Assembly (NCBI GenBank): GCA_029953675.1
Contig: JAMWBK010000005.1
Location: 1,922,001 to 1,986,000, forward strand
Reading direction: 5' to 3'
DNA: 64,000 nt
Source of the DNA: Rhodosorus marinus CCMP1338
Lineage: Eukaryota > Plantae > Rhodophyta
Part shown: positions 1-64,000 of the stretch, one piece after another
Position numbering within the stretch: position 1 is the first letter of the stretch
Layout of the letters: the number at the start of each line of letters is the position of its first letter
Program-made: the position numbers and the translations under genes
The notes under the pieces: generated by a model
Told to the model about the DNA's origin: nothing
What the model saw: only the letters and a program-made list of their open reading frames with translations
Database searches by the model: none

Positions 1-885
1 GCCAGCTCAGCGTAGCGTCCCAGCTGGTCACTCGGGGCAGGTTCTCTGAGATACGCTCTGTCTGTGCGCTTACTCCGTCAGAGAAGGAATCATGAGCGAA
101 GTGGACTTCTAAAAAAAACACCAGAAACGCGTCTCAACAACCCAACCCCGGGTTGGATTTTCTCGTCTTTGATGAAACCCCCTTCCAGATCCGACGTTTC
201 TCTGCCGAAAGACATAATTCTAAGATAGCGACAAGATGGCAAGAGAAGACATCCACCTAGCTGATAAATGTTTTCGTTTTAACCTATGGACTTGACATAC
301 CCATGATAGGACCGATCCCTTACGAAAGTCATCTGGTCGGTACTCTCTGAGCCGGATAGGCCGGAATGTCAAGATGCTCCCTCCTGGGATGAAAAACGAA
401 AAAGCACTGATCCGCTTGGATCGGATTTGCACTGGCGTATAGTGTAAGAGGCCTCCGAATTTGCGGGAGAAGTGCATCCTCTGTCGTTGGTTCGACGGTA
501 GTGTGAGAATCGACCTTTCCATCGCTTCTCAAGAGTTGGCCTCGAAGGGAACGCAGTGAGTCTTTCCGTGACCGTAAAGAATGGCCCATGGAAATCTATG
601 AACCAAGAGCTGGTCATGGATGTTGCAGTCGTGATTTACGGACCCTTTTTTTGCGTGAACGGCTGAACGCTCAGGACCTGACCCCGGCTAGTTCAAGGCG
701 CTCCGCTGATAGTTTGGTCCGATGTGGGAGTGCCACAAGGCCTCAGCGGGTATCTGTGTCTATGTAAAAAAGAACAGTATTATTTATTATGCAAGATCTG
801 AGTTATAATTAGAATCCACGACAGCCGTGAAGATGATACAAACAAAAGTTCGAGACCTAGATAAATTCGTTGCGCCAGGTCTATC

Positions 886-1437
886 CTAGCCACTAGAGAT
901 ATACGTCTGCACGAGAAACGCCGGACCGAGCTTTTTGTGGTCTGTCACGTATCGCACTCTGTCTATTTGGCAGTAGGCGAAGAGGCTATTCTGCGGAACA
1001 GATACTAGCTCCAAGAGGCTATCGATCATTTCGTTCACTCGGGTGCCAACAACATGCGGCTCTTCGTTCATAAAGACGAGTTGAGGTTTGGAAATAATCA
1101 TGGGCAGCAAATCTAATTCCGCAACCACCAACGTAAACGAGCTCAAACTGCGCAATATTTTCATCTTGGCTTTCAAGGTTGCGACCAGATCATCTACTGT
1201 TTTGGAGGACGCCACAATGTCCGTCATCCTCCACAATTTGAACTGCTTCATTCCACCATGTTGTCTGTCCTCACTCCTCAACGTCAAAAACAGCTCATCT
1301 ACAGACTCCTCTCCAGCAGCCAACACATTGCTCCCTGATATCGCCTTTTGCGCCCAAGCCGCTGTCCTCCTCGAGCCAGTGCCATCGCTTTCTGCATCGG
1401 ATCGTTTTCGGGTAAAAGATGACATTATCGTGCTCAT
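886..1437 (-). CDS. Uncharacterised protein of about 180 aa (3' end may be spliced further)
   Basis: Open frame from ATG 1437 (MSTIMSSFTRKRSD...) to the stop at 886 with globular-protein composition. It is preceded by the same sense-strand G/T-rich 5' tract seen upstream of other genes here. No family recognised. Confidence 0.5.
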   Translation of the reverse strand: MSTIMSSFTRKRSDAESDGTGSRRTAAWAQKAISGSNVLAAGEESVDELFLTLRSEDRQHGGMKQFKLWRMTDIVASSKTVDDLVATLKAKMKILRSLSSFTLVVAELDLLPMIISKPQLVFMNEEPHVVGTRVNEMIDSLLELVSVPQNSLFAYCQIDRVRYVTDHKKLGPAFLVQTYISSG

Positions 1438-2957
1438 GTTTTTTTTAAAACAAACCCTCCCGTCAACCCCAAGACTAAACACTGAACACTCAACGCATGC
1501 CCCTCCGTTGCCCAAACCACAATCCAGAACAACCCAAAACCCCTTCCTCCTCCTTCACAGACCGAACAACCCTTCAAACCCTCCTCCTCAGAAACCAAAA
1601 CCACATAATAATTTGTTCCTTCCTCCTAGTTGCACAAACTCATCCCCTGTCTACCCAACCCCTCCCCCCTTAACTGACTCCAAAGCATCCCCAACAAGTA
1701 CCCCAGTTCACCCCAACCCAACTCCCCCATCCCACGCCTGTTGAATCCATACCAATACATCCAACCAACCCCTCTGTAACCATTTCAATTCCCAACTTCT
1801 ATTTTTTCTAACATTGTCTCTCCCCCCCTTACTCCCAATTTAAAGAAAATCTTCCACCATCCATATTAGAATTCCATTTTTTTACAAACCGCTCTAAATA
1901 TATCCCCTTTTAAAATAATAATAATACTACATATTACAAACTTTGTTTTCAAGCCTTCTTTTACCCCTCACCTTCACCCTCCACCCGATACCCCTTCAAC
2001 GGGTAACAAGAACGCAAACAAATGGGTGGCGGACTAGGTCAAGAAGAGAGGGGGGGGGAAGACGGGAATACAGAACCCATTACATCCTACGTACAATTTT
2101 TTGATTGTTTTTTGCCCATTTGTTTTTAATATCTAACAAAAAGGTGGCGACAAGAAAGCAAACATTGGGAGAGAACTTACCTTTACAATTTCTTCTATAT
2201 TCTAATTATGTGAATACAGTCGCGTGATCGACGCGGATTGATGGCTAGCTCACGTTAGTTGCGGAGATTATAGTTTTCTATTAAAAATGGTGGAGGATAT
2301 GATCAGTTGATTTTTGTTAAAAAATGGAAGCAAGAATTTGACAGGCTGTCCTATTGTTTTACTGTTTCTTGTGATAAAATGTGTGGTAGTTGGTGATGAT
2401 GGATTATGATTGTTTTTCGGACTACAGACAGTGCTTCCTTTTTTTTTGGACGTCGGGCCGGAGTGCGAAGGACGGTCTGAGAGGGAAGAAAGGAATTTTT
2501 GCTGGCGGTGCAACTTGCTGAAGGTTTGTTGAAGGGGTGCTTTCGTGGATAGGTTCCCTTTCATACTTCCAGCCCAGCTTGATTTATGGCGATCGTGGCA
2601 CTTTTTTTCTTAGATTGCTTGTACCTTGGTAGCCGTAGCGTGCCCCTCCTCCTGGCACAAAGAATCGTCACCAGTGGGAGATCCGCATGGCTCGGATGTG
2701 AGTTTGGATAGCGCAGGAAAGGTAGCCTACCTAAAACCCGACCCAACGCAATGAATATCGGACGGAGGTTGAAGTGGAGAGTTGGCGCGAAACTACTACC
2801 TTTTTGCATATACTTCCTCAATGGGTTCCTTTACAATTCTTTGGTAGGGCCAGTTAAAATAGTATGGATCATATTAACAAGTCACTACTTGGCCCCTGAT
2901 CAACTCGAACTTTGCACAATAAACGACGACGGGTTGGCTTTCCGACCACACCCGCAG

Positions 2958-4814
2958 TCAACCCATCTTTCTTGAGACGGTCTTCTCGAAGCTGAGGAGC
3001 GATGAAGTCCAATTCTCAAGAGCCTTGATGCTCGCTTCCGAGTCATCCTCTTCTTGTAGTTCCAGAGTCCTCTGAATCTTAAACGCCAGAAGAAACAAGA
3101 GAAATCAAGGAAGTCAGAGGTCCAATTCGAATCGATTCCGAGTCTTTCCAGAGTGTTGCGCCATTACCTGGTCGATGTATCCATTGATCTTCCCGTCCAA
3201 GATAAGTTTAACTAAGAGAGTCTCAATCTCTGCTTCGGGGATGCTGAGCTTTTTTGCCACGATTGGGATGGAAACTCTGGAGTAGGACTGGACAAATCTC
3301 AGCAGCCCTCCGCTTCTGGCCTGAGTGAGTAGCTGTTGAATGTGAGCCACTATGAACGCATCCTTTGTCATGGATTCCTGGTTTTCCGCCAAAATCCTCT
3401 CGAGTTCGTTGACCTCCTGCGGGATATGGAGGAGTTGTGTTGTTTTGTTAAATCAAAGCTTCCATTATGACTAGTGCTGCCTTGATCAACTTGCTTGCAT
3501 GTCGCACCTTGTTTCTGTAAGCCTCGTTTAGCGATGTCATAGCGACAATCTCCGGATTGTCCGTGTAGGGCTTCGCTTCTGGATTATCAAAGGGGTTTAT
3601 GGGAGAGTCGGACAGCATGTTTGCGAGGACCAGGTATTTAAGACACTGAATGCGTCTCGGGTTCCCGGCTTCATCATAGTTCTTGAATGCTTCGTAAAAG
3701 TCAGTAAGGGCGTCCTGCTCCTTTCCTTCTGTCATGTGCATCTTTCCCCCACATTCACGAATGACACCCATAATTCTAGGGTGGGGAATGGCCGATTTGA
3801 CCTACAGGAAGACGCGCAAGCATGGTGTCAATTCCATGTAGTTGACCTCGTCGATACGACGCCAGAGCTGCTCTCACCTGCAGTGCCTTCTCATAGAGCT
3901 CCTTCAGTTTTTTTGTGTTCTTAGTCTCGGTATGCATCTGAATCTCAAGCGCGTAGATCTCCAGCAGCTGCGTGCCTGATTGATTGCAAACTCGTATTAG
4001 CCCTGAACGACCTCGGCGAAGGAGCGCGGTCATTTACTTACCTTTCTTTAGATCGTCAGATCCATCCTCTTTCTGGCAGCTCTTATGAAGTTCTTTCAGT
4101 ACTTTTTCCAGTTTCGCGTTGCCCCTGCCGAACACTTTCATATCGAACCACAGCTTTCCTAGTTTTAGCTTCGTATTGAACCTGCGCGGTATTGCAAACA
4201 TGTAGGCGCAGAACGTCGCGTTCAATCTACCCGTCTCCAGAACGCCCTAGACTCCTTGCGAACCCAACACAGAGCTTTTGTTGTATCTCACCACAATCTT
4301 TCATTCCTAGCTTCCTTCAGGACTTCCAAAGTCATCTCATAAAATTTTTCAAGATGCGAAAGCTCCTGAGACTGCGAGACATACTCAAGAATCGAGTTTA
4401 TCTTCTTCTCTGAATAGTTTCTCGTAACTGCAGACTTGACGTAAGTTAGCATATCCTTGTACCGCTTTAGCATCTCATCATACTGTCCTTTCCGGAACAA
4501 GATCTTCACAATCTGTTTCAGCGCCTTGAAGCCTAACGACAAAAGGATCGGTAATGAAACATTGCAACTAGACTCAGCATCAATGAGCAGTAGCAGGAAG
4601 CAACGCATCTATTCAACTGTGAAGCAAAGTTCAACTCACCCCATTGACCCTGCTCCTGCTCCATCTCTATCACCGCATCCATCTCCTTCAGAGTCAAGTC
4701 AGGATCGGATTCAATACTCCTCTTCGCTTCATAGTATTTGTTCTCAATCTCAACATCCTCCGCTTCTTCTTCATCCTCGGAATACTCAAACCCATAATCC
4801 TCCTCATCAGACAT
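2958..4814 (-). CDS. CSN2: COP9 signalosome subunit 2 (PCI domain), multi-exon
   Basis: Diagnostic segments: [17 protein letters not shown]...[96 protein letters not shown], and PCI helix [17 protein letters not shown]...[13 protein letters not shown]. Last exon ends [21 protein letters not shown] at 2958. Confidence 0.95.
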
Positions 4815-5783
4815 TGTCAAAACCACCTTCTTCCTCAAAAAAAACAACCAAAGAAGCAATACCAGCTGAAACAAGCACTGGAGGAAAACTGAGGACAGGT
4901 TCGTTTACAAATCTCCGCTCCCTCCCCGCTCTCCTTTGCCTCTAGTCAATCCAAACCTCAAGAGGCACAGAATGCTACTTCTAATGGAACATCATCTCTT
5001 TAGTAGTAGAACCGCATGAACAAGACAATCGCTCTCAAAGGGAAGAGTGAATCCGATAGAGGGAAAGCTGAAACTGCCCAGCGTCCAGGATTACGATTCT
5101 GATTATCAGCTACCGAAGACAAGTTCAGCTGTTTGCTTGCCCAGTACGCCAGGCGATTTCTTGAGCAGTATTTTGTTGGGTCGAGGTCGAGAAATGCCAG
5201 CCAACAAATGTCGAGATCGCTCGAGGATCGGCTTTGTGCCCTTCCGCGCTGGGCACGGGTAACGACTGGAGCTCCGCATGAGTACGACGTATCCATATAT
5301 CGGTGTCTCGTTGTGATCCTTGCATCGCCGATCGTTTTGCATACAGTCGGAGCTCTATCTGCCGTGCGTACTTTCCGTGCTTGTAGTTTAATATTTAGGT
5401 CCGCAATGAGACCTATGATGCCGGGTGACCAAGCGTACAACTACTTCTCGGTCTATCTTCGGTGAGTTACACCGCTGTCCCTCTACACTCGTCTACGTAA
5501 TGGGTTGGTCACCAGGCCTGAGCAAGCCTAACGTCGTCGCCGGCAGAATCCTCACCACTCGGTACTGCGGATTGCTTCGGCTAGTAACCTTCCATGCAAC
5601 GATGTGAAGTACGAGACAAGCTCAACTGGAAGCACATTTTTGTGTTATTGTTTTTAAGTTTTCTTGCAATCTCTACGAAGGTCAGCGGCTTTATACGACG
5701 CTGCTATGACATCTTAAAGTTAGGTTATCAGCCGTGTACTGGAAAGTTGTAATATTAGTAAAATCCACGGATACACAAAGGTC

Positions 5784-7694
5784 TCAGGCGCTCACTGTTG
5801 ATGGTGAGCTGAGGCTCGAGCAGTCACTCCCGTTCATCTCAGCGTCATGCCCTTGTGCGGAAATAGTTTGCTCGCAGTACTCTTTCAACCTGTCGCAAGC
5901 CTAGGGTACAAACAGCGCGAAACTCTCCCGTGAGCTCTTGACGCTTCGCTGGCGTTGCAAAGCCTGCTGTTCACAGAGCCTTCATTCACTCACCTCCATA
6001 AGAACCTCCCTAGGGGCTGAGAACGTTATTCGAACATATCCTGGAACACCGAAAACTGTTCCTGGTAAAACTATTATCCGCTGTCGGTCGAAGCAGCTGC
6101 AGGGGACGGTGGGGGGGACGGAGAAATACGAACCGAAAAGTAAGAATAACGGGCACAAGGGAGCAAGGGATCTGCTCTTTGCTGATAAACTTACTCCCGT
6201 GCGAAAGTGAGATCGTCCGCGTTAACTCCACGGACATTGACCAGCATGAACATGGAGCCTTGTGGACGGACAGCTTTTATTCCTGGGATTAACTTCAGTC
6301 GTTCATATACGAAGCTCGCATTGTCCTCCAATATTCCAACAACACCTGCTCAAAACGAACGGCACAAGTCGTATCAGCAGGACAAAGTGGTTGACCATAA
6401 AGGGAGTTCTGGGCCCGAACACATTTGCCGCAGTCAAGCAGCATTTGCTTACCTTGAAACCATGGTTCATCCACATTCGCCAAGATTTTCGGGAGCGCAG
6501 TTTGTACAATAGAGTTAGGCCCTACAATCAAAGTAGCGAGACGTTCCAGGCCCATTCGGACCTTCTTCAAAGCATTATCCACATCGTGGATAACCAGCCA
6601 TCCGAGTCGCCAGCCAGGTACCAGATACTTCTTCGAAATTCCACCAACCGAGATTATCGGTGTCTTTACCCTCAGCGAGCCCATCAACGGACTGTCGAGT
6701 CCAGCGAAACAAAATCCGTTGTAAATTTCATCTGCAATAATCGGAACTTGTCGCTTTCTACATATTGACGCAATCTCTTCGAGATGTGTTTCGCTGTAGA
6801 CAGAGCCTGTTTCCAAAGCGGCCAGACAGTCAGACACGTGAGAAATCGGAGAAGCGGAAAACAAGATCACAATGGTAGCATGGTCGAACCGCAAGGATTT
6901 GAAGGATTGTTTATCAAGACAGCAGCTGTTCTGCTATCGATGAGACCATCCAGAGCAGCTAGATCGACCTCCCAATCTCTGTCCGGGTCGAGCGGATATT
7001 CTCGAATCTCAACTCCGACATGCTCTAGAGTGGTTTGAGAAAGAGCAATTAGAAATAAGCGCGGAAGCAGAGCAGCAGAAATGTGGGTGGGGCCAACTGC
7101 ATACCAGCAATGGTATTGTACAATGGAAAGCCCGGCCGGGGTACCAGTACGTTCTGGTTCCGACTGGGATCTACGAGAGCAGTTATTGTCATTTGCAATG
7201 CATGTGAACACCCGCTAGTTAAGATGACATCGTCAGGTTCTACATGAACATCTTTCTTCGGGTCTGAGTACAACCTTGCTACCGCTTCTCTGGCGGTTCT
7301 GAGGCCCTACAGATTTCAACAAATGATCGAATTTCCTGGGGTGAGGCTTTGCTCACATTGTCTAGCTCTGAGGGGTAATGCTAATGCTCACTGTTGATGG
7401 GGCGTAGCCATTCGACATTCCGGACATAACTGCGTCTGCAACAGCTCTCGTCGCTTTCTCGCTGACGACAAGGTTGCCGTGAGTTGTAGGGTCTCCGATA
7501 GACAGGGATATAACTGCCTTTCCTTCGTCATTGCTGGTTTTCGAGGAGGTTAGGGTCTCAAATATCTCACGAATCTTGTTGGAAGTCCTCATCGCCGACA
7601 GAGCAGGAACCACTTCCCTGAACTCGACATCTTCAATAACCTCCCCGGCATTCACATCCAAGTCGTCCAACGTCGCATACATGTCGGACGCCAT
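5784..7694 (-). CDS. TAT: Tyrosine aminotransferase family (PLP-dependent class I/II), multi-exon
   Basis: Motifs ISLSIGDPT, NGYAPST, DVILTSGCSHAL, VLVPRPGFPLY, INNPSNPCGS, IIADEIY, the PLP-lysine motif GGISKKYLVPGWRLGW and LPGTVFGVPGYVRITF. ATG at 7694, TGA at 5784. Confidence 0.92.
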
Positions 7695-10600
7695 CGCTGG
7701 TGCTGGTCCAGTGAACTCCTTACACCTCATCAACCGCGAGAAAACCAACACTCTCACACCTCCTCGCCCTACAAAACCCTCATTTCCTCCGGCAACTCAC
7801 AAGATCTCCCAGCACATCAGCGTACTAGCCCTATCCAAACCCTTTTATCACTGGTTTCTGACATTTACTTCCCCAAGAAAATACAATTACCACTAACTTA
7901 CTTCCTCCCCTTACCCTCTCTCCTTCCACTTGAAAAACTAAAACTTTTCCTCTCCAGGTTGCCAACCGCCATCCACTCCAGCCATTCACATCCACATCCA
8001 TAGCAATACGCGAGCAATGGCCCGCCAATCACCCTCCAATCAAAACCTATTTCTTTTAACCCCCCTCTTTACCACGCGCAAATTCTTTTTTGCGTTTCAA
8101 TTCAACCCCTTCCAAAACTCATATATTGATCCCTTTTATTTCAACAATACGATATAATGACATTTATTTGAAGGGGGAAGATATCTCCACCGATGTGTTG
8201 AATGGTACGTTCAAAAACAAGTATAAGGGGGGGGATGACTCCTGCAGGAGAGGTTGGATTTTGCAAAAGCACGTGAGTTGAATTCGCTTATAATTTCAAA
8301 ATTACCAATCAAGTTAAAATTTGGAATTACCACCTGAAAATGGACAATTTATTCTGATAAACAGGAATTTGGATGGAAGTATTTTGATTGGTATCAGTCA
8401 TTGATGGCGATGGCAGGCGTGAACGGCAATTGATCGTCTATTTAGTATGTTTATTTTTGTTATTTTGTTTGTTTATAGGTTATACTCTCTTGTATTGGGA
8501 AATTGACTCCGCCCGATTCGGTTGTGGTGCGGTTTTGGACCATCGGCACGTGGACTGGAACGAGCATTCTGTAAGAAAGTCAGGTGGAAGATCCGGGCCC
8601 TCTTGAGTGGAAGCGCTTGCAGGAATCTACATGAGATATCATCTAAACCATTTCATGCTTAAAGCGGGGCATGACGGACTCCCCCTTCCAAGCGCTCAGG
8701 ATTTTTGGTAGAGAGTACCAAGGGCCGGACCTACTAGTCTTCGTTTTCGCTTTCTGGACAGAGTTTTCGCTGAGCCTTCTTTACGGAGCAGAGCTGGCGA
8801 AGCTTTCCGCAAACTGCTTCCAATACCGAAACTTTTTGATAGCTCCATATGCGTGTGCTGCTTTTTTTCTTCTTGCCGTTTTGACGTTGAAGATGAGCGG
8901 CATCCTGAAAGCTACTCCTTGGAATCTAGAACTTTGGTCAAATGTGGCGGGATGCCATCGGCGAATCTATGAACACCTTGATTCACAGGAAGTTTGAAGA
9001 TATAAAACGGCCACGCAGAAGCTTTAAAAGTTTTCGATTTCGACTCCTTTGCAGAGGGTTCACAGCAAGTACGAAGTACCAGGTTTGCTCACCTGGAACC
9101 CGCACAAGTGCATACTCTCCTATCTTACATGCAATACAAAAATCCCATTCGTGGGACGTACATCGGCACTCGCAGACCACTCTCCTCAGTCGATCCTCCG
9201 CTTTGTCCTCTGCCTTGGCCTGTCGAGCGGAATGCGCCGTGTCTTCTTCGTGGTTGAATAGTGGAATCCGGCTACTTTGGTACCCGCCCCCTGGTCCTGT
9301 GCGGCAGTGCATCACCCGTACTCGCCGCCGCACGCGTATAAACCGGCTTTTATTTTGATATCTACGGTCGCAGGCGCATGGTACGGATCGCGAGGTGCAC
9401 TACTAGGTCCTTTTGCCTGTAGCTCAGGCGCTATATGCTGATGATGAGACACCTGTTGCCCAGCGCGTCGCGGATTTGGTAGTCACTGACCTGGCTGCTC
9501 GCCGGAGTGAGGATCTTGACATGTCTATTCCTTGGCTCCAGGCTACGCGATATCTTACCACGTCTGCACAACGTCGGTGCTGCCGCTGGTTCAATGCGAC
9601 GACCGTGAAGGAGTCTCAGCACGCTGAGGCGATGACTCATCCAACCTTTCGGGACTCGGCGCTGTCTCATCAGTTTGTACCGCTGATCATCGAATGCTTT
9701 GGTTTTTTAGACAGGGTTGCTTCTCGCTGGCTTCGTCGTGTTTTTCGGAATGCCCCCGGTCGTCTTGACAGCCTCCTCATTGAGATGCTCTGACTCTCTG
9801 CCGTTCGAATGCTGCATGTTGCTGGACGCGCGTTCTCAGCGTCTCCCTTTCCGAAGCTAGATAGGATCTGAATAATCTGTTGTTTTTGACATGATGTAAT
9901 GACCAGTCTGGAATTAATTCCTATAGTGTGACTATGACTTCGGTCAAAAATGCCGAACTGCGCCTGATTTGTTTTATGACTCCCTGCGAAAGTATGAGTT
10001 GTACCGAGACTACCTCGAGCGAGTCTTCTCGAAAACATGTGACACGAGATGATGATCCTACAGTTTTACTAGCATGTTTAGAGGCCTTGCGGGATCTAGT
10101 CAATGCTATGGAAATAGAGCTGTCGAAGCCCTTCGTAGATCTGGTATGACGATGCGGTATGGCAACCTGACCGCGCCAAAATCCGGATCGGAAAATAACA
10201 GTTCCATTCAAGCACAAAACCCACCCCTATCACACTTGTTTTGGCGTAGCTGCGATGCAGTATAGGACAGTACGGTTTCAAATTGTCAGTACCCTGGGAA
10301 CTGGTGCCCGCCTATCCGACCGTAACTGAAGCTCTGCAGCTAGACCAGAAATCATGGCAGCGCATCATGGTAAACCTAATCAATCAAAATAATCTTTAAA
10401 GACTGAGCTGCGTGTGTATTTCAATGGTGATTATCCATCAACTTCAGCACACGTGCTATTTCTTGAATGGCCAAACGTGTGTTAGAGGACACTTGTCCTT
10501 TTCTCAATGCTTAAATTTAAAGACACGTGGGAGATTCTTAGATCACCGTTTATGAAAGCTGGGGCTAGCGGAAAACCCAGATTTTCGTGTGCAATCGGAA

Positions 10601-11223
10601 GAAATTTGAGCGAGCGTGAGACAACTCTACTTAGGGTCTAACCCCCCCTTTCCCCAAACGCAACTTTCCTGTATATGTTGCTAAATCACAAACTTTTAGA
10701 TTGCCCAATGCGAAATTCAAGTTCATGCATTCTCCCCCCTCTTTTTCCAACCTGTAGAAATGAGAAGCACAGACGACCTCAAACCCTCGAAACTGGACGA
10801 GGGCCTCATTCAACACTTCAGGTTTTCAAATTTACGTAATTTTTAGACCGGAATTCTCCTTTCCGCGGACGGTACCTGAAGATCATATGATATGATTTTC
10901 GCTTTTTTCTCGGTCACCATTAAGGGACAAACTAGTATTATATGTAAAAATCTTTTTTTTTGCGGTGCGGATGATGGGAGGTTTGCTTCCTCAGAGCTTC
11001 TTCGTTTTTGATTTACTTTTTAAACCTTTTTTCCATTTTAAAGGTCGTGGAGAAAGGGGTGGTTTGTACAACGCGGGAGACCGAGGGCGGGCGAGAAGTC
11101 GGTGCGAAGACATAAGCGTCGGTTTGCGAGGTGGGGTGTAAGTGAGACGGAGGCTGGGCGTTGTGACTGAGATCGTTTTCTGGACAGTGTACTTTAGGTG
11201 GGTTTCTAAACGCAAGCAGAAGT

Positions 11224-11779
11224 ATGGCGTTCGTCGGGCCAGTGGGAGGATTGTTGTCCAAGGGCCGAGCGGATCGGCGCGTGGTAAGGTCACTCGGAGG
11301 AGGGAGTCAAAATAGCCCGCTCAATCCGGGAGCTGGGTCTTCAACAGTTTTGGAAAGACCTACTCAGACGCAGAAGGCGAAAATCGATCCTGGAAAGAGA
11401 TACAAAGTGATCGTGTTCGGCGAGAACGGACAGACGAGGTAGGACTCAAACTCTATTACTTTCTTTCGCTCTCGTATTTACTGCCCCGTGCGATCAAAGC
11501 GTGCGCAGCTTGAAAGATACGATTTCGAGCAGGCAGTTCCTGACAATTGTGGCTGGATAAGCTGGTTCTAACTGTTTGCTTTCTCTGCACAGGGACTTCA
11601 TTGCACAAGTACTGATGAAATGCTTACCGGGAATGCGGGAAGAGACGGCGAGGGAGATTGCTGACAAAGCGAAAAAGGCAGGGAAGGCAGTGGTTGGTGC
11701 GTGGATTTTCGAAATGGCCGAAGCGTATTGCGACTCGCTGAGAAGTTCTGGCTTGGTTGCGGATATTCAGCTGGAGTGA
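11224..11779 (+). CDS. clpS: Plastid-targeted ClpS-like adaptor with a non-canonical pocket, 2 exons (intron 11439-11592)
   Basis: MAFV transit-peptide start, then STVLERP...YKVIVFGENGQTR|DFIAQVLMKCLPGM...AVVGAWIFEMAEAYCDSLRSSGLVADIQLE, collinear with plant/cyanobacterial ClpS1. Confidence 0.8.
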
Positions 11780-13997
11780 AGTTTGCTAATCAGCGAAGAC
11801 GCTGAGAACGGGTTCTAACTATGAAGCCTGGGGAGGGGTTCTGAGAAGCAAGCCGTTTTCTACCCAGCACAGTGCCTGTTTTTGGGGGACGAACAGTTTA
11901 AAGACCTGTACATAAACACTTGCGCTGCGAGCATCAAAGAAGATTGAGGTTGAACAAGCTCGTCGAGCGTGTACTTTAGGGAGTAGCGGGGAGAGCAGCG
12001 AGAATCATTAAATACTTGTCGAAACAGTTTTGTTTCGCAATAGTACGTATTTATTACAAGCGTGAAGGGCATGGACGCTCACAACGATGCATTTCGAAAC
12101 TTGAACCACTCCTTGGCGTGAAAGCTGAATTCTTTAAGGTTTGGACGCGTCCCGTTTTCGGAGTGCCTGTGCGTCCAGTGCGTAGATCTGGTTTTTCTCC
12201 GAGCTCTGCTTCCGGACTCTGTTGCACTTCTATGACGTCTGGGAAACAAGAAATACACGTACCAGAGGCCATGAAGGCAGCTGGGACTAAATTTAATAGC
12301 ACTGCATTTCATGTTAAACCTGAACTCACACACAACACGTCCCACTTTAGAGCCTAGGATGAGTCCTGGGCCACAGATTCTCGAGCCTGGCCCGGTTCAA
12401 TGATTTGTAAGGTCTGGTTCCTACTGACAGTCTGGCCGTCTGTTTCGTGGTAGTGGGCTGTTGACATGTAACGATCTACTCCCATAAATCGCAACACATG
12501 ACGACTGACTGAAACCGGGCAGTAGCAGTCCGATCTAGATCGGTGAGCACGCTGTGGGAAATCCAAACAGAGACAGAACAGGCTTGACCACCATTTCTGC
12601 AGGGAACAGCTTCCGACTTTTACAGATCGGTTTAATCCGAGGATAAGTCCCTTAATGAGATAGGCTGGGAAGGGCGCAGAGAGCGCACCTCCAGAAGTAA
12701 ACAGCGTTACACCGGCAGAGAGTCAGACTCAGAGGAGCATACAGACGAAAAAGAGCATCAGGCGGTCACGGTAACGCTCACGCAACCAAGCACCCCCAGT
12801 ACTATCTGAAAACTGATCTAAAAGCTATGTGAAACCATCAAAAAGTTTCAGTATTGGAGGCAATTTGAAGAAACCGGAGCAACCATCTTCGGAGGACATC
12901 GTTTGAAAACTATTTGTGAAGGAAGCACCGACCGAGGGGCGACTATCTTCAAGGGTTACTATCTTCCGCGTTTGGAGGAAGATCCCGTCTTCAGTCAGTC
13001 GACCAACCACCACAAGGATAGAATTACAGCCCTACGCACTCGGACATGTAGTGATGGAGTCCATGGTCCAGTCCAATGTAGCCGACACGCGAAGTCGCGA
13101 TGTGCAACGGACGCTGCGCCCCACCACCAGTACAGATTGGAGTGACAGGTACAGAAGGTATCCCAAGTTCGGCTTCGATAGTCATCGCGCCGAACGCCTC
13201 AACATTCACAAGACACTCCCACCAACTTGTTGCCCGAGTTTCCGACGAACCCCTGGCAGTCGAGTTTCACCAGCCGAGTTCATTGCAAAGACCGTATATT
13301 TCACGGATCTATATACGTCATATCTATTTCTGACTTTTTATGGACAAAATATATCGTATAAAACAGATCAAGACTATATAAACCGTTCAAATAAATATCT
13401 CACAAGAGAAATATTGTCTTGAGAAATTTTATGGACGGATATTTCTAGTTCAGGTTATAAAAGCAAAACAATTATAAACCGTTAACTGCTTGGAGCGGAG
13501 GATGAAGGTGACGGATAGAAGGACGTTTGGTGTTTTAAGGGTTTCTGTGGTCGTCAGGAGGGGTTGGGTTTGTTCTTTTTTGTGTTAGGAAGGTGAAGCT
13601 TTGTTTTCTTTTTCTTTTTCCTTTTTCGGGCCGGTAGAAGAGATGGAGAAGTACAATTTCATTTTTTAACTCTTAAGAGCGGAGGTTTGTGATGAAATAG
13701 CTTTTTGTGATCTGGGAAGGGGAGATGGTGGTGGGGATGAGGAGGGGATTTGCGGAAGGGAAAAAATGAAGGAATGAGGGAAATTTTCCCTTTAGTCTTT
13801 CCATAGAAGGGGGAGGAATCAGAACAAACCGAATATGCCACGAATTCGCTAGGTTGTGTTTTTAGACGAGGAGTGTTAGGTTTGGAGGTTTGGACGTGGG
13901 TGGGTAGAGATTTTTTTGTTTTTGAGGACGAGGTGATTTCGTGATCTTTTGAGAAGCATTAAGGTCTCTTCTAGGAGACGATTCGGGAGATCAGATC

Positions 13998-15006
13998 ATG
14001 AGTCACGCATGGAACGCTGTGGATAAGGCAGTTGGACTCAAAGTGAAACTCACCACAGTTGACGGAGGAGACGTAGAGGGTACGAGGAACGCAGATCGTA
14101 TCAGTTTTGATTAGATCATAGAATTCTGTGGTTTGGAAAACTTGAAGCGATGCAAAGGAGTTTTGTTTTGTTGTCTAACAACGTATGGCTGTTATTGCGC
14201 TTTCTTGCGATCTAGGTTACTTGTTCACATTCGACTCGAAACTGAACACACTCGTGATTCAGGAGGTAGTCAGCACGGATCCGAAGAAGTACAACATCAG
14301 AATGTTAAAAGCTAGCGCAGTGACAAAGGTGTCCGTGCTTCCCGGAGATGCTGAGGTAAGAGCTCCCGGGGAAACCAGATCGTTATTCCGGGCAAGTTCC
14401 GAGCAAGACTAGCGAATACTGTGTTTTGGGAACACCTGGTACGAAGAGGCGCCATAAGGCTTCTGAACAGCTTTCGATGTTTGTGTTTACGGTCTTGGCA
14501 GGAGTCCAAAGCAGTGAGCATTAATAGACTTCCACCTATAAACTGGGCAAAGATTCGAGCGAAGGAAGCACAGGCCATAGACAGGATCAAAGACGAGCAT
14601 ATTAGATCACCAGAAGGCGTGGCCATATTCGCAGCCTTGCTGAAAACGTAGGAATGCTCACCATGCTTTCCTGTTTGTTTTTGCGGGTGGGACTAATCGC
14701 AATTGGCTTTGTCCTCGTAGGTACCCCTGCGTCTGGGACAACGATGACATCATTGTCATGGAGTCGATAAAACTCTCTCCCCCGTACGGTCCGGACAACC
14801 TTTCGTAAGAAACCTGAAATGCACTGGTCCTTCTTCCCCTAGTTGAGCATCACGCTCATCCTCTTTGCCCACTTTATCTTCTGGTTAGGAACGGAGGGGA
14901 AATGCTCAATAGTGAAGCTGTCCGACGTGTGCGAAAGCTCCTCGAGAGAGAACACAAGAAACTGAATTTGAAAGGATCTGAAAGTGAACAGGTTCCTGCA
15001 CAGTAG
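13998..15006 (+). CDS. LSM12: LSM12 (LSm fold plus anticodon-binding AD domain), multi-exon
   Basis: VGLKVKLTTVDGGDVEG|YLFTFDSKLNTLVIQ...YNIRMLKASAV, LPPINWAKIRAKEAQAI, SPEGVAIFAALLKT|YPCVWDNDDIIVMESIKLSPPY and AVRRVRKLLERE. TAG at 15004-15006. Confidence 0.87.
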
Positions 15007-16439
15007 ATCTAAACCATCGGGCCATGTGACGATGAAGGTTATTAAAAATGCGGACCGTTCTCGATCGAAAGCATAACGTGAGTTTGGCGCACAGTATAAG
15101 ACCATCGACTCATTTTGCAGAATCTCAATGTGCCAGGCCATACCAAAGAGACCAAGTACGACTTACAGAACGAGCCCACCGATGTCAATGCGATGTAAAT
15201 CCAACATATGGAAGTATTTGGATTTGTGCCAGTGTTCCAACGAGTAATGCAAGTTTCATGTTCTGCGCTCGTCGGGTGTAGAAAAGCGGAGAAAAATTCT
15301 TACGCTGAGCCACCACACTATCCTAGCAAAGTATGGAGGTGCGGACAGTCTCATGAGCTGCACTGGGAATCCGCCTCCCCGATTGGAGGCTTGTAATGCA
15401 AGAAGTCTTATGAGCTGGCATGCAGGCCGCGATGTGGACATTTGAGAAGCCCCGATCTCCATGCCCAGGTCACAATAGTTGCCGATAGCGGCATAACTTG
15501 CCAAGCCCAAGTTACTGCTGAAGGCGAGTGAGAGTGTGGGAAGCTTTTTTTTTATCTAGTCCTCTCCCATATTGCACACGGTATTCTGAGTGTGAGTCAC
15601 GGCAGAGATTCCACCTAGGTCGCACACAAGCACCCCTTCAACAGAGATCCCCATGCAAGGGAAGGAACCGCTGTCCAAGAGAGCGCCTGTCATCCTGAAC
15701 TCCGTTTTATATTGATAGAATATAAACGTTTCAAAACAAATTAAAAAAAATAAAAGGGATCCAAAAACAATCAATTTACATATTGAACCAACCATTAACC
15801 TCTAAGTCCTTGACATTGATTGCAAACCCAATTTCTTTTTTCCATTTGTGCCCCTGATTAAATTCAGCTCGAGTTCAATCAATATTCTTCCAATCCAAAC
15901 CTCTTTGGAAATTATAGACTGCATCAGTTAATAAATAAACATATTACACTCTTATCAAACCATTTAATAGAACAAAACAAAGGTATACAATCCATTAAAA
16001 CAAAATACCATATATTATTTATTCTATTGAAATATATATGTAGGCAATATACGTTATTTTATAAGCCTTTGGCTGACAGTAGGCATTTAAATATTGGAAA
16101 ATATGAATGGCTACTGATAAAAAGAGAAGAAATTTTCATGGTGTGGTGAGTTGGCTGGGGGTGAGGTGTCCCTCACTAAAAGCTTATTTGGGGGAAAAAG
16201 GAGGATAGTGGGGTGGAATAGTTCCTTTTGGATGAAGAGGGTAACTGTTTAGGTGGCTATATAAATGTTAACCAAAGTTGGATGGGTTTGTTGGATGCGT
16301 AGTTGAGGAATGAAGCGAGTTTTATGAGTTGGCTAGGTTGAGGTATTCTGGTTTGTGGATTTTTTTGGTGGGGGAGGAGAGGGGGTTGGTTCAAGAGGTT
16401 GTGTATTTTGGAAAAGGGTTTTGGTCAGTGTAAAAGAAG

Positions 16440-17151
16440 ATGTCGGATTTTACGGCGTTGAATGTGAGCGAGGAGAAGCAAGAGGAGGAGGTTGGTGGAG
16501 GCGACATGGTCATGGGCTCTGATCGGGATTTAACTGGTGGACGGCTTTCCTTGGGAAGCTGGGGTTCGAATAGTATTCTGGAAACGGTTCAAAACAGTGT
16601 GAAGAGCGTCTTTGCCGACTCGAAACCATGGGGAGAGTTTGCAAACACGAAGAACATGTCAATGCCTTCTTTTTCGGACTTGAGGGACAGAATAATAGAG
16701 AATTTCAAGTACTACAAGTCGAATTATGTTGTCATTCTTCTTGTGCTTTCTGCGTTTGCTATTCTTAGCAACCCGCTGTCCCTGTTGGGACTCGCTATGG
16801 TTGCCGTAGGCTATTTTTATATGTTCATGTACAGTCAATCTAACTTGAAGGTATCTTGTTCCAGGAGTTGAAGAGTCCTTTCACAAATATCCAGATGGTA
16901 TAAGACATTCCTGACTAAGAATTCTCGCTTGTCCGTTTGCCTAGATTGCGGGTGTTGAACTCGACACGTCCCAGAAGAAGACTATCGCGCTCGTTCTGTT
17001 CGGATGTGTGGTTTTCTGGGTGACTGGAGCGGGAGCAACTTTCTCCACGCTCCTCACCACTGTCGGAATTTTCGGAGGACTGCACGCCGCCCTGAAAAGA
17101 AGCCCCAATGAGGCGGACTTTGAGACCTCATTCTCGCCGTCCGCGGTTTAA
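16440..17151 (+). CDS. PRA1: PRA1 (prenylated Rab acceptor) family membrane protein, 2 exons
   Basis: KPWGEF, RIIENFKYYKSNYVVILL...NPLSLL, and a hydrophobic second exon ending GLHAALKRSPNEADFETSFSPSAV*. Confidence 0.9.
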
Positions 17152-18765
17152 AGTAAACTATAAAACTTGATTTTGTTGCCTAGCCTGAAGTTGTAGTTCC
17201 TACCTCAAAATTGTTCCTTTGCGAGTGCGTCCGAGCGTCTTCTTTTAGTCGACTATCTGGACAAGCTCCGAACCCTGATAAGGAAACCACAGAGCCGTGA
17301 AGGAATCCCGATGCATCTTTAGGAGTCTCGGACAGAGCCGTGGACTCTCATGTCAAGGGTGAAACGTCCTCGACTGACGATTCAGGTTCCGGGTAAGCGT
17401 CCGGGTTCTTCAGTTCGTTCATCAGGGCACCATTGGGAGCGACTTCCTAAAAATGGAAGTCGCTTCCCGGATAGCCTGGGCTAGTCGTATGTGGCACAAC
17501 GTAAGCTTTCCAAGTGAAGCGACCCGTTCCAAATTGTAGATTTACTTGGACGCTTGCCAGGATCTCGATATGTCTGCTTCCTCCACTCGACCGGCCAGTA
17601 TGCGCTTTGGAGATCCATATCAGCGTTCATCACACCGGTTGGACTTTATGAGTGGTTGGTTATGCCAATTTGGTCTGACCAATGTCGGTCAGCTTCGTAC
17701 GGCTGTAGAACCCTATCTTTTTGCTGCTGAACCTGTCTTGTCAGGAGATGACACAGGGCTCACCGCAGAAGGCAGTCCGTCGCGTTTCCATTCTGTGCGT
17801 AGGTCCGTCGCGATTCAATGAGACAACGTCGGTCCACAATCTGCGAATGAAGGGGATTGCCTGACATAGTTCGTTGAAGGTAGAGTCCCAAGTACGGGTG
17901 GGCCAGAATCAAGAACCTTCGTCATTTGATTTCGAACTGGTTCGAGAACAGCTCCGTTTTCCCAATTGCGCAACCTCAAAGTTGGACGCCGTAAATAAAC
18001 ATTGATTGACATGCGCGTTGTGAACAACCCAGTTTGTAAACGCTCAACGTCTGGGAAGGAAGGTACCACAGACAGCTTTCGTTGTTTGGCTTCTCTTGAG
18101 GCTGTGGCTGTGCCGTCCAAGCATCCCACATGACACGCTTACCGAAAAGTCAGGACGGAACGTCCCAACCGGACAGGGAAGTGGAGCAAGAGGGAGGAGG
18201 AATCCTCTCCAATCCCGTCGTGATGGTTATCTAGTATGAACCACCTCCGCCAGATGAACTATTTGTGGGTGTGAAAGTGAAAGTCCACCGAAGCTCGCAT
18301 CATCAGTCTTATCCGCTGCATGTGATGATAACGATCGGTCTGCCCGTGCAGTAGCGGGTCATCCCCACGGAGGAGATCAGGTGATATTAGCAAACTACGG
18401 GCGTTTAGAGTTCCCTAGGAAGAAGACAGAAATTGCCAAAGAATTGAGAAGGGAATACCGCGAAAGAACAGAGTTTCTTTGGGTGTGAATCTTGATAGCC
18501 GGTTTAATCCTAGCGCATGGTTTGTACTGCCTTTGCCATAGACTCAGTGGGTTTTATCCCGGAGATCTTCTAGGATGGTTTCATCCCGGTCTTGGTCAAA
18601 TTCCTTGTACTTTTAGAGCAGGATATTTTCCACCCCAAGCTCAACCGGCCAGAGCAAAGCCTCGGCGATGGAACCACGCGAGCCGTCCCATTTTTCCCCT
18701 TGGAACAAATTCGATTTAAAATGACTGACTGGCTATTTCAGTCATTTTCGTGATTCAGTCAAGAA

Positions 18766-19564
18766 ATGGATTGTGGGTGGAAAGAGGGTCGACAGTGACG
18801 CTGGATAGAGCTGCGGCTGTGCGAGGGCCGTAGGCACTGAAACCATAGTGAAGGAGATCTTTGCTCCGCGTTAAAAATGACTCAATTGTTTGATCTGTTT
18901 TCTACCAGCTGGTGAGTACGCCAAGCCTCGACCTTGGCTGAATCCTGCTTGGGCCTTTTCTGGGGTGCGGGTCGGATTCTATACTGAAACAGTGCGCCGT
19001 ACGTTTTTGGATTTCCTTGCGGATAGGACTCCTATTCTTGTTGCCCTGGGTCTTGGTATTATCACACTGGTGCTTACAAAGGCACTGCTGAGCAAGCAGC
19101 AGGAAAATCCTACGGCGCAAGCGAAGATGTCAGAAAAAGCACCCTTGGAAAAGAGAGACATGAAGGCTAAGGTGCGAATCTCCGAATGCTGATGTCGAGT
19201 TTGGGTTTGTTAGGCTTGCTATATTTTCAATCAACTGAGTTCGTTCTACGTGCTCTTTTGGCAGGAACTGGCCCAGTACAATGGAACGGATCGACCGGAG
19301 ATTTACATCGCCGTGACTAGCATCATGGACGGTAAAACGTCAATATTTGATATGACGTCCGCGAAGGATTTCTACGGACCCGGCGGCCCATACGGACTGT
19401 TCGCGGGTAAAAATGCGAGCCACGGGCTCGCTAAATCGTCCCTTGACGAGAAGGAGGTTGTAGGAGACGTCAACACTCTTTCTGACGCCGAAAAAGACAC
19501 ACTCCATGGCTGGTACATGAAGTATGTATCTAAATACCCTGAAGTAGGAACTCTGATTGATTAA
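18766..19564 (+). CDS. Membrane steroid-binding protein (MAPR/Dap1/PGRMC-like cytochrome b5 heme-binding domain)
   Basis: N-terminal transmembrane segment ILVALGLGIITLVL, then ELAQYNGTD...IFDMTSAKDFYGPGGPYGLFAGKNASHGLAKSSL...DTLHGW...KYPEVG. The start at ATG 18766 is inferred from splice phase. Confidence 0.9.
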
Positions 19565-22184
19565 ACATAACCTCTGTCAGCTATCCTCTTGATGTCTCTC
19601 TCTTAACTCTGTTCTTGAAGGAAATCAGCGGCCATGAATCGCCTTGGGCTGTTCAGGAATCATAGCGCTTGCTCTTCCTGGATCAGTGTGGCGTATTGTC
19701 CTCAGCTGACGTTGAAAAACATTGATTTCACCTGCTTTTTTTGAAGCTCTTTCCACGCTAGACGCATCCACAACATTTGTGGACGCGCCAGCTGGCCTCC
19801 GGAAATGTGAGTGGGCTAGCTTTATACTATTCAAAGTACTTCAGACCGTTCTGTGAAGTAAGATGGTCTCGATGAATTGGTCTTCGCGCGCTTCCAAGAC
19901 CGGTTCCGTTCGTTTGCCATGAGCCGTGAGTGACAAGCAATCTCTTAGGGTCCAGTATCAGATCTATACATGCAGTCCCTTTGAATATGGTTCGCCGTCT
20001 CGGAACACTGTTGGTGGAAATACGTGAGGAAGAGCCGCCCTCGCGTCTGCTGTTTCCTCTCCTAGTAGTTATTCTTGTTGTTCAGGTTGACACCCGTAGC
20101 CAGAAATTCGGCAGTTGAGGGCTCTGTTTCAGAACGGTCATCCCGTCCATGAACTTGCTCTACCTGCCTACGTGCGAGCCTCCCCACGCTCAGCTGTAGC
20201 AGCCCTGTCGGAGGGTTCCGTGGCTTACCATTTTAACTAGTAGCAGTAAAAGAAACCTCATGCCCAGCCCCTATACAGGTCACCAGTGCGATAGTAGTAC
20301 TGCATCACGGTTTAGTGCTGTGATCCGCAACAGTTGATCTCATGGGGTGTGCACGGACCCCATATTAGATGAGCATTTGAACCCCGTACAGCCATATTAG
20401 AAAGCATCTTCGTACCCTACGAATCTCGGAGTTCACACATAGAACAGCCAGACCATAGAAAGGTCCCGGGGTTTTTCATTGCTTTCTGTGCACCTCTGAT
20501 GCTATGTATTGACGGTGCTTGGAAGGGGCTTGGATATGCGACTGGGGACTGAGGGTTTGTCCAACCTTCAAAATAAACGCAAACGAGCACCGCTAGGGTT
20601 GCACCTTTGTAACATTCAAGTCCTTGCACTGGCCCGCAATTTGATCAATTTATTTCTAAGAAACCTCATCTTAAAAAAACCAAATCTCCTCTGCACAATG
20701 TTCCGCATTTACAGACGGGTAAACCAGTTTACCTAAGATGTTGTTGGGGGGCAGATCACGACCAAGGCAATTCAATCGTAGAGCCCATCAACAGGGGTCT
20801 TGAACTAGAGAGATGTCGGAGCGCAGGAATCTACGCGCAGGACAAAACTTCAGGATTAATAACCTCCTAACGCTACGGATTTTCAAGTAAACCTGTGGGA
20901 TCCACGCCGAAATAGAACCCTCGTCCCCAAGATCTCTTAAGCGAACGAACATTAGACCGGGCCCAGTCATTTTTACAGGACTGCTGTGTGAAACAATACT
21001 GACACTACCGCGGCGAGTTACATGCTCCAATGGAAACCCAGGGCATCCCTCATCCATTGCATTGAAACCTACAAAGGGGTATTTGTACCAGAGCTTCACC
21101 CGCAAACCTCAAGAAGGTCAATCGCAGAATGAAACCAATACAGAAACACAATTATGTATATTAAAATAATTTAGGAGGGGCAAACTGTCCTTGAATAATA
21201 TATCGAATTTTCATTTCGATACTCCAAATTAGAAGTATGAGCCTAGTGATAGGGGTTTGTAGCACAATCTTAATATCCGATATCATAGTAAATTCGTATT
21301 AATATCGAATAAAATGTCGGCAACTGTTAGTATCTTGCCCACCCTCATCAATAAGCACTAACAGGAACCATTGGAACCAATAGGAAGCAATCATATCTCA
21401 TGAATCAATCCCAGGATCCTAAATATCAAAAATAAATTCGGTCATTATCAGCCATCGCATTTCACATTTCAGGCCATTCATCCGTTGCCGTGATAAACAA
21501 TATTCTATTTGAATAATAAAAACTTATTATACCATATAAACGCTCACATACACAGATATTCGATCTCGATGCACAGAAGAAAAGTCGTACATCCATATGT
21601 CGTTGGGGTAAATCAATTTCGTAGAAATTTCCTTTTGACTTTACCCCTCTTTTAATATATCAATATTTAAAATTAATTTGTAAACTAACATAGAAAAATT
21701 GAATATTAGGAATGGATAAAAAATTATTTGAAAGGGGTGTGAGATATCGGTGATAAGAAAATTGGCTCTATTTCTTGTGGGCCAATGTCACTGGTGAGGG
21801 TGTGTGTGTCATCTGTCAGGACGGTTGAACGATCATGTGGAGAGGCTTCTTAGAAGTCTGCCTGAATGTGGTGGAAGGCGGATGGTGGAGGTGATATGAA
21901 ACAGCTTGATTGATGTATTTTCTCTGAGGTATTTCTGAAGGTTTTCTTGGGGGGGTGGGTAGAGTTGAGGGGACTGTGTGTGGGAGGTGGGGGTGGGGGA
22001 CAGCGACAGAGAGGATATGAACTAATGGTTTTAAGTAGGAGTGAGGGCGGTTGGTTTTTTTTTTTGGTAGCGTTTGGGAGGTGGGTGGGTGGGAAGGGGT
22101 TGTGGAGATGATCTGAGGTTGGAAATAGATGGAGGAATGGGTAAGTGTTAGACTCGCTGTGTCTGGATGGGGGAGGGAGTGTGG

Positions 22185-22897
22185 ATGAGTCAAGAGATTG
22201 AGAGTGGTGAGCTTGATGCCCTACTGCCGGAGGGCACTGTTGTACGAATCGCTGGGAATAATCGAACGAAATGGTGCGTCCCGACTAGTTGCTGCACGTT
22301 TTGCTGTTGTTTTACCTGCGTGCTCGATAGGCCTGTTCTCCTGACGTTGTCTCATGTTGCTCCAATTGTTCCGGACAGGGATTTGGTGGGGAAGAAGGGT
22401 GTTGTTAGAAACGCCCAGACCCTCGGGGGATGGCATGAAGTCGTTTTGGAGGTAGGTTCAGTCCCAAGCGAGAACACAATCTGGTAGGTGAAGCACTCTG
22501 CGGGGATGTATTCACAATCCTCACTTGTACTTCCACGTCTCACCAGGGATCAACGTCTGCAGTGCGAGTGCAGAGAAACGCCTTGGAGATCATTGCCATA
22601 ATTCCGCACTCAAAGGTGAAGCTCGCAGGCTCTCTCCAAGGCATCAAGTCCGGAGACCAATCTAGCATCACGAAGCGAAGAAAAAAGAAGCAGTCTCCCC
22701 CGATGGCTGTAAACCTTGGGAAGCTCGACGAGGACACCCTTCGTCGGTATCGGAGATATTTCAATCTCAATGTAAGGAAGGACTGCGAGAAGGACGAGTT
22801 AGTATTTGCAGTGAGGCGACACTTTGCCAGAACCAAAGTCGACGAGTCAGACGTTATTTTTCGATTCCTTACGCGGATCGGGAAATTTCCAGAGTAG
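22185..22897 (+). CDS. SAP30: SAP30 function-related protein (plant AFR1/AFR2 type; Sin3/HDAC complex), 3 exons
   Basis: N-domain LPEGTVVRIAGNNRTK|DLVGKKGVVRNAQTLGGWHEVVLE|...VRVQRNALEII matches the Arabidopsis AFR N-domain (TGNNRTK...GLGGWH...LQRNAL). C-terminal Sin3-binding domain VNLGKLDEDTLRRYRRYFNL...LVFAVRRHF...VDESDVIFRFL. Confidence 0.85.
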
Positions 22898-23218
22898 CCG
22901 GTAGCCACTTGCGTTTCATACACAAGCAAAGGTCCTGAAACAAAAAAAATGTTTCCTGGCGTAAACGAAGGAAACCTGTATGTAGAATTTTTTTTATCAC
23001 TATTAATGCGAATAAACGAATGATTGCTGCTGTAAAATTGCCGAGTAACTCCCTATACAAACAGGCGTTTGGTGGCCCGAATCCTCTAGCATTCGCTCCC
23101 ACGAACCTGCCCAGTGAGTGACTAGACCCACACACTTTCTGCTCTCATTGCTCGGTGATCCTACTGCAGACTTCCCATCTAGTAAAACGAGTACAAAGTC
23201 TATATATCCCCAACTACG

Positions 23219-26150
23219 CTAATTCCCCGTGTCCGCTTGGGGCTCTACATTTTCTGGGGGTTTATGGTCAGAGAAGATACCTTCCGTGGGGATGTCGGCG
23301 GGATTGCGAGTCCCCCTCCCCGAGTATCCGCTCTTGGAGATCCGAAACTCGTCGACCACCATTTCAATAAGCTCAGGGCGAGTTGCTTTCGTTATGACGA
23401 AGACCTCCTGAATGCTCGAAGCCTGCCTTGCAATTATTTTGAAGCCAGTCTCTGTCTTGACTGTCACTCTTAGCCTCAGCCCTGGCGAGTTGGACCTTGA
23501 TGAGGTAAGCTCTGCAGGAACAATGCCGATGATGCTCTGCAAAGCAAGGAGATAAACAATACGTTAGGGACTCCCGGCAACCTTAGAAGGCGACAGCGAA
23601 CCCGTGCACCGTTTCATGTTGAATGCGCCCACCTCATGCCTACAAAGTCTGTTTAAAACCCGAAGCAACCCTTTTAGATTGGATGAGTGGTTGACAACGA
23701 GCTTCTCGGACTTCTTCATTCGTGGCCGACGCTGGCGGAGTTCGTGAGGTCCTATTGTCAATGATTTGTTATCGCGATTGCCTAAAGGAAGAGGGGAGGA
23801 TTATGTCAGCTCTTTCGGAGTGAAGCAGTTGAACATGTTGGTAGCATTGGAAGATTGTATGCGAGTACTCATACCTCCGCGCTTTTTTCTCTTCGGCTTT
23901 CGCGGTGGGCCTTTTAGCAGATCCTCAACCGTCATATCCTTCTTGGCCTCATTCTGGGGCTCATTCTCAACACGCATGGGCTTTTCCCTTAGAACCTCCT
24001 CTTCCTCTACTGCTTCAGCAGAATCAGACCCGGAATCGACCAATTCAGCTTCAGGTTCGGGCTCGGGAATTGGTCGGGTAACAGGGGCATGGAGTTCTAG
24101 GTTTGCAGGTTCTTGCCGTTGCTCGAGGCGCTCCCGCAGAGCAACAAGTAACTCATCAGCGTGTCCAGTGTTCGCTGAGACGTCATTCCATTTCTGGAGG
24201 ATCCTGGCCCGAGCGGGAGCTTCCTCGAAGTCAAAACCATCAGCATCTTCTTCATGGTCATCCCTAAAAGACGTTGTAGGTAAAGAAGCCGCTTCATTAG
24301 AGCTCCTCTCGCTGAAGAAAGAGTATCTAAGAACTACCTAAATATTGCAGGAATAAAAAGTCCAGGGTGAAGGGTTCCCACCTGATAATCTCCAAGAGAT
24401 AAGTGCACTTCTGACCAAGTTCCTCGAACACCTCGCCGTCCTCGTCCAAATGTAATGGAAATGATAGGTGTTGCTTCTTCAGCAGCTTGTTGAGATTATC
24501 TCCGTTTCCGGTGTAAACGCCTTGGTATTCCACATTGTCGACTACGCTCTAACGTAGCACAAACGAACGCCCATTTGCTTGTGAAAATTATGCATGGGAT
24601 CGCCAGCCACAACGATTGCAACTTACCCTAGAGCTGATTTCTGCGAGGACCTTAACCCATTCCGCGGTTGGACTTCCGGGTGCTAGGCAAATAACGAGTA
24701 ACGGGGTCTCGACGCTCCAAAACATAGCAGAGCTGACTTCGTCTCCTACGCTGAGTCTGCTTGTATACCTGGAAAAAAGCAAGTCGCAGAGACTTAGGCT
24801 ACATGACTCGTCGGCTACGGGGGGCCAGGGACGACTATGACAAGGTAAGGTGCACTCCTTTCTGCTTACTTTCCGGATGACGGTGACCTCAAAATCGGCA
24901 GCTCTTCATCTTTTTGTTTCAATTCAGGTCCAGGCGCTTCTACCAACACCTCGGGAACAGTCAAAGGCTTTCCCACTGGTGCACGAATTGTTGGCTGTCC
25001 GGCAGAGGCCGGCTTCGGCAAGCTGTCCATCTCTGAGAGTTGTTTCATTTCAGCAAGCAATACATCGGCAAGGCCCTGGCCAGCTGCGACATCTGACCAA
25101 ATCCCCTTCACCGTCCACGTTGCGGCTTCGTTTCCCCTAGACAACCCAAGAATAGCGGAAGCACAGATTGTTAACTCTCTAAACTACAAACAGGCCGCAT
25201 TTATGTTTAGATCGAGCTTACCCCAATCGATGGAAGAGGTGTACTCTTTTCTGTCCGAAATTTGCCGTCCACTCTGGAGTGCTCACGGAAACCAGAGACA
25301 TTCGGAGAGATCGCTTCTTCTTGACCTTGTCAAGCGCTTTTTGGGTCTCAGTAGTGGCAACACCGACTACGTAAGCTCCGTCAATAGTACAGCGTGAGCT
25401 AACCTCGGTCAAAAAATTGACCCAAGTAGACGAAAGAGCCTGCGAAGCCGGTGCTGAAACGAAGACGATGAACTTGGACTTCAGAAGATCTTGCTCCCCC
25501 ACGATACCCATTCCTTTTAGAGCAACTGCTGAAATTTCATCCTCCTCCTTTATTATCGCGAGTGACGATGCAGATTGTGCATCCGTGAACCCCATATTCC
25601 CGCGATCCTGGGTCCATTCCCGAGCCCCCTCGGACGAAAGCAGCTGATCAAACTCTCTGTAAGTTGGCGTAGCACTGCTCGGGTTTCGAGACGGCCGGCG
25701 TAGTATTTGCGGCTTGAAAGGAGCGGGGTTATCGAACCTCGGGGAGGAAGTGGGCGGCTTCGGCTGGATCGGAGGTGCAGGCTCTTTTGCTGCTTCCGGC
25801 CTAGATGGCGGGCGGCTCATCATTGGTCGTGTTGGTTCTTCCTTCTCCTCATCTTTCAGAGCGTCCGGTTTCCCCGCTAGAAAAGCATCAAACTTTTTGT
25901 ACTGGCTGTCGCTTGCTTCGTCACTTTCCTTCTCAAGTTCGACCCTCTCCACGCTCCGGAAGCCGTTCCGTTTCTTGTTCAGTTTATTCCCTTTTTTTCC
26001 GCCAAGAAGGTGTTCAAATGCTCGGTAAGCAGCCCGATCATCTTCCTCTTCGCACCCCCTGACCGATGTGCGCCGACCATGTAGCTTTGGCCTAGCGGCG
26101 TTACCGGCCGCTACCCCGGCGGGCGGCACAAAACAAAACTCTCTCAACAT
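23219..26150 (-). CDS. Large, probably plastid-targeted protein with a C-terminal DUF2103 domain, 7 exons
   Basis: ATG at 26150 (MLREFCFVPP...). All six junctions were checked by hand and keep frame. The C-terminus KLVVNHSSNLKGLLRVLNRL...IVPAELTSSRSNSPGLRLRVTVKTETGFKIIARQASSIQEVFVIT matches the cyanobacterial DUF2103 pattern. Confidence 0.7.
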
Positions 26151-27148
26151 TAATCAAAGCGGCTGCTCTCCAGACATATCTGGCTGCACAAAACAAACCT
26201 TCGACTTGGGCTTCTCGTCTCACCCCGTTCAACCCTGCTTGACCTGACCACAGCAGACAACCCGCACTTATCCTCAATCCGATGAACCAGTAACCACCCA
26301 GAGCAGAGCGTTACCCAGATTTTAGACGAACTCAATAAAAACGGCCTGCTCTAACCAGGACTTCACCACAGTGATGCTCATGCTCATGGACGAGCCCCTC
26401 CCCCTCTTCGCCAACAGTGAACCACTTTCACGTCCGCATCCTTTGACTCCAGCAAAAGCAAATCCTGCTTCTCAAGCTCAAAAACGCCGAGGGCCGAACA
26501 TCAAGAAATTCAGAATAAATTACCCGGCCCACTAAGTGTGCCATTCATACCTGCATATTGATTGACTTCCAGATTTTTAGTGTTTTGTTGTTATTTTTTG
26601 TTGACAGGATTTTTTTGGCCAGGTTTTTTTTTGAGATCGTGGAGAAATTTGATGGTGCATTGGGGCCTCTGTGGGGTTTAGGGCTGGGGAGGGAGGGGGT
26701 TTGGGTTGATATCTAACTACCCCGGGTGAATGCCCTGAGGATATCTGTCCGATAGGTTAGGAAAGAAGTAGTCTAAACCACTCACGCTAGAATTGCCGCC
26801 AGCTTTTAATAAGTTAGGCCTAGCCAACTCCGAGCTCAGGCGAAGTTGGATACCGAAACCTTAATGGAGGAACAGGTTTTCGGGATTCACAGGGTCCCCA
26901 ATCGGGGTGCTCGATAAGTTTTTGTAGCTGTTATCGATAGCTCGGCATACACGGCCGCGGGACTGAGAGTTTAAGAAGCTTTTACCTTTCAACTCGAAGT
27001 ACGTTAGCTCGCTGGAGCACATAGCTGTTTCTATGCTTATGCCACCAGAGGTTTCCGGAGTGGTTAGAGATGATACAAGTTGCGTCCGAGCTTTATCAAG
27101 ATCTTTCGGACATCGCGAAAAAATTAGTTGGGGTTAAGTCCGCGTTTG

Positions 27149-30100
27149 CTAGTCAGATTCGTCTTCCTCAGATTCGTCCTCAGATTCAGCCTCCTCGAGC
27201 CAGCTTAGGAACGGCTGTGCAACTTCCAGGTAGCTGGAGCTAGCGTCTTTTTCTTTCGTCCTGTCTCTCCATGCGAGAATCGCGTCTTCATCCACAACGT
27301 CATTGTCATAGCAAACCTTCAGCACACCTGGAAAAGTCTGCCGTAGCTTGGAGTTGGCCTGGAATCAAGGAGTTGAACATGTTTTGCACAAGTGAATCAG
27401 AAACTCCTTGTGTTTGCTCGCCCATCCTGACATGCATAGATGTCGTTCCCACGTGCTCACCTCAAAGAACTCTTGAACGGCGGATATGATGGTGATCTGG
27501 TTCTCAACGATCCCTGCTCCATTGAAAAGGACAGCAAGCTGCTTCCAATCCGAAAATATCTTAACCACAGCTTGGAGGAAAGCGCTCGGGCTGAGATTAT
27601 CCGAACCGGTCGAGCTCTCGCTCAAGTTAACCGATTGTGAGAGTAGACCTTTTATCACAGCGAAAATGCTTTCCTCCAAGCTTCGATTGGATACCATCTT
27701 GAGCGATGATACTGATCACGTGCAGAAAAGACGCAAGAGGAGAAATCGGAAGTAAGTCTGGTGTTTGAAACAACAATACACTCACGGAGTTCGTCCGCCC
27801 CCTGGCATTCTCTTCCTGCTTACTCTCGTGTGAGGTGTCAAGAACACCATGGGACATGGCAAGTGCCCGAGCGATCGTCTCGCGCACCTCCTCTTCGTAT
27901 CTTTCCTTTTCCGACACCTCAACCTGTCCATAGACACGTTCATTGAGAAGCAATTAGCTACCGCGAAAGTAGCTGGAGCTGCCTGCGTTAACCGCAAAAA
28001 AAAGGATTCGGTACACTGCTTACGACTGGGAATTCTTCGTCTGACTCCTCGTCTTGAGATTCTTCGATCCAACACAAATCGTTCTCCATGGGATCCGAGA
28101 ACAGATCACGTTTCCTTCGCTCGATTCTTGCTCCTCTACCACCAACACCGAGCTGAAAGGAAAATACAACGAACAACGAAGGGTTAACTCCTCAAATTCG
28201 AGGCCAAGGTCGAGCATTGCAGACGCTTTTCCTACCTGATCAGAGTGTGCTTCATCCTCCGGATTTCCATTATCGCCCCCTTCCTCGTCCGAGTGCTCGT
28301 CCGAGCGCTCGTCGGAGTCGTCATCCGTATCTGTCATGTCCGCCTCAGCATCGTCCGAAGTTTTACCACGCGCATACCAAGACCCCGGTGGGATCCTTGA
28401 TTTGGTGCCCACGACAGTTCCAGCGCCGAGCACTACGCCAGGGCCAATCTTTGCTCCATCGGTAATCTCAACTCCCTCGCCAACCACGCTACGGACGATG
28501 ACTGCGCTTTTACCAATCCTTGCACGGGACATTATGATAGATCCTTCGATTTTGGAATCGCTTCCAATTGTGACCTGCAGGCATTCCACACACATGCACG
28601 CGTACACAAGCAGAGCGAGTTCTTCAACAAAATTGGGTAACAACAGCAGGAAATATTCTGTTTGATATGGTTGCATACATCTCGGAGGATACAAGATTGT
28701 GCAACCTCAACGTTCTCCTCTAGCTTGGAATTGTCACAGACGATTAAGTCCCGCCTCAACTGACTGCTTCGTGAAATATCTGGAGGCCGTGAAAGATAGA
28801 AGCTTCTTTGTTAGAGCAAGGTCATAGGCTCCCTACCTCGGTCCTAAGAAGACTGACTCCTAAGCCTGTTTCGTCGCATCTTTCTTACCGGCAGTCTCGG
28901 CTCGGTAGGTGTTTCCTCTGTTCACGGTAGTTACAGATTTCGTGAACGGAAAGCGGTCAGGGACCAGTGGAAACGACCACCTTCGAAGTACGTCCTGGGT
29001 AGCCCGAGCGTATGCCGCGAAGCTGTTTATCCGCATAGCATATTCATGACGTGTGGAATCTAAAATCTCTGCTCCGATAATGTGCTCGAAGAGTAGTTCC
29101 TTATTCAAGATATTGAAGGAAAAAAACAGAGCATCATGGAGACCTGCTCTGAGGATCATTCACGGAAAAGGAGTTCAGGCTCTAAGAACGGAGCATTACC
29201 TCCTCCGGTTGTTCAAGCATTGCCGAAGTGAAATCGAATAGTTTGTCCCGATCAAAGTTATCCGTAAAATATGACGCAGCTTCGGGCGAACATATGCCGA
29301 TTCCAGTGAAGCCGACCCGGGAGAGCACATGCATTTCACCACGGTCCAGTTTCTCTCCAAACAAGTCTGAGATGCCTATTTTCAGTCCTTTTCCTTCAAA
29401 AACAACCAACAGAGTTTTTTCGAACGTTAGTGCACCCATCGTACTGTTTGAAGGAATCTTTCAAAGGAGACTGACGTACCATGCTCCTGATGATTCATGC
29501 GATACAGTCTTCCGGTGTTCTTATCATATACTATGTACAGCCTGGTTGCAGGATTCAACAGGAAAGGTGTTAACTGAGTGTGTGAGCCAAAGTCACTCTC
29601 CATGTTTGACACTGGAAACACTCACCCAGTGTCCGACGGATCGCCTCTATTGAAGAGCATGCTGAGGGCTAATCGTTTATCCTTCAGTTTTCTCTGTTGA
29701 TGCTGGCGCACCATTCTCGCAAGATTGAGAGATGGTAGCGCTCCCGGAAGCACTAACAAGAAGTCGCTGCTCGGGTTGTCAAATTGACCTTCATTGATTG
29801 CGCGAAGTGAGTTACCCTCAGATCTGCAAGTCATTAGTAATCAAGCGACCCTGTCAATCGGATGAAGCGGAGAACAAAATTTTCGCCGCCATTCTTCCCT
29901 ACCTCCAAGAATGCCCTCTAAGTATCTTAATCTGCATATCGAGGTAGGATGCTCCATCATCCTCAACTTTGAGGCCCAAGTCTGTGAGCACCGACGCGCA
30001 ACTGTTCGAACTGCGGGGATCGACATTCGGATCCTCACAAAGAAAACATTGCTTGATGCCTGACTTGCTTAATACATCGATTTGGTACCCTAAAATAAAC

Positions 30101-30246
30101 ATCCCAGCGACCTCCAAAGACCAAGGAGAAGATCCCCATCGCGACCAGCCCCATCCACACCCCAGAACAAAAGCCTTGACATCATCTGGAACAGATCCAG
30201 CACCATCTGCAGCAGATAGAGTTTTCTTGTCTTTCGGATTGGCCAT
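27149..30246 (-). CDS. EIF2B5: Translation initiation factor eIF2B epsilon subunit, multi-exon
   Basis: GNSLRAI...SDFLLV...NLARMVRQHQQRK, ICSPEAASYFTDNFD (NF motif), EYAMRINSFAAYARATQDVLRRWSFPLVP, left-handed beta-helix hexapeptide repeats, and W2 domain ending YDNDVVDEDAILAW...QPFLSWLEEAESEDESEEDESD*. Confidence 0.93.
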
Positions 30247-32638
30247 CGTATTCACCCAATACTTCCTAGAAGAATCTCAAGTCAATCATGTAGACAGACA
30301 TTCCGCGTCATTTGACGATCCTTTTCGCCGAGGAGGGACTTCTCACGGCGGTGACATAATCTTCCGGTGCAGCAGGAGGCAGTCAATCGAGTCCGTAGAA
30401 GATAGAAAGACTTGACGCATGGAGCGGGGTGATTGATCATGTGGACACCTTCGAAATCGAATTCCAGCTTTTTCCCAAGGTCTGCAGTCTCGGATAAAAG
30501 CAGTCTGGGTGTGTGCTCTTGATTTGCAATAGTACAGTTTCATAGAGCTTGGACTGGCCGTTGCGGGGAGGAGTTTTTGTTTTGTTTCTCGGCTATGGTA
30601 CGTTTGTTACCGATGGTCGGTCCTTAAGCTGGTGGTTCTGTTCTCCGATTTCCTCTTCTTGGTGTAATTAGACAGTTGCATGATTCAGCTGCCCACGAGA
30701 GTGCTCGATTTGCATTAATTTGTCCGCGGAGATCTATGGTTGGCGGTTCCAAGGTACAGGGCGAATTTACGTTTGAGAGCTTCTCCGAAATAGCTTGGTG
30801 GAAATCTAGTTTCTGCTTTGAAATCAGGCAGCAGTGTAAACAGTGATTGCATAGCAACTTACAGTCACCAGGAATCTTTTCTCCAAGAATTGGTAGATAA
30901 AGAGCGATCATCTCATCCGCGGAGCAGGCCGACAGCGTGAACTGCGCGGAAGCGAGAAACGCATAATGTCCATTCCTGTTCAATGCCATTATTGCACAGG
31001 TTTCTGAGTTTTACGGGAGTATGAATAGACAATGCTACATTCCTGTAGGAATGGCGTTTCTTCGCAGTGTCCATTTGGACAGCTCGTTTGGGCAGTGCGG
31101 AGCAAACTCTGCACGCGATGACCACTCCAGCGTTCCGGTCTCCTCGTCCTTTCTGCTGTGGGCGGCGAGCTTCATTCCCCTTTCGTCGCGGAAGCTCAAC
31201 AAAGTCATAACCACTGACCGCCCGATCATGTAGAAAACCACTACAGTCCAGCACCCTACCAAACAGCTAGCTCGACGCAAGTGTTTGTTGACCGCTTCAC
31301 CAAGTTAGACTAGAGATTGAAAACGACAGGGGGTAGGACCCGCAAAGCCGTTTTCAATGCACCACAGTCAGAAAATATTATGGAGAGCTGCATTTCTAGC
31401 TCAAGATCCCACCGGAAGGGTATCAATTTGAGATCTCCTAAACTAATCACGGAATGCCGGTTTTCTAGTCCTTGGAGTCTTGTTCGTGAAGAAAACCGAG
31501 CAATCCACTCAAAAAGCTATGCGTTTTACGGGACAGCCGCTCCGTACACAAACTGTTTGTTCGCGGACGACCGTTCATCGATTGAGTCGACCAACCGCAG
31601 AGCCCACGTCATTTTTTGATCCAAGATCAGATTTTTGTAAAGCGTATTTAACCGCGCGAACTGAAGCAACCTTCAAACAACAAAAGCAAAACAAGGCAAA
31701 GAGGTGGGAGATCCTCAGCCAACCTAGCAACAAAACCATCATCAGCAGGAAACAGCTCGAAAAGTTCCATATGTCGCCAAACGCACTCATCTGATCGGAT
31801 TTTATCTGCTCAGTGTCAGCATTTTAAACACCCCCCTTACTGAATTCGACGATACCGGGAATTATCTTTCACGGTAAGATATTTCGTCCTCATCTACTAT
31901 TAGTTGACCCCCTATTCAATATTCCAAAGCATACGGATGTGAAAAACGACGCAAAAAGAAAACAATCAAAAATGCTCGAAGTTGAAAATATGTATTTTGT
32001 GAAAATTATAAATGTATTTAATTATAATTATCCACTATGTTGATGTTTTCTGTACCCAGCAGACGATTCAAAGTAATTTATTGGTTATAAATATGATGTC
32101 GCCAAACGCTTTGGAATATCCGGGGATTGATTGGTGTGATGAGCAATGTAGGGGTCCATCAGTCTAACTTTTTTAGAATTTTCACTTTGTTTCAGGCAGC
32201 ATTCAGGAAAACAAAAAAAGTCGCGGCAGATACTCTAAATTTTCTTCGCAGGTTTTTTTGAGGGGGGGTTGTTTGGATTGTTGATTTTGGGGTTCAGTTA
32301 GTACATTTGAATAATAAAACATGCAGAATAAATTGAAGAAAATGTTGTTTGTGATTTGGTTAGCGATCGGTGTAGGGGTTTTGCGTAAGGGGGGTGCTGA
32401 GGTTTTGCCGCTAGGGTTTGAGTGATTCTCGTTTGTGGGCTGGGGTTGTGCCGAAGATGCTACCATTGGTTCAGCTACTACAAGAATGGCGTGGACACGA
32501 GTTTAAAATTACTTTTAGGTGGACATGAGATGGAATAGGTTTGGCGAGGTTGAGGGGCAGGTGTGTGTGTGAGAGCGAGGAAAGGTTAGTTGCAAGCGAA
32601 GAGTGACAGCTTACTACGTGTGATCAGGGACAGTCAAG

Positions 32639-33159
32639 ATGGTTAAGAAGGCGGCTACTACTAAGAAGGTCAGTACGAAGTCAAAATCGACCCTTCCAGC
32701 TGGAGGATATGAGGCAATGATCGTGAAGGCGATTGCTGAACTGGGGGAGAGAGGTGGCTCGTCACCCATTGCCATTCTGAAGAACATTTCGAAGACCCAC
32801 GCCGACATTCCTGAAGACAGGCTCAAGTTGCAAGTCAGGATGGCTCTCAAGAGGATGACTCAGAAAGAGAAGCTTGTGAAGGTACGACAGACTCCACACA
32901 CTTGTGGAACTTCTCCCTATTCTCGAGAGTGAGCTGGACTCCCCGCTGAAATTTGGATACGCTCTTTGAACAGGTGAAGGCCTCATACAAACTTGCAAAC
33001 TCAGAGAAGGCGAAGACTAAGAAAGCAGCACCCAAGAAGGCAGTGGCTTCTAAACAAAAAGCTACAAAACCCAAGGGAACAATCAAGAAGAAGGCTCCTT
33101 CCAAGACAAAGAAAGCAACTGCAAAGAAGACTGGAAAGAAGGCGGCGAAGAAGAAGTAG
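32639..33159 (+). CDS. H1: Linker histone H1, 2 exons
   Basis: Globular domain YEAMIVKAIAELGERGGSSPIAILKNI...LKLQVRMALKRM...KLVK|VKASYKL followed by a K/A/P-rich tail. Confidence 0.92.
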
Positions 33160-34117
33160 GACTGTATCTCTGGCTATATATGGTTTGCGCAATAGCATCA
33201 ATTTTTCTGAGCTTTCACTGTATCTCTTAGTTGGGAAGCAAAGTTGATGACTATCCGTTTTATACGACTACATCGATATTACACACATACACGAAAACAA
33301 AAAATATAACGTTCTCTTATTCGCCAAACGAAACACAAGATGGCCCCCCTTGAAATAGAGAAGGGAATACATCTGAAGGCAAGCAACCCTCTAACAAACC
33401 AGCCACGGGAGCAGAGCTTGCAACAGTCGCATCGAGACGTCATGGGCCTGCCGCCGTGAGAGGCAGCAGAGTCGCGCTTTCCTAAGCCAATTCGGAAACT
33501 GCTACGAACGCACAAGAAAGCTGGTCTTCAGGGAAGACGCGTGGAGAGAGTTGATTTGTTGAGAGAAGATAGACTAGTAGTACCATTTGCTTTTCAACTA
33601 GTAAACGGATTTAAGGGGTCACCAGGACTCCTCGAGTTGCTATTGTTCCATTTAATATTTCGAGATACACAATAAAAGTTAATCAGAAGTTTTCAGCTTA
33701 CCCCCTCTGAACTACTCTTGATATTTTGTACTAATATCGTCGACCAGTGTTGTCAGACCGCACCGTTTGGGCTCAAAAATAAGGATTCTCCTGGTTTCCT
33801 TGATTGTGCGTGAAACCCAGCGGTGTGGGACAGTTACCACCCTTCTCTAGCTTCTCAGACCATTTTTCTGTGCATGATCCGTAATGGAAATTTCTTCATC
33901 ACAGTGTCGATTCCCATCAACCTAAAACCCTGGAGAACGCCCGGTTCATCGGTTCATGGTACCACGAAAGGTATTGGTTGAGGAGTGGGAGTTGAGGGAA
34001 TCGCACCTGGAGAACGTTGAGCCGAGGTTGGTGTCTAGTTGCAGAGTAGTCCTTACGATCAGTTTGTTAATTGAATGAATCCAACACGTTCTTTTATGCG
34101 TAGCTGTGAAAGGGAAG

Positions 34118-36610
34118 ATGAACGGTGAGACGAGGACTGTTCTCCCAGATGCGGTGGCGGCATTTGCCCGAGGAGAGTTTAAGAAGACAAGAGATTTCCT
34201 TTCAAAATCTGACATTGTTGCCAGAGCAGAGATCCACGAGGCGCATCAATTGGAGGTTTTTAAGAGGAAGCGGGAGTACAACGAAGCCGTGGTGGATTAT
34301 TATAACTCTGGAATGCGAGATCCGCAGAAGCTCGTCGAGCAGACCGTTCTTGCCGATCATGGCCAGGAGAAAGCTCCGTTAGATCATCAACGACTCTCGG
34401 AACTTGTTTCCACCTTTGGATTAATACCTCTCTACAATTTCTCGGTATAACTCTCAATCCACAACGTTTGATTTCGCTTCTTACGCTCGCCGTGCTTGAA
34501 CACTGAGAGATCCTCACCTTGTTTCCGCGTTTGCTTCCGAAGGTCATTCTTTACCAATCGCACAAACTCATGAACGCCATGCGGGTCCTAGAGGTTCTTT
34601 TTGAGGTTATAGAGTCACAAGAGGAAGAGGAGGGCTTGTCTATAAGGATTTGCATTCTTCTTCTCGACGTTTATTTTCGGCTTGGGTGGCTCTACGAGGA
34701 GCGCGTGAACAAAGTGCTGGGTTTTTTGGACTTGTGAGTAGATGTTCTTCAATCCGTTTGTCCAATACAGTAGGCCCTCTTCTGATCAGAGCAATATCTC
34801 TGGATTCCGCGATTTTCGGCTGTGTTCAGATGTAGCTGTATCGGTGTAAGCGAAACAACTACAGAGGCTGAGAACAAAAATCTGAACGGTGAATTCAGGC
34901 TCGCTGCTCCGAAATTAGAGGAAGGGAACATGTCAGAGGTAACCGCTGGCCGGATGGTTAGTTGGACTGCTTGCTTGTTTTTTGGTGATTGCTAACTTTC
35001 TCTCTTCTGCTGGGTATTCCTTAGGTTGGAATTCTAGCGGCTCCAAGCACCCAACAAGACGGGAGGTTCCTAATCTACGTATACAGAGCCCGTTTTCGAG
35101 CCCTAACAGACAATGCGAGAGGGTTTATGAAGGAGGCTAAAAGCGCCGTAAGCGCCGCGGACGAAGCCACATTCCGCCCGACGTCAGCAGCGTTAATGCT
35201 CAAGGCACACATGGAGAAAAACCTGCGGAAGAGCTTGTCACACCTCATGGTAGGCATAGTTGGCTCGAGAGCCACAAACTATCAGGCTTGCTGTATATCT
35301 GCTGACCCGGTTGTTCCTGTTTCAGGGAGCCACTTCGTCGGAGGGCTTGTGCCCCCTCATTTTGAACAACCTGGGAGTGATCCACCATCGGTTGGGACGA
35401 CATGCATTGTCAGTAGCTTACCTCGTATCAGCACAGCAGTGTTTTGACAGGTTACTTCAAGATGATGGTTTGTTCACCAACGGTAGACAGGACAACTTGT
35501 ATTCTGGGCTCTGAGATGTATCCGGCTCCTGTCACTACTTGCTCCCCTGCCTTCAGGTTCAGAATCTAACGAGAAAGGAAAATTGATAGCTCCTCAGTCG
35601 CTTCCTCAGATGGGACAACATCGTCGCCCCGAGGTTGCGTACAACCTGGGTGTAGAGTACCTATTGCTTGGACGATTTGAAATGGCGTTGAACATGTTTG
35701 GGCTTTGTCGGTCGCAGTATGCTCGGTCCTCTGCTTGGTGGTGGTTGCGCATGGCAGAATGCTACGTTCGCTTAAGCGAGCATAAAAAGGCAAACAAAGC
35801 TAAAGACGGACTCGTTGAGACTGTTCTTGGTAGTGGACGTGGACGTAGGGCTGTGCTCCGGCCCCTTGAAGAAGGAGAAAGTGACTACCTTCACGAGGCG
35901 AAAGCGTACGCGGAAACTGGGAGGCGGGTGCTTCGAACTTTGACCAACGAGTCGGGAACTATGGGGACACTCGATCTTGAAGTCGATGAGGCAATCCAGC
36001 TTAAGCGCCGAGCTGAGAATCGCTCTCTCGACGCCGGCTTTCTCGGCATTCTGTGCTTTACAAGCATCGAAACAAGGCGTTATGAGAAAGTGATTGAATA
36101 CTCGAACGAGTTGGTATGTACAATGCCTCGGTTGGTATCGTCACGAGCAGTGCCTAAGTTTACGCTGTTGGCGTAATTTGGACAGGTTCAGATAGAAGGC
36201 TTGTCGGAAGCCGGGAAAAGTCTAGCCCATATCTACGTGATAGAGGCAGCAACTGCTCTTAAGCGAAGTGAGATCCCGCTGAGGCGGTTTGAACAGGAGA
36301 TAAGTACAGCACACTTGGAACAGTTTTGGACGAATGTTGCGATCGCCTATCTCCATCAAGATCAGCTTGTCCCAGCCAGAGACGCGCGCTCGCATGCTTG
36401 GGAAGCGGTAGGAACTGGACAAAATGCTTGAGCGCTTAATCTACATGGCTAACGACAGCGTATGCACGGTGTACTTTGTTTTGAAAGATAACGCGAGACA
36501 CAGGTGCTGTTGAACCAAGCAAAGAACTGATTCTTTTGGACCTGTACCTCGCTCAAAAGGAAAAGAACAGAACCGAAGCTGCAGATATCGTTCGACGGTT
36601 GTGTAAGTAG
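34118..36610 (+). CDS. CNOT10: CCR4-NOT subunit 10 (TPR), multi-exon
   Basis: LILNNLGVIHHRLGRHAL, AYNLGVEYLLLGRF...WLRMAECY, VLGSGRGRRAVL, and terminal LILLDLYLAQKEKNRTEAADIVRRLCK*, collinear with CNOT10. Confidence 0.87.
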
Positions 36611-37810
36611 CACTGGGGGAAGGATTTTATTAGGGATGGAGCAGTGCAAAGAAAAATGTTCAATATGATTTTTGTTTTTTTCCCGAGTGGGAAGCATGGT
36701 GTCGAGTGAAAGCTCGCCCCGGAATCGGAGGCCTAGAACTGGCCCTCGAAAGGCGTATGTGTAGATTATGTTGAAGGCTCAACCCCGGCATGGGATGAAA
36801 GGTACTTTCGATCAAGGAGCCCCGTGGGGTGTTTTCTTCTCGAGTGTGAGGGAGCTGCAGAATTTTTTGCTTGCTTGTACAAAATTGAGTAAAGCTTTTG
36901 GATTCACTTTTTCAGCACAAGTCCACAACCAATCACACCTGTCCGTTCGTCGTCCAGACAGACCACATTCTTTGCATTTCCTTCCGCGAGAGAGTTTGAT
37001 TAAGACAGTTCTTGAAAGTCGCGGATGCCCTCTTCACGAGGATCTGTGTACCCAACTGGCATCAGACAAGATGAACAAGGAACTATAGCCTCAAAATCAT
37101 CGCAATAAGGTTCAGGCGAATTCGGAGGGTATTCATGAGGTGATCACGACATCCGCTAACCATTCGTCACCAATTGGTCTTCAGACACCTCAAACGGTTC
37201 ATCGAAATCCCATTAGCAATCGCCGCTGTGTTTTCCCAGAATCCCGGCAGCCCAGGACAATCATTTTCAGGTAAAATGATTGAATCGCATGGCCATAGCC
37301 GTTACATTCAAGAAAACATTTTTTGCTTATTTTTATTTCTGCTTAGGATCGGCCATAATTCTTGCTAAAACAGCATCCTCCGAAGAAGTGGCTCTTGTCC
37401 TGGAGTGGTCAGTGTCCAAAGTTAACGTTACCTGGTCTGGGCCTTTGAGCCCACTTTGTTTTGTAACTGACGATCATAGAGGCAAGGACAGCTCTAGCTT
37501 AAGTTAGGCTCAATTGATTTCCCGTCCGGGCGAAGATAGTAAGGTTCCATTCCCCAGGACGATGACGAGAACGGGAAAGTGAAGTGAGGCTGTGTAGAGG
37601 GGGACGTTTTTGTGAGCAAGAGTGAGCAAACCTAATCGGTAGGCTGATAAAGTGGCACGTATGAGGTATGTGAAGAAAACTAAATTAGAGTCTACGACCA
37701 ATGATCCGTAGCAGCTTTACTCAGAGAATCTAAAGAGTAGAGCTTTCCTGTATAACCCTGTTGTTAGTACCTTAAACAAAGAAAGGACGGGATCAGAGGG
37801 TCGAGAAAAA

Positions 37811-39640
37811 ATGCAGCCAGCACCGCTCACGCCTTATCGCGGGTCAACGGAAAAGAGAAAGGGGCCGCTGACGCCGCTAAGACCTGAATCAGTTCGGTCG
37901 CCTACATGTCACAACCTTGCTGAGAAGGATCTCTTGAGAATCGAACGAGTTCAGAAACGCTTTCTGGAAGCACTGGCAGCAGCCCGAGAAGCTAAAATTC
38001 GTGCCGATTCTGCCCCGCATGAAAGCAAAACTCTTTTCAAGGAGGATTTACTCAGGAAACTGAAGGAACTAGAGGCGGTGAACCTGGAAGCTCAAGAGAC
38101 GCTTCGACAGGAAGATTTTGCAAGCCAGTACAAATCTCTGAAATGTAGGTGAATTCAACTTTTCCGTGCGCGCACCGCAAGGCCCACAAAACTCTAGCCG
38201 AATTAGCTCACACGAGATAAGATGGCATCCCCGTTACAGCTATTCAAGGAACTCTCATGGAGCACAAAGCGGTCGCGACGGACTTGAAGGGAAGGATCAA
38301 AAGCCTTGAGAAGATAATCGAAGACGAAACGCGATATCGTTCAACGGACAGAACCGAAAACTCACCTGGCAATCATCCAATAAAGAAAGGAAACTCAATG
38401 GGCGATGAGACTCTGTGCTTGATGCGGCATGATGTCGAGGCTCTAAAGCTTGAGCTCGTCAGGCTGCAAAAGGGCAGCCAAACGACGGCTGTAGCAAAGG
38501 TACGTCATATGATTACCGTACAGGTCGTCCGAACTTTGGACATAGCTGTGCTCCCTGCCTTCCATACTGACTGCCTATCTTTGTTCAACGCGGGTTGTTT
38601 CATATTATCTACAGGTGAATCCACAAGTTGCACCAACAAGCATGTCTTATTTGGAAGGACTAGACAGGTTACGCGAGAGGCTGGGAAGGCTGGAGAAGCC
38701 GCTTCGGAGAAATACTCTGTACAGATTGGAGAGGACTCCACCGCGAGCTTCAACCAGGGGACTAAACAGGATCTCCCAACAAATTCAGGACGAAGACAGC
38801 AGAAGGACGGATGAAACTACTCTGACAACACGTAGGTCACTTCACAACGGTGTATGAGGTGTGTCCGTGCAGCTTTCAGATGTTTTCGTCTCACACTGGA
38901 AAACATACGCTTTTGTGCATCAGTTTCACAACTTCCCTTAAGGAGTGTTGTAGATCGTGCGCGTTCTAGTCCAAGCCACAACAGCCAGAACTCACCAGCA
39001 CCGGCACCACCAGAAGTGGATGTGCCGGAAAGTTTTATGAAGCATCCAGAGGCTAAGCGGTCCTTGAAAGAACTACAGAGGTATTCGCTGAAGTCTAAAA
39101 TGAACGTAAGGACGATACACCCTTTTGAGGATAGATGCGCATTTATGGGTGCTTTCTCTGTTGCTCATCATACATAATTTCGGATTCTATTCAACTCAGA
39201 GCGACTCCGAGTTCACCGGAATGATGCTGTGGGTAAAACGCGGTAAACTAGTTCGTCGTTGGCGACAGCGATTCGTCAGCATCGTTGAGCATAGATTCTT
39301 CGGGGAAGTTCTGTGCTTGTTTAAATATGATAACAATGTTGTTGACGTAAGTCACACGATCATCCCGTTTTCTCCCAGACTAGAGGATCCCACCCCGTCT
39401 GCATAAGAACAACGCTAAGCATGGTTTCTCTCTCTATCTCCCTATGTCATGCCTCAGGGTACGAATTCAAAGCTCATTGTACTGAGAAACACTAGGTGTA
39501 CGAGAGAGGGCGAAATTGATGCACAATATGAGCACAGATATGTATTTCGTCTGGCATCCTCCAAGAAGGAATACTGGTTCTCAACATCCGACGCCCAGAA
39601 ACGCGAGGAGTGGCTACAGCGTCTCAGCGTTCCTCGCTAA
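37811..39640 (+). CDS. Coiled-coil protein with a C-terminal PH domain, multi-exon
   Basis: Heptad-rich N-terminal half. PH motifs GMMLWVKRGKLVRRWRQRFV...LCLFKYD|...YVFRLASSKKEYWFSTSDAQKREEWLQRL. Confidence 0.75.
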
Positions 39641-39918
39641 AGGTCACCGAGAGGTATGGAAATCTACTTCAAAAGCTGGTGTTTTTGAACCTTGTGATTC
39701 TTTCCCAAGGTCAGGATTACGAAAGGCTCCATTCGCAAAACTCTGGATCTTGAGTACCGAAAAGGAACAGGTAAGACTCCTGAAAGCAACAAACTGTAGC
39801 CAGTGAGCATACTCCTGGTCGTCGTTCTTCCTTTGGCTTTGATCAGTAGTGATTGAGCTTCGAAGTGCTCGGTCATGGGGACATGATGCGTTCGATAAAC
39901 TATGGTTGAGGGTGTTTT

Positions 39919-40276
39919 TTAAGCTGTTCCGGCTTGAAAACCAACGATTTCTTATATGCAAATCAACATTATTGGATTGCCTTTAAAAAAAATCAAATTG
40001 ATGCTGGGCGTCGCTCGTCGAGCTTTGTACAGCACAAGTTTATCCCCCAGCACAAGGCCCGCACCCTAGCCATGAATCCAAAAAAGAATAGCTTCGTGCT
40101 TAAGCTGTTCCGGCTTGAAAACCAACGATTTCTTATGCAAATCAACATTATCGGATTGCCTTTAAAAAAAAATCAAATTGATGCTGGGCGTCGCTCGTCG
40201 AGCTTGTACAGCACAAGTTTATCCCCTAGCACAAGGCCCGCACCCTAGCCATGAATCCAAAAAAGAATAGCTTCGT
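39919..40276. repeat. Two-copy direct tandem repeat, about 178-bp unit (copies start at 39919 and 40100)
   Basis: ttaagctgttccggcttgaaaacc...gaatagcttcgt occurs twice. The copies differ by two short indels and two C/T substitutions. Confidence 0.95.
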
Positions 40277-41673
40277 CTAAAGCCCTCGTTATTCATATGT
40301 CTAGTCAGAATCTATCTCATGTAGACAGCTGCCCAGTGGTAAGAGTAGAAGGACGAACTCGTGGACGAACTCGTCCTTACTCTTTTCATTCCTCTGAGCC
40401 ATCTCTGACTACTCTCCTTAGTACGGGCATACAAGCAGTACCATTTACAAAGCAGTCCTAACTAGTGTCAGAACCTGTTGGGATACTGAATTGTGCTAAT
40501 GATTCGGAAGTCCAAAACAGGAAATGATATTCGACCATTATACTGAATGGTGCTAATAATTCTAGGGGTGAGTTCGGGAAAAATCTTTTACAAAACGTGA
40601 AGCAGTTCTACGGACTCGTGAGAGCTCTCAGCGGTAAAATTTTTGAATCATTTGGTGATTGGGATTGATAATCATCATCGTCAGCCGCTTATTCAGAGCC
40701 TAACTAATCATCATCAGTACGAGAAGCACTTTAGAGGGCAAAGCATCGAATTCCTTGAGCAGACTTCGTCAAGCCTTCTTTGCCAATGGGAAAGCTCGCA
40801 GAAGACCATCAACCAGCCGCTTTGGTTGGTATTCAAGGTTTTTGTGAAAGCTAGTGTGGACATGGAGAGGAGAAACTCCCCGACAACGATAGCCTTCCGG
40901 AATGGCCAGTGTACGTTCCAATCAGGCGATGAGGTTCGAGCACGGTCTGAAGATGATGACAGAACTGGACGGCCTAATCAGTATTTCTCTAGAATCTACT
41001 GCGTAAGCAGAACGATTGGTATCATGATGTATAGGTCGAAGTAGGATTGGCTGAAGTAGATAGATAGCGCTCGCAAGTAGGCAAGCATTCAAAAGGTATG
41101 TAACGTAAGAGTTAAGGAGCAAGGACTATAACAGACGCAAGTGCACTTAAACAACCTCTTAGAGACGTTAACGCCTTACGGGTTTACACTTTGAGGAGCA
41201 ACTCCGGTTTGCTTTTCCTAGCCCGCCGGTGTTAGGCAAACATTTTGCCAAAATCGCGAATCTGTTTTATGATTGTATTTGGGCTGAAGTTGCAGGAGTG
41301 AAGGATCTAGTTGGGTTTATGGCTGGATGAGGCACTACTTCATGGGTTTCCTTTTCGACATTCCGATATACAGGGATAACCCAGCAATATCATTCAAACC
41401 TTTGAATACCCCTCAGACCCAAGAAACGTTAAGTATTTGATTGAATCAATCAAATACCTGTTGGAACATTGGCCATGGAAGTTGGGGCACCGAAAACCTT
41501 CAAGAACGAGGATTTCTTAGGACAGCGCTTTTCGTCAGCGGATTCGTAGAGTTTTAGAGAAGGCGAGGCACTCGAACGAGTTGGGGAGGGAGGAGAAGGA
41601 GGAGTCTGGTGAGCTATGTTCGTCTTTGGAAGTTGATGTATTTTGTGAAGCACGAAGGCGGGTGTTTTGAAAG

Positions 41674-44600
41674 ATGGTCAATGAGTCGTTGGATTCGTCG
41701 TTGAGTAGCTTGGTGGAGTCGCAGACACTCCAATGGGTTTTTGTTGGGGGGAAGGGTGGGGTTGGAAAGACAACGACCTCGTCATCCCTGGCTGTCAGTC
41801 TGGCTCAGAAGAAAGAATCCGTTCTGCTGGTTTCTACTGATCCAGCTCACAATATTTCAGATGCTTTCGACCAAAAGTTCAGCAAGGTGAGTCACGGGTC
41901 TAGTGCTTAACAGTAAGCGTTATCATCGGAGGAAAAATTGAGCAGGCACTTTCCTTGTGGTCGTTACGGGACGCTAAAAATATCAGGATCCGACAAAGGT
42001 TCGAGGAATGGAAAACTTGTCAGCGATGGAAGTAGAAGTGAGCGCTGATGGGTCGATGCGAATGCTTGAGGCTTCAGTAGGGCAATCGTTTGGTGAAGCT
42101 GCCGGACCTTCCTTGTTTCCAGCTCTGGATGAGCTCATTAAAATGGTTCCTGGAATCGATGAGGCGATCGCGTTTGGTAAGTTTTACTGGCGGGTTGGCA
42201 GAGCACTTGTTTCAGTGTATTCTCGTGCATCTCTAATGGAACGTACTTTTGCGCCCATTAGGGTTACTCGTCGAGACAATCCGATCAATGAACTATAGTA
42301 CCATCGTCTTCGATACGGCGCCAACTGGGCATACTCTTCGACTACTAGGGTTCCCGAACCTCTTTGAGAAGGCCATACCCAAGATAGAAGAACTGAACAA
42401 TCGCTTTGGAGGCATGCTCGGAACCTTGGGTTCTGTTTCGGGAATGACTCAAGGTACTCTTGAAAGATATCGTCCCAACTTGGATCAAGAAACAAAAGTA
42501 GATTTCTCTAAACTCTCCTCTTCTATTCGTTCCATCTGGCTGTATAGGGTCTGAACCGATGAACGTTACACTTGGCAGAATGCTTAAAGACCTCCAGGAC
42601 ACGGTGAAGCAAGTGACAGATCAGTTCCAGGATCCGGCCAAAACGACTTTTGTTTGTGTCTGTATCCCGGAGTTCCTCTCCGTCTACGAGACTGAGCGGC
42701 TGGTGCAAGAGCTCTCAAGTTTCAAGATTGACGTTAAGAACATTGTTATCAATCAAGTCATTGACTTGTCGAAAGGTGGGTAAACGCTTAGACTCCCTCA
42801 GAGACCAACCATCAGAGCGCTTCTCTCTCCGACTATCATGGGAGTCCTATCAGGTCACCATGGACAAGTTGGGTAGGGCGGGGCTGATCCGTGATAGATG
42901 GTTCTGGAGGGTTGTGTCTTTGCGAAGGGTGCTCCAGATTCAGTTCCGTTTTTGATGACGGTGGGGATTTGGCGCTTGGAGCACGAACAGCGTTGACCAC
43001 TAGGCCCTAGAGAGGGTGTTTGATTCGTAGCTTTCAGATAGATAATCTGGCGTGGAAACAAAGCGCTAGGGGCTCTGAGGGTCGTCCGGATTCCTTACAG
43101 TGTCAGGATGTACCCTAAAGCAGTCTTTCTTCTTACGACCAGGAATACCTGCAGAAGCGCTTTTCGCTGCGCGAAGCAACATTCAAATGAAGTACTTGAA
43201 GCAGATTGATGAACTGTACGCTGAAGACTTTCATGTAGTGAAAGTACCCATTCTTGCCGAGGAAATTCGCGGGAAAGATATGATTGTGGAATACTCGAAG
43301 ATGATTATGGGAGAAAACCAAAAGAGTTTCGGTAACTTGCAGGTCCCACAGGATCGAGCGTCGTTTGTTGGCGATCCACTGAACCAGGCTCCTTCCCGAA
43401 TCAGGCCTATCCTCAACCAGCGAGTACGCTGGCTCACTGGCAAATCTCATCGAGCAGAGAACGTTGAGATGGATCTTCTGCGGTGGAAAAGGAGGAGTAG
43501 GAAAGACTACGACTAGCTGTGCGTTGGCAACAGCCTTGGCGGAGGACCGCGCGCAGAACAAGTAAGGAAATGCGAAGCCAACAGACATGGACCCTATTGC
43601 TGTTGGGTTCTAAGGATTGCTGATTACTTGTGCCCCCACCATAGTCTCGGTCCAGTGCTTATTATATCGACTGACCCAGCGCACAACCTTTCCGATGCTT
43701 TCAAGCAACGAATTTCCCCCGGTGGGGATCCAACTAAAATTGAAGGTAGGAAAGTATGGGACAGCACAATTGCGACTTGTAGTTAGCTAGTGAAAGCATA
43801 CTTGATGTCCAGAATGAAGCGTGCGCTCTGTTGGTGCGCTAACCACAACGACGAAATTCTCGTAGGATTCGAGAACTTGTATGCGATGGAAATAGAACCG
43901 CAAACTGCGGCGGAGTCAGTCCTTCCCCGGGAAATGTTGAAGGACGTTGCCAAGTTCATCCCTGGTGTTGACGAGCTAGTATCTTTTTCTCAGATCGCGA
44001 AGCTCGTGAAGTCCATGGAATTCTCAGCTGTTGTCTTCGATACGGCACCTACAGGTATGAAATACAATCTGAGGAATAGGGGAACCAATGCTGCGTTTCT
44101 GCGTCAATTATACTATACGATATCGATATTGACTGTGTTTGCTAATGGGTTTTAGGGCATACGTTGAAGTTGCTTAACTTTCCGAAACTATTTGAGAAAG
44201 TACTGGAGCAGCTGGGGGCGCTGAAAGATAGAATAGACCCCTTGCTACAGAGTTTGGGTCCTGGTCTAGCAGATTCGGCCGGAAATCCGGTAATGATCCG
44301 ACACAGTGGAACAACTGGCAGTAGAGCGTTGGTTCCTCGTTATGGTGCTGACGGAAATTGGTTCCCCAACGATCCTTTTCATTCAAGCAGGACTTGTTCA
44401 CTGCAGCAAACCAGAACATCGATGACCTTAAGCAGGTGGTGGCGGAGGTTGGAGAACAGATGAGAGATTCGGACAGGACAACCTTTGTTTGCGTTGCTAT
44501 TGCGGAGTTTCTCTCAGTCTACGAAACAGAAAGGCTTGTTCAGGAGCTCTTCACGCTGGAGATCGATAGTAGGAACATTGTTGTCAATCAACTCCTTGAT

Positions 44601-44882
44601 CCTGAAGAGACGGACAAACTCTCCTTGTTGAAGGCTAGGGCCGCCATGCAGCAGAAATACGTCACCCAGGTAAGACGAACTATTGACCTCCTTTTCTAGG
44701 GTTACGTGTGAAGTCAGCGCGTGAAAACTGATTCTGCTTTTTCGTGATCCGCAAAAAAACAGATCGAAGACTTGTACCCCAGGTCAGAATTTCATATATG
44801 CAAAGTCCCTGTGCGAGGCGAAGAGATACGAGGCTTAGACTTGCTAAAATCGTTTGCAGCGGGGCTAACTGGCGGGCAGTGA
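41674..44882 (+). CDS. GET3: Tandem two-domain Get3/ArsA/TRC40 ATPase in one polypeptide
   Basis: Two full sets of motifs: [16 protein letters not shown] / [23 protein letters not shown](I/L)[13 protein letters not shown](R/K)LL and [15 protein letters not shown]. Domain 1 joins domain 2 in frame through intron 43332-43404. Confidence 0.92.
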
Positions 44883-45690
44883 GGATGCTTGCAATGGAAG
44901 CTTAGGTCCAGTGCTTATGCTTGAAGAAGCAGATTTTTTTGTAGCAGATGTGAAGTATGTACTAATTGAAGAATCGAGAAGACAAACACATCGCCAGCGG
45001 TAGGAATTACAACCCCTGCCTTTGGAGGGATGATCGAAGAAAGGAACAGACTATTTCTATCACTCTGTGGGGATTGCGACTTGCTCGAAACAAGCTTATG
45101 TGTTATGAACTGATTTACATATCTTGTGTGATATAAATTGCTAGTCGTTGGCGCTGTTTGCACGGAGGCATTATTCTAAGCTACCATCGACCACGCTGCA
45201 ACGGCATCATGGCAGAGAAAGCACCGGGGTCGCACTGTGGACAGTTTTCAGAATCGAGTTGCACTCACAAGGTTTGCCTAAGCAGATACTGCAGTAGGAC
45301 TTATCATCCGAGCGCTCAATCACATTCCGGGAGTTGCAACGTCCACGGCACACCCATTAGCACACTGCACCAGGAATTCTGCCATTCAGAAAGGGACTGG
45401 GCTGACAACCTCAAAAGCAAAAAGGCTGCTTGCCACGTCACATTCGCACCTTCCATGCCAAGCAGCAATGCTTGAAGTTACTGTACAAATCCGTGTCCCC
45501 GGAGCCGCCGAGGGGCTGCAGGCTGTCACGGAGCAGGAAGTCCACTCGAAACAACTTTTGCGGAGGAGAAATCAATCTCAGATTGAGTTCATGGAGCTGG
45601 CCAACGTGCTCAGCTCCCTGACCAAACACACCTAGCACTTAAATACATGACACTGCAAATAGCACGCGACCGCAAACAACAGATGCTCGC

Positions 45691-48600
45691 CTATGTGCCC
45701 CGCTCCCCTTCCTCCTCTGGCTTTACACGTCTTCGCTTTTGATCTGGTGGACTTGCTTGTCCTTCCTCTGCGTTGCTTGTAGCAGATTGGTCCTCCAGTA
45801 ATCCCTCGTCTTCGTCTAATTTAGCGCTGGCCGAGACTTGCCCACTTTCCATCTTCAGGCTTATCCCGAGGCTCGACCTTTCGCCGTTGTCCGCTTTCGA
45901 GAGCTCATCGTCAGTGTCCTCGTCCTCATTGGGATAGTCCACAAGCGGTTGCGGTCCTGAACTGGAATGGACTATGAACGTGGACAGGGGATAAAAAAGA
46001 CTGTCAGGAATCTCCCGTACAGACCAATGATAAATGTATAGAACCTCACCATGCGAGTCGTCATCGCCTTCTTTGGCTAAATCCAAGCTGCGAGAGTGCT
46101 TTTCTAACTCATCACTCGATCCTTCTCTCTCGTGGCGTGGTGGAAACGGTACAGTGGCATTGTCAGAGTCGCCACCGACGCCATAAGAAGGAGGCGGGTT
46201 CGGTCCAACTTGCTGATCTTGCATGTCGTCCCCATCATCTGACTCAAAGTAGGCCTCGTCTTCGTCTAAGTCAGGTGCAGAATTCTTCCCTGTGCCCCTC
46301 GACCCGAACTGAGTTCTGTCCGAATAGTCTCGTGGCTCTGTCCCGTTCGTGTTTTCTGTGGTTGTTGGACCAGCCTTCAGGCTATCTTCATATGCCTGTG
46401 ACAAATGCAACAAAACAAGAGCGTTCATATGTGGCACATTTCATTTCACAAACATGGTCGTCTGTGAATAGCTTTGGCTCAGTCAAATTCAGTACTTGCT
46501 GTCAGCGTACCTTCTTAGCCTTCTCAAAAATTGGGGTACCCTGTATCGAATCGAAGTACTCGGCGTAGTGCTCCATCAAATCCACAAGAACGACTCTCAA
46601 GCTCTCCTTGCTCATGAAGTCCACGAGTTCGAGTACAGCCGAGTTCAACAGGTTGTCCTTGTTCTCATTCTCCTTGAAGATTTTTGCGATCGGCGCAAGC
46701 AGCTTCTTCTTCACAATATACCGGTTGTAGTAGTCGTCCTCCATTCCCACGCAAGCTCTGAAGAAGCGAATAGCGCTCACAGCCACATAGCTAGAATCCG
46801 TTTTTAACAAATTCAGAACCTTATTCACGACGTTGAGTCTGAGCACGAAATACTTCGACAGATACCCATGCCAAACGACGCAGGAAGAAAGAAGATCACA
46901 CAATGAACTTCTTAACATCTTCGAATTTTCTTTCGAATTCTCGATATCCTTCAAGGCAGTGAGAACCTTCTCCATGAATTTCTCGTAGAAAAGGTTGAGA
47001 AACTTGCTTCTGTCCGAGTCTGAAGAAATAGACTCCGGATCCAAAAGGGTCCTCAAGATCTCCAAAACCTCTAAAATCACACCGGCATCCGTATCTGCGT
47101 TAAGCTTCAGCACCAATCCACTGATGAGTGAGTTTTCGACTTCTTGCGACTGCACAAAATTGAAGACACTCGCCTGGTCCTGAACAAGTGCCGCCGAGAT
47201 CATCTCTGCTCCCAGCAGTTGGATCTCCGTTTCCTCGTCCCTCATGACGTTTGTGCACAGATCCAGTAGGCCTAACTCTAGCAGCGAGTTGTGGAATTTC
47301 TCCCGATTCGAGACGATCATACTCTTAGAAAGAGCACAGAGCTCTACAAGCAGCCTCAAATCGTCCTTTCGAGATTTTCTCGCGCCCTCTTCATCGGATT
47401 TGAGCCTCGCGAACACTTCCCTCAAAGCGTTCACACCAGATGAATTCGTTAGGAAATGGAGAGCAATGTCGTTATTGTTCTTCTCAATAAGGTGGGACAA
47501 GGCCGCAAGAGTTCCATCGTCCAGGGTCCTTGGCAGAATTACATCCTTGATATAGTTGATCCAATAGTTTTGATGGATCTTCTGCAAAGTTGCGCTGTCA
47601 TCTATTGGGACGACTGCCTTGTACTCCACCTTGTTTTTCAAAAACTCTCTATGGCGATGTAGTAGAACCTGTGTGCAGCCGTGAGTGAAACAGTTAGAAA
47701 CTCTTCAAGCCACTCCCCCTGCTCGGTCGAGGATGCAGGGCGGGTGTATAATGATCGTAATCACAAAAAAAGCTCACTCACCTCGCCGTTCGTAGTACTT
47801 GTTGAGTAGTATTCAGGATCGTACTCCAATATCCCAACCACGTCCATCATCTTGGTCGGGCTGAGCAAATGTTTCAAGGTTTCTGGATCAGCGAGAAGGA
47901 AGATATTGCGGAAGATCTGGTATAGCAGTTGAAGGCCCTCGACGTCCTCGAGATCTTCACATGTTGTGAAAACTTCGAGGAGATTATTAATGTACGCAAA
48001 CTTATTGTTGCACAATTCGGAGATGATCTTGTCCCTTGACAAACCAGGTGCTCCCATCAAGTTTTCATTGAATGCTTGAACAATTGAGTCAAGGGAGCCC
48101 CTACTCACAACTGGAAGCGGGAAGTACTGCCCACCAGGAGCTTGGCGGGCGTCGTCCCCGAGAAGGGAATTTTCCATATAGTTATCATATGCCTGATTCC
48201 TGTACGATAAGAACAACAAGGCGTGAGATCAATGACATGCTGACCGTGGCACTGTGGAATCAAAACAGACAAAAAAGTCGAGCACAACAACCGATTCAAG
48301 TTGCACTATCTACTTTCAAGACTATCTGTCATACCTGTACGCAGCATCGTCTCCAGCCATCTCCGCATCCTCCAGTCCCGGGGTGCCATACACAGCATGG
48401 AACCCAGGATCAGCTCCAGGCGGAGCGAGGCCGCTTTGCGCCCTGGAGATTTCTTCCCATACTTTTTTGCACCCTGAGACCTCCGCAAAGGAAAGCGCCA
48501 TGTCGATCGGGGTACCATCCGTAGATGACGGGTTTTCTTCTTGCCAAGAAATGATAGTGTCGTTCTGCTGAACATAATTAGCCTCGTCGAATCTTCTTAT

Positions 48601-48864
48601 TCTTGATCGATAGGACTCATTCCCAGACTCCTCGGAAACAACCCGCAGGAAGACAGATGATGACCCATCATCTGAGGTCTCGCACGTGACATTCCCCGTT
48701 CCATGATCCCCCCACTGTCCGTCCGAATTCAAAATATACAGTTTAACTCTCCACGCTGGCGTCGTCGACCCTTCTTTCTCCTCACTCTCTGCGGGAACGA
48801 CGTGAGGAGGCGCCGCCGATATGCCAGCGCTATCCTCGCTGCACGCCACAGCTGCACTCGCCAC
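45691..48864 (-). CDS. PPP4R3: Serine/threonine phosphatase 4 regulatory subunit 3 (SMEK/Psy2); true start not resolved
   Basis: EVH1-like domain RVKLYILNSDGQWGDHGTG...NDTIISW...MALSFAEVSGCKKVWEEI, SMK-1 domain CEDLEDVEGL...GILEYDP, QKIHQNYWINYIKDVILPR, AIRFFRACVG, NLLNSAVLEL, and an acidic tail. The codon at 48864 is GTG following an AG, so an upstream exon is likely. Confidence 0.92.
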
Positions 48865-51612
48865 CTTGTAAGTAATTCCTACAAAATTTCTATACTCCTC
48901 AACCTCCTATTCACTTGCCCCTCCTCCCCCAACCCCAAAACCCCAACCTAATAAAAAAGGGTCTACCTCACCACATACTCCTTACCAGAGCAGAATCTCA
49001 CGGAGCACCACATGAGCACCGCCCAAATCAAGTACTCTCCCACCCATTCATTGTGAAAAGTTATCCTTCCTACGCGCAAAAGCTGCTTGCCCAATTGCCT
49101 AACCGATCTTCTCTGCCTCACCAAAAACGAGATCCAACGAAAAACCCAACCAAAAAAAGCAACCCCCAATAACCCCCGACTTCCTTCAAAGGAGCCCAAA
49201 AAACTCTCCTCTCTTGCCCTATGCCCAAACTACCCTCCTACCTACCACCTTCACGCCTCCCCGCTCCTCGCGCGTCCTATTTATGCCTTCAAACACCTGC
49301 CCTCCACTACAGAAAACTCCAAAATCATCGTACGAGATTTTCTATACAAAACAAAACAGTATCAAGAACTCCATCTATTCATGAATACAGAAAACAGTAT
49401 TCTCTCATCCATCACAAAAAAAAAACTAAAATGAAAACAATCCTTTCTCCTCCTCCAATCCTTCTCTTCCCAAAACCGCCCCACACAAATCCCTCTCTTC
49501 CCCCCCTCTTTTTCCCTCAACCCCAACACTAACCTCTCCTGCCCAAAGTGACAATATATGGCTCCAAACTTTCCAACCCCGCAAAGGCTTTAAAAACGAC
49601 TTTGCCTTCTGCCTTTCCAATCGCAAGTTTCCATACAAATTAATTGGCGAAGAAAAATACCCTATATCATTTTTTCTTCTTTATTTCCATAAATGATGTA
49701 CCAATAGAGTTTCATCATCCGTTCATTGAAATATATATAAAATATTTTTGCCGGGTGGATGTTTCTTCTTCCCTTCTTTTTTTGAAGAAACCAAAGGCGG
49801 CGGTTCCCATTTAGAATCATCCTTTATTTTGAAGAGGCAAATATTGATTAGGTTTTTTACTTACTTTTAAACCATTGATTTTAGAGCGAAGAAAGCAACC
49901 ACAAGGGAAATCGTGAAAGGGGGGAGAGGGGGAGGAAGGGAGACGCGGGAGACAGGAAGGGGGGGGTGGGGGTTGTGGGGGTTTGTCTGACAATCGTTGA
50001 AGTGGATAGAAACCAGTCCTATTGCGGAATTGATCTACCCCTTACGTACTTATGATCGAACTCCCTACATGTCCTTGATTTATTGATTTTTTTAGAAGTT
50101 GTTGGGAATCGTTGCCAGCCTAGTAGGGGTCGTATTTTACCCGGTTGAGAAGTTCCACTTCTTATTTTACGTTATTTTTGTAGGGGTTTCAGTTAAACTA
50201 AATGAGGGGGCCTGGAAAAAAGACTCTCTCTTTGATGGCTAACGAAACGAGCCTTTTGATAAGTAAATCCCCCCCCCCCCTTTATGGCGCGTTGGAAAGA
50301 GCTCCGCCCAACAATCGATTTATGACATATAATATTTGATTTGACACCTTATTCCGAAGCAACTTTGAGTGTCCAATGTCGTAGGCCCATGGACTCTGGG
50401 AGGACAGGCAGCGAACTAGAATAACAAAAAAGTTTACCCGTTGGTATGACGCTGCGGTTTGTAATTGGGCAAGAAAAACTTGATTTTATGAATTATTTTG
50501 TCGTATGGTCTTCAAAATCGTGGGTTTTCCCTATGATGCCATTAGCACGTGATTGACCTATTTTGGCCAGTGGAATCGTTTATTGTCTATTTATTCTCTC
50601 TGAAAATCAAAATCGTGAATTGATTAGGGATATTACGAGGCGCCTTGGAGCAGAACTAGGTGGGTCATGGACAGCTTACATTGGTATTCACGTGGTGGCG
50701 TTCCCTGATGAGAGGTGTATAAATAGCACCATGCTAACAGCGGCTGTGCTCTTCAAAGCATCGTTTCTCTCATGTCTGCAGTGCCGAACTGTGCCTTATA
50801 GGACCCCAGACTAGTTCACACGCAATGAACGCTGAGCCACGAGTCGCACAGCGAAGAGCGCTTTGCACGCGCCTTGTTCGAAGGCCGAAAAGAGCAGCAT
50901 TCGTACGCCCAGGGGCGAAGCTCAAAATCACGGTGTAGCTCAGGAGAAATTTCGCGGGCACCGCAAGGTAATAGCATGCTCCTTGCTCGGTGGGCTGAAC
51001 AACACCCACACAGCGTTTCCAGTTCTCGAGTAGGGGCCAGGTGACGCTCTTTCTTAGCTTCTTAGAAACGATTTTGCTTTGAAAGACAACAAGCCCCATG
51101 TTGCTAACGCGGCCGAAGCTTCCAAGCCAGCACATAGTATCTAGCTCGATCATAGTTCACCCTTCTGTCAACGGAGCGATCCACGTTCCAGTTCATTATT
51201 AGCGACTACGGAAATTTCTCCTGTGGGGGTTCAAGTGGATGTGAAATAGTCTCACGGTGGATGCTACAAGAGCAGAAATAGTCCAAGTAACACCCTGCGC
51301 GTACACACTTCCGCGAGCACAAACCACGCTACCATTCCGAAACACGGGGACCTGATTCTATGCACGTGTCCTATGCGTTCTTTTTATACATATTTTACAG
51401 CACCAGGTTCGATGGTGTGAACTTCTACAAAACTACATGTACAAATGTAAAACAAGTCTCACAAAGGTGGAAAACCAAGCAAGCGGGGCCGTCCTCGTCC
51501 CACACATATCTACAACAGGCTGGCAAACCAACCTGGTCATCACGACGAAAGTGAAATACTATCCTAGATTATACTACAAGGAATAACTTTGATGGGAGAA
51601 GCGTCTTCGCCT

Positions 51613-53069
51613 CTACACTGCACCCAGAAACAACTGCAGAGAGTTCGAAGTCCTCAGCTTCTTCAGTGCTCGGAGCTCGATCTTCCGAATCCCCGCAGCG
51701 GAAATAGCGTATCTGCGTTGCAGAAAGAGTGGGAACAGGAGTCAGAGCTCGAACTCATTCCTAGCGTGGAATTAATGAGCCCAGAATACAGGTCAAGGCA
51801 TCATAGAGTGTAGCTTCTACTAAAATTAATGCAGTCTTAGGTTAGAAAAAAGACAAGGAAAAGGGAAACTTAGGTGCAAGTTGATCAGGCACGAACCTTC
51901 TGGCAATATCACTGGAGCGGGTTTCTCCTTCAGTGCTCAAACCATACTTGAGCAAGATAACTTCCTTCTCCCTTTCCGATAACACGGCATTGAGCGCATC
52001 ATGTACTCCTTCCCTTATCATTTCTCTACAAATGGTGTCTTCGGGACCACAACCTTCCCACTCCGTTCTATCCAGCTCAGTAACCAGCTGACCGCCGTCT
52101 CCGTCCACTGGCATGTCCAGTGACTGAACACTCCTATGATGGGCGACGTAGGTGGTTAGGCGTACCTTGGACGTGAAACAAGGATGAGCTTGATGCGGGG
52201 CAGTACATACTTCGAAGCTACGATGAGGTGTTCTACGACTTTGCGGTCAAATCCAGTGGCCCCCGAAAGCTCTTCCAAGGTTGCGATTCGTCCGTACTCG
52301 TCAAAAATGCTTTTGTATGCCTTTTTCAAATGCAGGAGCTTGTCCTGAAACGACCTAGGGAGCCTAATTGATCTTGAGTCGTTGTATATCGACTGTCTGA
52401 TATGCTTTTGGATCCAGAACGTTGCATAGGACGAAAACTTGGCCTAACCACAGTCCAGGAACACACGGCGTCAGAGTCAAGAATGCTCGACCTTGGTCAA
52501 TGCATACATGGCGTGGGTTCGAACGTACCCCTTTGGACGCGTCATACTTTTCAACAGCCTGGACAAGTCCACAGGCTCCTTCTTGTACGAGATCCTGAAT
52601 TGCTACCCCGCGTCCTACGAATCTACACGCGATGGAGGACACCAATCGCAGGTTTTCTTCAACGAGGGCATGTCGTGACTTCCTTCCCTCGTCGAGGTAT
52701 CGGGATATGGTGTCAACATCAGTATTCCTAATCTTTGCTACCTCCAACAGTGTGGGTTCTCGCCCGGTTGATTCCCACAAAGACCGTTGAAGTTTCTCAA
52801 TCGCGAGCATTTTCTGAACAGCCATTGTGAGTTCGGCCTAGCGATTAACGGAAACCAAAAGCATCCTTAGATCGGCATAAAGCAATGCAAATGATTCCCA
52901 CTATCTCCAAATTTCCCAAACTCACCTCAAGCGGAACATCCTTTGGATTCTCATCTGTTCGACGAATGATCGGCTTCGTTCTTGGTTTAATTTCATGTTT
53001 TTGCTGTCGTCTGGAGATTTTTCTCTTTCCACTACCAATCCTTGCCACTGCGCAAACCACAAATCCCAT
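51613..53069 (-). CDS. SIG: Nuclear-encoded plastid RNA polymerase sigma-70 factor, multi-exon
   Basis: MGFVV transit-like start. Region 2: [12 protein letters not shown]...[18 protein letters not shown]|[11 protein letters not shown]...SRSIRLP. Region 4: [15 protein letters not shown]...IARR|[20 protein letters not shown]. Spliceosomal introns present. Confidence 0.93.
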
Positions 53070-56000
53070 CCTCTGTTCCCCTCCCCCCCCTCCGCTCACC
53101 CGAAGGAACCCCTCAAAATCAACGAACCAGCCCTTCCCAAAAACCCTACCCACACTCCACCCGTAGTGTTCACGAAGGCCTTGCCCCCCCCCCTCAACGG
53201 CCAAACCAAGCCAACTTTCCCTCAAGAAAAACCCTCCCCTCGCAAACGAAAACCAAACAACTTCAGCGACTTTTATATTCGAGTCCGTCGACAGCATTAA
53301 CCCTTTCAGCTCCTCGGATGGCCCTCTTATTTAGACCAGATTATTCATCTCCCTCCCACGCGGCGCTTGCAACCAAAAAGCTCGAAACCCTCTGTAGCAT
53401 CACCTCCGCTCATTCTCCCTCGAAACCTGAAAAAAAACGCTTCGCCAAGTCATACCGAAACGTCACCGAGTAATAATCAAAAAATAATAACAATGTCCAG
53501 AAAATCCTAAATTTATTAAATGTAGAAATACGAGTTTTATTTGAAGAGGAAGAAATGGAACTCAATGACTTCCCTGATTATGAATTGAAGAAGGGGGGGG
53601 GTTAGATCTCCTTGTATACGACAAAAAGTTTACTTAATATTATGTTTTCGTTTTTAGCTTGCAGTTTACCACCCGTAGAGTATAGGATACTGCATTGTCC
53701 TTTCAATAGGGACATTGCACGCTCTACTCAATTGAAAATTACTACCCTCACAGTATCTGAATTTTATATATATTATGGGTCTGTTAGAACTGATCCTGTA
53801 TGTTCAATTTCTCCCTCCCCAGTTGAAGCGCCGGGATTTTGGATGACCGAAATGTAAAAGGGGGTCTGTTGAAATTGGAAACAACAACTAACTTGGTTTC
53901 TAATGCTCTAGAGGCGGGATTCTTAAACCATTGAGATAGCAATGGATTTTCGAACATGAGGTCCGATCCAACAGGTTGAGGGTGTGGGCAAAACGTCATT
54001 TTTAGTCTTGTAATCAGATTTTTTGAGCGAAGCAACATAATTGGCTATTTTCGCATTTATCGGTCTCTGGAGAGAAGTACATTGGACAAGCGAAAAACAT
54101 TCGAAACTCGCACTATCCTCATTGGCTTATTTCATCCTATCATCTTCCGAGAACTCTTGTGGAGGAGACGAATTCGCCAGAATCAGTCAATTTTGATCCT
54201 ATACCTGACCATATGCGCGACGTTTCGGACGTCACCTCTACTGGCGCCCAATCATGTATCTGTGTCAACACTTCAACCAATTGGATGCGAAGACAGATCT
54301 GGTAGTTGGGGATGATTTCTTGGAGTTTTTCGTACCGGTCCTATAGAGTGTTTATCAATAATATATTATAATTCAATTCGCAGACTTGGCCGAGGTTAGG
54401 TTGCATTCGGCCACTACGAAACGAAGTTCCATGGTTTCCCACTCACCACTGGCAGATTGGGTTCCTTCACGGATACTGCACTCATGCACTCTCGCGGAGT
54501 TCATTGTGAGCTCGACGGGCGTTGTGGGGGGGGGGGTTGGCCACCAACCTTGAGAGGGTGACTGGGACTACCGTCTCATACCAGCAGCAGCATGGAGAAA
54601 CCTTGCTCCGAGTCAAGGTGAGGGGTACGCAGGGACCTGGTGCATTGGATCTAGTACAGTGGTCATCTTTGGAATCCTTTCTCAAAGGAAATGCGATTAC
54701 CTGAGCCTACACCGAGAGAGGTACAGAATGTGGTGGACCGCAGCCTTCCTTGAATATACAAAAGAGACCCCTGTTTATCCTTTGAAACGTTCCTTGCTTG
54801 GATGGCCAAACCGCCAATTCGCAGTCGTGGCCTGTATGACTTTGACCCATACCCTCTACCTTTGATGTTTCCGATGTTCGGACGTACATCGATCCGTTTT
54901 GTGTACGCAGGAATACCTCCTTCTTGCTTGGTTTCTCCTCCTTACAGTCCTTCGTCAGTGACCAAGCCTTCTTGCAATTTAGCCGACTCTTCTGCCTTTT
55001 TACATCCTCCATAGTTGTGATCCATCCCTTCCTTACCACACAACAGTATTTTACACTACCCCAACTACGCTCAATGAACAGTGCGGGGTAGACCGGACCC
55101 CGAACTGTTCTGACATAGTCGTGATCCTGCTAGTCCCGCTTCCAAACAAGAACGAGGAGAAGAAGAAGACGAAGAAAAAAAAAAAAAACAGGGCGCGAAA
55201 AATAAAGTATTATCGATAACCCCCATATAAAACTTGTCCCAAAACCGATCCAATCACCCTACCCCTCCTCCAGCTTTGTGTGCTAGAGAAAATTTATCAC
55301 AATAAGAAAAAACGGGGGCAAGGTGGGAGGAAAAGGCGTAGGGGGGTGGGGGAGTTGGAGGGCTGAGACCTCTATCTCTGCTTTTTTTAAATGAAAATTA
55401 TAAAAATGTTTTTCTGTAAAATTTACACATGTGAAATCTGTGTAAGCGAAAATGATACAAAAAAAAGTACGGCAAGTTTCATTTTTCTCAAGTTTTTTGA
55501 GTTTTCTCTAGTGAACTGAATTTTTAACAACTGTTTAGATTGTGTTGATTAATTTGCTTTTCATTTTTTCATTTTTCAAGGAGGCTGTTTTTTAGGTATG
55601 TTTCCGACGAAAGGGGACTCTCTGGTCTGGTCTGCTTGAAGTAGAGAGCGAGAGAGAGATTCCGTGGAAGGTTAGTAGGTTTTGGGGTAATGGGAGTAGG
55701 AGGGGGGGAAGGTAAGCTTGGAGAAGGAGAGGGCGGTGGGGTTGGATGAGGTGGGATGGGGGGTAGGGCTGTAGAGTGGTAGGATGGTAGGGTGGGAGGG
55801 GGCGGGGGGAGGGGGGGAAATGGGGAGAAGAGAATATTTAGAAAAGCTTATGGAATGTTCGCGGAGGGATCTATAAATGCTGGTAGGCTGATTGTCTGAG
55901 GCTTTCGAGTTGGTTTTCTTTTTTTTTCTTGTTTTGGTTGTAGTGGTTTGCGCTTTTGCTAGATCCTTGGCGTTTTCTAAGTGTGAGAGGTTGTTGGAGT

Positions 56001-56300
56001 GGATTGCATACGGCTCTAGAGTTGATGCGGTGTGCGGAGAGGTAGCGGTGCGAAGTTGAGGGGTTTGAGGAGTAGGGAAGGTTTTTTTGGAGCGGGGATA
56101 GGCTGGTCGTTCTTGGGGTTGGATGATCGAGGTCAATTTGATTCTCGCTGTATTTGTTTGTCTTCGAATTATACGGATACATTAGGATCAAGGGAGAAAA
56201 GGGGTTTAAAAAGCCGGCCACGGCGCTGAGAGTTTGCCCTGTGTTTGAAGAATTAGTTGCATCACCTGGCTTGCTTGCCTGTCGTTGCTGAACAGTAGGG

Positions 56301-57639
56301 ATGTCTGCACCGGTAGTATCTGATCAGGCCAATTGGCGTGATGAGTTGACTCCTGAAGCGAGGAAGGAAGCAAAAAACTTTCTGGTTTCCAAACTTCAGA
56401 GGAATCTTCCACGGGTACGCTGTGAACCGCTACCAAGTTATGATCTGGTTGAGTCGTGCCGCACCGGACAAAAAAACAAGACCGCCTAAATGAACCTGTC
56501 GGTCTAGATCAACTCAACAATTATTGTCTTTGGTCTACAGGACAAGCTGCTGGCTTATAGCCAAAGACACGAAGGGAACTGCTACGATAAGGCAACATCT
56601 ATTAGCAATTACATCCTGCTGGTCTGTGAGCCCGTGGACATTTTTGAGTATCAGCTTCAGCAGAAGCAGGCTGCTAAAGCTGCGCATGCAGCAAAACAAG
56701 CAGCAGCTGGTGAACAGGCCGCGTCGTCAATGGGTCAGCCCCATTCCAGCCTAAAACCCGGGGTACAAATGTCGGGTCGACCGAAAGCTCAACAAGCGCA
56801 AGTGCAAGCACGCAATGATCTCAACGGCATGCAAAACGTCGACCATGAGCAACGGGGATCCGTTAAGATGGAGCCCACAGCAGCAGTTCAAAACTCCCAG
56901 TACCCGCCGGATTCCGCTAGCTTTTATCAGGACGCCCAGGCACCAAAAATGACTTCACAGGTGAATCCGAACGTGATGCGACAGAGCGGAGTTTCTCCAC
57001 AGCAACAACAACCCCGGATGCAACCGAGGCAGATGGTACAACAGCAGCAGCAGCCGCCGCAGGCATCTGCCCAAGCGCAGCAGCCACCACAGCAGCAGCA
57101 ACCGCTTTCGGTACGTTTGCTCCGTAAGAAATTTCGGGCTGTCATTGGCACGGCGTGAGCTTTAGTCAATAGTTCCCCTGGTTTCGGGAACCGAGCCTGA
57201 AACGGCCCGTTCATGGTCTGTCTTGCGATTGCAAGTTGTTTTTGCTTGTTCTAAGCCGCTCTCGCGTTTCCTTTCTTCGCCCTTCGCGCCCCTTCAGGCT
57301 GACGGGAGGTCGCGGAACATTGCCGATCGGTATGAGGAGTTCAGGAGGGTCTACCAACAAAACTTCCATGTCTATGTGAGATACTGGCTCGGAGCTGACG
57401 CCCAGAATGAGGTTTCAAGTGAGGACCCGCAGGCTGCGAAACAAAGGAAGGAAACGCGTGACAAGTTGAGAATGTTCGACATGTACCTGAATACCGAGTA
57501 TGCTAAGCTTCCCAGGGGTTTGCAGAAGCCGCGAAATCTCGAGAACTTTATGTCGTTTGTTCAGCGAAAGGTGCTCGACCTGAAGCAGAGGAAACAGGCT
57601 TCCGCTCGAAATCGAGCTGCCGCTCCTGCAAACCAATAG
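56301..57639 (+). CDS. KIX-domain, Q-rich protein (MED15a N-terminus-like), 3 exons
   Basis: NWRDELTPEARKEAKNFLVSKLQRNLPR|DKLLAYSQRHEGNCYDKATSISNYI resembles the plant MED15 KIX domain, followed by a poly-Q region and a short helical C-terminal domain. Confidence 0.72.
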
Positions 57640-58091
57640 CAGCAAGCGAGTGCACCGGATATTGAGATGGGAGTTTGTATAATATCAATTTGTATAGTTG
57701 AGTATAGTGTTGGAATAAGGTGCTGATCAAAGGATCGCTTTATCAGCAAAAAGGGCGGTGGCAGCAATGTTCTGCGCTGATAGGTGCAAAGTGTGCTATA
57801 TGCCACCATGCACTGCAAAGATGTGAATAGAGGATAAAAGAGGCTGGCTCCTCTGATTCACACCTGAGATTCTGTCAGTAAAGTACTAAGCCGGAGACCC
57901 TATCAGTTCTTCTCCCCAAGTGTAGGGGAAACTTTACTCGCCACCCACTACAGATTTTTTCGGCAGTTGGTCAACATAGTTAGTAAAAGATTGACCCTTC
58001 AACAAAAGCGTTAGGACGCTGCTCGACCTCGTCCACGTTCAAACCCTAGCCGAAGAGGACCGCCAGGTGTATTCACATCATGTTAAGAAAC

Positions 58092-61000
58092 TTACAGCCT
58101 AGATCTATCCGTTGTCTCGGAGATCGATTTCGCAGTAAAAGCAGTTAGCGTCTCATCTCCATGACCAGCTTCGCTCTTGAACCACAGGCTGCGCTCAATG
58201 ATTAGCCGGGTTCGGACGAAGTCATACATATAGTACGCGATAATCGTTGATGGCACAACCTTTAAGGCATTTGGCACGACGCCTCGGTAGAACCCGAGCA
58301 ATCCCTGGGTTTGGTAAATCTCCCGGACAACATGTGCCATTCGAGGCCCCTTATCACCTTGCTGGCCTATACCGTCTACATGAAACAAAGGGCAGTTTGT
58401 AAGCGCGGAACCGCGCCTCGATTCTGGAACAGCTAATGACAATAACCAACCTAGAAAGCCGTGAACTTGCATTCTTCGTCGACAGGTGTCTAGGGGATAG
58501 GCGAGCGTCTGAGCGGTTAGGCTACCTACGCTCCCGCAAATCACCGCACTCGTCGGCGTCGGCAGTCCGGACCCGTCCTGCAACTTTGGAAAGAATTGTC
58601 TAAGCTGATCATAAGTAGCGTAGCTGATCCCTACGTATGGGAACACACCCAGCAGAGATGGGGTGAGTCCTCTGTAAACGCTGAGCAATCCAGTCTGCAA
58701 TGACAAAAGACGCGACGGCTTAGATTTTAGCAAATGCAGTCTCCACTGACCAAGCAGTTCGTTCAACTGCCGGGCCGTTCCGTACCTGTCGTATTGAAGA
58801 GCGTAAGCCGTGGAGTATTCCGTTGTACGGGCAATGTGATGCTGATTGAACTGATAGCCTCCCTCGGATAAACTCGAGCGGGTAAAGGGCAATCCCCGCG
58901 CATAATCCAGATACCCCGGCAATGGCAATTTTAGTCGACCCCGAGCTGGGCTTGAACTCCTTTGACTGCACGCTTCTGAGCATATGAAGCAAAAAAGAGT
59001 GTGACCGTTTGAGATGGTTTTAGACGCAAGAGGCCAGCAAACCCTGCTAGAAAGCTTGAAACGGCCGAGAATTCGTACTGCTTCCTCAGCTCATCGTTGT
59101 ACCCCAGTTTTTCCCGTATCAAGAAAACAGCAGAGAGCTGGATTATAGCGGTTGGAACGATGCGAATCACATTCGCGGCGTTCCCTCTAAAAAGACCCAT
59201 TAAGCTCGTCTCCCGCTGAACCATTGTTTTCATGCCCTGCGGAAAGAGTGCACAAAACTTGTGAGACAGACGATGGTTCCAAACGAACAGATCTCAGCAA
59301 GCAAACGAGCACCGCTCTGCGTGCGAACCTTCCAAAGATTAGTAAACTTCTTGTGCCCAGTGAGAGAATCTGTCTGCATCAATATCTTCAATCTCTCAAG
59401 GGGTGCTACAAAGGTTCGGGCGAGCGCACCCGATATTCCAACTGCAAGCAAATGAAGCAGGTCCAAATGCTGCTTTATCGTATTCTTAGGCTGCTAGACA
59501 TGTTTGGAGGCCAGGTGCATAGCACAGATATCAAGCGCAAGTCAGCAATGGCAGCTTCTGTGGTGCGGAGAAATTTCCGCTCTTTCCATAGGATAGGCAA
59601 CTCACCTCTCCTTCGGTTTTGTACAAGTACCCGTTAACAACATCGACATAGTCATGACTTTCGTCCTCATCATGCGCGACTGCAGGTTCCAAGTGGTACA
59701 ACATGTGCTCCGCGAGGAAATGGACATCCTGTTATGCAAAAGGCCTTTCATCTCAGCTCGCAAGCAAATGAGAGAGCAAGCGAAAACAGACCCGTACTCC
59801 TCCACCAAGGCCTTCCGGCTGTTAGGTGTCTCGCTCGCTCGCCAAATGACGGTGACGGCCAAGAGTCAGCGCAAGGCCATGAGGAGAGTATCTCAGGAGG
59901 TCCTAAGTGAGTTTCAAGCGCGGACGTAAACGCACCCGTCTGAACTGACCGGGCAGAATCGACCCCAGGGGCAGCTTGCAGTACTCTTTGTAAGATATTG
60001 CATGTGAACCATCCCTGCCGAACAGGTTGGAGAGAAACTGAAAGCTTGAAAGCATTTTTCCTGCTTCCTGCACCCGCGAAGAAGTCGCATAGTCTTGAGC
60101 AAACTTTTCTTCTTCTTGGTTCAGACGTGAATCAGCTTCGTTACCTCATCTATGTCCTTATATTCATTGAGGAGGGACATGAGCTCCTCAGCATCAATGA
60201 AACCACTGTTGTTTCTGTCGGCTAAACGAAAACCAAACTCAGCCTCCGCATTGGGCTGGTTTAGAACAATGTCGAACCGGACAAACTCCCAAAAGTCGAT
60301 AAGCACTTTGCCGTTGTCGCTTTCGTCACTGAATTCGGAAATGCAGACACCAAGATTTGCCTTAAGCACGTATACAGTGAATCGGAGAAGTAGACCCCAC
60401 GAGAAACAGAACAATGACTCACGCTTTTCTATTGCTGGTAACCAGCGAAATCAGAAGCCTAGAAAGCCTCTCTCGATCCTAGAAACACAATATGGAAAAA
60501 GTTTTAGACTCAGATTCGAAAGGTCGTGAAAGTGAAAATGAAAATTGTGTCACCCACCTCCTCTGGAAATGTGTCTACGTTTGCAAACTTGAGAAAATCC
60601 TCTGGTGTGGCGTAAAGCTTCCCGTCCCGTTTCACTGATGCATTTTTCTGGAAGACAGCCTGCAGGTACCTGGCGCCACCTCCAAGGTGAAGTCTGTGAA
60701 AGCCCTCTGCATTGATGGCCCAGCATTCAACATCGGTTCTGGCTCGAATCTGTTCGAGTTATCAAAGAGTGACCGAGAAAGGATCATTACAGTCAATCAG
60801 GCACGAAATTCTTGCAACCACAACAAGCGCGTGTCTACGTGCTAGGAATCTACTCACAGTGGCTGAGCGCCGAGAATTGTACATGAGCCCCAACTCCCCA
60901 AACGACTCTCCTGGAAAGATAGTCTTGGCCAAACTACCGCTGCCTTCACCCTGGCGATCATCACTGGAGCCTGCCAAGAAATCAGGGCATAAGCGATCAA

Positions 61001-63230
61001 GATACCGATGCCCAGAGGGAACGCGAGAGAATGGCAAACCAGACGCCGGGTTCCAATAACGAACCTTTAGACTTAGGGTGTGAAATATGCCTCTCACACT
61101 CGCCCTTAGACAGGATGTAAAAATTGTCATGCGCATCTCCTTGGTGAAAGATCTCCTCGCCAGCGCGAAACTTCAGCTTGAAAAACAAGTTCAGCTCGCT
61201 AGGACCGATCCGGTCGAGACTGCGGAACAGGAAATGCTCTTCTAGCGTTTTCCGGAGCTGTCTCTGCTCTGCAGAAGACAAAATCTGGCTTGCCTCTCGT
61301 TCATCTCTGTAGTTTTCAAATGTGGGTCTGTCCACAGTCCACAACACGGACCTCTCCGTGGCCCGAATCTATGCCGAACGAATTCTAAGCATTAGCTCAT
61401 CATCCTTGACTCCTGTCGGGCTCAATAGAAGCGTATATGCTATGCCTTACCGTGGAGGTGCGAGGGGTAGGATACATAAAAGCGGTCATTCCAAACGAAG
61501 TATGTGGACCCAGCGATGAGACAAGGATTGGTGGGCCGTTGTCCTTGGTGATGAATCTATCTACAGCACCAGATTCTAAAATGTAAAGTTGATTTCCGTA
61601 CTCCCCCTATCCTAAGAAAAACGTTCAGACGATGCTCAGCAGTTTCTCAAGCTGCCATTATCGGGCAAAGTGTGTAAGAATGGCGGGACCCAACCTGTTC
61701 AAATATAACATCTCCTGGGTCGACCACGACCGATCGGAAGCTCTTGAGAAACTCCAGGCGCTTGTATAGATCTGGGATCTCATATGCGATGGGACTCCTC
61801 TTCAATACTTTGCGGAGAACACTGAGGCTCTCTTTCGACGGGGTTTGGCCGGTTTCTACGTTTTTCCTAGAACCGTCAGAATTATCTGAGACAATTGTTC
61901 CATCCCTGCGCACGAGAACATTCAGTCGATTCCACAAGAAGATGCGAAGTCCGTCATATACACGCTCGCACGCCTCTGCCGTGCGAGCGACTTGTGGCGT
62001 TGGGCAATTAGCTACCGTCGAAGGTAGAGCTCTCGGCTCAAACGATTTCGATCCAACAGCTTCAATGATGCTGCGGGGTCCGAGCAAAAGTCTCTCGGCG
62101 TATAGCTATCCGCTTTGGGGTAAGGTTCCAGAAGCTTCAGACGCTGGTACGACGCAGCAACGAGCTCAGAACAAAATACCCGAGCGAGATCATCCTCTCT
62201 GCGCATTCGCTTGGTTGAAACAGGTCTTTCGCCTAGATGGGGAGGGGGGGGGGGAAGGGATTGTGCGTCAGCTGCTGAAGACGAAACCTAGGTATCTCGG
62301 TCTGCTGCTCTTATGAACGGTGAACAAGACATACTCTCAATCACCTCGTTCAATCGAGCCGATAGGACTTCGACGTTTCTGCTAACCCGAGTCCTCTCCG
62401 CCAGCAGTACTCGTCTCTGGTACGTTGTAAGAACCGCATTATCCAGTTCCCGCTGAATGTCTGTCAGCTGCTCCTTCTTCTCTATTAACAGTGCGTGGAG
62501 CCTCTCGCGCTCCTGTTTTGTTAGGGGGTCGAACACAGCTTGAGCAGCTGTTTTCCATTGGCAGAGGGTGCTTCTTCGTCAGAGATCACAGCATATAAAG
62601 AAATGCGTGCTTTGGAATTCGGTATAGGCGTCAACGAGTTGATCACCTTGAAGTAAGCCGGTCCCTGTCTCGTATGGTCTGCCCGTCATCTGTTGTGCAA
62701 AGTTCCAGAGCTGTCTGCGGAACTCGTCCGTGCGCATGGCCGAAAGCCTTCGTACTGCGATGTCATGTGATTTACTGGGCGTCGCGTGTTTAGAGAGTCA
62801 ATGAGCAGCTTTGAAAATATTTGCATACGCTGCTTAGCTGCTTACCTCTTGGAAACACGGTCACTGAGCTTGCGTAGCTTCACACCGCCAAGATCAGCTT
62901 CCAGGAAGAACAGTTTCTTTGAATCTGGGTCTCTCACAACTATTCCTACATGGTCCCATTTACTATTCGAAAAGAACTTGGCCACGATGCAGATGGCAGC
63001 ACCGTAAGCAGTCATCGACGTGCATCTGGGAAGGGAGGAAAATATGGCCAGCGATTCGGTCGGCCCTCAACACTTCTTAGCCACTTCAGAGTTGAAAGCA
63101 ATTGAGCTAGAAAGACCTCGTCACGTTACCTTCTGTTAAAAAGCACGATATCACCGGAGTCCACACTCCTGGGGAGTTGAACCTCAGCTGGCTTCTCTTG
63201 CTTGCTTTCTTCCTCCGTTCCTTTCTCCAT
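58092..63230 (-). CDS. Multidomain mitochondrial-carrier fusion: permuted NlpC/P60 amidase + 2 cNMP-binding domains + EF-hands + SLC25 carrier (20 exons, about 1135 aa)
   Basis: Amidase motifs DSGDIVLF, WDHVGIV, LEADLGGV, GRPYE, VFCSELVAASY, YTPRDF. cNMP motifs PGDVIFEQGEYGNQLYILESG, AGEEIFHQGDAHDNFYILSKG and FGELGLMYNSRRSAT. EF loop DRNNSGFIDAEE. Carrier signatures PLERLKILMQ, PLEFIRGRLSVQ and PLDTCRRRMQ. Nineteen GT-AG introns of 67-117 nt all preserve frame. Confidence 0.83.
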
Positions 63231-64000
63231 GATGAACAACTTTTCAACTTCGTTTCTCACAAACAGCACATCCTCATAATCGAGGCCGTTGTCGTCTCGC
63301 CGTTCGCACTAATCAGGCTCATACCGTCCTGAAAATTACGAGCTCACGATTTGCACCCCTCCTCGCTCAGCACTTATTGTCGAGCAACGACCATCCGTCC
63401 AGATTCTAATACGAATCCCCCGGTCATCCGCATCAAGCTACGCACGAGGTGAGCCAGTAAAAAAGGCCGCCCCCCACGCATTCGTTCGTTCCCGTCGCTT
63501 TTACCAAGCAACCAGGACCCTCAAAATATCTGCACTTGCATGAAAAACTTTCCAGAGGCAGCTCAAAAGTCTTCCTTCAAAAAGTATCCTGACTTCCGCA
63601 ATCCTCAAGACCCATCCACACCTGCAGATTCCTGTACCACTGCTGAACTGCGTAAGCCCAGATCCAAATGAAGACAGATCTCTAGTAAATGTACTGACCA
63701 GGTTTCGTAATCCTCAGAGCTTCCAAAGCACAGAAAATGACCAAAATTCTCTTCCCCGGCTTCCAAGCAGAAACTCTCGAGTCTCCAGCCAACTATTACC
63801 ATCACTGTCTTCGTTCTCATGAGGAAGTTGTTTACACTCTCCAAATAGTCTGCTGAAGAAGACGGTCGAGCTGAGTTCAGAACCCGAAAACGAGTTCTTT
63901 CTTTCGGCTGTACTTAATTGAACACAAAGTAAATTAATTTAAAATTCTACGTTCATTCCAGATTGGACGTGTTTCTCTCTCAGCTGGCCTAGAAAGGCTC

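What the first reader, a model, noticed from the sequence alone, without database searches (positions are those of the whole stretch)
58092..63230. Candidate new system: one polypeptide linking a papain-like Cys amidase, two cyclic-nucleotide sensors, Ca2+ EF-hands and an SLC25 nucleotide carrier
Seen in sequence: minus-strand exons 63230-63130, 63025-62846, 62774-62647, 62547-62335, 62232-62016, 61905-61695, 61606-61451, 61368-61065, 60970-60858, 60749-60558, 60478-60423, 60328-60145, 60067-59936, 59818-59798, 59728-59606, 59493-59329, 59236-59043, 58975-58786, 58694-58451 and 58375-58092 join at GT-AG sites with matching phases into 3408 nt (1135 aa plus stop). Domain order: (1) circularly permuted NlpC/P60 (YiiX/YebB-like) domain with His (WDHVGIV) before Cys (FCSELV) and a coiled-coil insert of about 70 aa; (2) two PKA-R/PKG-like cNMP-binding domains; (3) EF-hands; (4) a full three-repeat mitochondrial carrier. 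Established: known regulated SLC25 carriers (aralar/citrin, SCaMC/APC) carry only N-terminal EF-hand domains facing the intermembrane space. Permuted NlpC/P60 enzymes include amidases, lipases and acyltransferases (LRAT/PLAAT, YiiX). I know of no described carrier carrying cNMP sensors plus an enzyme domain. Inference: a transporter that integrates cAMP/cGMP and Ca2+ signals, with a tethered hydrolase or acyltransferase acting on membrane lipids or proteins, or on itself.
Basis: partly seen in the sequence, partly recalled or inferred. Interest (0 to 1): 0.92.

Follow-up and report, generated by a model that had tools for sequence, protein, structure and literature searches.

The report
Enzyme-tethered, cNMP/Ca2+-sensing mitochondrial carrier
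A red-alga gene really does encode one long protein joining a lipid-type cysteine hydrolase, two cyclic-nucleotide sensors and a calcium sensor to a mitochondrial nucleotide-type transporter; the same uncharacterised design is conserved in many algae, oomycetes and euglenozoans.

Summary
The 20-exon minus-strand model gives one 1135-aa ORF with 19 GT-AG introns. A sister-strain transcript confirms junctions 1-12, and the Cyanidioschyzon merolae orthologue is one uninterrupted ORF. The window is Rhodosorus marinus, locus NDN08_001573. Only the 21-nt micro-exon 14 (probably spurious) and the exon 17 donor are in doubt.

All four module types pass Pfam thresholds:
- A YiiX/C92 permuted NlpC/P60 domain with invariant His59/Glu76/Cys228/Tyr236 and a family-specific ~90-aa helical hairpin.
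- A PKA-R-like tandem of cNMP-binding domains. The second is canonical; the first has lost the ribose-binding Glu in red algae.
- An EF-hand module of the aralar/citrin/MICU type, not the SCaMC type, with one canonical loop.
- A three-repeat SLC25 carrier nearest to ADNT1/APC/CoA carriers, but on a separate branch from them.

The architecture also occurs in red algae generally, streptophyte algae, oomycetes, euglenozoans and an ochrophyte, under automatic names only. I found no paper describing it.

Best reading: an inner-membrane nucleotide/CoA-class carrier. Its intermembrane-space arm senses Ca2+ and cNMP and carries an active lipid-directed Cys hydrolase or acyltransferase. This is a new variant of regulated SLC25 carriers. 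Function is inferred, not shown.

The parts
58092..63230 (-). Coding region of the gene (Rhodosorus marinus NDN08_001573). It has 19-20 exons and gives 1116-1135 aa depending on two small model choices.
63231..63885 (-). 5' UTR, colinear with the sister-strain transcript contig L001 and without an intron.
   Evidence: L001 14-778 aligns to 63885-63130. In-frame stop upstream of the ATG.
62663..63158 (-). YiiX/C92 permuted NlpC/P60 domain, N-terminal beta-core half (aa 25-131). It contains catalytic His59 (62950-62952) and Glu76 (62899-62901). Introns 1-2 lie inside the span.
   Evidence: Pfam PF05708 39.6 bits. Foldseek top hit YiiX 2if6, probability 1.0. Invariant H59 and E76.
62180..62539 (-). 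Family-specific helical hairpin insert (aa ~140-225; predicted helices 144-173 and 178-208) between the beta-core and the Cys helix.
   Evidence: YiiX aligns straight across this gap. AF2 pLDDT 91-98 for the helices. An insert of 89-126 aa is present in all family members.
61899..62179 (-). Catalytic Cys helix and C-terminal part of the amidase domain (aa 226-282). Cys228 is at 62171-62173 and Tyr236 at 62147-62149.
   Evidence: FCSELVAA.YQ is invariant or nearly invariant. Cys lies at the N-terminus of helix 228-238.
61255..61781 (-). Cyclic-nucleotide-binding domain A (aa ~322-440). Its phosphate-binding cassette FGMTAFMYPTPRTSTIRA (61360-61495, interrupted by intron 7) keeps the Arg, but the Glu is replaced by Met.
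   Evidence: Pfam cNMP_binding. PKA RII-beta alignment 334-561, E 3e-28. PBC comparison.
60678..61254 (-). Cyclic-nucleotide-binding domain B (aa ~441-565), with a canonical cassette FGELGLMYNSRRSATIRA (60741-60902, interrupted by intron 9).
59714..60677 (-). EF-hand regulatory module of the aralar/citrin/MICU type (aa ~566-741). The one canonical Ca2+ loop is DRNNSGFIDAEE (60184-60219). The module ends with a conserved helix, DVHFLAEHMLYHL (59678-59728).
   Evidence: Profile vs PDB: DdMICU 9k6m 8e-15, citrin 4p5w 4e-13, aralar 4p5x 5e-12, SCaMC 4zcu only 1.8e-4. AF2 pLDDT 82. Foldseek top hits citrin and aralar.
59798..59818 (-). Doubtful and probably intronic.
   Evidence: Absent from all homologues and from the deposited model. 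The acceptor AG is not conserved in L001, although 20/21 nt are conserved.
58200..59436 (-). SLC25 carrier domain with three ~100-aa repeats (aa ~797-1100). Matrix-gate motifs are PLERLK, PLEFIR and PLDTCR. Cytoplasmic-gate motifs are YDQLR (H4) and YDFVR (H6).
   Evidence: Mito_carr x3, 187.5 bits. Yeast AAC2/3 5e-23. Motif table. Nearest named relatives ADNT1, SLC25A23/24/25/41 and CoAc2/GDC.

Best explanation
The locus is one gene of the red alga Rhodosorus marinus. It encodes a ~1120-aa member of an old, widely distributed and so far uncharacterised family of SLC25 mitochondrial carriers with a ~790-residue N-terminal arm.

Shown here:
- It is a single polypeptide.
- The arm consists of (i) a YiiX-like circularly permuted NlpC/P60 cysteine enzyme with its four catalytic residues intact and a family-specific helical hairpin, (ii) a PKA-regulatory-subunit-like tandem of cNMP-binding domains, and (iii) an EF-hand module homologous to the intermembrane-space Ca2+ sensors of aralar/citrin and MICU.
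- The C-terminal part is a complete three-repeat carrier whose nearest named relatives are adenine-nucleotide and CoA carriers.

Inferred:
- The carrier sits in the mitochondrial inner membrane with the arm in the intermembrane space, as for every SLC25 N-terminus and for aralar and MICU.
- Ca2+ binds at the canonical EF loop, and cAMP or cGMP binds at least at CNB-B. These events change the arm's conformation and gate transport of an adenine-nucleotide- or CoA-like substrate, by analogy with aralar/citrin and APC.
- The same switch probably controls the tethered enzyme, as CNB tandems do in PKA and PKG.
- The enzyme probably acts on a fatty-acyl amide, ester or thioester, either a lipid or a lipidated protein, at the outer face of the inner membrane. 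This follows from the hydrophobic, fatty-acid-binding S1 pocket described for YiiX-type enzymes.
For: One gene:
- The splice model is clean.
- Junctions 1-12 match a spliced transcript from a sister strain.
- The deposited model is identical apart from two small indels.
- The C. merolae orthologue is one uninterrupted ORF.
- Complete-ORF transcripts exist in Eucheuma and Gracilaria.

Family conservation:
- About 55 full-length homologues at 40-50% identity.
- The same architecture at 33-39% identity in Chlorokybus, Mesostigma, Lagenidium, Phytophthora, Achlya, Aphanomyces, Euglena and Papus.
- Amidase fused directly to the carrier in Chrysoparadoxa.

Amidase:
- Pfam C92 scores above its cut-off.
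- His59/Glu76/Cys228/Tyr236 are invariant in 20 family members and kept in oomycetes, streptophyte algae and euglenozoans. These match the Cys/His/Tyr plus polar-residue set defined for permuted NlpC/P60 enzymes, whose S1 pocket is hydrophobic and holds a fatty acid in YiiX (PMC3142127).
- AF2 model pLDDT 79, with Foldseek top hit YiiX at probability 1.0.

cNMP sensors:
- PKA RII-beta E 3e-28 over both domains.
- The CNB-B cassette FGEL...R(A/S/G)AT is conserved family-wide.

Ca2+ sensor:
- Profile and fold matches to citrin/aralar and DdMICU.
- The canonical loop DRNNSGFIDAEE is conserved in red algae.

Carrier:
- Three repeats with the gate motifs.
- Nearest named relatives are ADNT1, APC and CoA carriers at 32-38% identity.
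- All amidase-bearing carriers fall on one side of a 99/99-supported branch.
Against: - Nothing here measures localisation, topology, ligand binding, transport or catalysis.
- CNB-A in red algae has Leu or Met in place of the ribose-binding Glu. It may bind weakly, bind something else, or be structural.
- Only one EF loop is canonical. The position equivalent to aralar's Ca2+-binding EF-hand 2 is degenerate and carries a variable acidic insert. Oomycete members have lost the canonical loop, so Ca2+ control is not universal in the family.
- The carrier lies outside the clade of named nucleotide/CoA carriers, and the H2 cytoplasmic-gate motif is degenerate. The substrate is therefore unknown.
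- SLC25 members also occur in plastid envelopes, peroxisomes and the ER.
- Two unnamed family members have lost the catalytic His and Cys, so catalysis is dispensable in some lineages.
- The 3' junctions (13-19) lack direct spliced-transcript support in Rhodosorus.
Confidence: 0.6

Rival explanations
1. The enzyme is the main output. On this reading the protein is chiefly a cNMP- and Ca2+-switched lipid or protein deacylase/acyltransferase, built like PKG or Epac with a CNB tandem autoinhibiting a neighbouring catalytic domain. The carrier domain mainly anchors it in the membrane or supplies or removes its substrate.
For: - The CNB tandem sits directly next to the amidase, as in intramolecularly regulated CNB enzymes.
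- The catalytic residues are under strong conservation across very distant lineages.
- Permuted NlpC/P60 enzymes are typically fused to membrane-targeting modules (PMC3142127).
- Amidase-CNB proteins without a carrier appear in the databases (P0095, P0109, P0200).
Against: - The carrier keeps its full gate motifs and contact-point features in all lineages, which a mere anchor would not need.
- Amidase-carrier fusions without any CNB exist (P0152, P0120).
- Pseudo-amidase members retain the carrier (P0103, P0112).
- Several of the carrier-less entries come from short contigs or may be truncated models.
Confidence: 0.2
2. Coupled enzyme-transporter. The Cys enzyme would take an acyl group from an acyl-CoA or an N-acyl compound at the membrane surface, and the carrier would move the released CoA- or nucleotide-type product. 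Together they would form a signal-gated acyl/CoA handling unit.
For: - The amidase is fused to this one carrier lineage in every architecture, even when the sensors are missing, which is a Rosetta-stone type link.
- The nearest named carriers include the CoA carriers CoAc2 and the Graves-disease carrier.
- YiiX binds a fatty acid, and LRAT-type relatives work through an acyl-Cys intermediate (PMC3142127).
Against: - This is purely inferential; no substrate is known for any C92 enzyme or for this carrier.
- The carrier is equally close to ADNT1 and APC.
- Pseudo-amidase members exist.
Confidence: 0.1
3. Gene-model artefact: two or more neighbouring genes (amidase-CNB-EF and a carrier) wrongly joined.
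For: - The only Rhodosorus transcript contig found stops being spliced after exon 13, and its ORF ends before the carrier.
- The scan for 3' transcripts found nothing.
Against: - That same contig runs on colinearly into exon 16 (to 59463), so the RNA continues towards the carrier.
- C. merolae has a single uninterrupted ORF.
- Complete-ORF transcripts exist in two florideophytes.
- More than 60 independent gene models in at least five eukaryotic groups show the same order.
- All frames match across 19 introns.
Confidence: 0.02
4. The sensor domains are relics. The CNB and EF modules would no longer bind ligands in Rhodosorus and would serve only as a structural spacer or oligomerisation scaffold.
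For: - CNB-A lacks the PBC Glu.
- Three of about four EF-like motifs are degenerate.
- Oomycete members have lost the canonical EF loop.
Against: - The CNB-B cassette and the one EF loop are canonical and conserved across red algae.
- The PBC Arg of CNB-A is conserved in most family members, and in all red algae examined.
- Epac-type CNBs bind cAMP without that Glu (my own knowledge).
Confidence: 0.08

Closest known systems
Aralar/citrin (AGC1/2, SLC25A12/13), the Ca2+-regulated aspartate/glutamate carriers
   Same: Both have an N-terminal EF-hand regulatory domain followed by an SLC25 carrier. The EF module here is specifically homologous to theirs by sequence profile (4p5w 4e-13, 4p5x 5e-12) and by fold (top Foldseek hits). 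This includes the opening 'L..iF.kyASve..Ge.yMT..DF' segment.
   Different: - The carrier domain is not AGC-like; its nearest named relatives are ADNT1, APC and CoA carriers.
- Only the first ~4 EF-hand-like motifs are covered, so there is no counterpart of the EF4-8 dimerisation unit.
- The canonical loop is at the position aligned to aralar's EF3, not at its Ca2+-binding EF2 (plus my knowledge of the aralar structure).
- Aralar has no CNB domains and no enzyme domain.
APC/SCaMC (SLC25A23/24/25/41) ATP-Mg/Pi carriers, and ADNT1
   Same: Automatic annotations assign family members to this KO or name. The carrier domain is 32-38% identical to ADNT1/APC-type proteins, with similar helix 2, 4 and 6 motifs. 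The concept is also shared: an EF-hand sensor gating a nucleotide-type carrier.
   Different: - The EF module is only marginally similar to the SCaMC domain (4zcu 1.8e-4 against 1e-13 to 1e-15 for aralar and MICU).
- In the carrier tree, all amidase-bearing proteins are separated from named APC/ADNT1/CoA carriers by a 99/99 branch.
- This protein has the extra amidase and CNB modules.
YiiX/YaeF (Peptidase C92) permuted NlpC/P60 enzymes; the LRAT/PLAAT family more distantly
   Same: - Permuted order, with His before Cys.
- A Cys/His/Tyr plus polar-residue catalytic set.
- Pfam hit above the gathering cut-off.
- YiiX is the best structural match.
- Association with membranes is typical of the class (PMC3142127).
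   Different: - It carries a ~90-aa helical hairpin inserted just before the Cys helix. This is absent from YiiX and from the ~200-aa bacterial relatives.
- It is covalently tethered to sensors and a carrier.
- No C92 enzyme has a known physiological substrate, so 'amidase' is only a family label.
PKA regulatory subunits and PKG (tandem CNB-A/CNB-B switches)
   Same: The two consecutive CNB domains align over their whole length to PKA RII-beta and RI-alpha and to apicomplexan PKG (E down to 3e-28). CNB-B has a PKA-like cassette.
   Different: - No dimerisation/docking domain and no kinase-inhibitor site, going by my reading of the region N-terminal to CNB-A in the family alignment. No kinase is attached, and no Pfam domain other than C92 was called upstream of the CNBs.
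- CNB-A lacks the PBC Glu in red algae.
- The regulated partner would be a hydrolase and/or a transporter.
MICU1-type mitochondrial Ca2+ uptake regulators
   Same: The best sequence-profile hit of the EF module is Dictyostelium MICU (9k6m, 8e-15). Human MICU1 also scores (~2e-4). Both are intermembrane-space Ca2+ sensors.
   Different: MICU proteins are soluble or peripheral regulators of the MCU channel and are not fused to a carrier. Only part of the MICU fold is matched.

Membership tests
SLC25 mitochondrial carrier family | Three tandem ~100-residue repeats (Pfam Mito_carr x3) | tested here: met
   PF00153, 3 stretches, 187.5 bits against a cut-off of 22.3. Aligns end to end with yeast AAC2/3 and bovine AAC1.
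SLC25 mitochondrial carrier family | P-x-[DE]-x-x-[KR] matrix-gate motif on helices 1, 3 and 5; [FY]-[DE]-x-x-[KR] cytoplasmic-gate motif on helices 2, 4 and 6 | tested here: met
   PLERLK, PLEFIR and PLDTCR are all present and conserved family-wide. YDQLR (H4) and YDFVR (H6) are present. The H2 motif is degenerate.
SLC25 mitochondrial carrier family | Inner-membrane localisation and solute exchange activity | not testable with these tools
   Needs tagging or fractionation, and proteoliposome assays.
APC/SCaMC (SLC25A23/24/25/41) | Carrier domain groups with APC carriers | tested here: not met
   In the carrier-domain tree, plant EF-hand APC proteins, ADNT1 and CoAc/GDC carriers lie across a 99/99-supported branch from every amidase-bearing carrier. 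Identity to them is only 32-38%.
APC/SCaMC (SLC25A23/24/25/41) | Calmodulin-like four-EF-hand N-terminal domain of the SCaMC type | tested here: not met
   SCaMC-1 domain 4zcu scores 1.8e-4 over a single EF loop. Citrin, aralar and MICU score 4e-13 to 8e-15 over most of the module.
Aralar/citrin (AGC) | N-terminal EF-hand regulatory domain of the aralar type | tested here: met
   Profile hits 4p5w and 4p5x. These are also the top Foldseek hits at probability 1.0. Only the first ~170 residues of the aralar domain are covered.
Aralar/citrin (AGC) | Aspartate/glutamate-type carrier domain | tested here: not met
   No AGC protein appears among the 120 best listed named relatives of the carrier domain; those are ADNT1, APC, CoAc2 and GDC. 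Caveat: the search's length window (0.55-1.75x of 309 aa) excludes full-length AGCs of ~680 aa, so this test is weak.
Peptidase C92 (YaeF/YiiX-like permuted NlpC/P60) | Circular permutation: catalytic His in the N-terminal beta-core, catalytic Cys at the start of a C-terminal helix | tested here: met
   WDH59VG precedes FC228SELV. Cys lies at the N-terminus of predicted helix 228-238. The alignment to YiiX 2if6 covers both halves.
Peptidase C92 (YaeF/YiiX-like permuted NlpC/P60) | [quoted passage not shown] | tested here: met
   H59, E76, C228 and Y236 are invariant in alignment A1. They are conserved in streptophyte, oomycete, euglenozoan and ochrophyte members.
Peptidase C92 (YaeF/YiiX-like permuted NlpC/P60) | Score above the Pfam gathering threshold, and fold match | tested here: met
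   39.6 bits against 27. Foldseek 2if6 E 4e-4, probability 1.00, rmsd 2.5 A over 105 columns. Profile-to-PDB sequence E is only 0.052.
Peptidase C92 (YaeF/YiiX-like permuted NlpC/P60) | Hydrophobic S1 pocket and lipid-directed hydrolase or transferase activity | not tested
   Model coordinates were not inspectable here. Activity needs biochemistry.
PKA-R/PKG-type tandem cNMP-binding module | Two consecutive CNB domains, each with a phosphate-binding cassette (Gly-Glu ... Arg-[AST]-A) | tested here: inconclusive
   CNB-B is canonical: FGELGLMYNSRRSAT. CNB-A keeps the Arg but has Met or Leu for Glu in red algae, while it is canonical in some other lineages. Binding was not measured.
PKA regulatory subunit proper | N-terminal dimerisation/docking domain and kinase inhibitor site | tested here: not met
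   The region N-terminal to CNB-A is the amidase domain, and no other Pfam domain was called there. I saw no inhibitor-site or docking-domain-like segment in the family alignment; this is a reading by eye, not a dedicated search.
EF-hand Ca2+ sensor | Canonical 12-residue loop with D-x-[DNS]-x-[DNS]-G ... E | tested here: met
   DRNNSGFIDAEE (aa 661-672). EF-hand_7, _1 and _6 hits. Conserved in red algae. The partner loops are degenerate, and the loop is disrupted in oomycetes.

The most novel reading that the evidence does not exclude
This would be the first mitochondrial carrier gated directly by a cyclic nucleotide, implying a cNMP readout in the mitochondrial intermembrane space of algae, oomycetes and euglenozoans. 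Its tethered Cys enzyme and carrier would work as one machine: the enzyme strips or transfers a fatty-acyl group from an acyl-CoA-like or N-acyl substrate at the membrane face, and the carrier moves the CoA- or nucleotide-type product. The result would be a signal-controlled route for acyl/CoA handling distinct from known shuttles.
Probability: 0.1. Interest if true: 0.9.

Novelty: new variant of a known kind. Interest (0 to 1): 0.7.

Why it matters
The characterised regulated SLC25 carriers I know of (aralar/citrin, APC/SCaMC) use only EF-hand domains. A carrier that also carries PKA-type cyclic-nucleotide sensors and a catalytically intact enzyme would add a second-messenger input and a covalent-chemistry output to mitochondrial transport.

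The family is conserved across very distant eukaryotes. These include tractable models (Cyanidioschyzon merolae, Euglena) and economically important oomycetes (Phytophthora, Aphanomyces). It appears absent from animals, fungi and land plants among the named hits. It therefore offers three things:
- A testable case of cNMP signalling at mitochondria.
- The first physiological context for the orphan YiiX/C92 enzyme family.
- A lineage-restricted protein that might be relevant to oomycete biology.

The repeated co-occurrence of this amidase subtype with one carrier lineage, with or without the sensors, is a strong hint that the two activities are functionally linked.

Tried and rejected
- Gene-fusion artefact: rejected. 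Evidence is the transcript blocks, the intronless C. merolae ORF and the many independent gene models.
- Membership in APC/ADNT1: not supported by the tree.
- Search for spliced 3' transcripts of Rhodosorus in JGI metagenome and metatranscriptome contigs: 81 pattern matches, none confirmed.
- Literature: nine full-text searches combined mitochondrial carrier or SLC25 with cyclic nucleotide, cNMP, EF-hand, fusion, red alga or Phytophthora, or used Pfam names. None found a description of the architecture. The Phytophthora zoospore membrane-proteome paper mentions the terms only separately.
- Amidase module alone against the protein database: only ~200-aa hairpin-less C92 proteins with no informative names. 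The link to the Plasmodium mitochondrial C92 candidate PF3D7_1121500 (PMC8550323) could not be tested.
- Rfam, tandem-repeat and ORF scans of the surroundings: no RNA family and no tandem array near the gene.
- Micro-exon 14: considered real on intron-size and conservation grounds, but set aside because no homologue has it and the acceptor is not conserved.

Full report

All 19 introns are GT...AG, and the product is one ORF of 1135 codons ending in TAA. Introns are 67-117 nt. An in-frame stop lies 26 codons upstream of the ATG, and 16 of the 19 introns would introduce stops if retained.

A database search identifies the locus. The deposited protein KAJ8905062.1 (hypothetical protein NDN08_001573, Rhodosorus marinus, 1116 aa) is identical to the model except for two indels. 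The window is therefore from this unicellular red alga.

Direct transcript evidence comes from a 3359-nt JGI contig (L001) from a sister strain, at about 94% nucleotide identity. Junctions 1-12 are thus confirmed.

Downstream, that contig is unspliced through introns 13-15 and ends 30 nt into exon 16. It shows the RNA continuing towards the carrier, but it does not confirm those splices. A scan of JGI contigs for 3' transcripts found nothing.

**2. Two details of the model are doubtful.**

- Micro-exon 14 (59818-59798, PEGLGGG) has no counterpart in any homologue, and the deposited model skips it. Its acceptor AG reads CAC in the sister strain. Yet the 21 nt are 20/21 conserved, against 75-78% for the flanking introns. 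I treat it as probably non-coding and leave it flagged as unexplained.
- The exon 17 donor is either 59043 (reader) or 59079 (deposited model). This is a 12-aa difference in the variable helix 2-helix 3 loop, and homology cannot decide between them.

Neither point touches a domain.

**3. One polypeptide, and not only here.**

The Cyanidioschyzon merolae orthologue (BAM83499.1, 1222 aa) is encoded by a single uninterrupted 3669-nt ORF on chromosome record AP006502.2. Complete-ORF transcriptome contigs from Eucheuma denticulatum and Gracilaria changii encode the same domain set.

The word-indexed search returned about 55 proteins of 1100-1320 aa at 39-50% identity with Peptidase_C92 + cNMP_binding + Mito_carr. 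An exhaustive HMMER pass over 1.84 billion representatives extended this at 33-39% identity. New members were Chlorokybus atmophyticus, Mesostigma viride, the oomycetes Lagenidium, Phytophthora fragariae/rubi/cinnamomi, Achlya and Aphanomyces, and the euglenozoans Euglena gracilis and Papus ankaliazontas.

Variants exist:
- Amidase fused directly to the carrier, with no sensors (Chrysoparadoxa australica P0152, and P0120).
- cNMP x2 + EF + carrier without the amidase (Chromosphaera perkinsii P0094, and P0096).
- A few amidase-CNB proteins without a carrier, some of which are probably truncated models.

The names given by sources are all automatic. Examples are 'hypothetical protein', 'similar to mitochondrial calcium-dependent solute carrier', 'ADNT1', 'SCaMC-1', 'Mitochondrial Carrier (MC) Family' and 'Cyclic nucleotide-binding domain-containing protein'.

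**4. The amidase module (aa ~25-282).**

Pfam Peptidase_C92 scores 39.6 bits against a cut-off of 27, but covers only the His half. A profile of 20 family N-termini aligns to E. coli YiiX (2if6) over 'W/YSH.G...EA' and then directly over 'FCSE.V...YQ'. This shows that the family has an insert just before the Cys helix. The insert is 89-126 residues in every member examined.

His59, Glu76, Cys228 and Tyr236 are invariant in the 20-sequence alignment. They are also retained in streptophyte, oomycete, euglenozoan and ochrophyte members. This is exactly the Cys/His/Tyr plus polar-residue set that Xu et al. define for permuted NlpC/P60 enzymes. Those authors also report a hydrophobic S1 pocket with a bound fatty acid in YiiX, and frequent fusion of such enzymes to membrane-targeting modules (PMC3142127).

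An AlphaFold2 model (mean pLDDT 79) shows three things: the beta-core, two long confident helices (144-173 and 178-208) forming a hairpin, and Cys228 at the N-terminus of a helix. Foldseek ranks YiiX first (probability 1.00, rmsd 2.5 A over 105 columns). The remaining weak hits are SMC/Rad50-type coiled coils.

Two unnamed members (P0103, P0112) have lost His and Cys. Searching with the module alone finds only ~200-aa hairpin-less C92 proteins beyond the family.

**5. The cNMP sensors (aa ~322-565).**

Both domains align to PKA RII-beta (E 3e-28), to RI-alpha and to apicomplexan PKG.

CNB-B has a canonical phosphate-binding cassette, FGELGLMYNSRRSATIRA. The family consensus is FGELSLMYNAPRAAT. 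Gly-Glu/Asp and Arg are conserved in almost all members.

CNB-A keeps the Arg but has Met or Leu in place of the Glu in all red algae examined. It is canonical or Asp/Glu-bearing in oomycetes, Chromosphaera and P0096.

So at least one competent site is expected. Nucleotide selectivity cannot be called from sequence.

**6. The Ca2+ sensor (aa ~566-753).**

A profile of this region hits three structures far more strongly than the SCaMC-1 domain 4zcu (1.8e-4). They are Dictyostelium MICU (9k6m, 8e-15), citrin (4p5w, 4e-13) and aralar (4p5x, 5e-12).

The AF2 model (pLDDT 82) has citrin and aralar as its top structural matches, followed by DdMICU.

One loop, DRNNSGFIDAEE, is canonical and is conserved in red algae. 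The position aligned with aralar's Ca2+-binding EF-hand is degenerate and holds a variable acidic insert. Oomycete members have disrupted the canonical loop.

A conserved helix follows the last EF-hand (LPP.F..DV..L..HM, invariant Pro and Asp). It is predicted with high confidence. By analogy with the amphipathic helix of APC carriers, it could be the element that communicates with the carrier. That is my inference only.

**7. The carrier (aa ~797-1100).**

Three Mito_carr repeats score 187.5 bits. The domain aligns end to end with the ADP/ATP carriers.

The matrix-gate motifs PLERLK, PLEFIR and PLDTCR are present and conserved across the family, as are the cytoplasmic-gate motifs on helices 4 and 6. 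The helix 2 motif is degenerate.

The nearest named proteins, at 32-38% identity, are ADNT1, SLC25A23/24/25/41-type carriers, CoAc2 and the Graves-disease carrier.

In a maximum-likelihood tree of 47 carrier domains, a 99/99-supported branch separates two groups. One side holds every amidase-bearing carrier: red algal, streptophyte, oomycete, euglenozoan and ochrophyte. The other holds all named ADNT1/APC/CoA carriers, together with the amidase-less CNB-EF-carriers.

The tree is unrooted and has several long branches. The safe reading is that the amidase-bearing carriers form a distinct lineage next to the adenine-nucleotide/CoA carriers, not members of a named subfamily. This is consistent with a single origin of the amidase-carrier fusion.

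**8. How it most likely works.**

Shown here: one polypeptide, intact catalytic residues, at least one canonical cNMP site and one canonical Ca2+ site, and a complete carrier.

From established knowledge: SLC25 N-termini face the intermembrane space, aralar and MICU sensors work there, and CNB tandems act as ligand-driven conformational switches on a neighbouring domain.

Inference: an inner-membrane carrier for an adenine-nucleotide- or CoA-like solute, whose intermembrane-space arm reads Ca2+ and cAMP or cGMP and gates transport. The same switch controls a tethered lipid-directed Cys hydrolase or acyltransferase at the membrane face.

The amidase stays with this carrier lineage even where the sensors are missing. 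That argues the two activities are functionally linked. Whether the link is regulation, substrate channelling or lipid remodelling around the carrier is open.

The rival explanations, in order of weight, are:
- The enzyme is the main output.
- A coupled acyl/CoA machine.
- Relic sensors.
- A non-mitochondrial location.
- A gene-model artefact, which is effectively refuted.

**9. Novelty.**

Nine full-text searches of about 8.4 million papers and preprints found no description of a carrier with cNMP sensors or a C92 enzyme. The library lacks most subscription journals, so a prior mention cannot be excluded.

The sequences themselves are public and auto-annotated, so this is not a new gene. It is an uncharacterised and widely conserved variant of the regulated-SLC25 theme.

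I rate it a new variant of a known kind, with interest 0.7. The architecture and its conservation would surprise a carrier specialist and are directly testable in C. merolae. All of the function remains inferred.

Noticed in passing
window 55650-55830 (+ strand): A G/purine-rich low-complexity stretch (GGGAGG-type runs; GC skew 0.62) in the intergenic region ~2.3 kb beyond the gene's stop. TRF calls no tandem array and there is no Rfam hit.
   Followed up: partly
window 56634-57639 (+ strand): ORFs encoding a glutamine-rich low-complexity product. This is probably a neighbouring gene converging on the carrier gene's 3' end.
   Followed up: no
L003 4001-4020 (C. merolae orthologue P0049); also P0047: The Cyanidiales orthologues begin MGNGQS / MGNAQS, which matches the Met-Gly-x-x-x-Ser N-myristoylation consensus (my own knowledge). 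Rhodosorus begins MEKGTE. This is curious in a protein carrying a YiiX-like domain proposed to cleave fatty-acyl amides (PMC3142127).
   Followed up: no
L001 2731-3359 = window 60069-59463: The sister-strain transcript contig is spliced at introns 1-12 but retains introns 13-15. Its ORF ends just after the EF module (P0002, 804 aa), giving a carrier-less amidase-CNB-EF product. Whether this is pre-mRNA or a regulated isoform is unknown.
   Followed up: partly
window 58376-58450 (intron 19): This 75-nt intron is in frame and free of stops. Retention would insert 25 residues into the matrix loop of carrier repeat 3.
   Followed up: no
Its acceptor AG is not conserved and no homologue encodes it.
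   Followed up: yes
P0103, P0112 (unnamed eukaryotic family members): These full-length family members have lost both the catalytic His and the catalytic Cys of the amidase while keeping the CNB and carrier parts. They look like pseudo-enzyme versions, and they group together in the carrier tree.
   Followed up: partly
P0094 (Chromosphaera perkinsii), P0096, P0102, P0106: This is a second, separate kind of cNMP-sensor carrier: cNMP x2 + EF-hands + carrier without the amidase. Its carrier domain groups with APC/ADNT1-type carriers rather than with the amidase-bearing family.
   Followed up: partly
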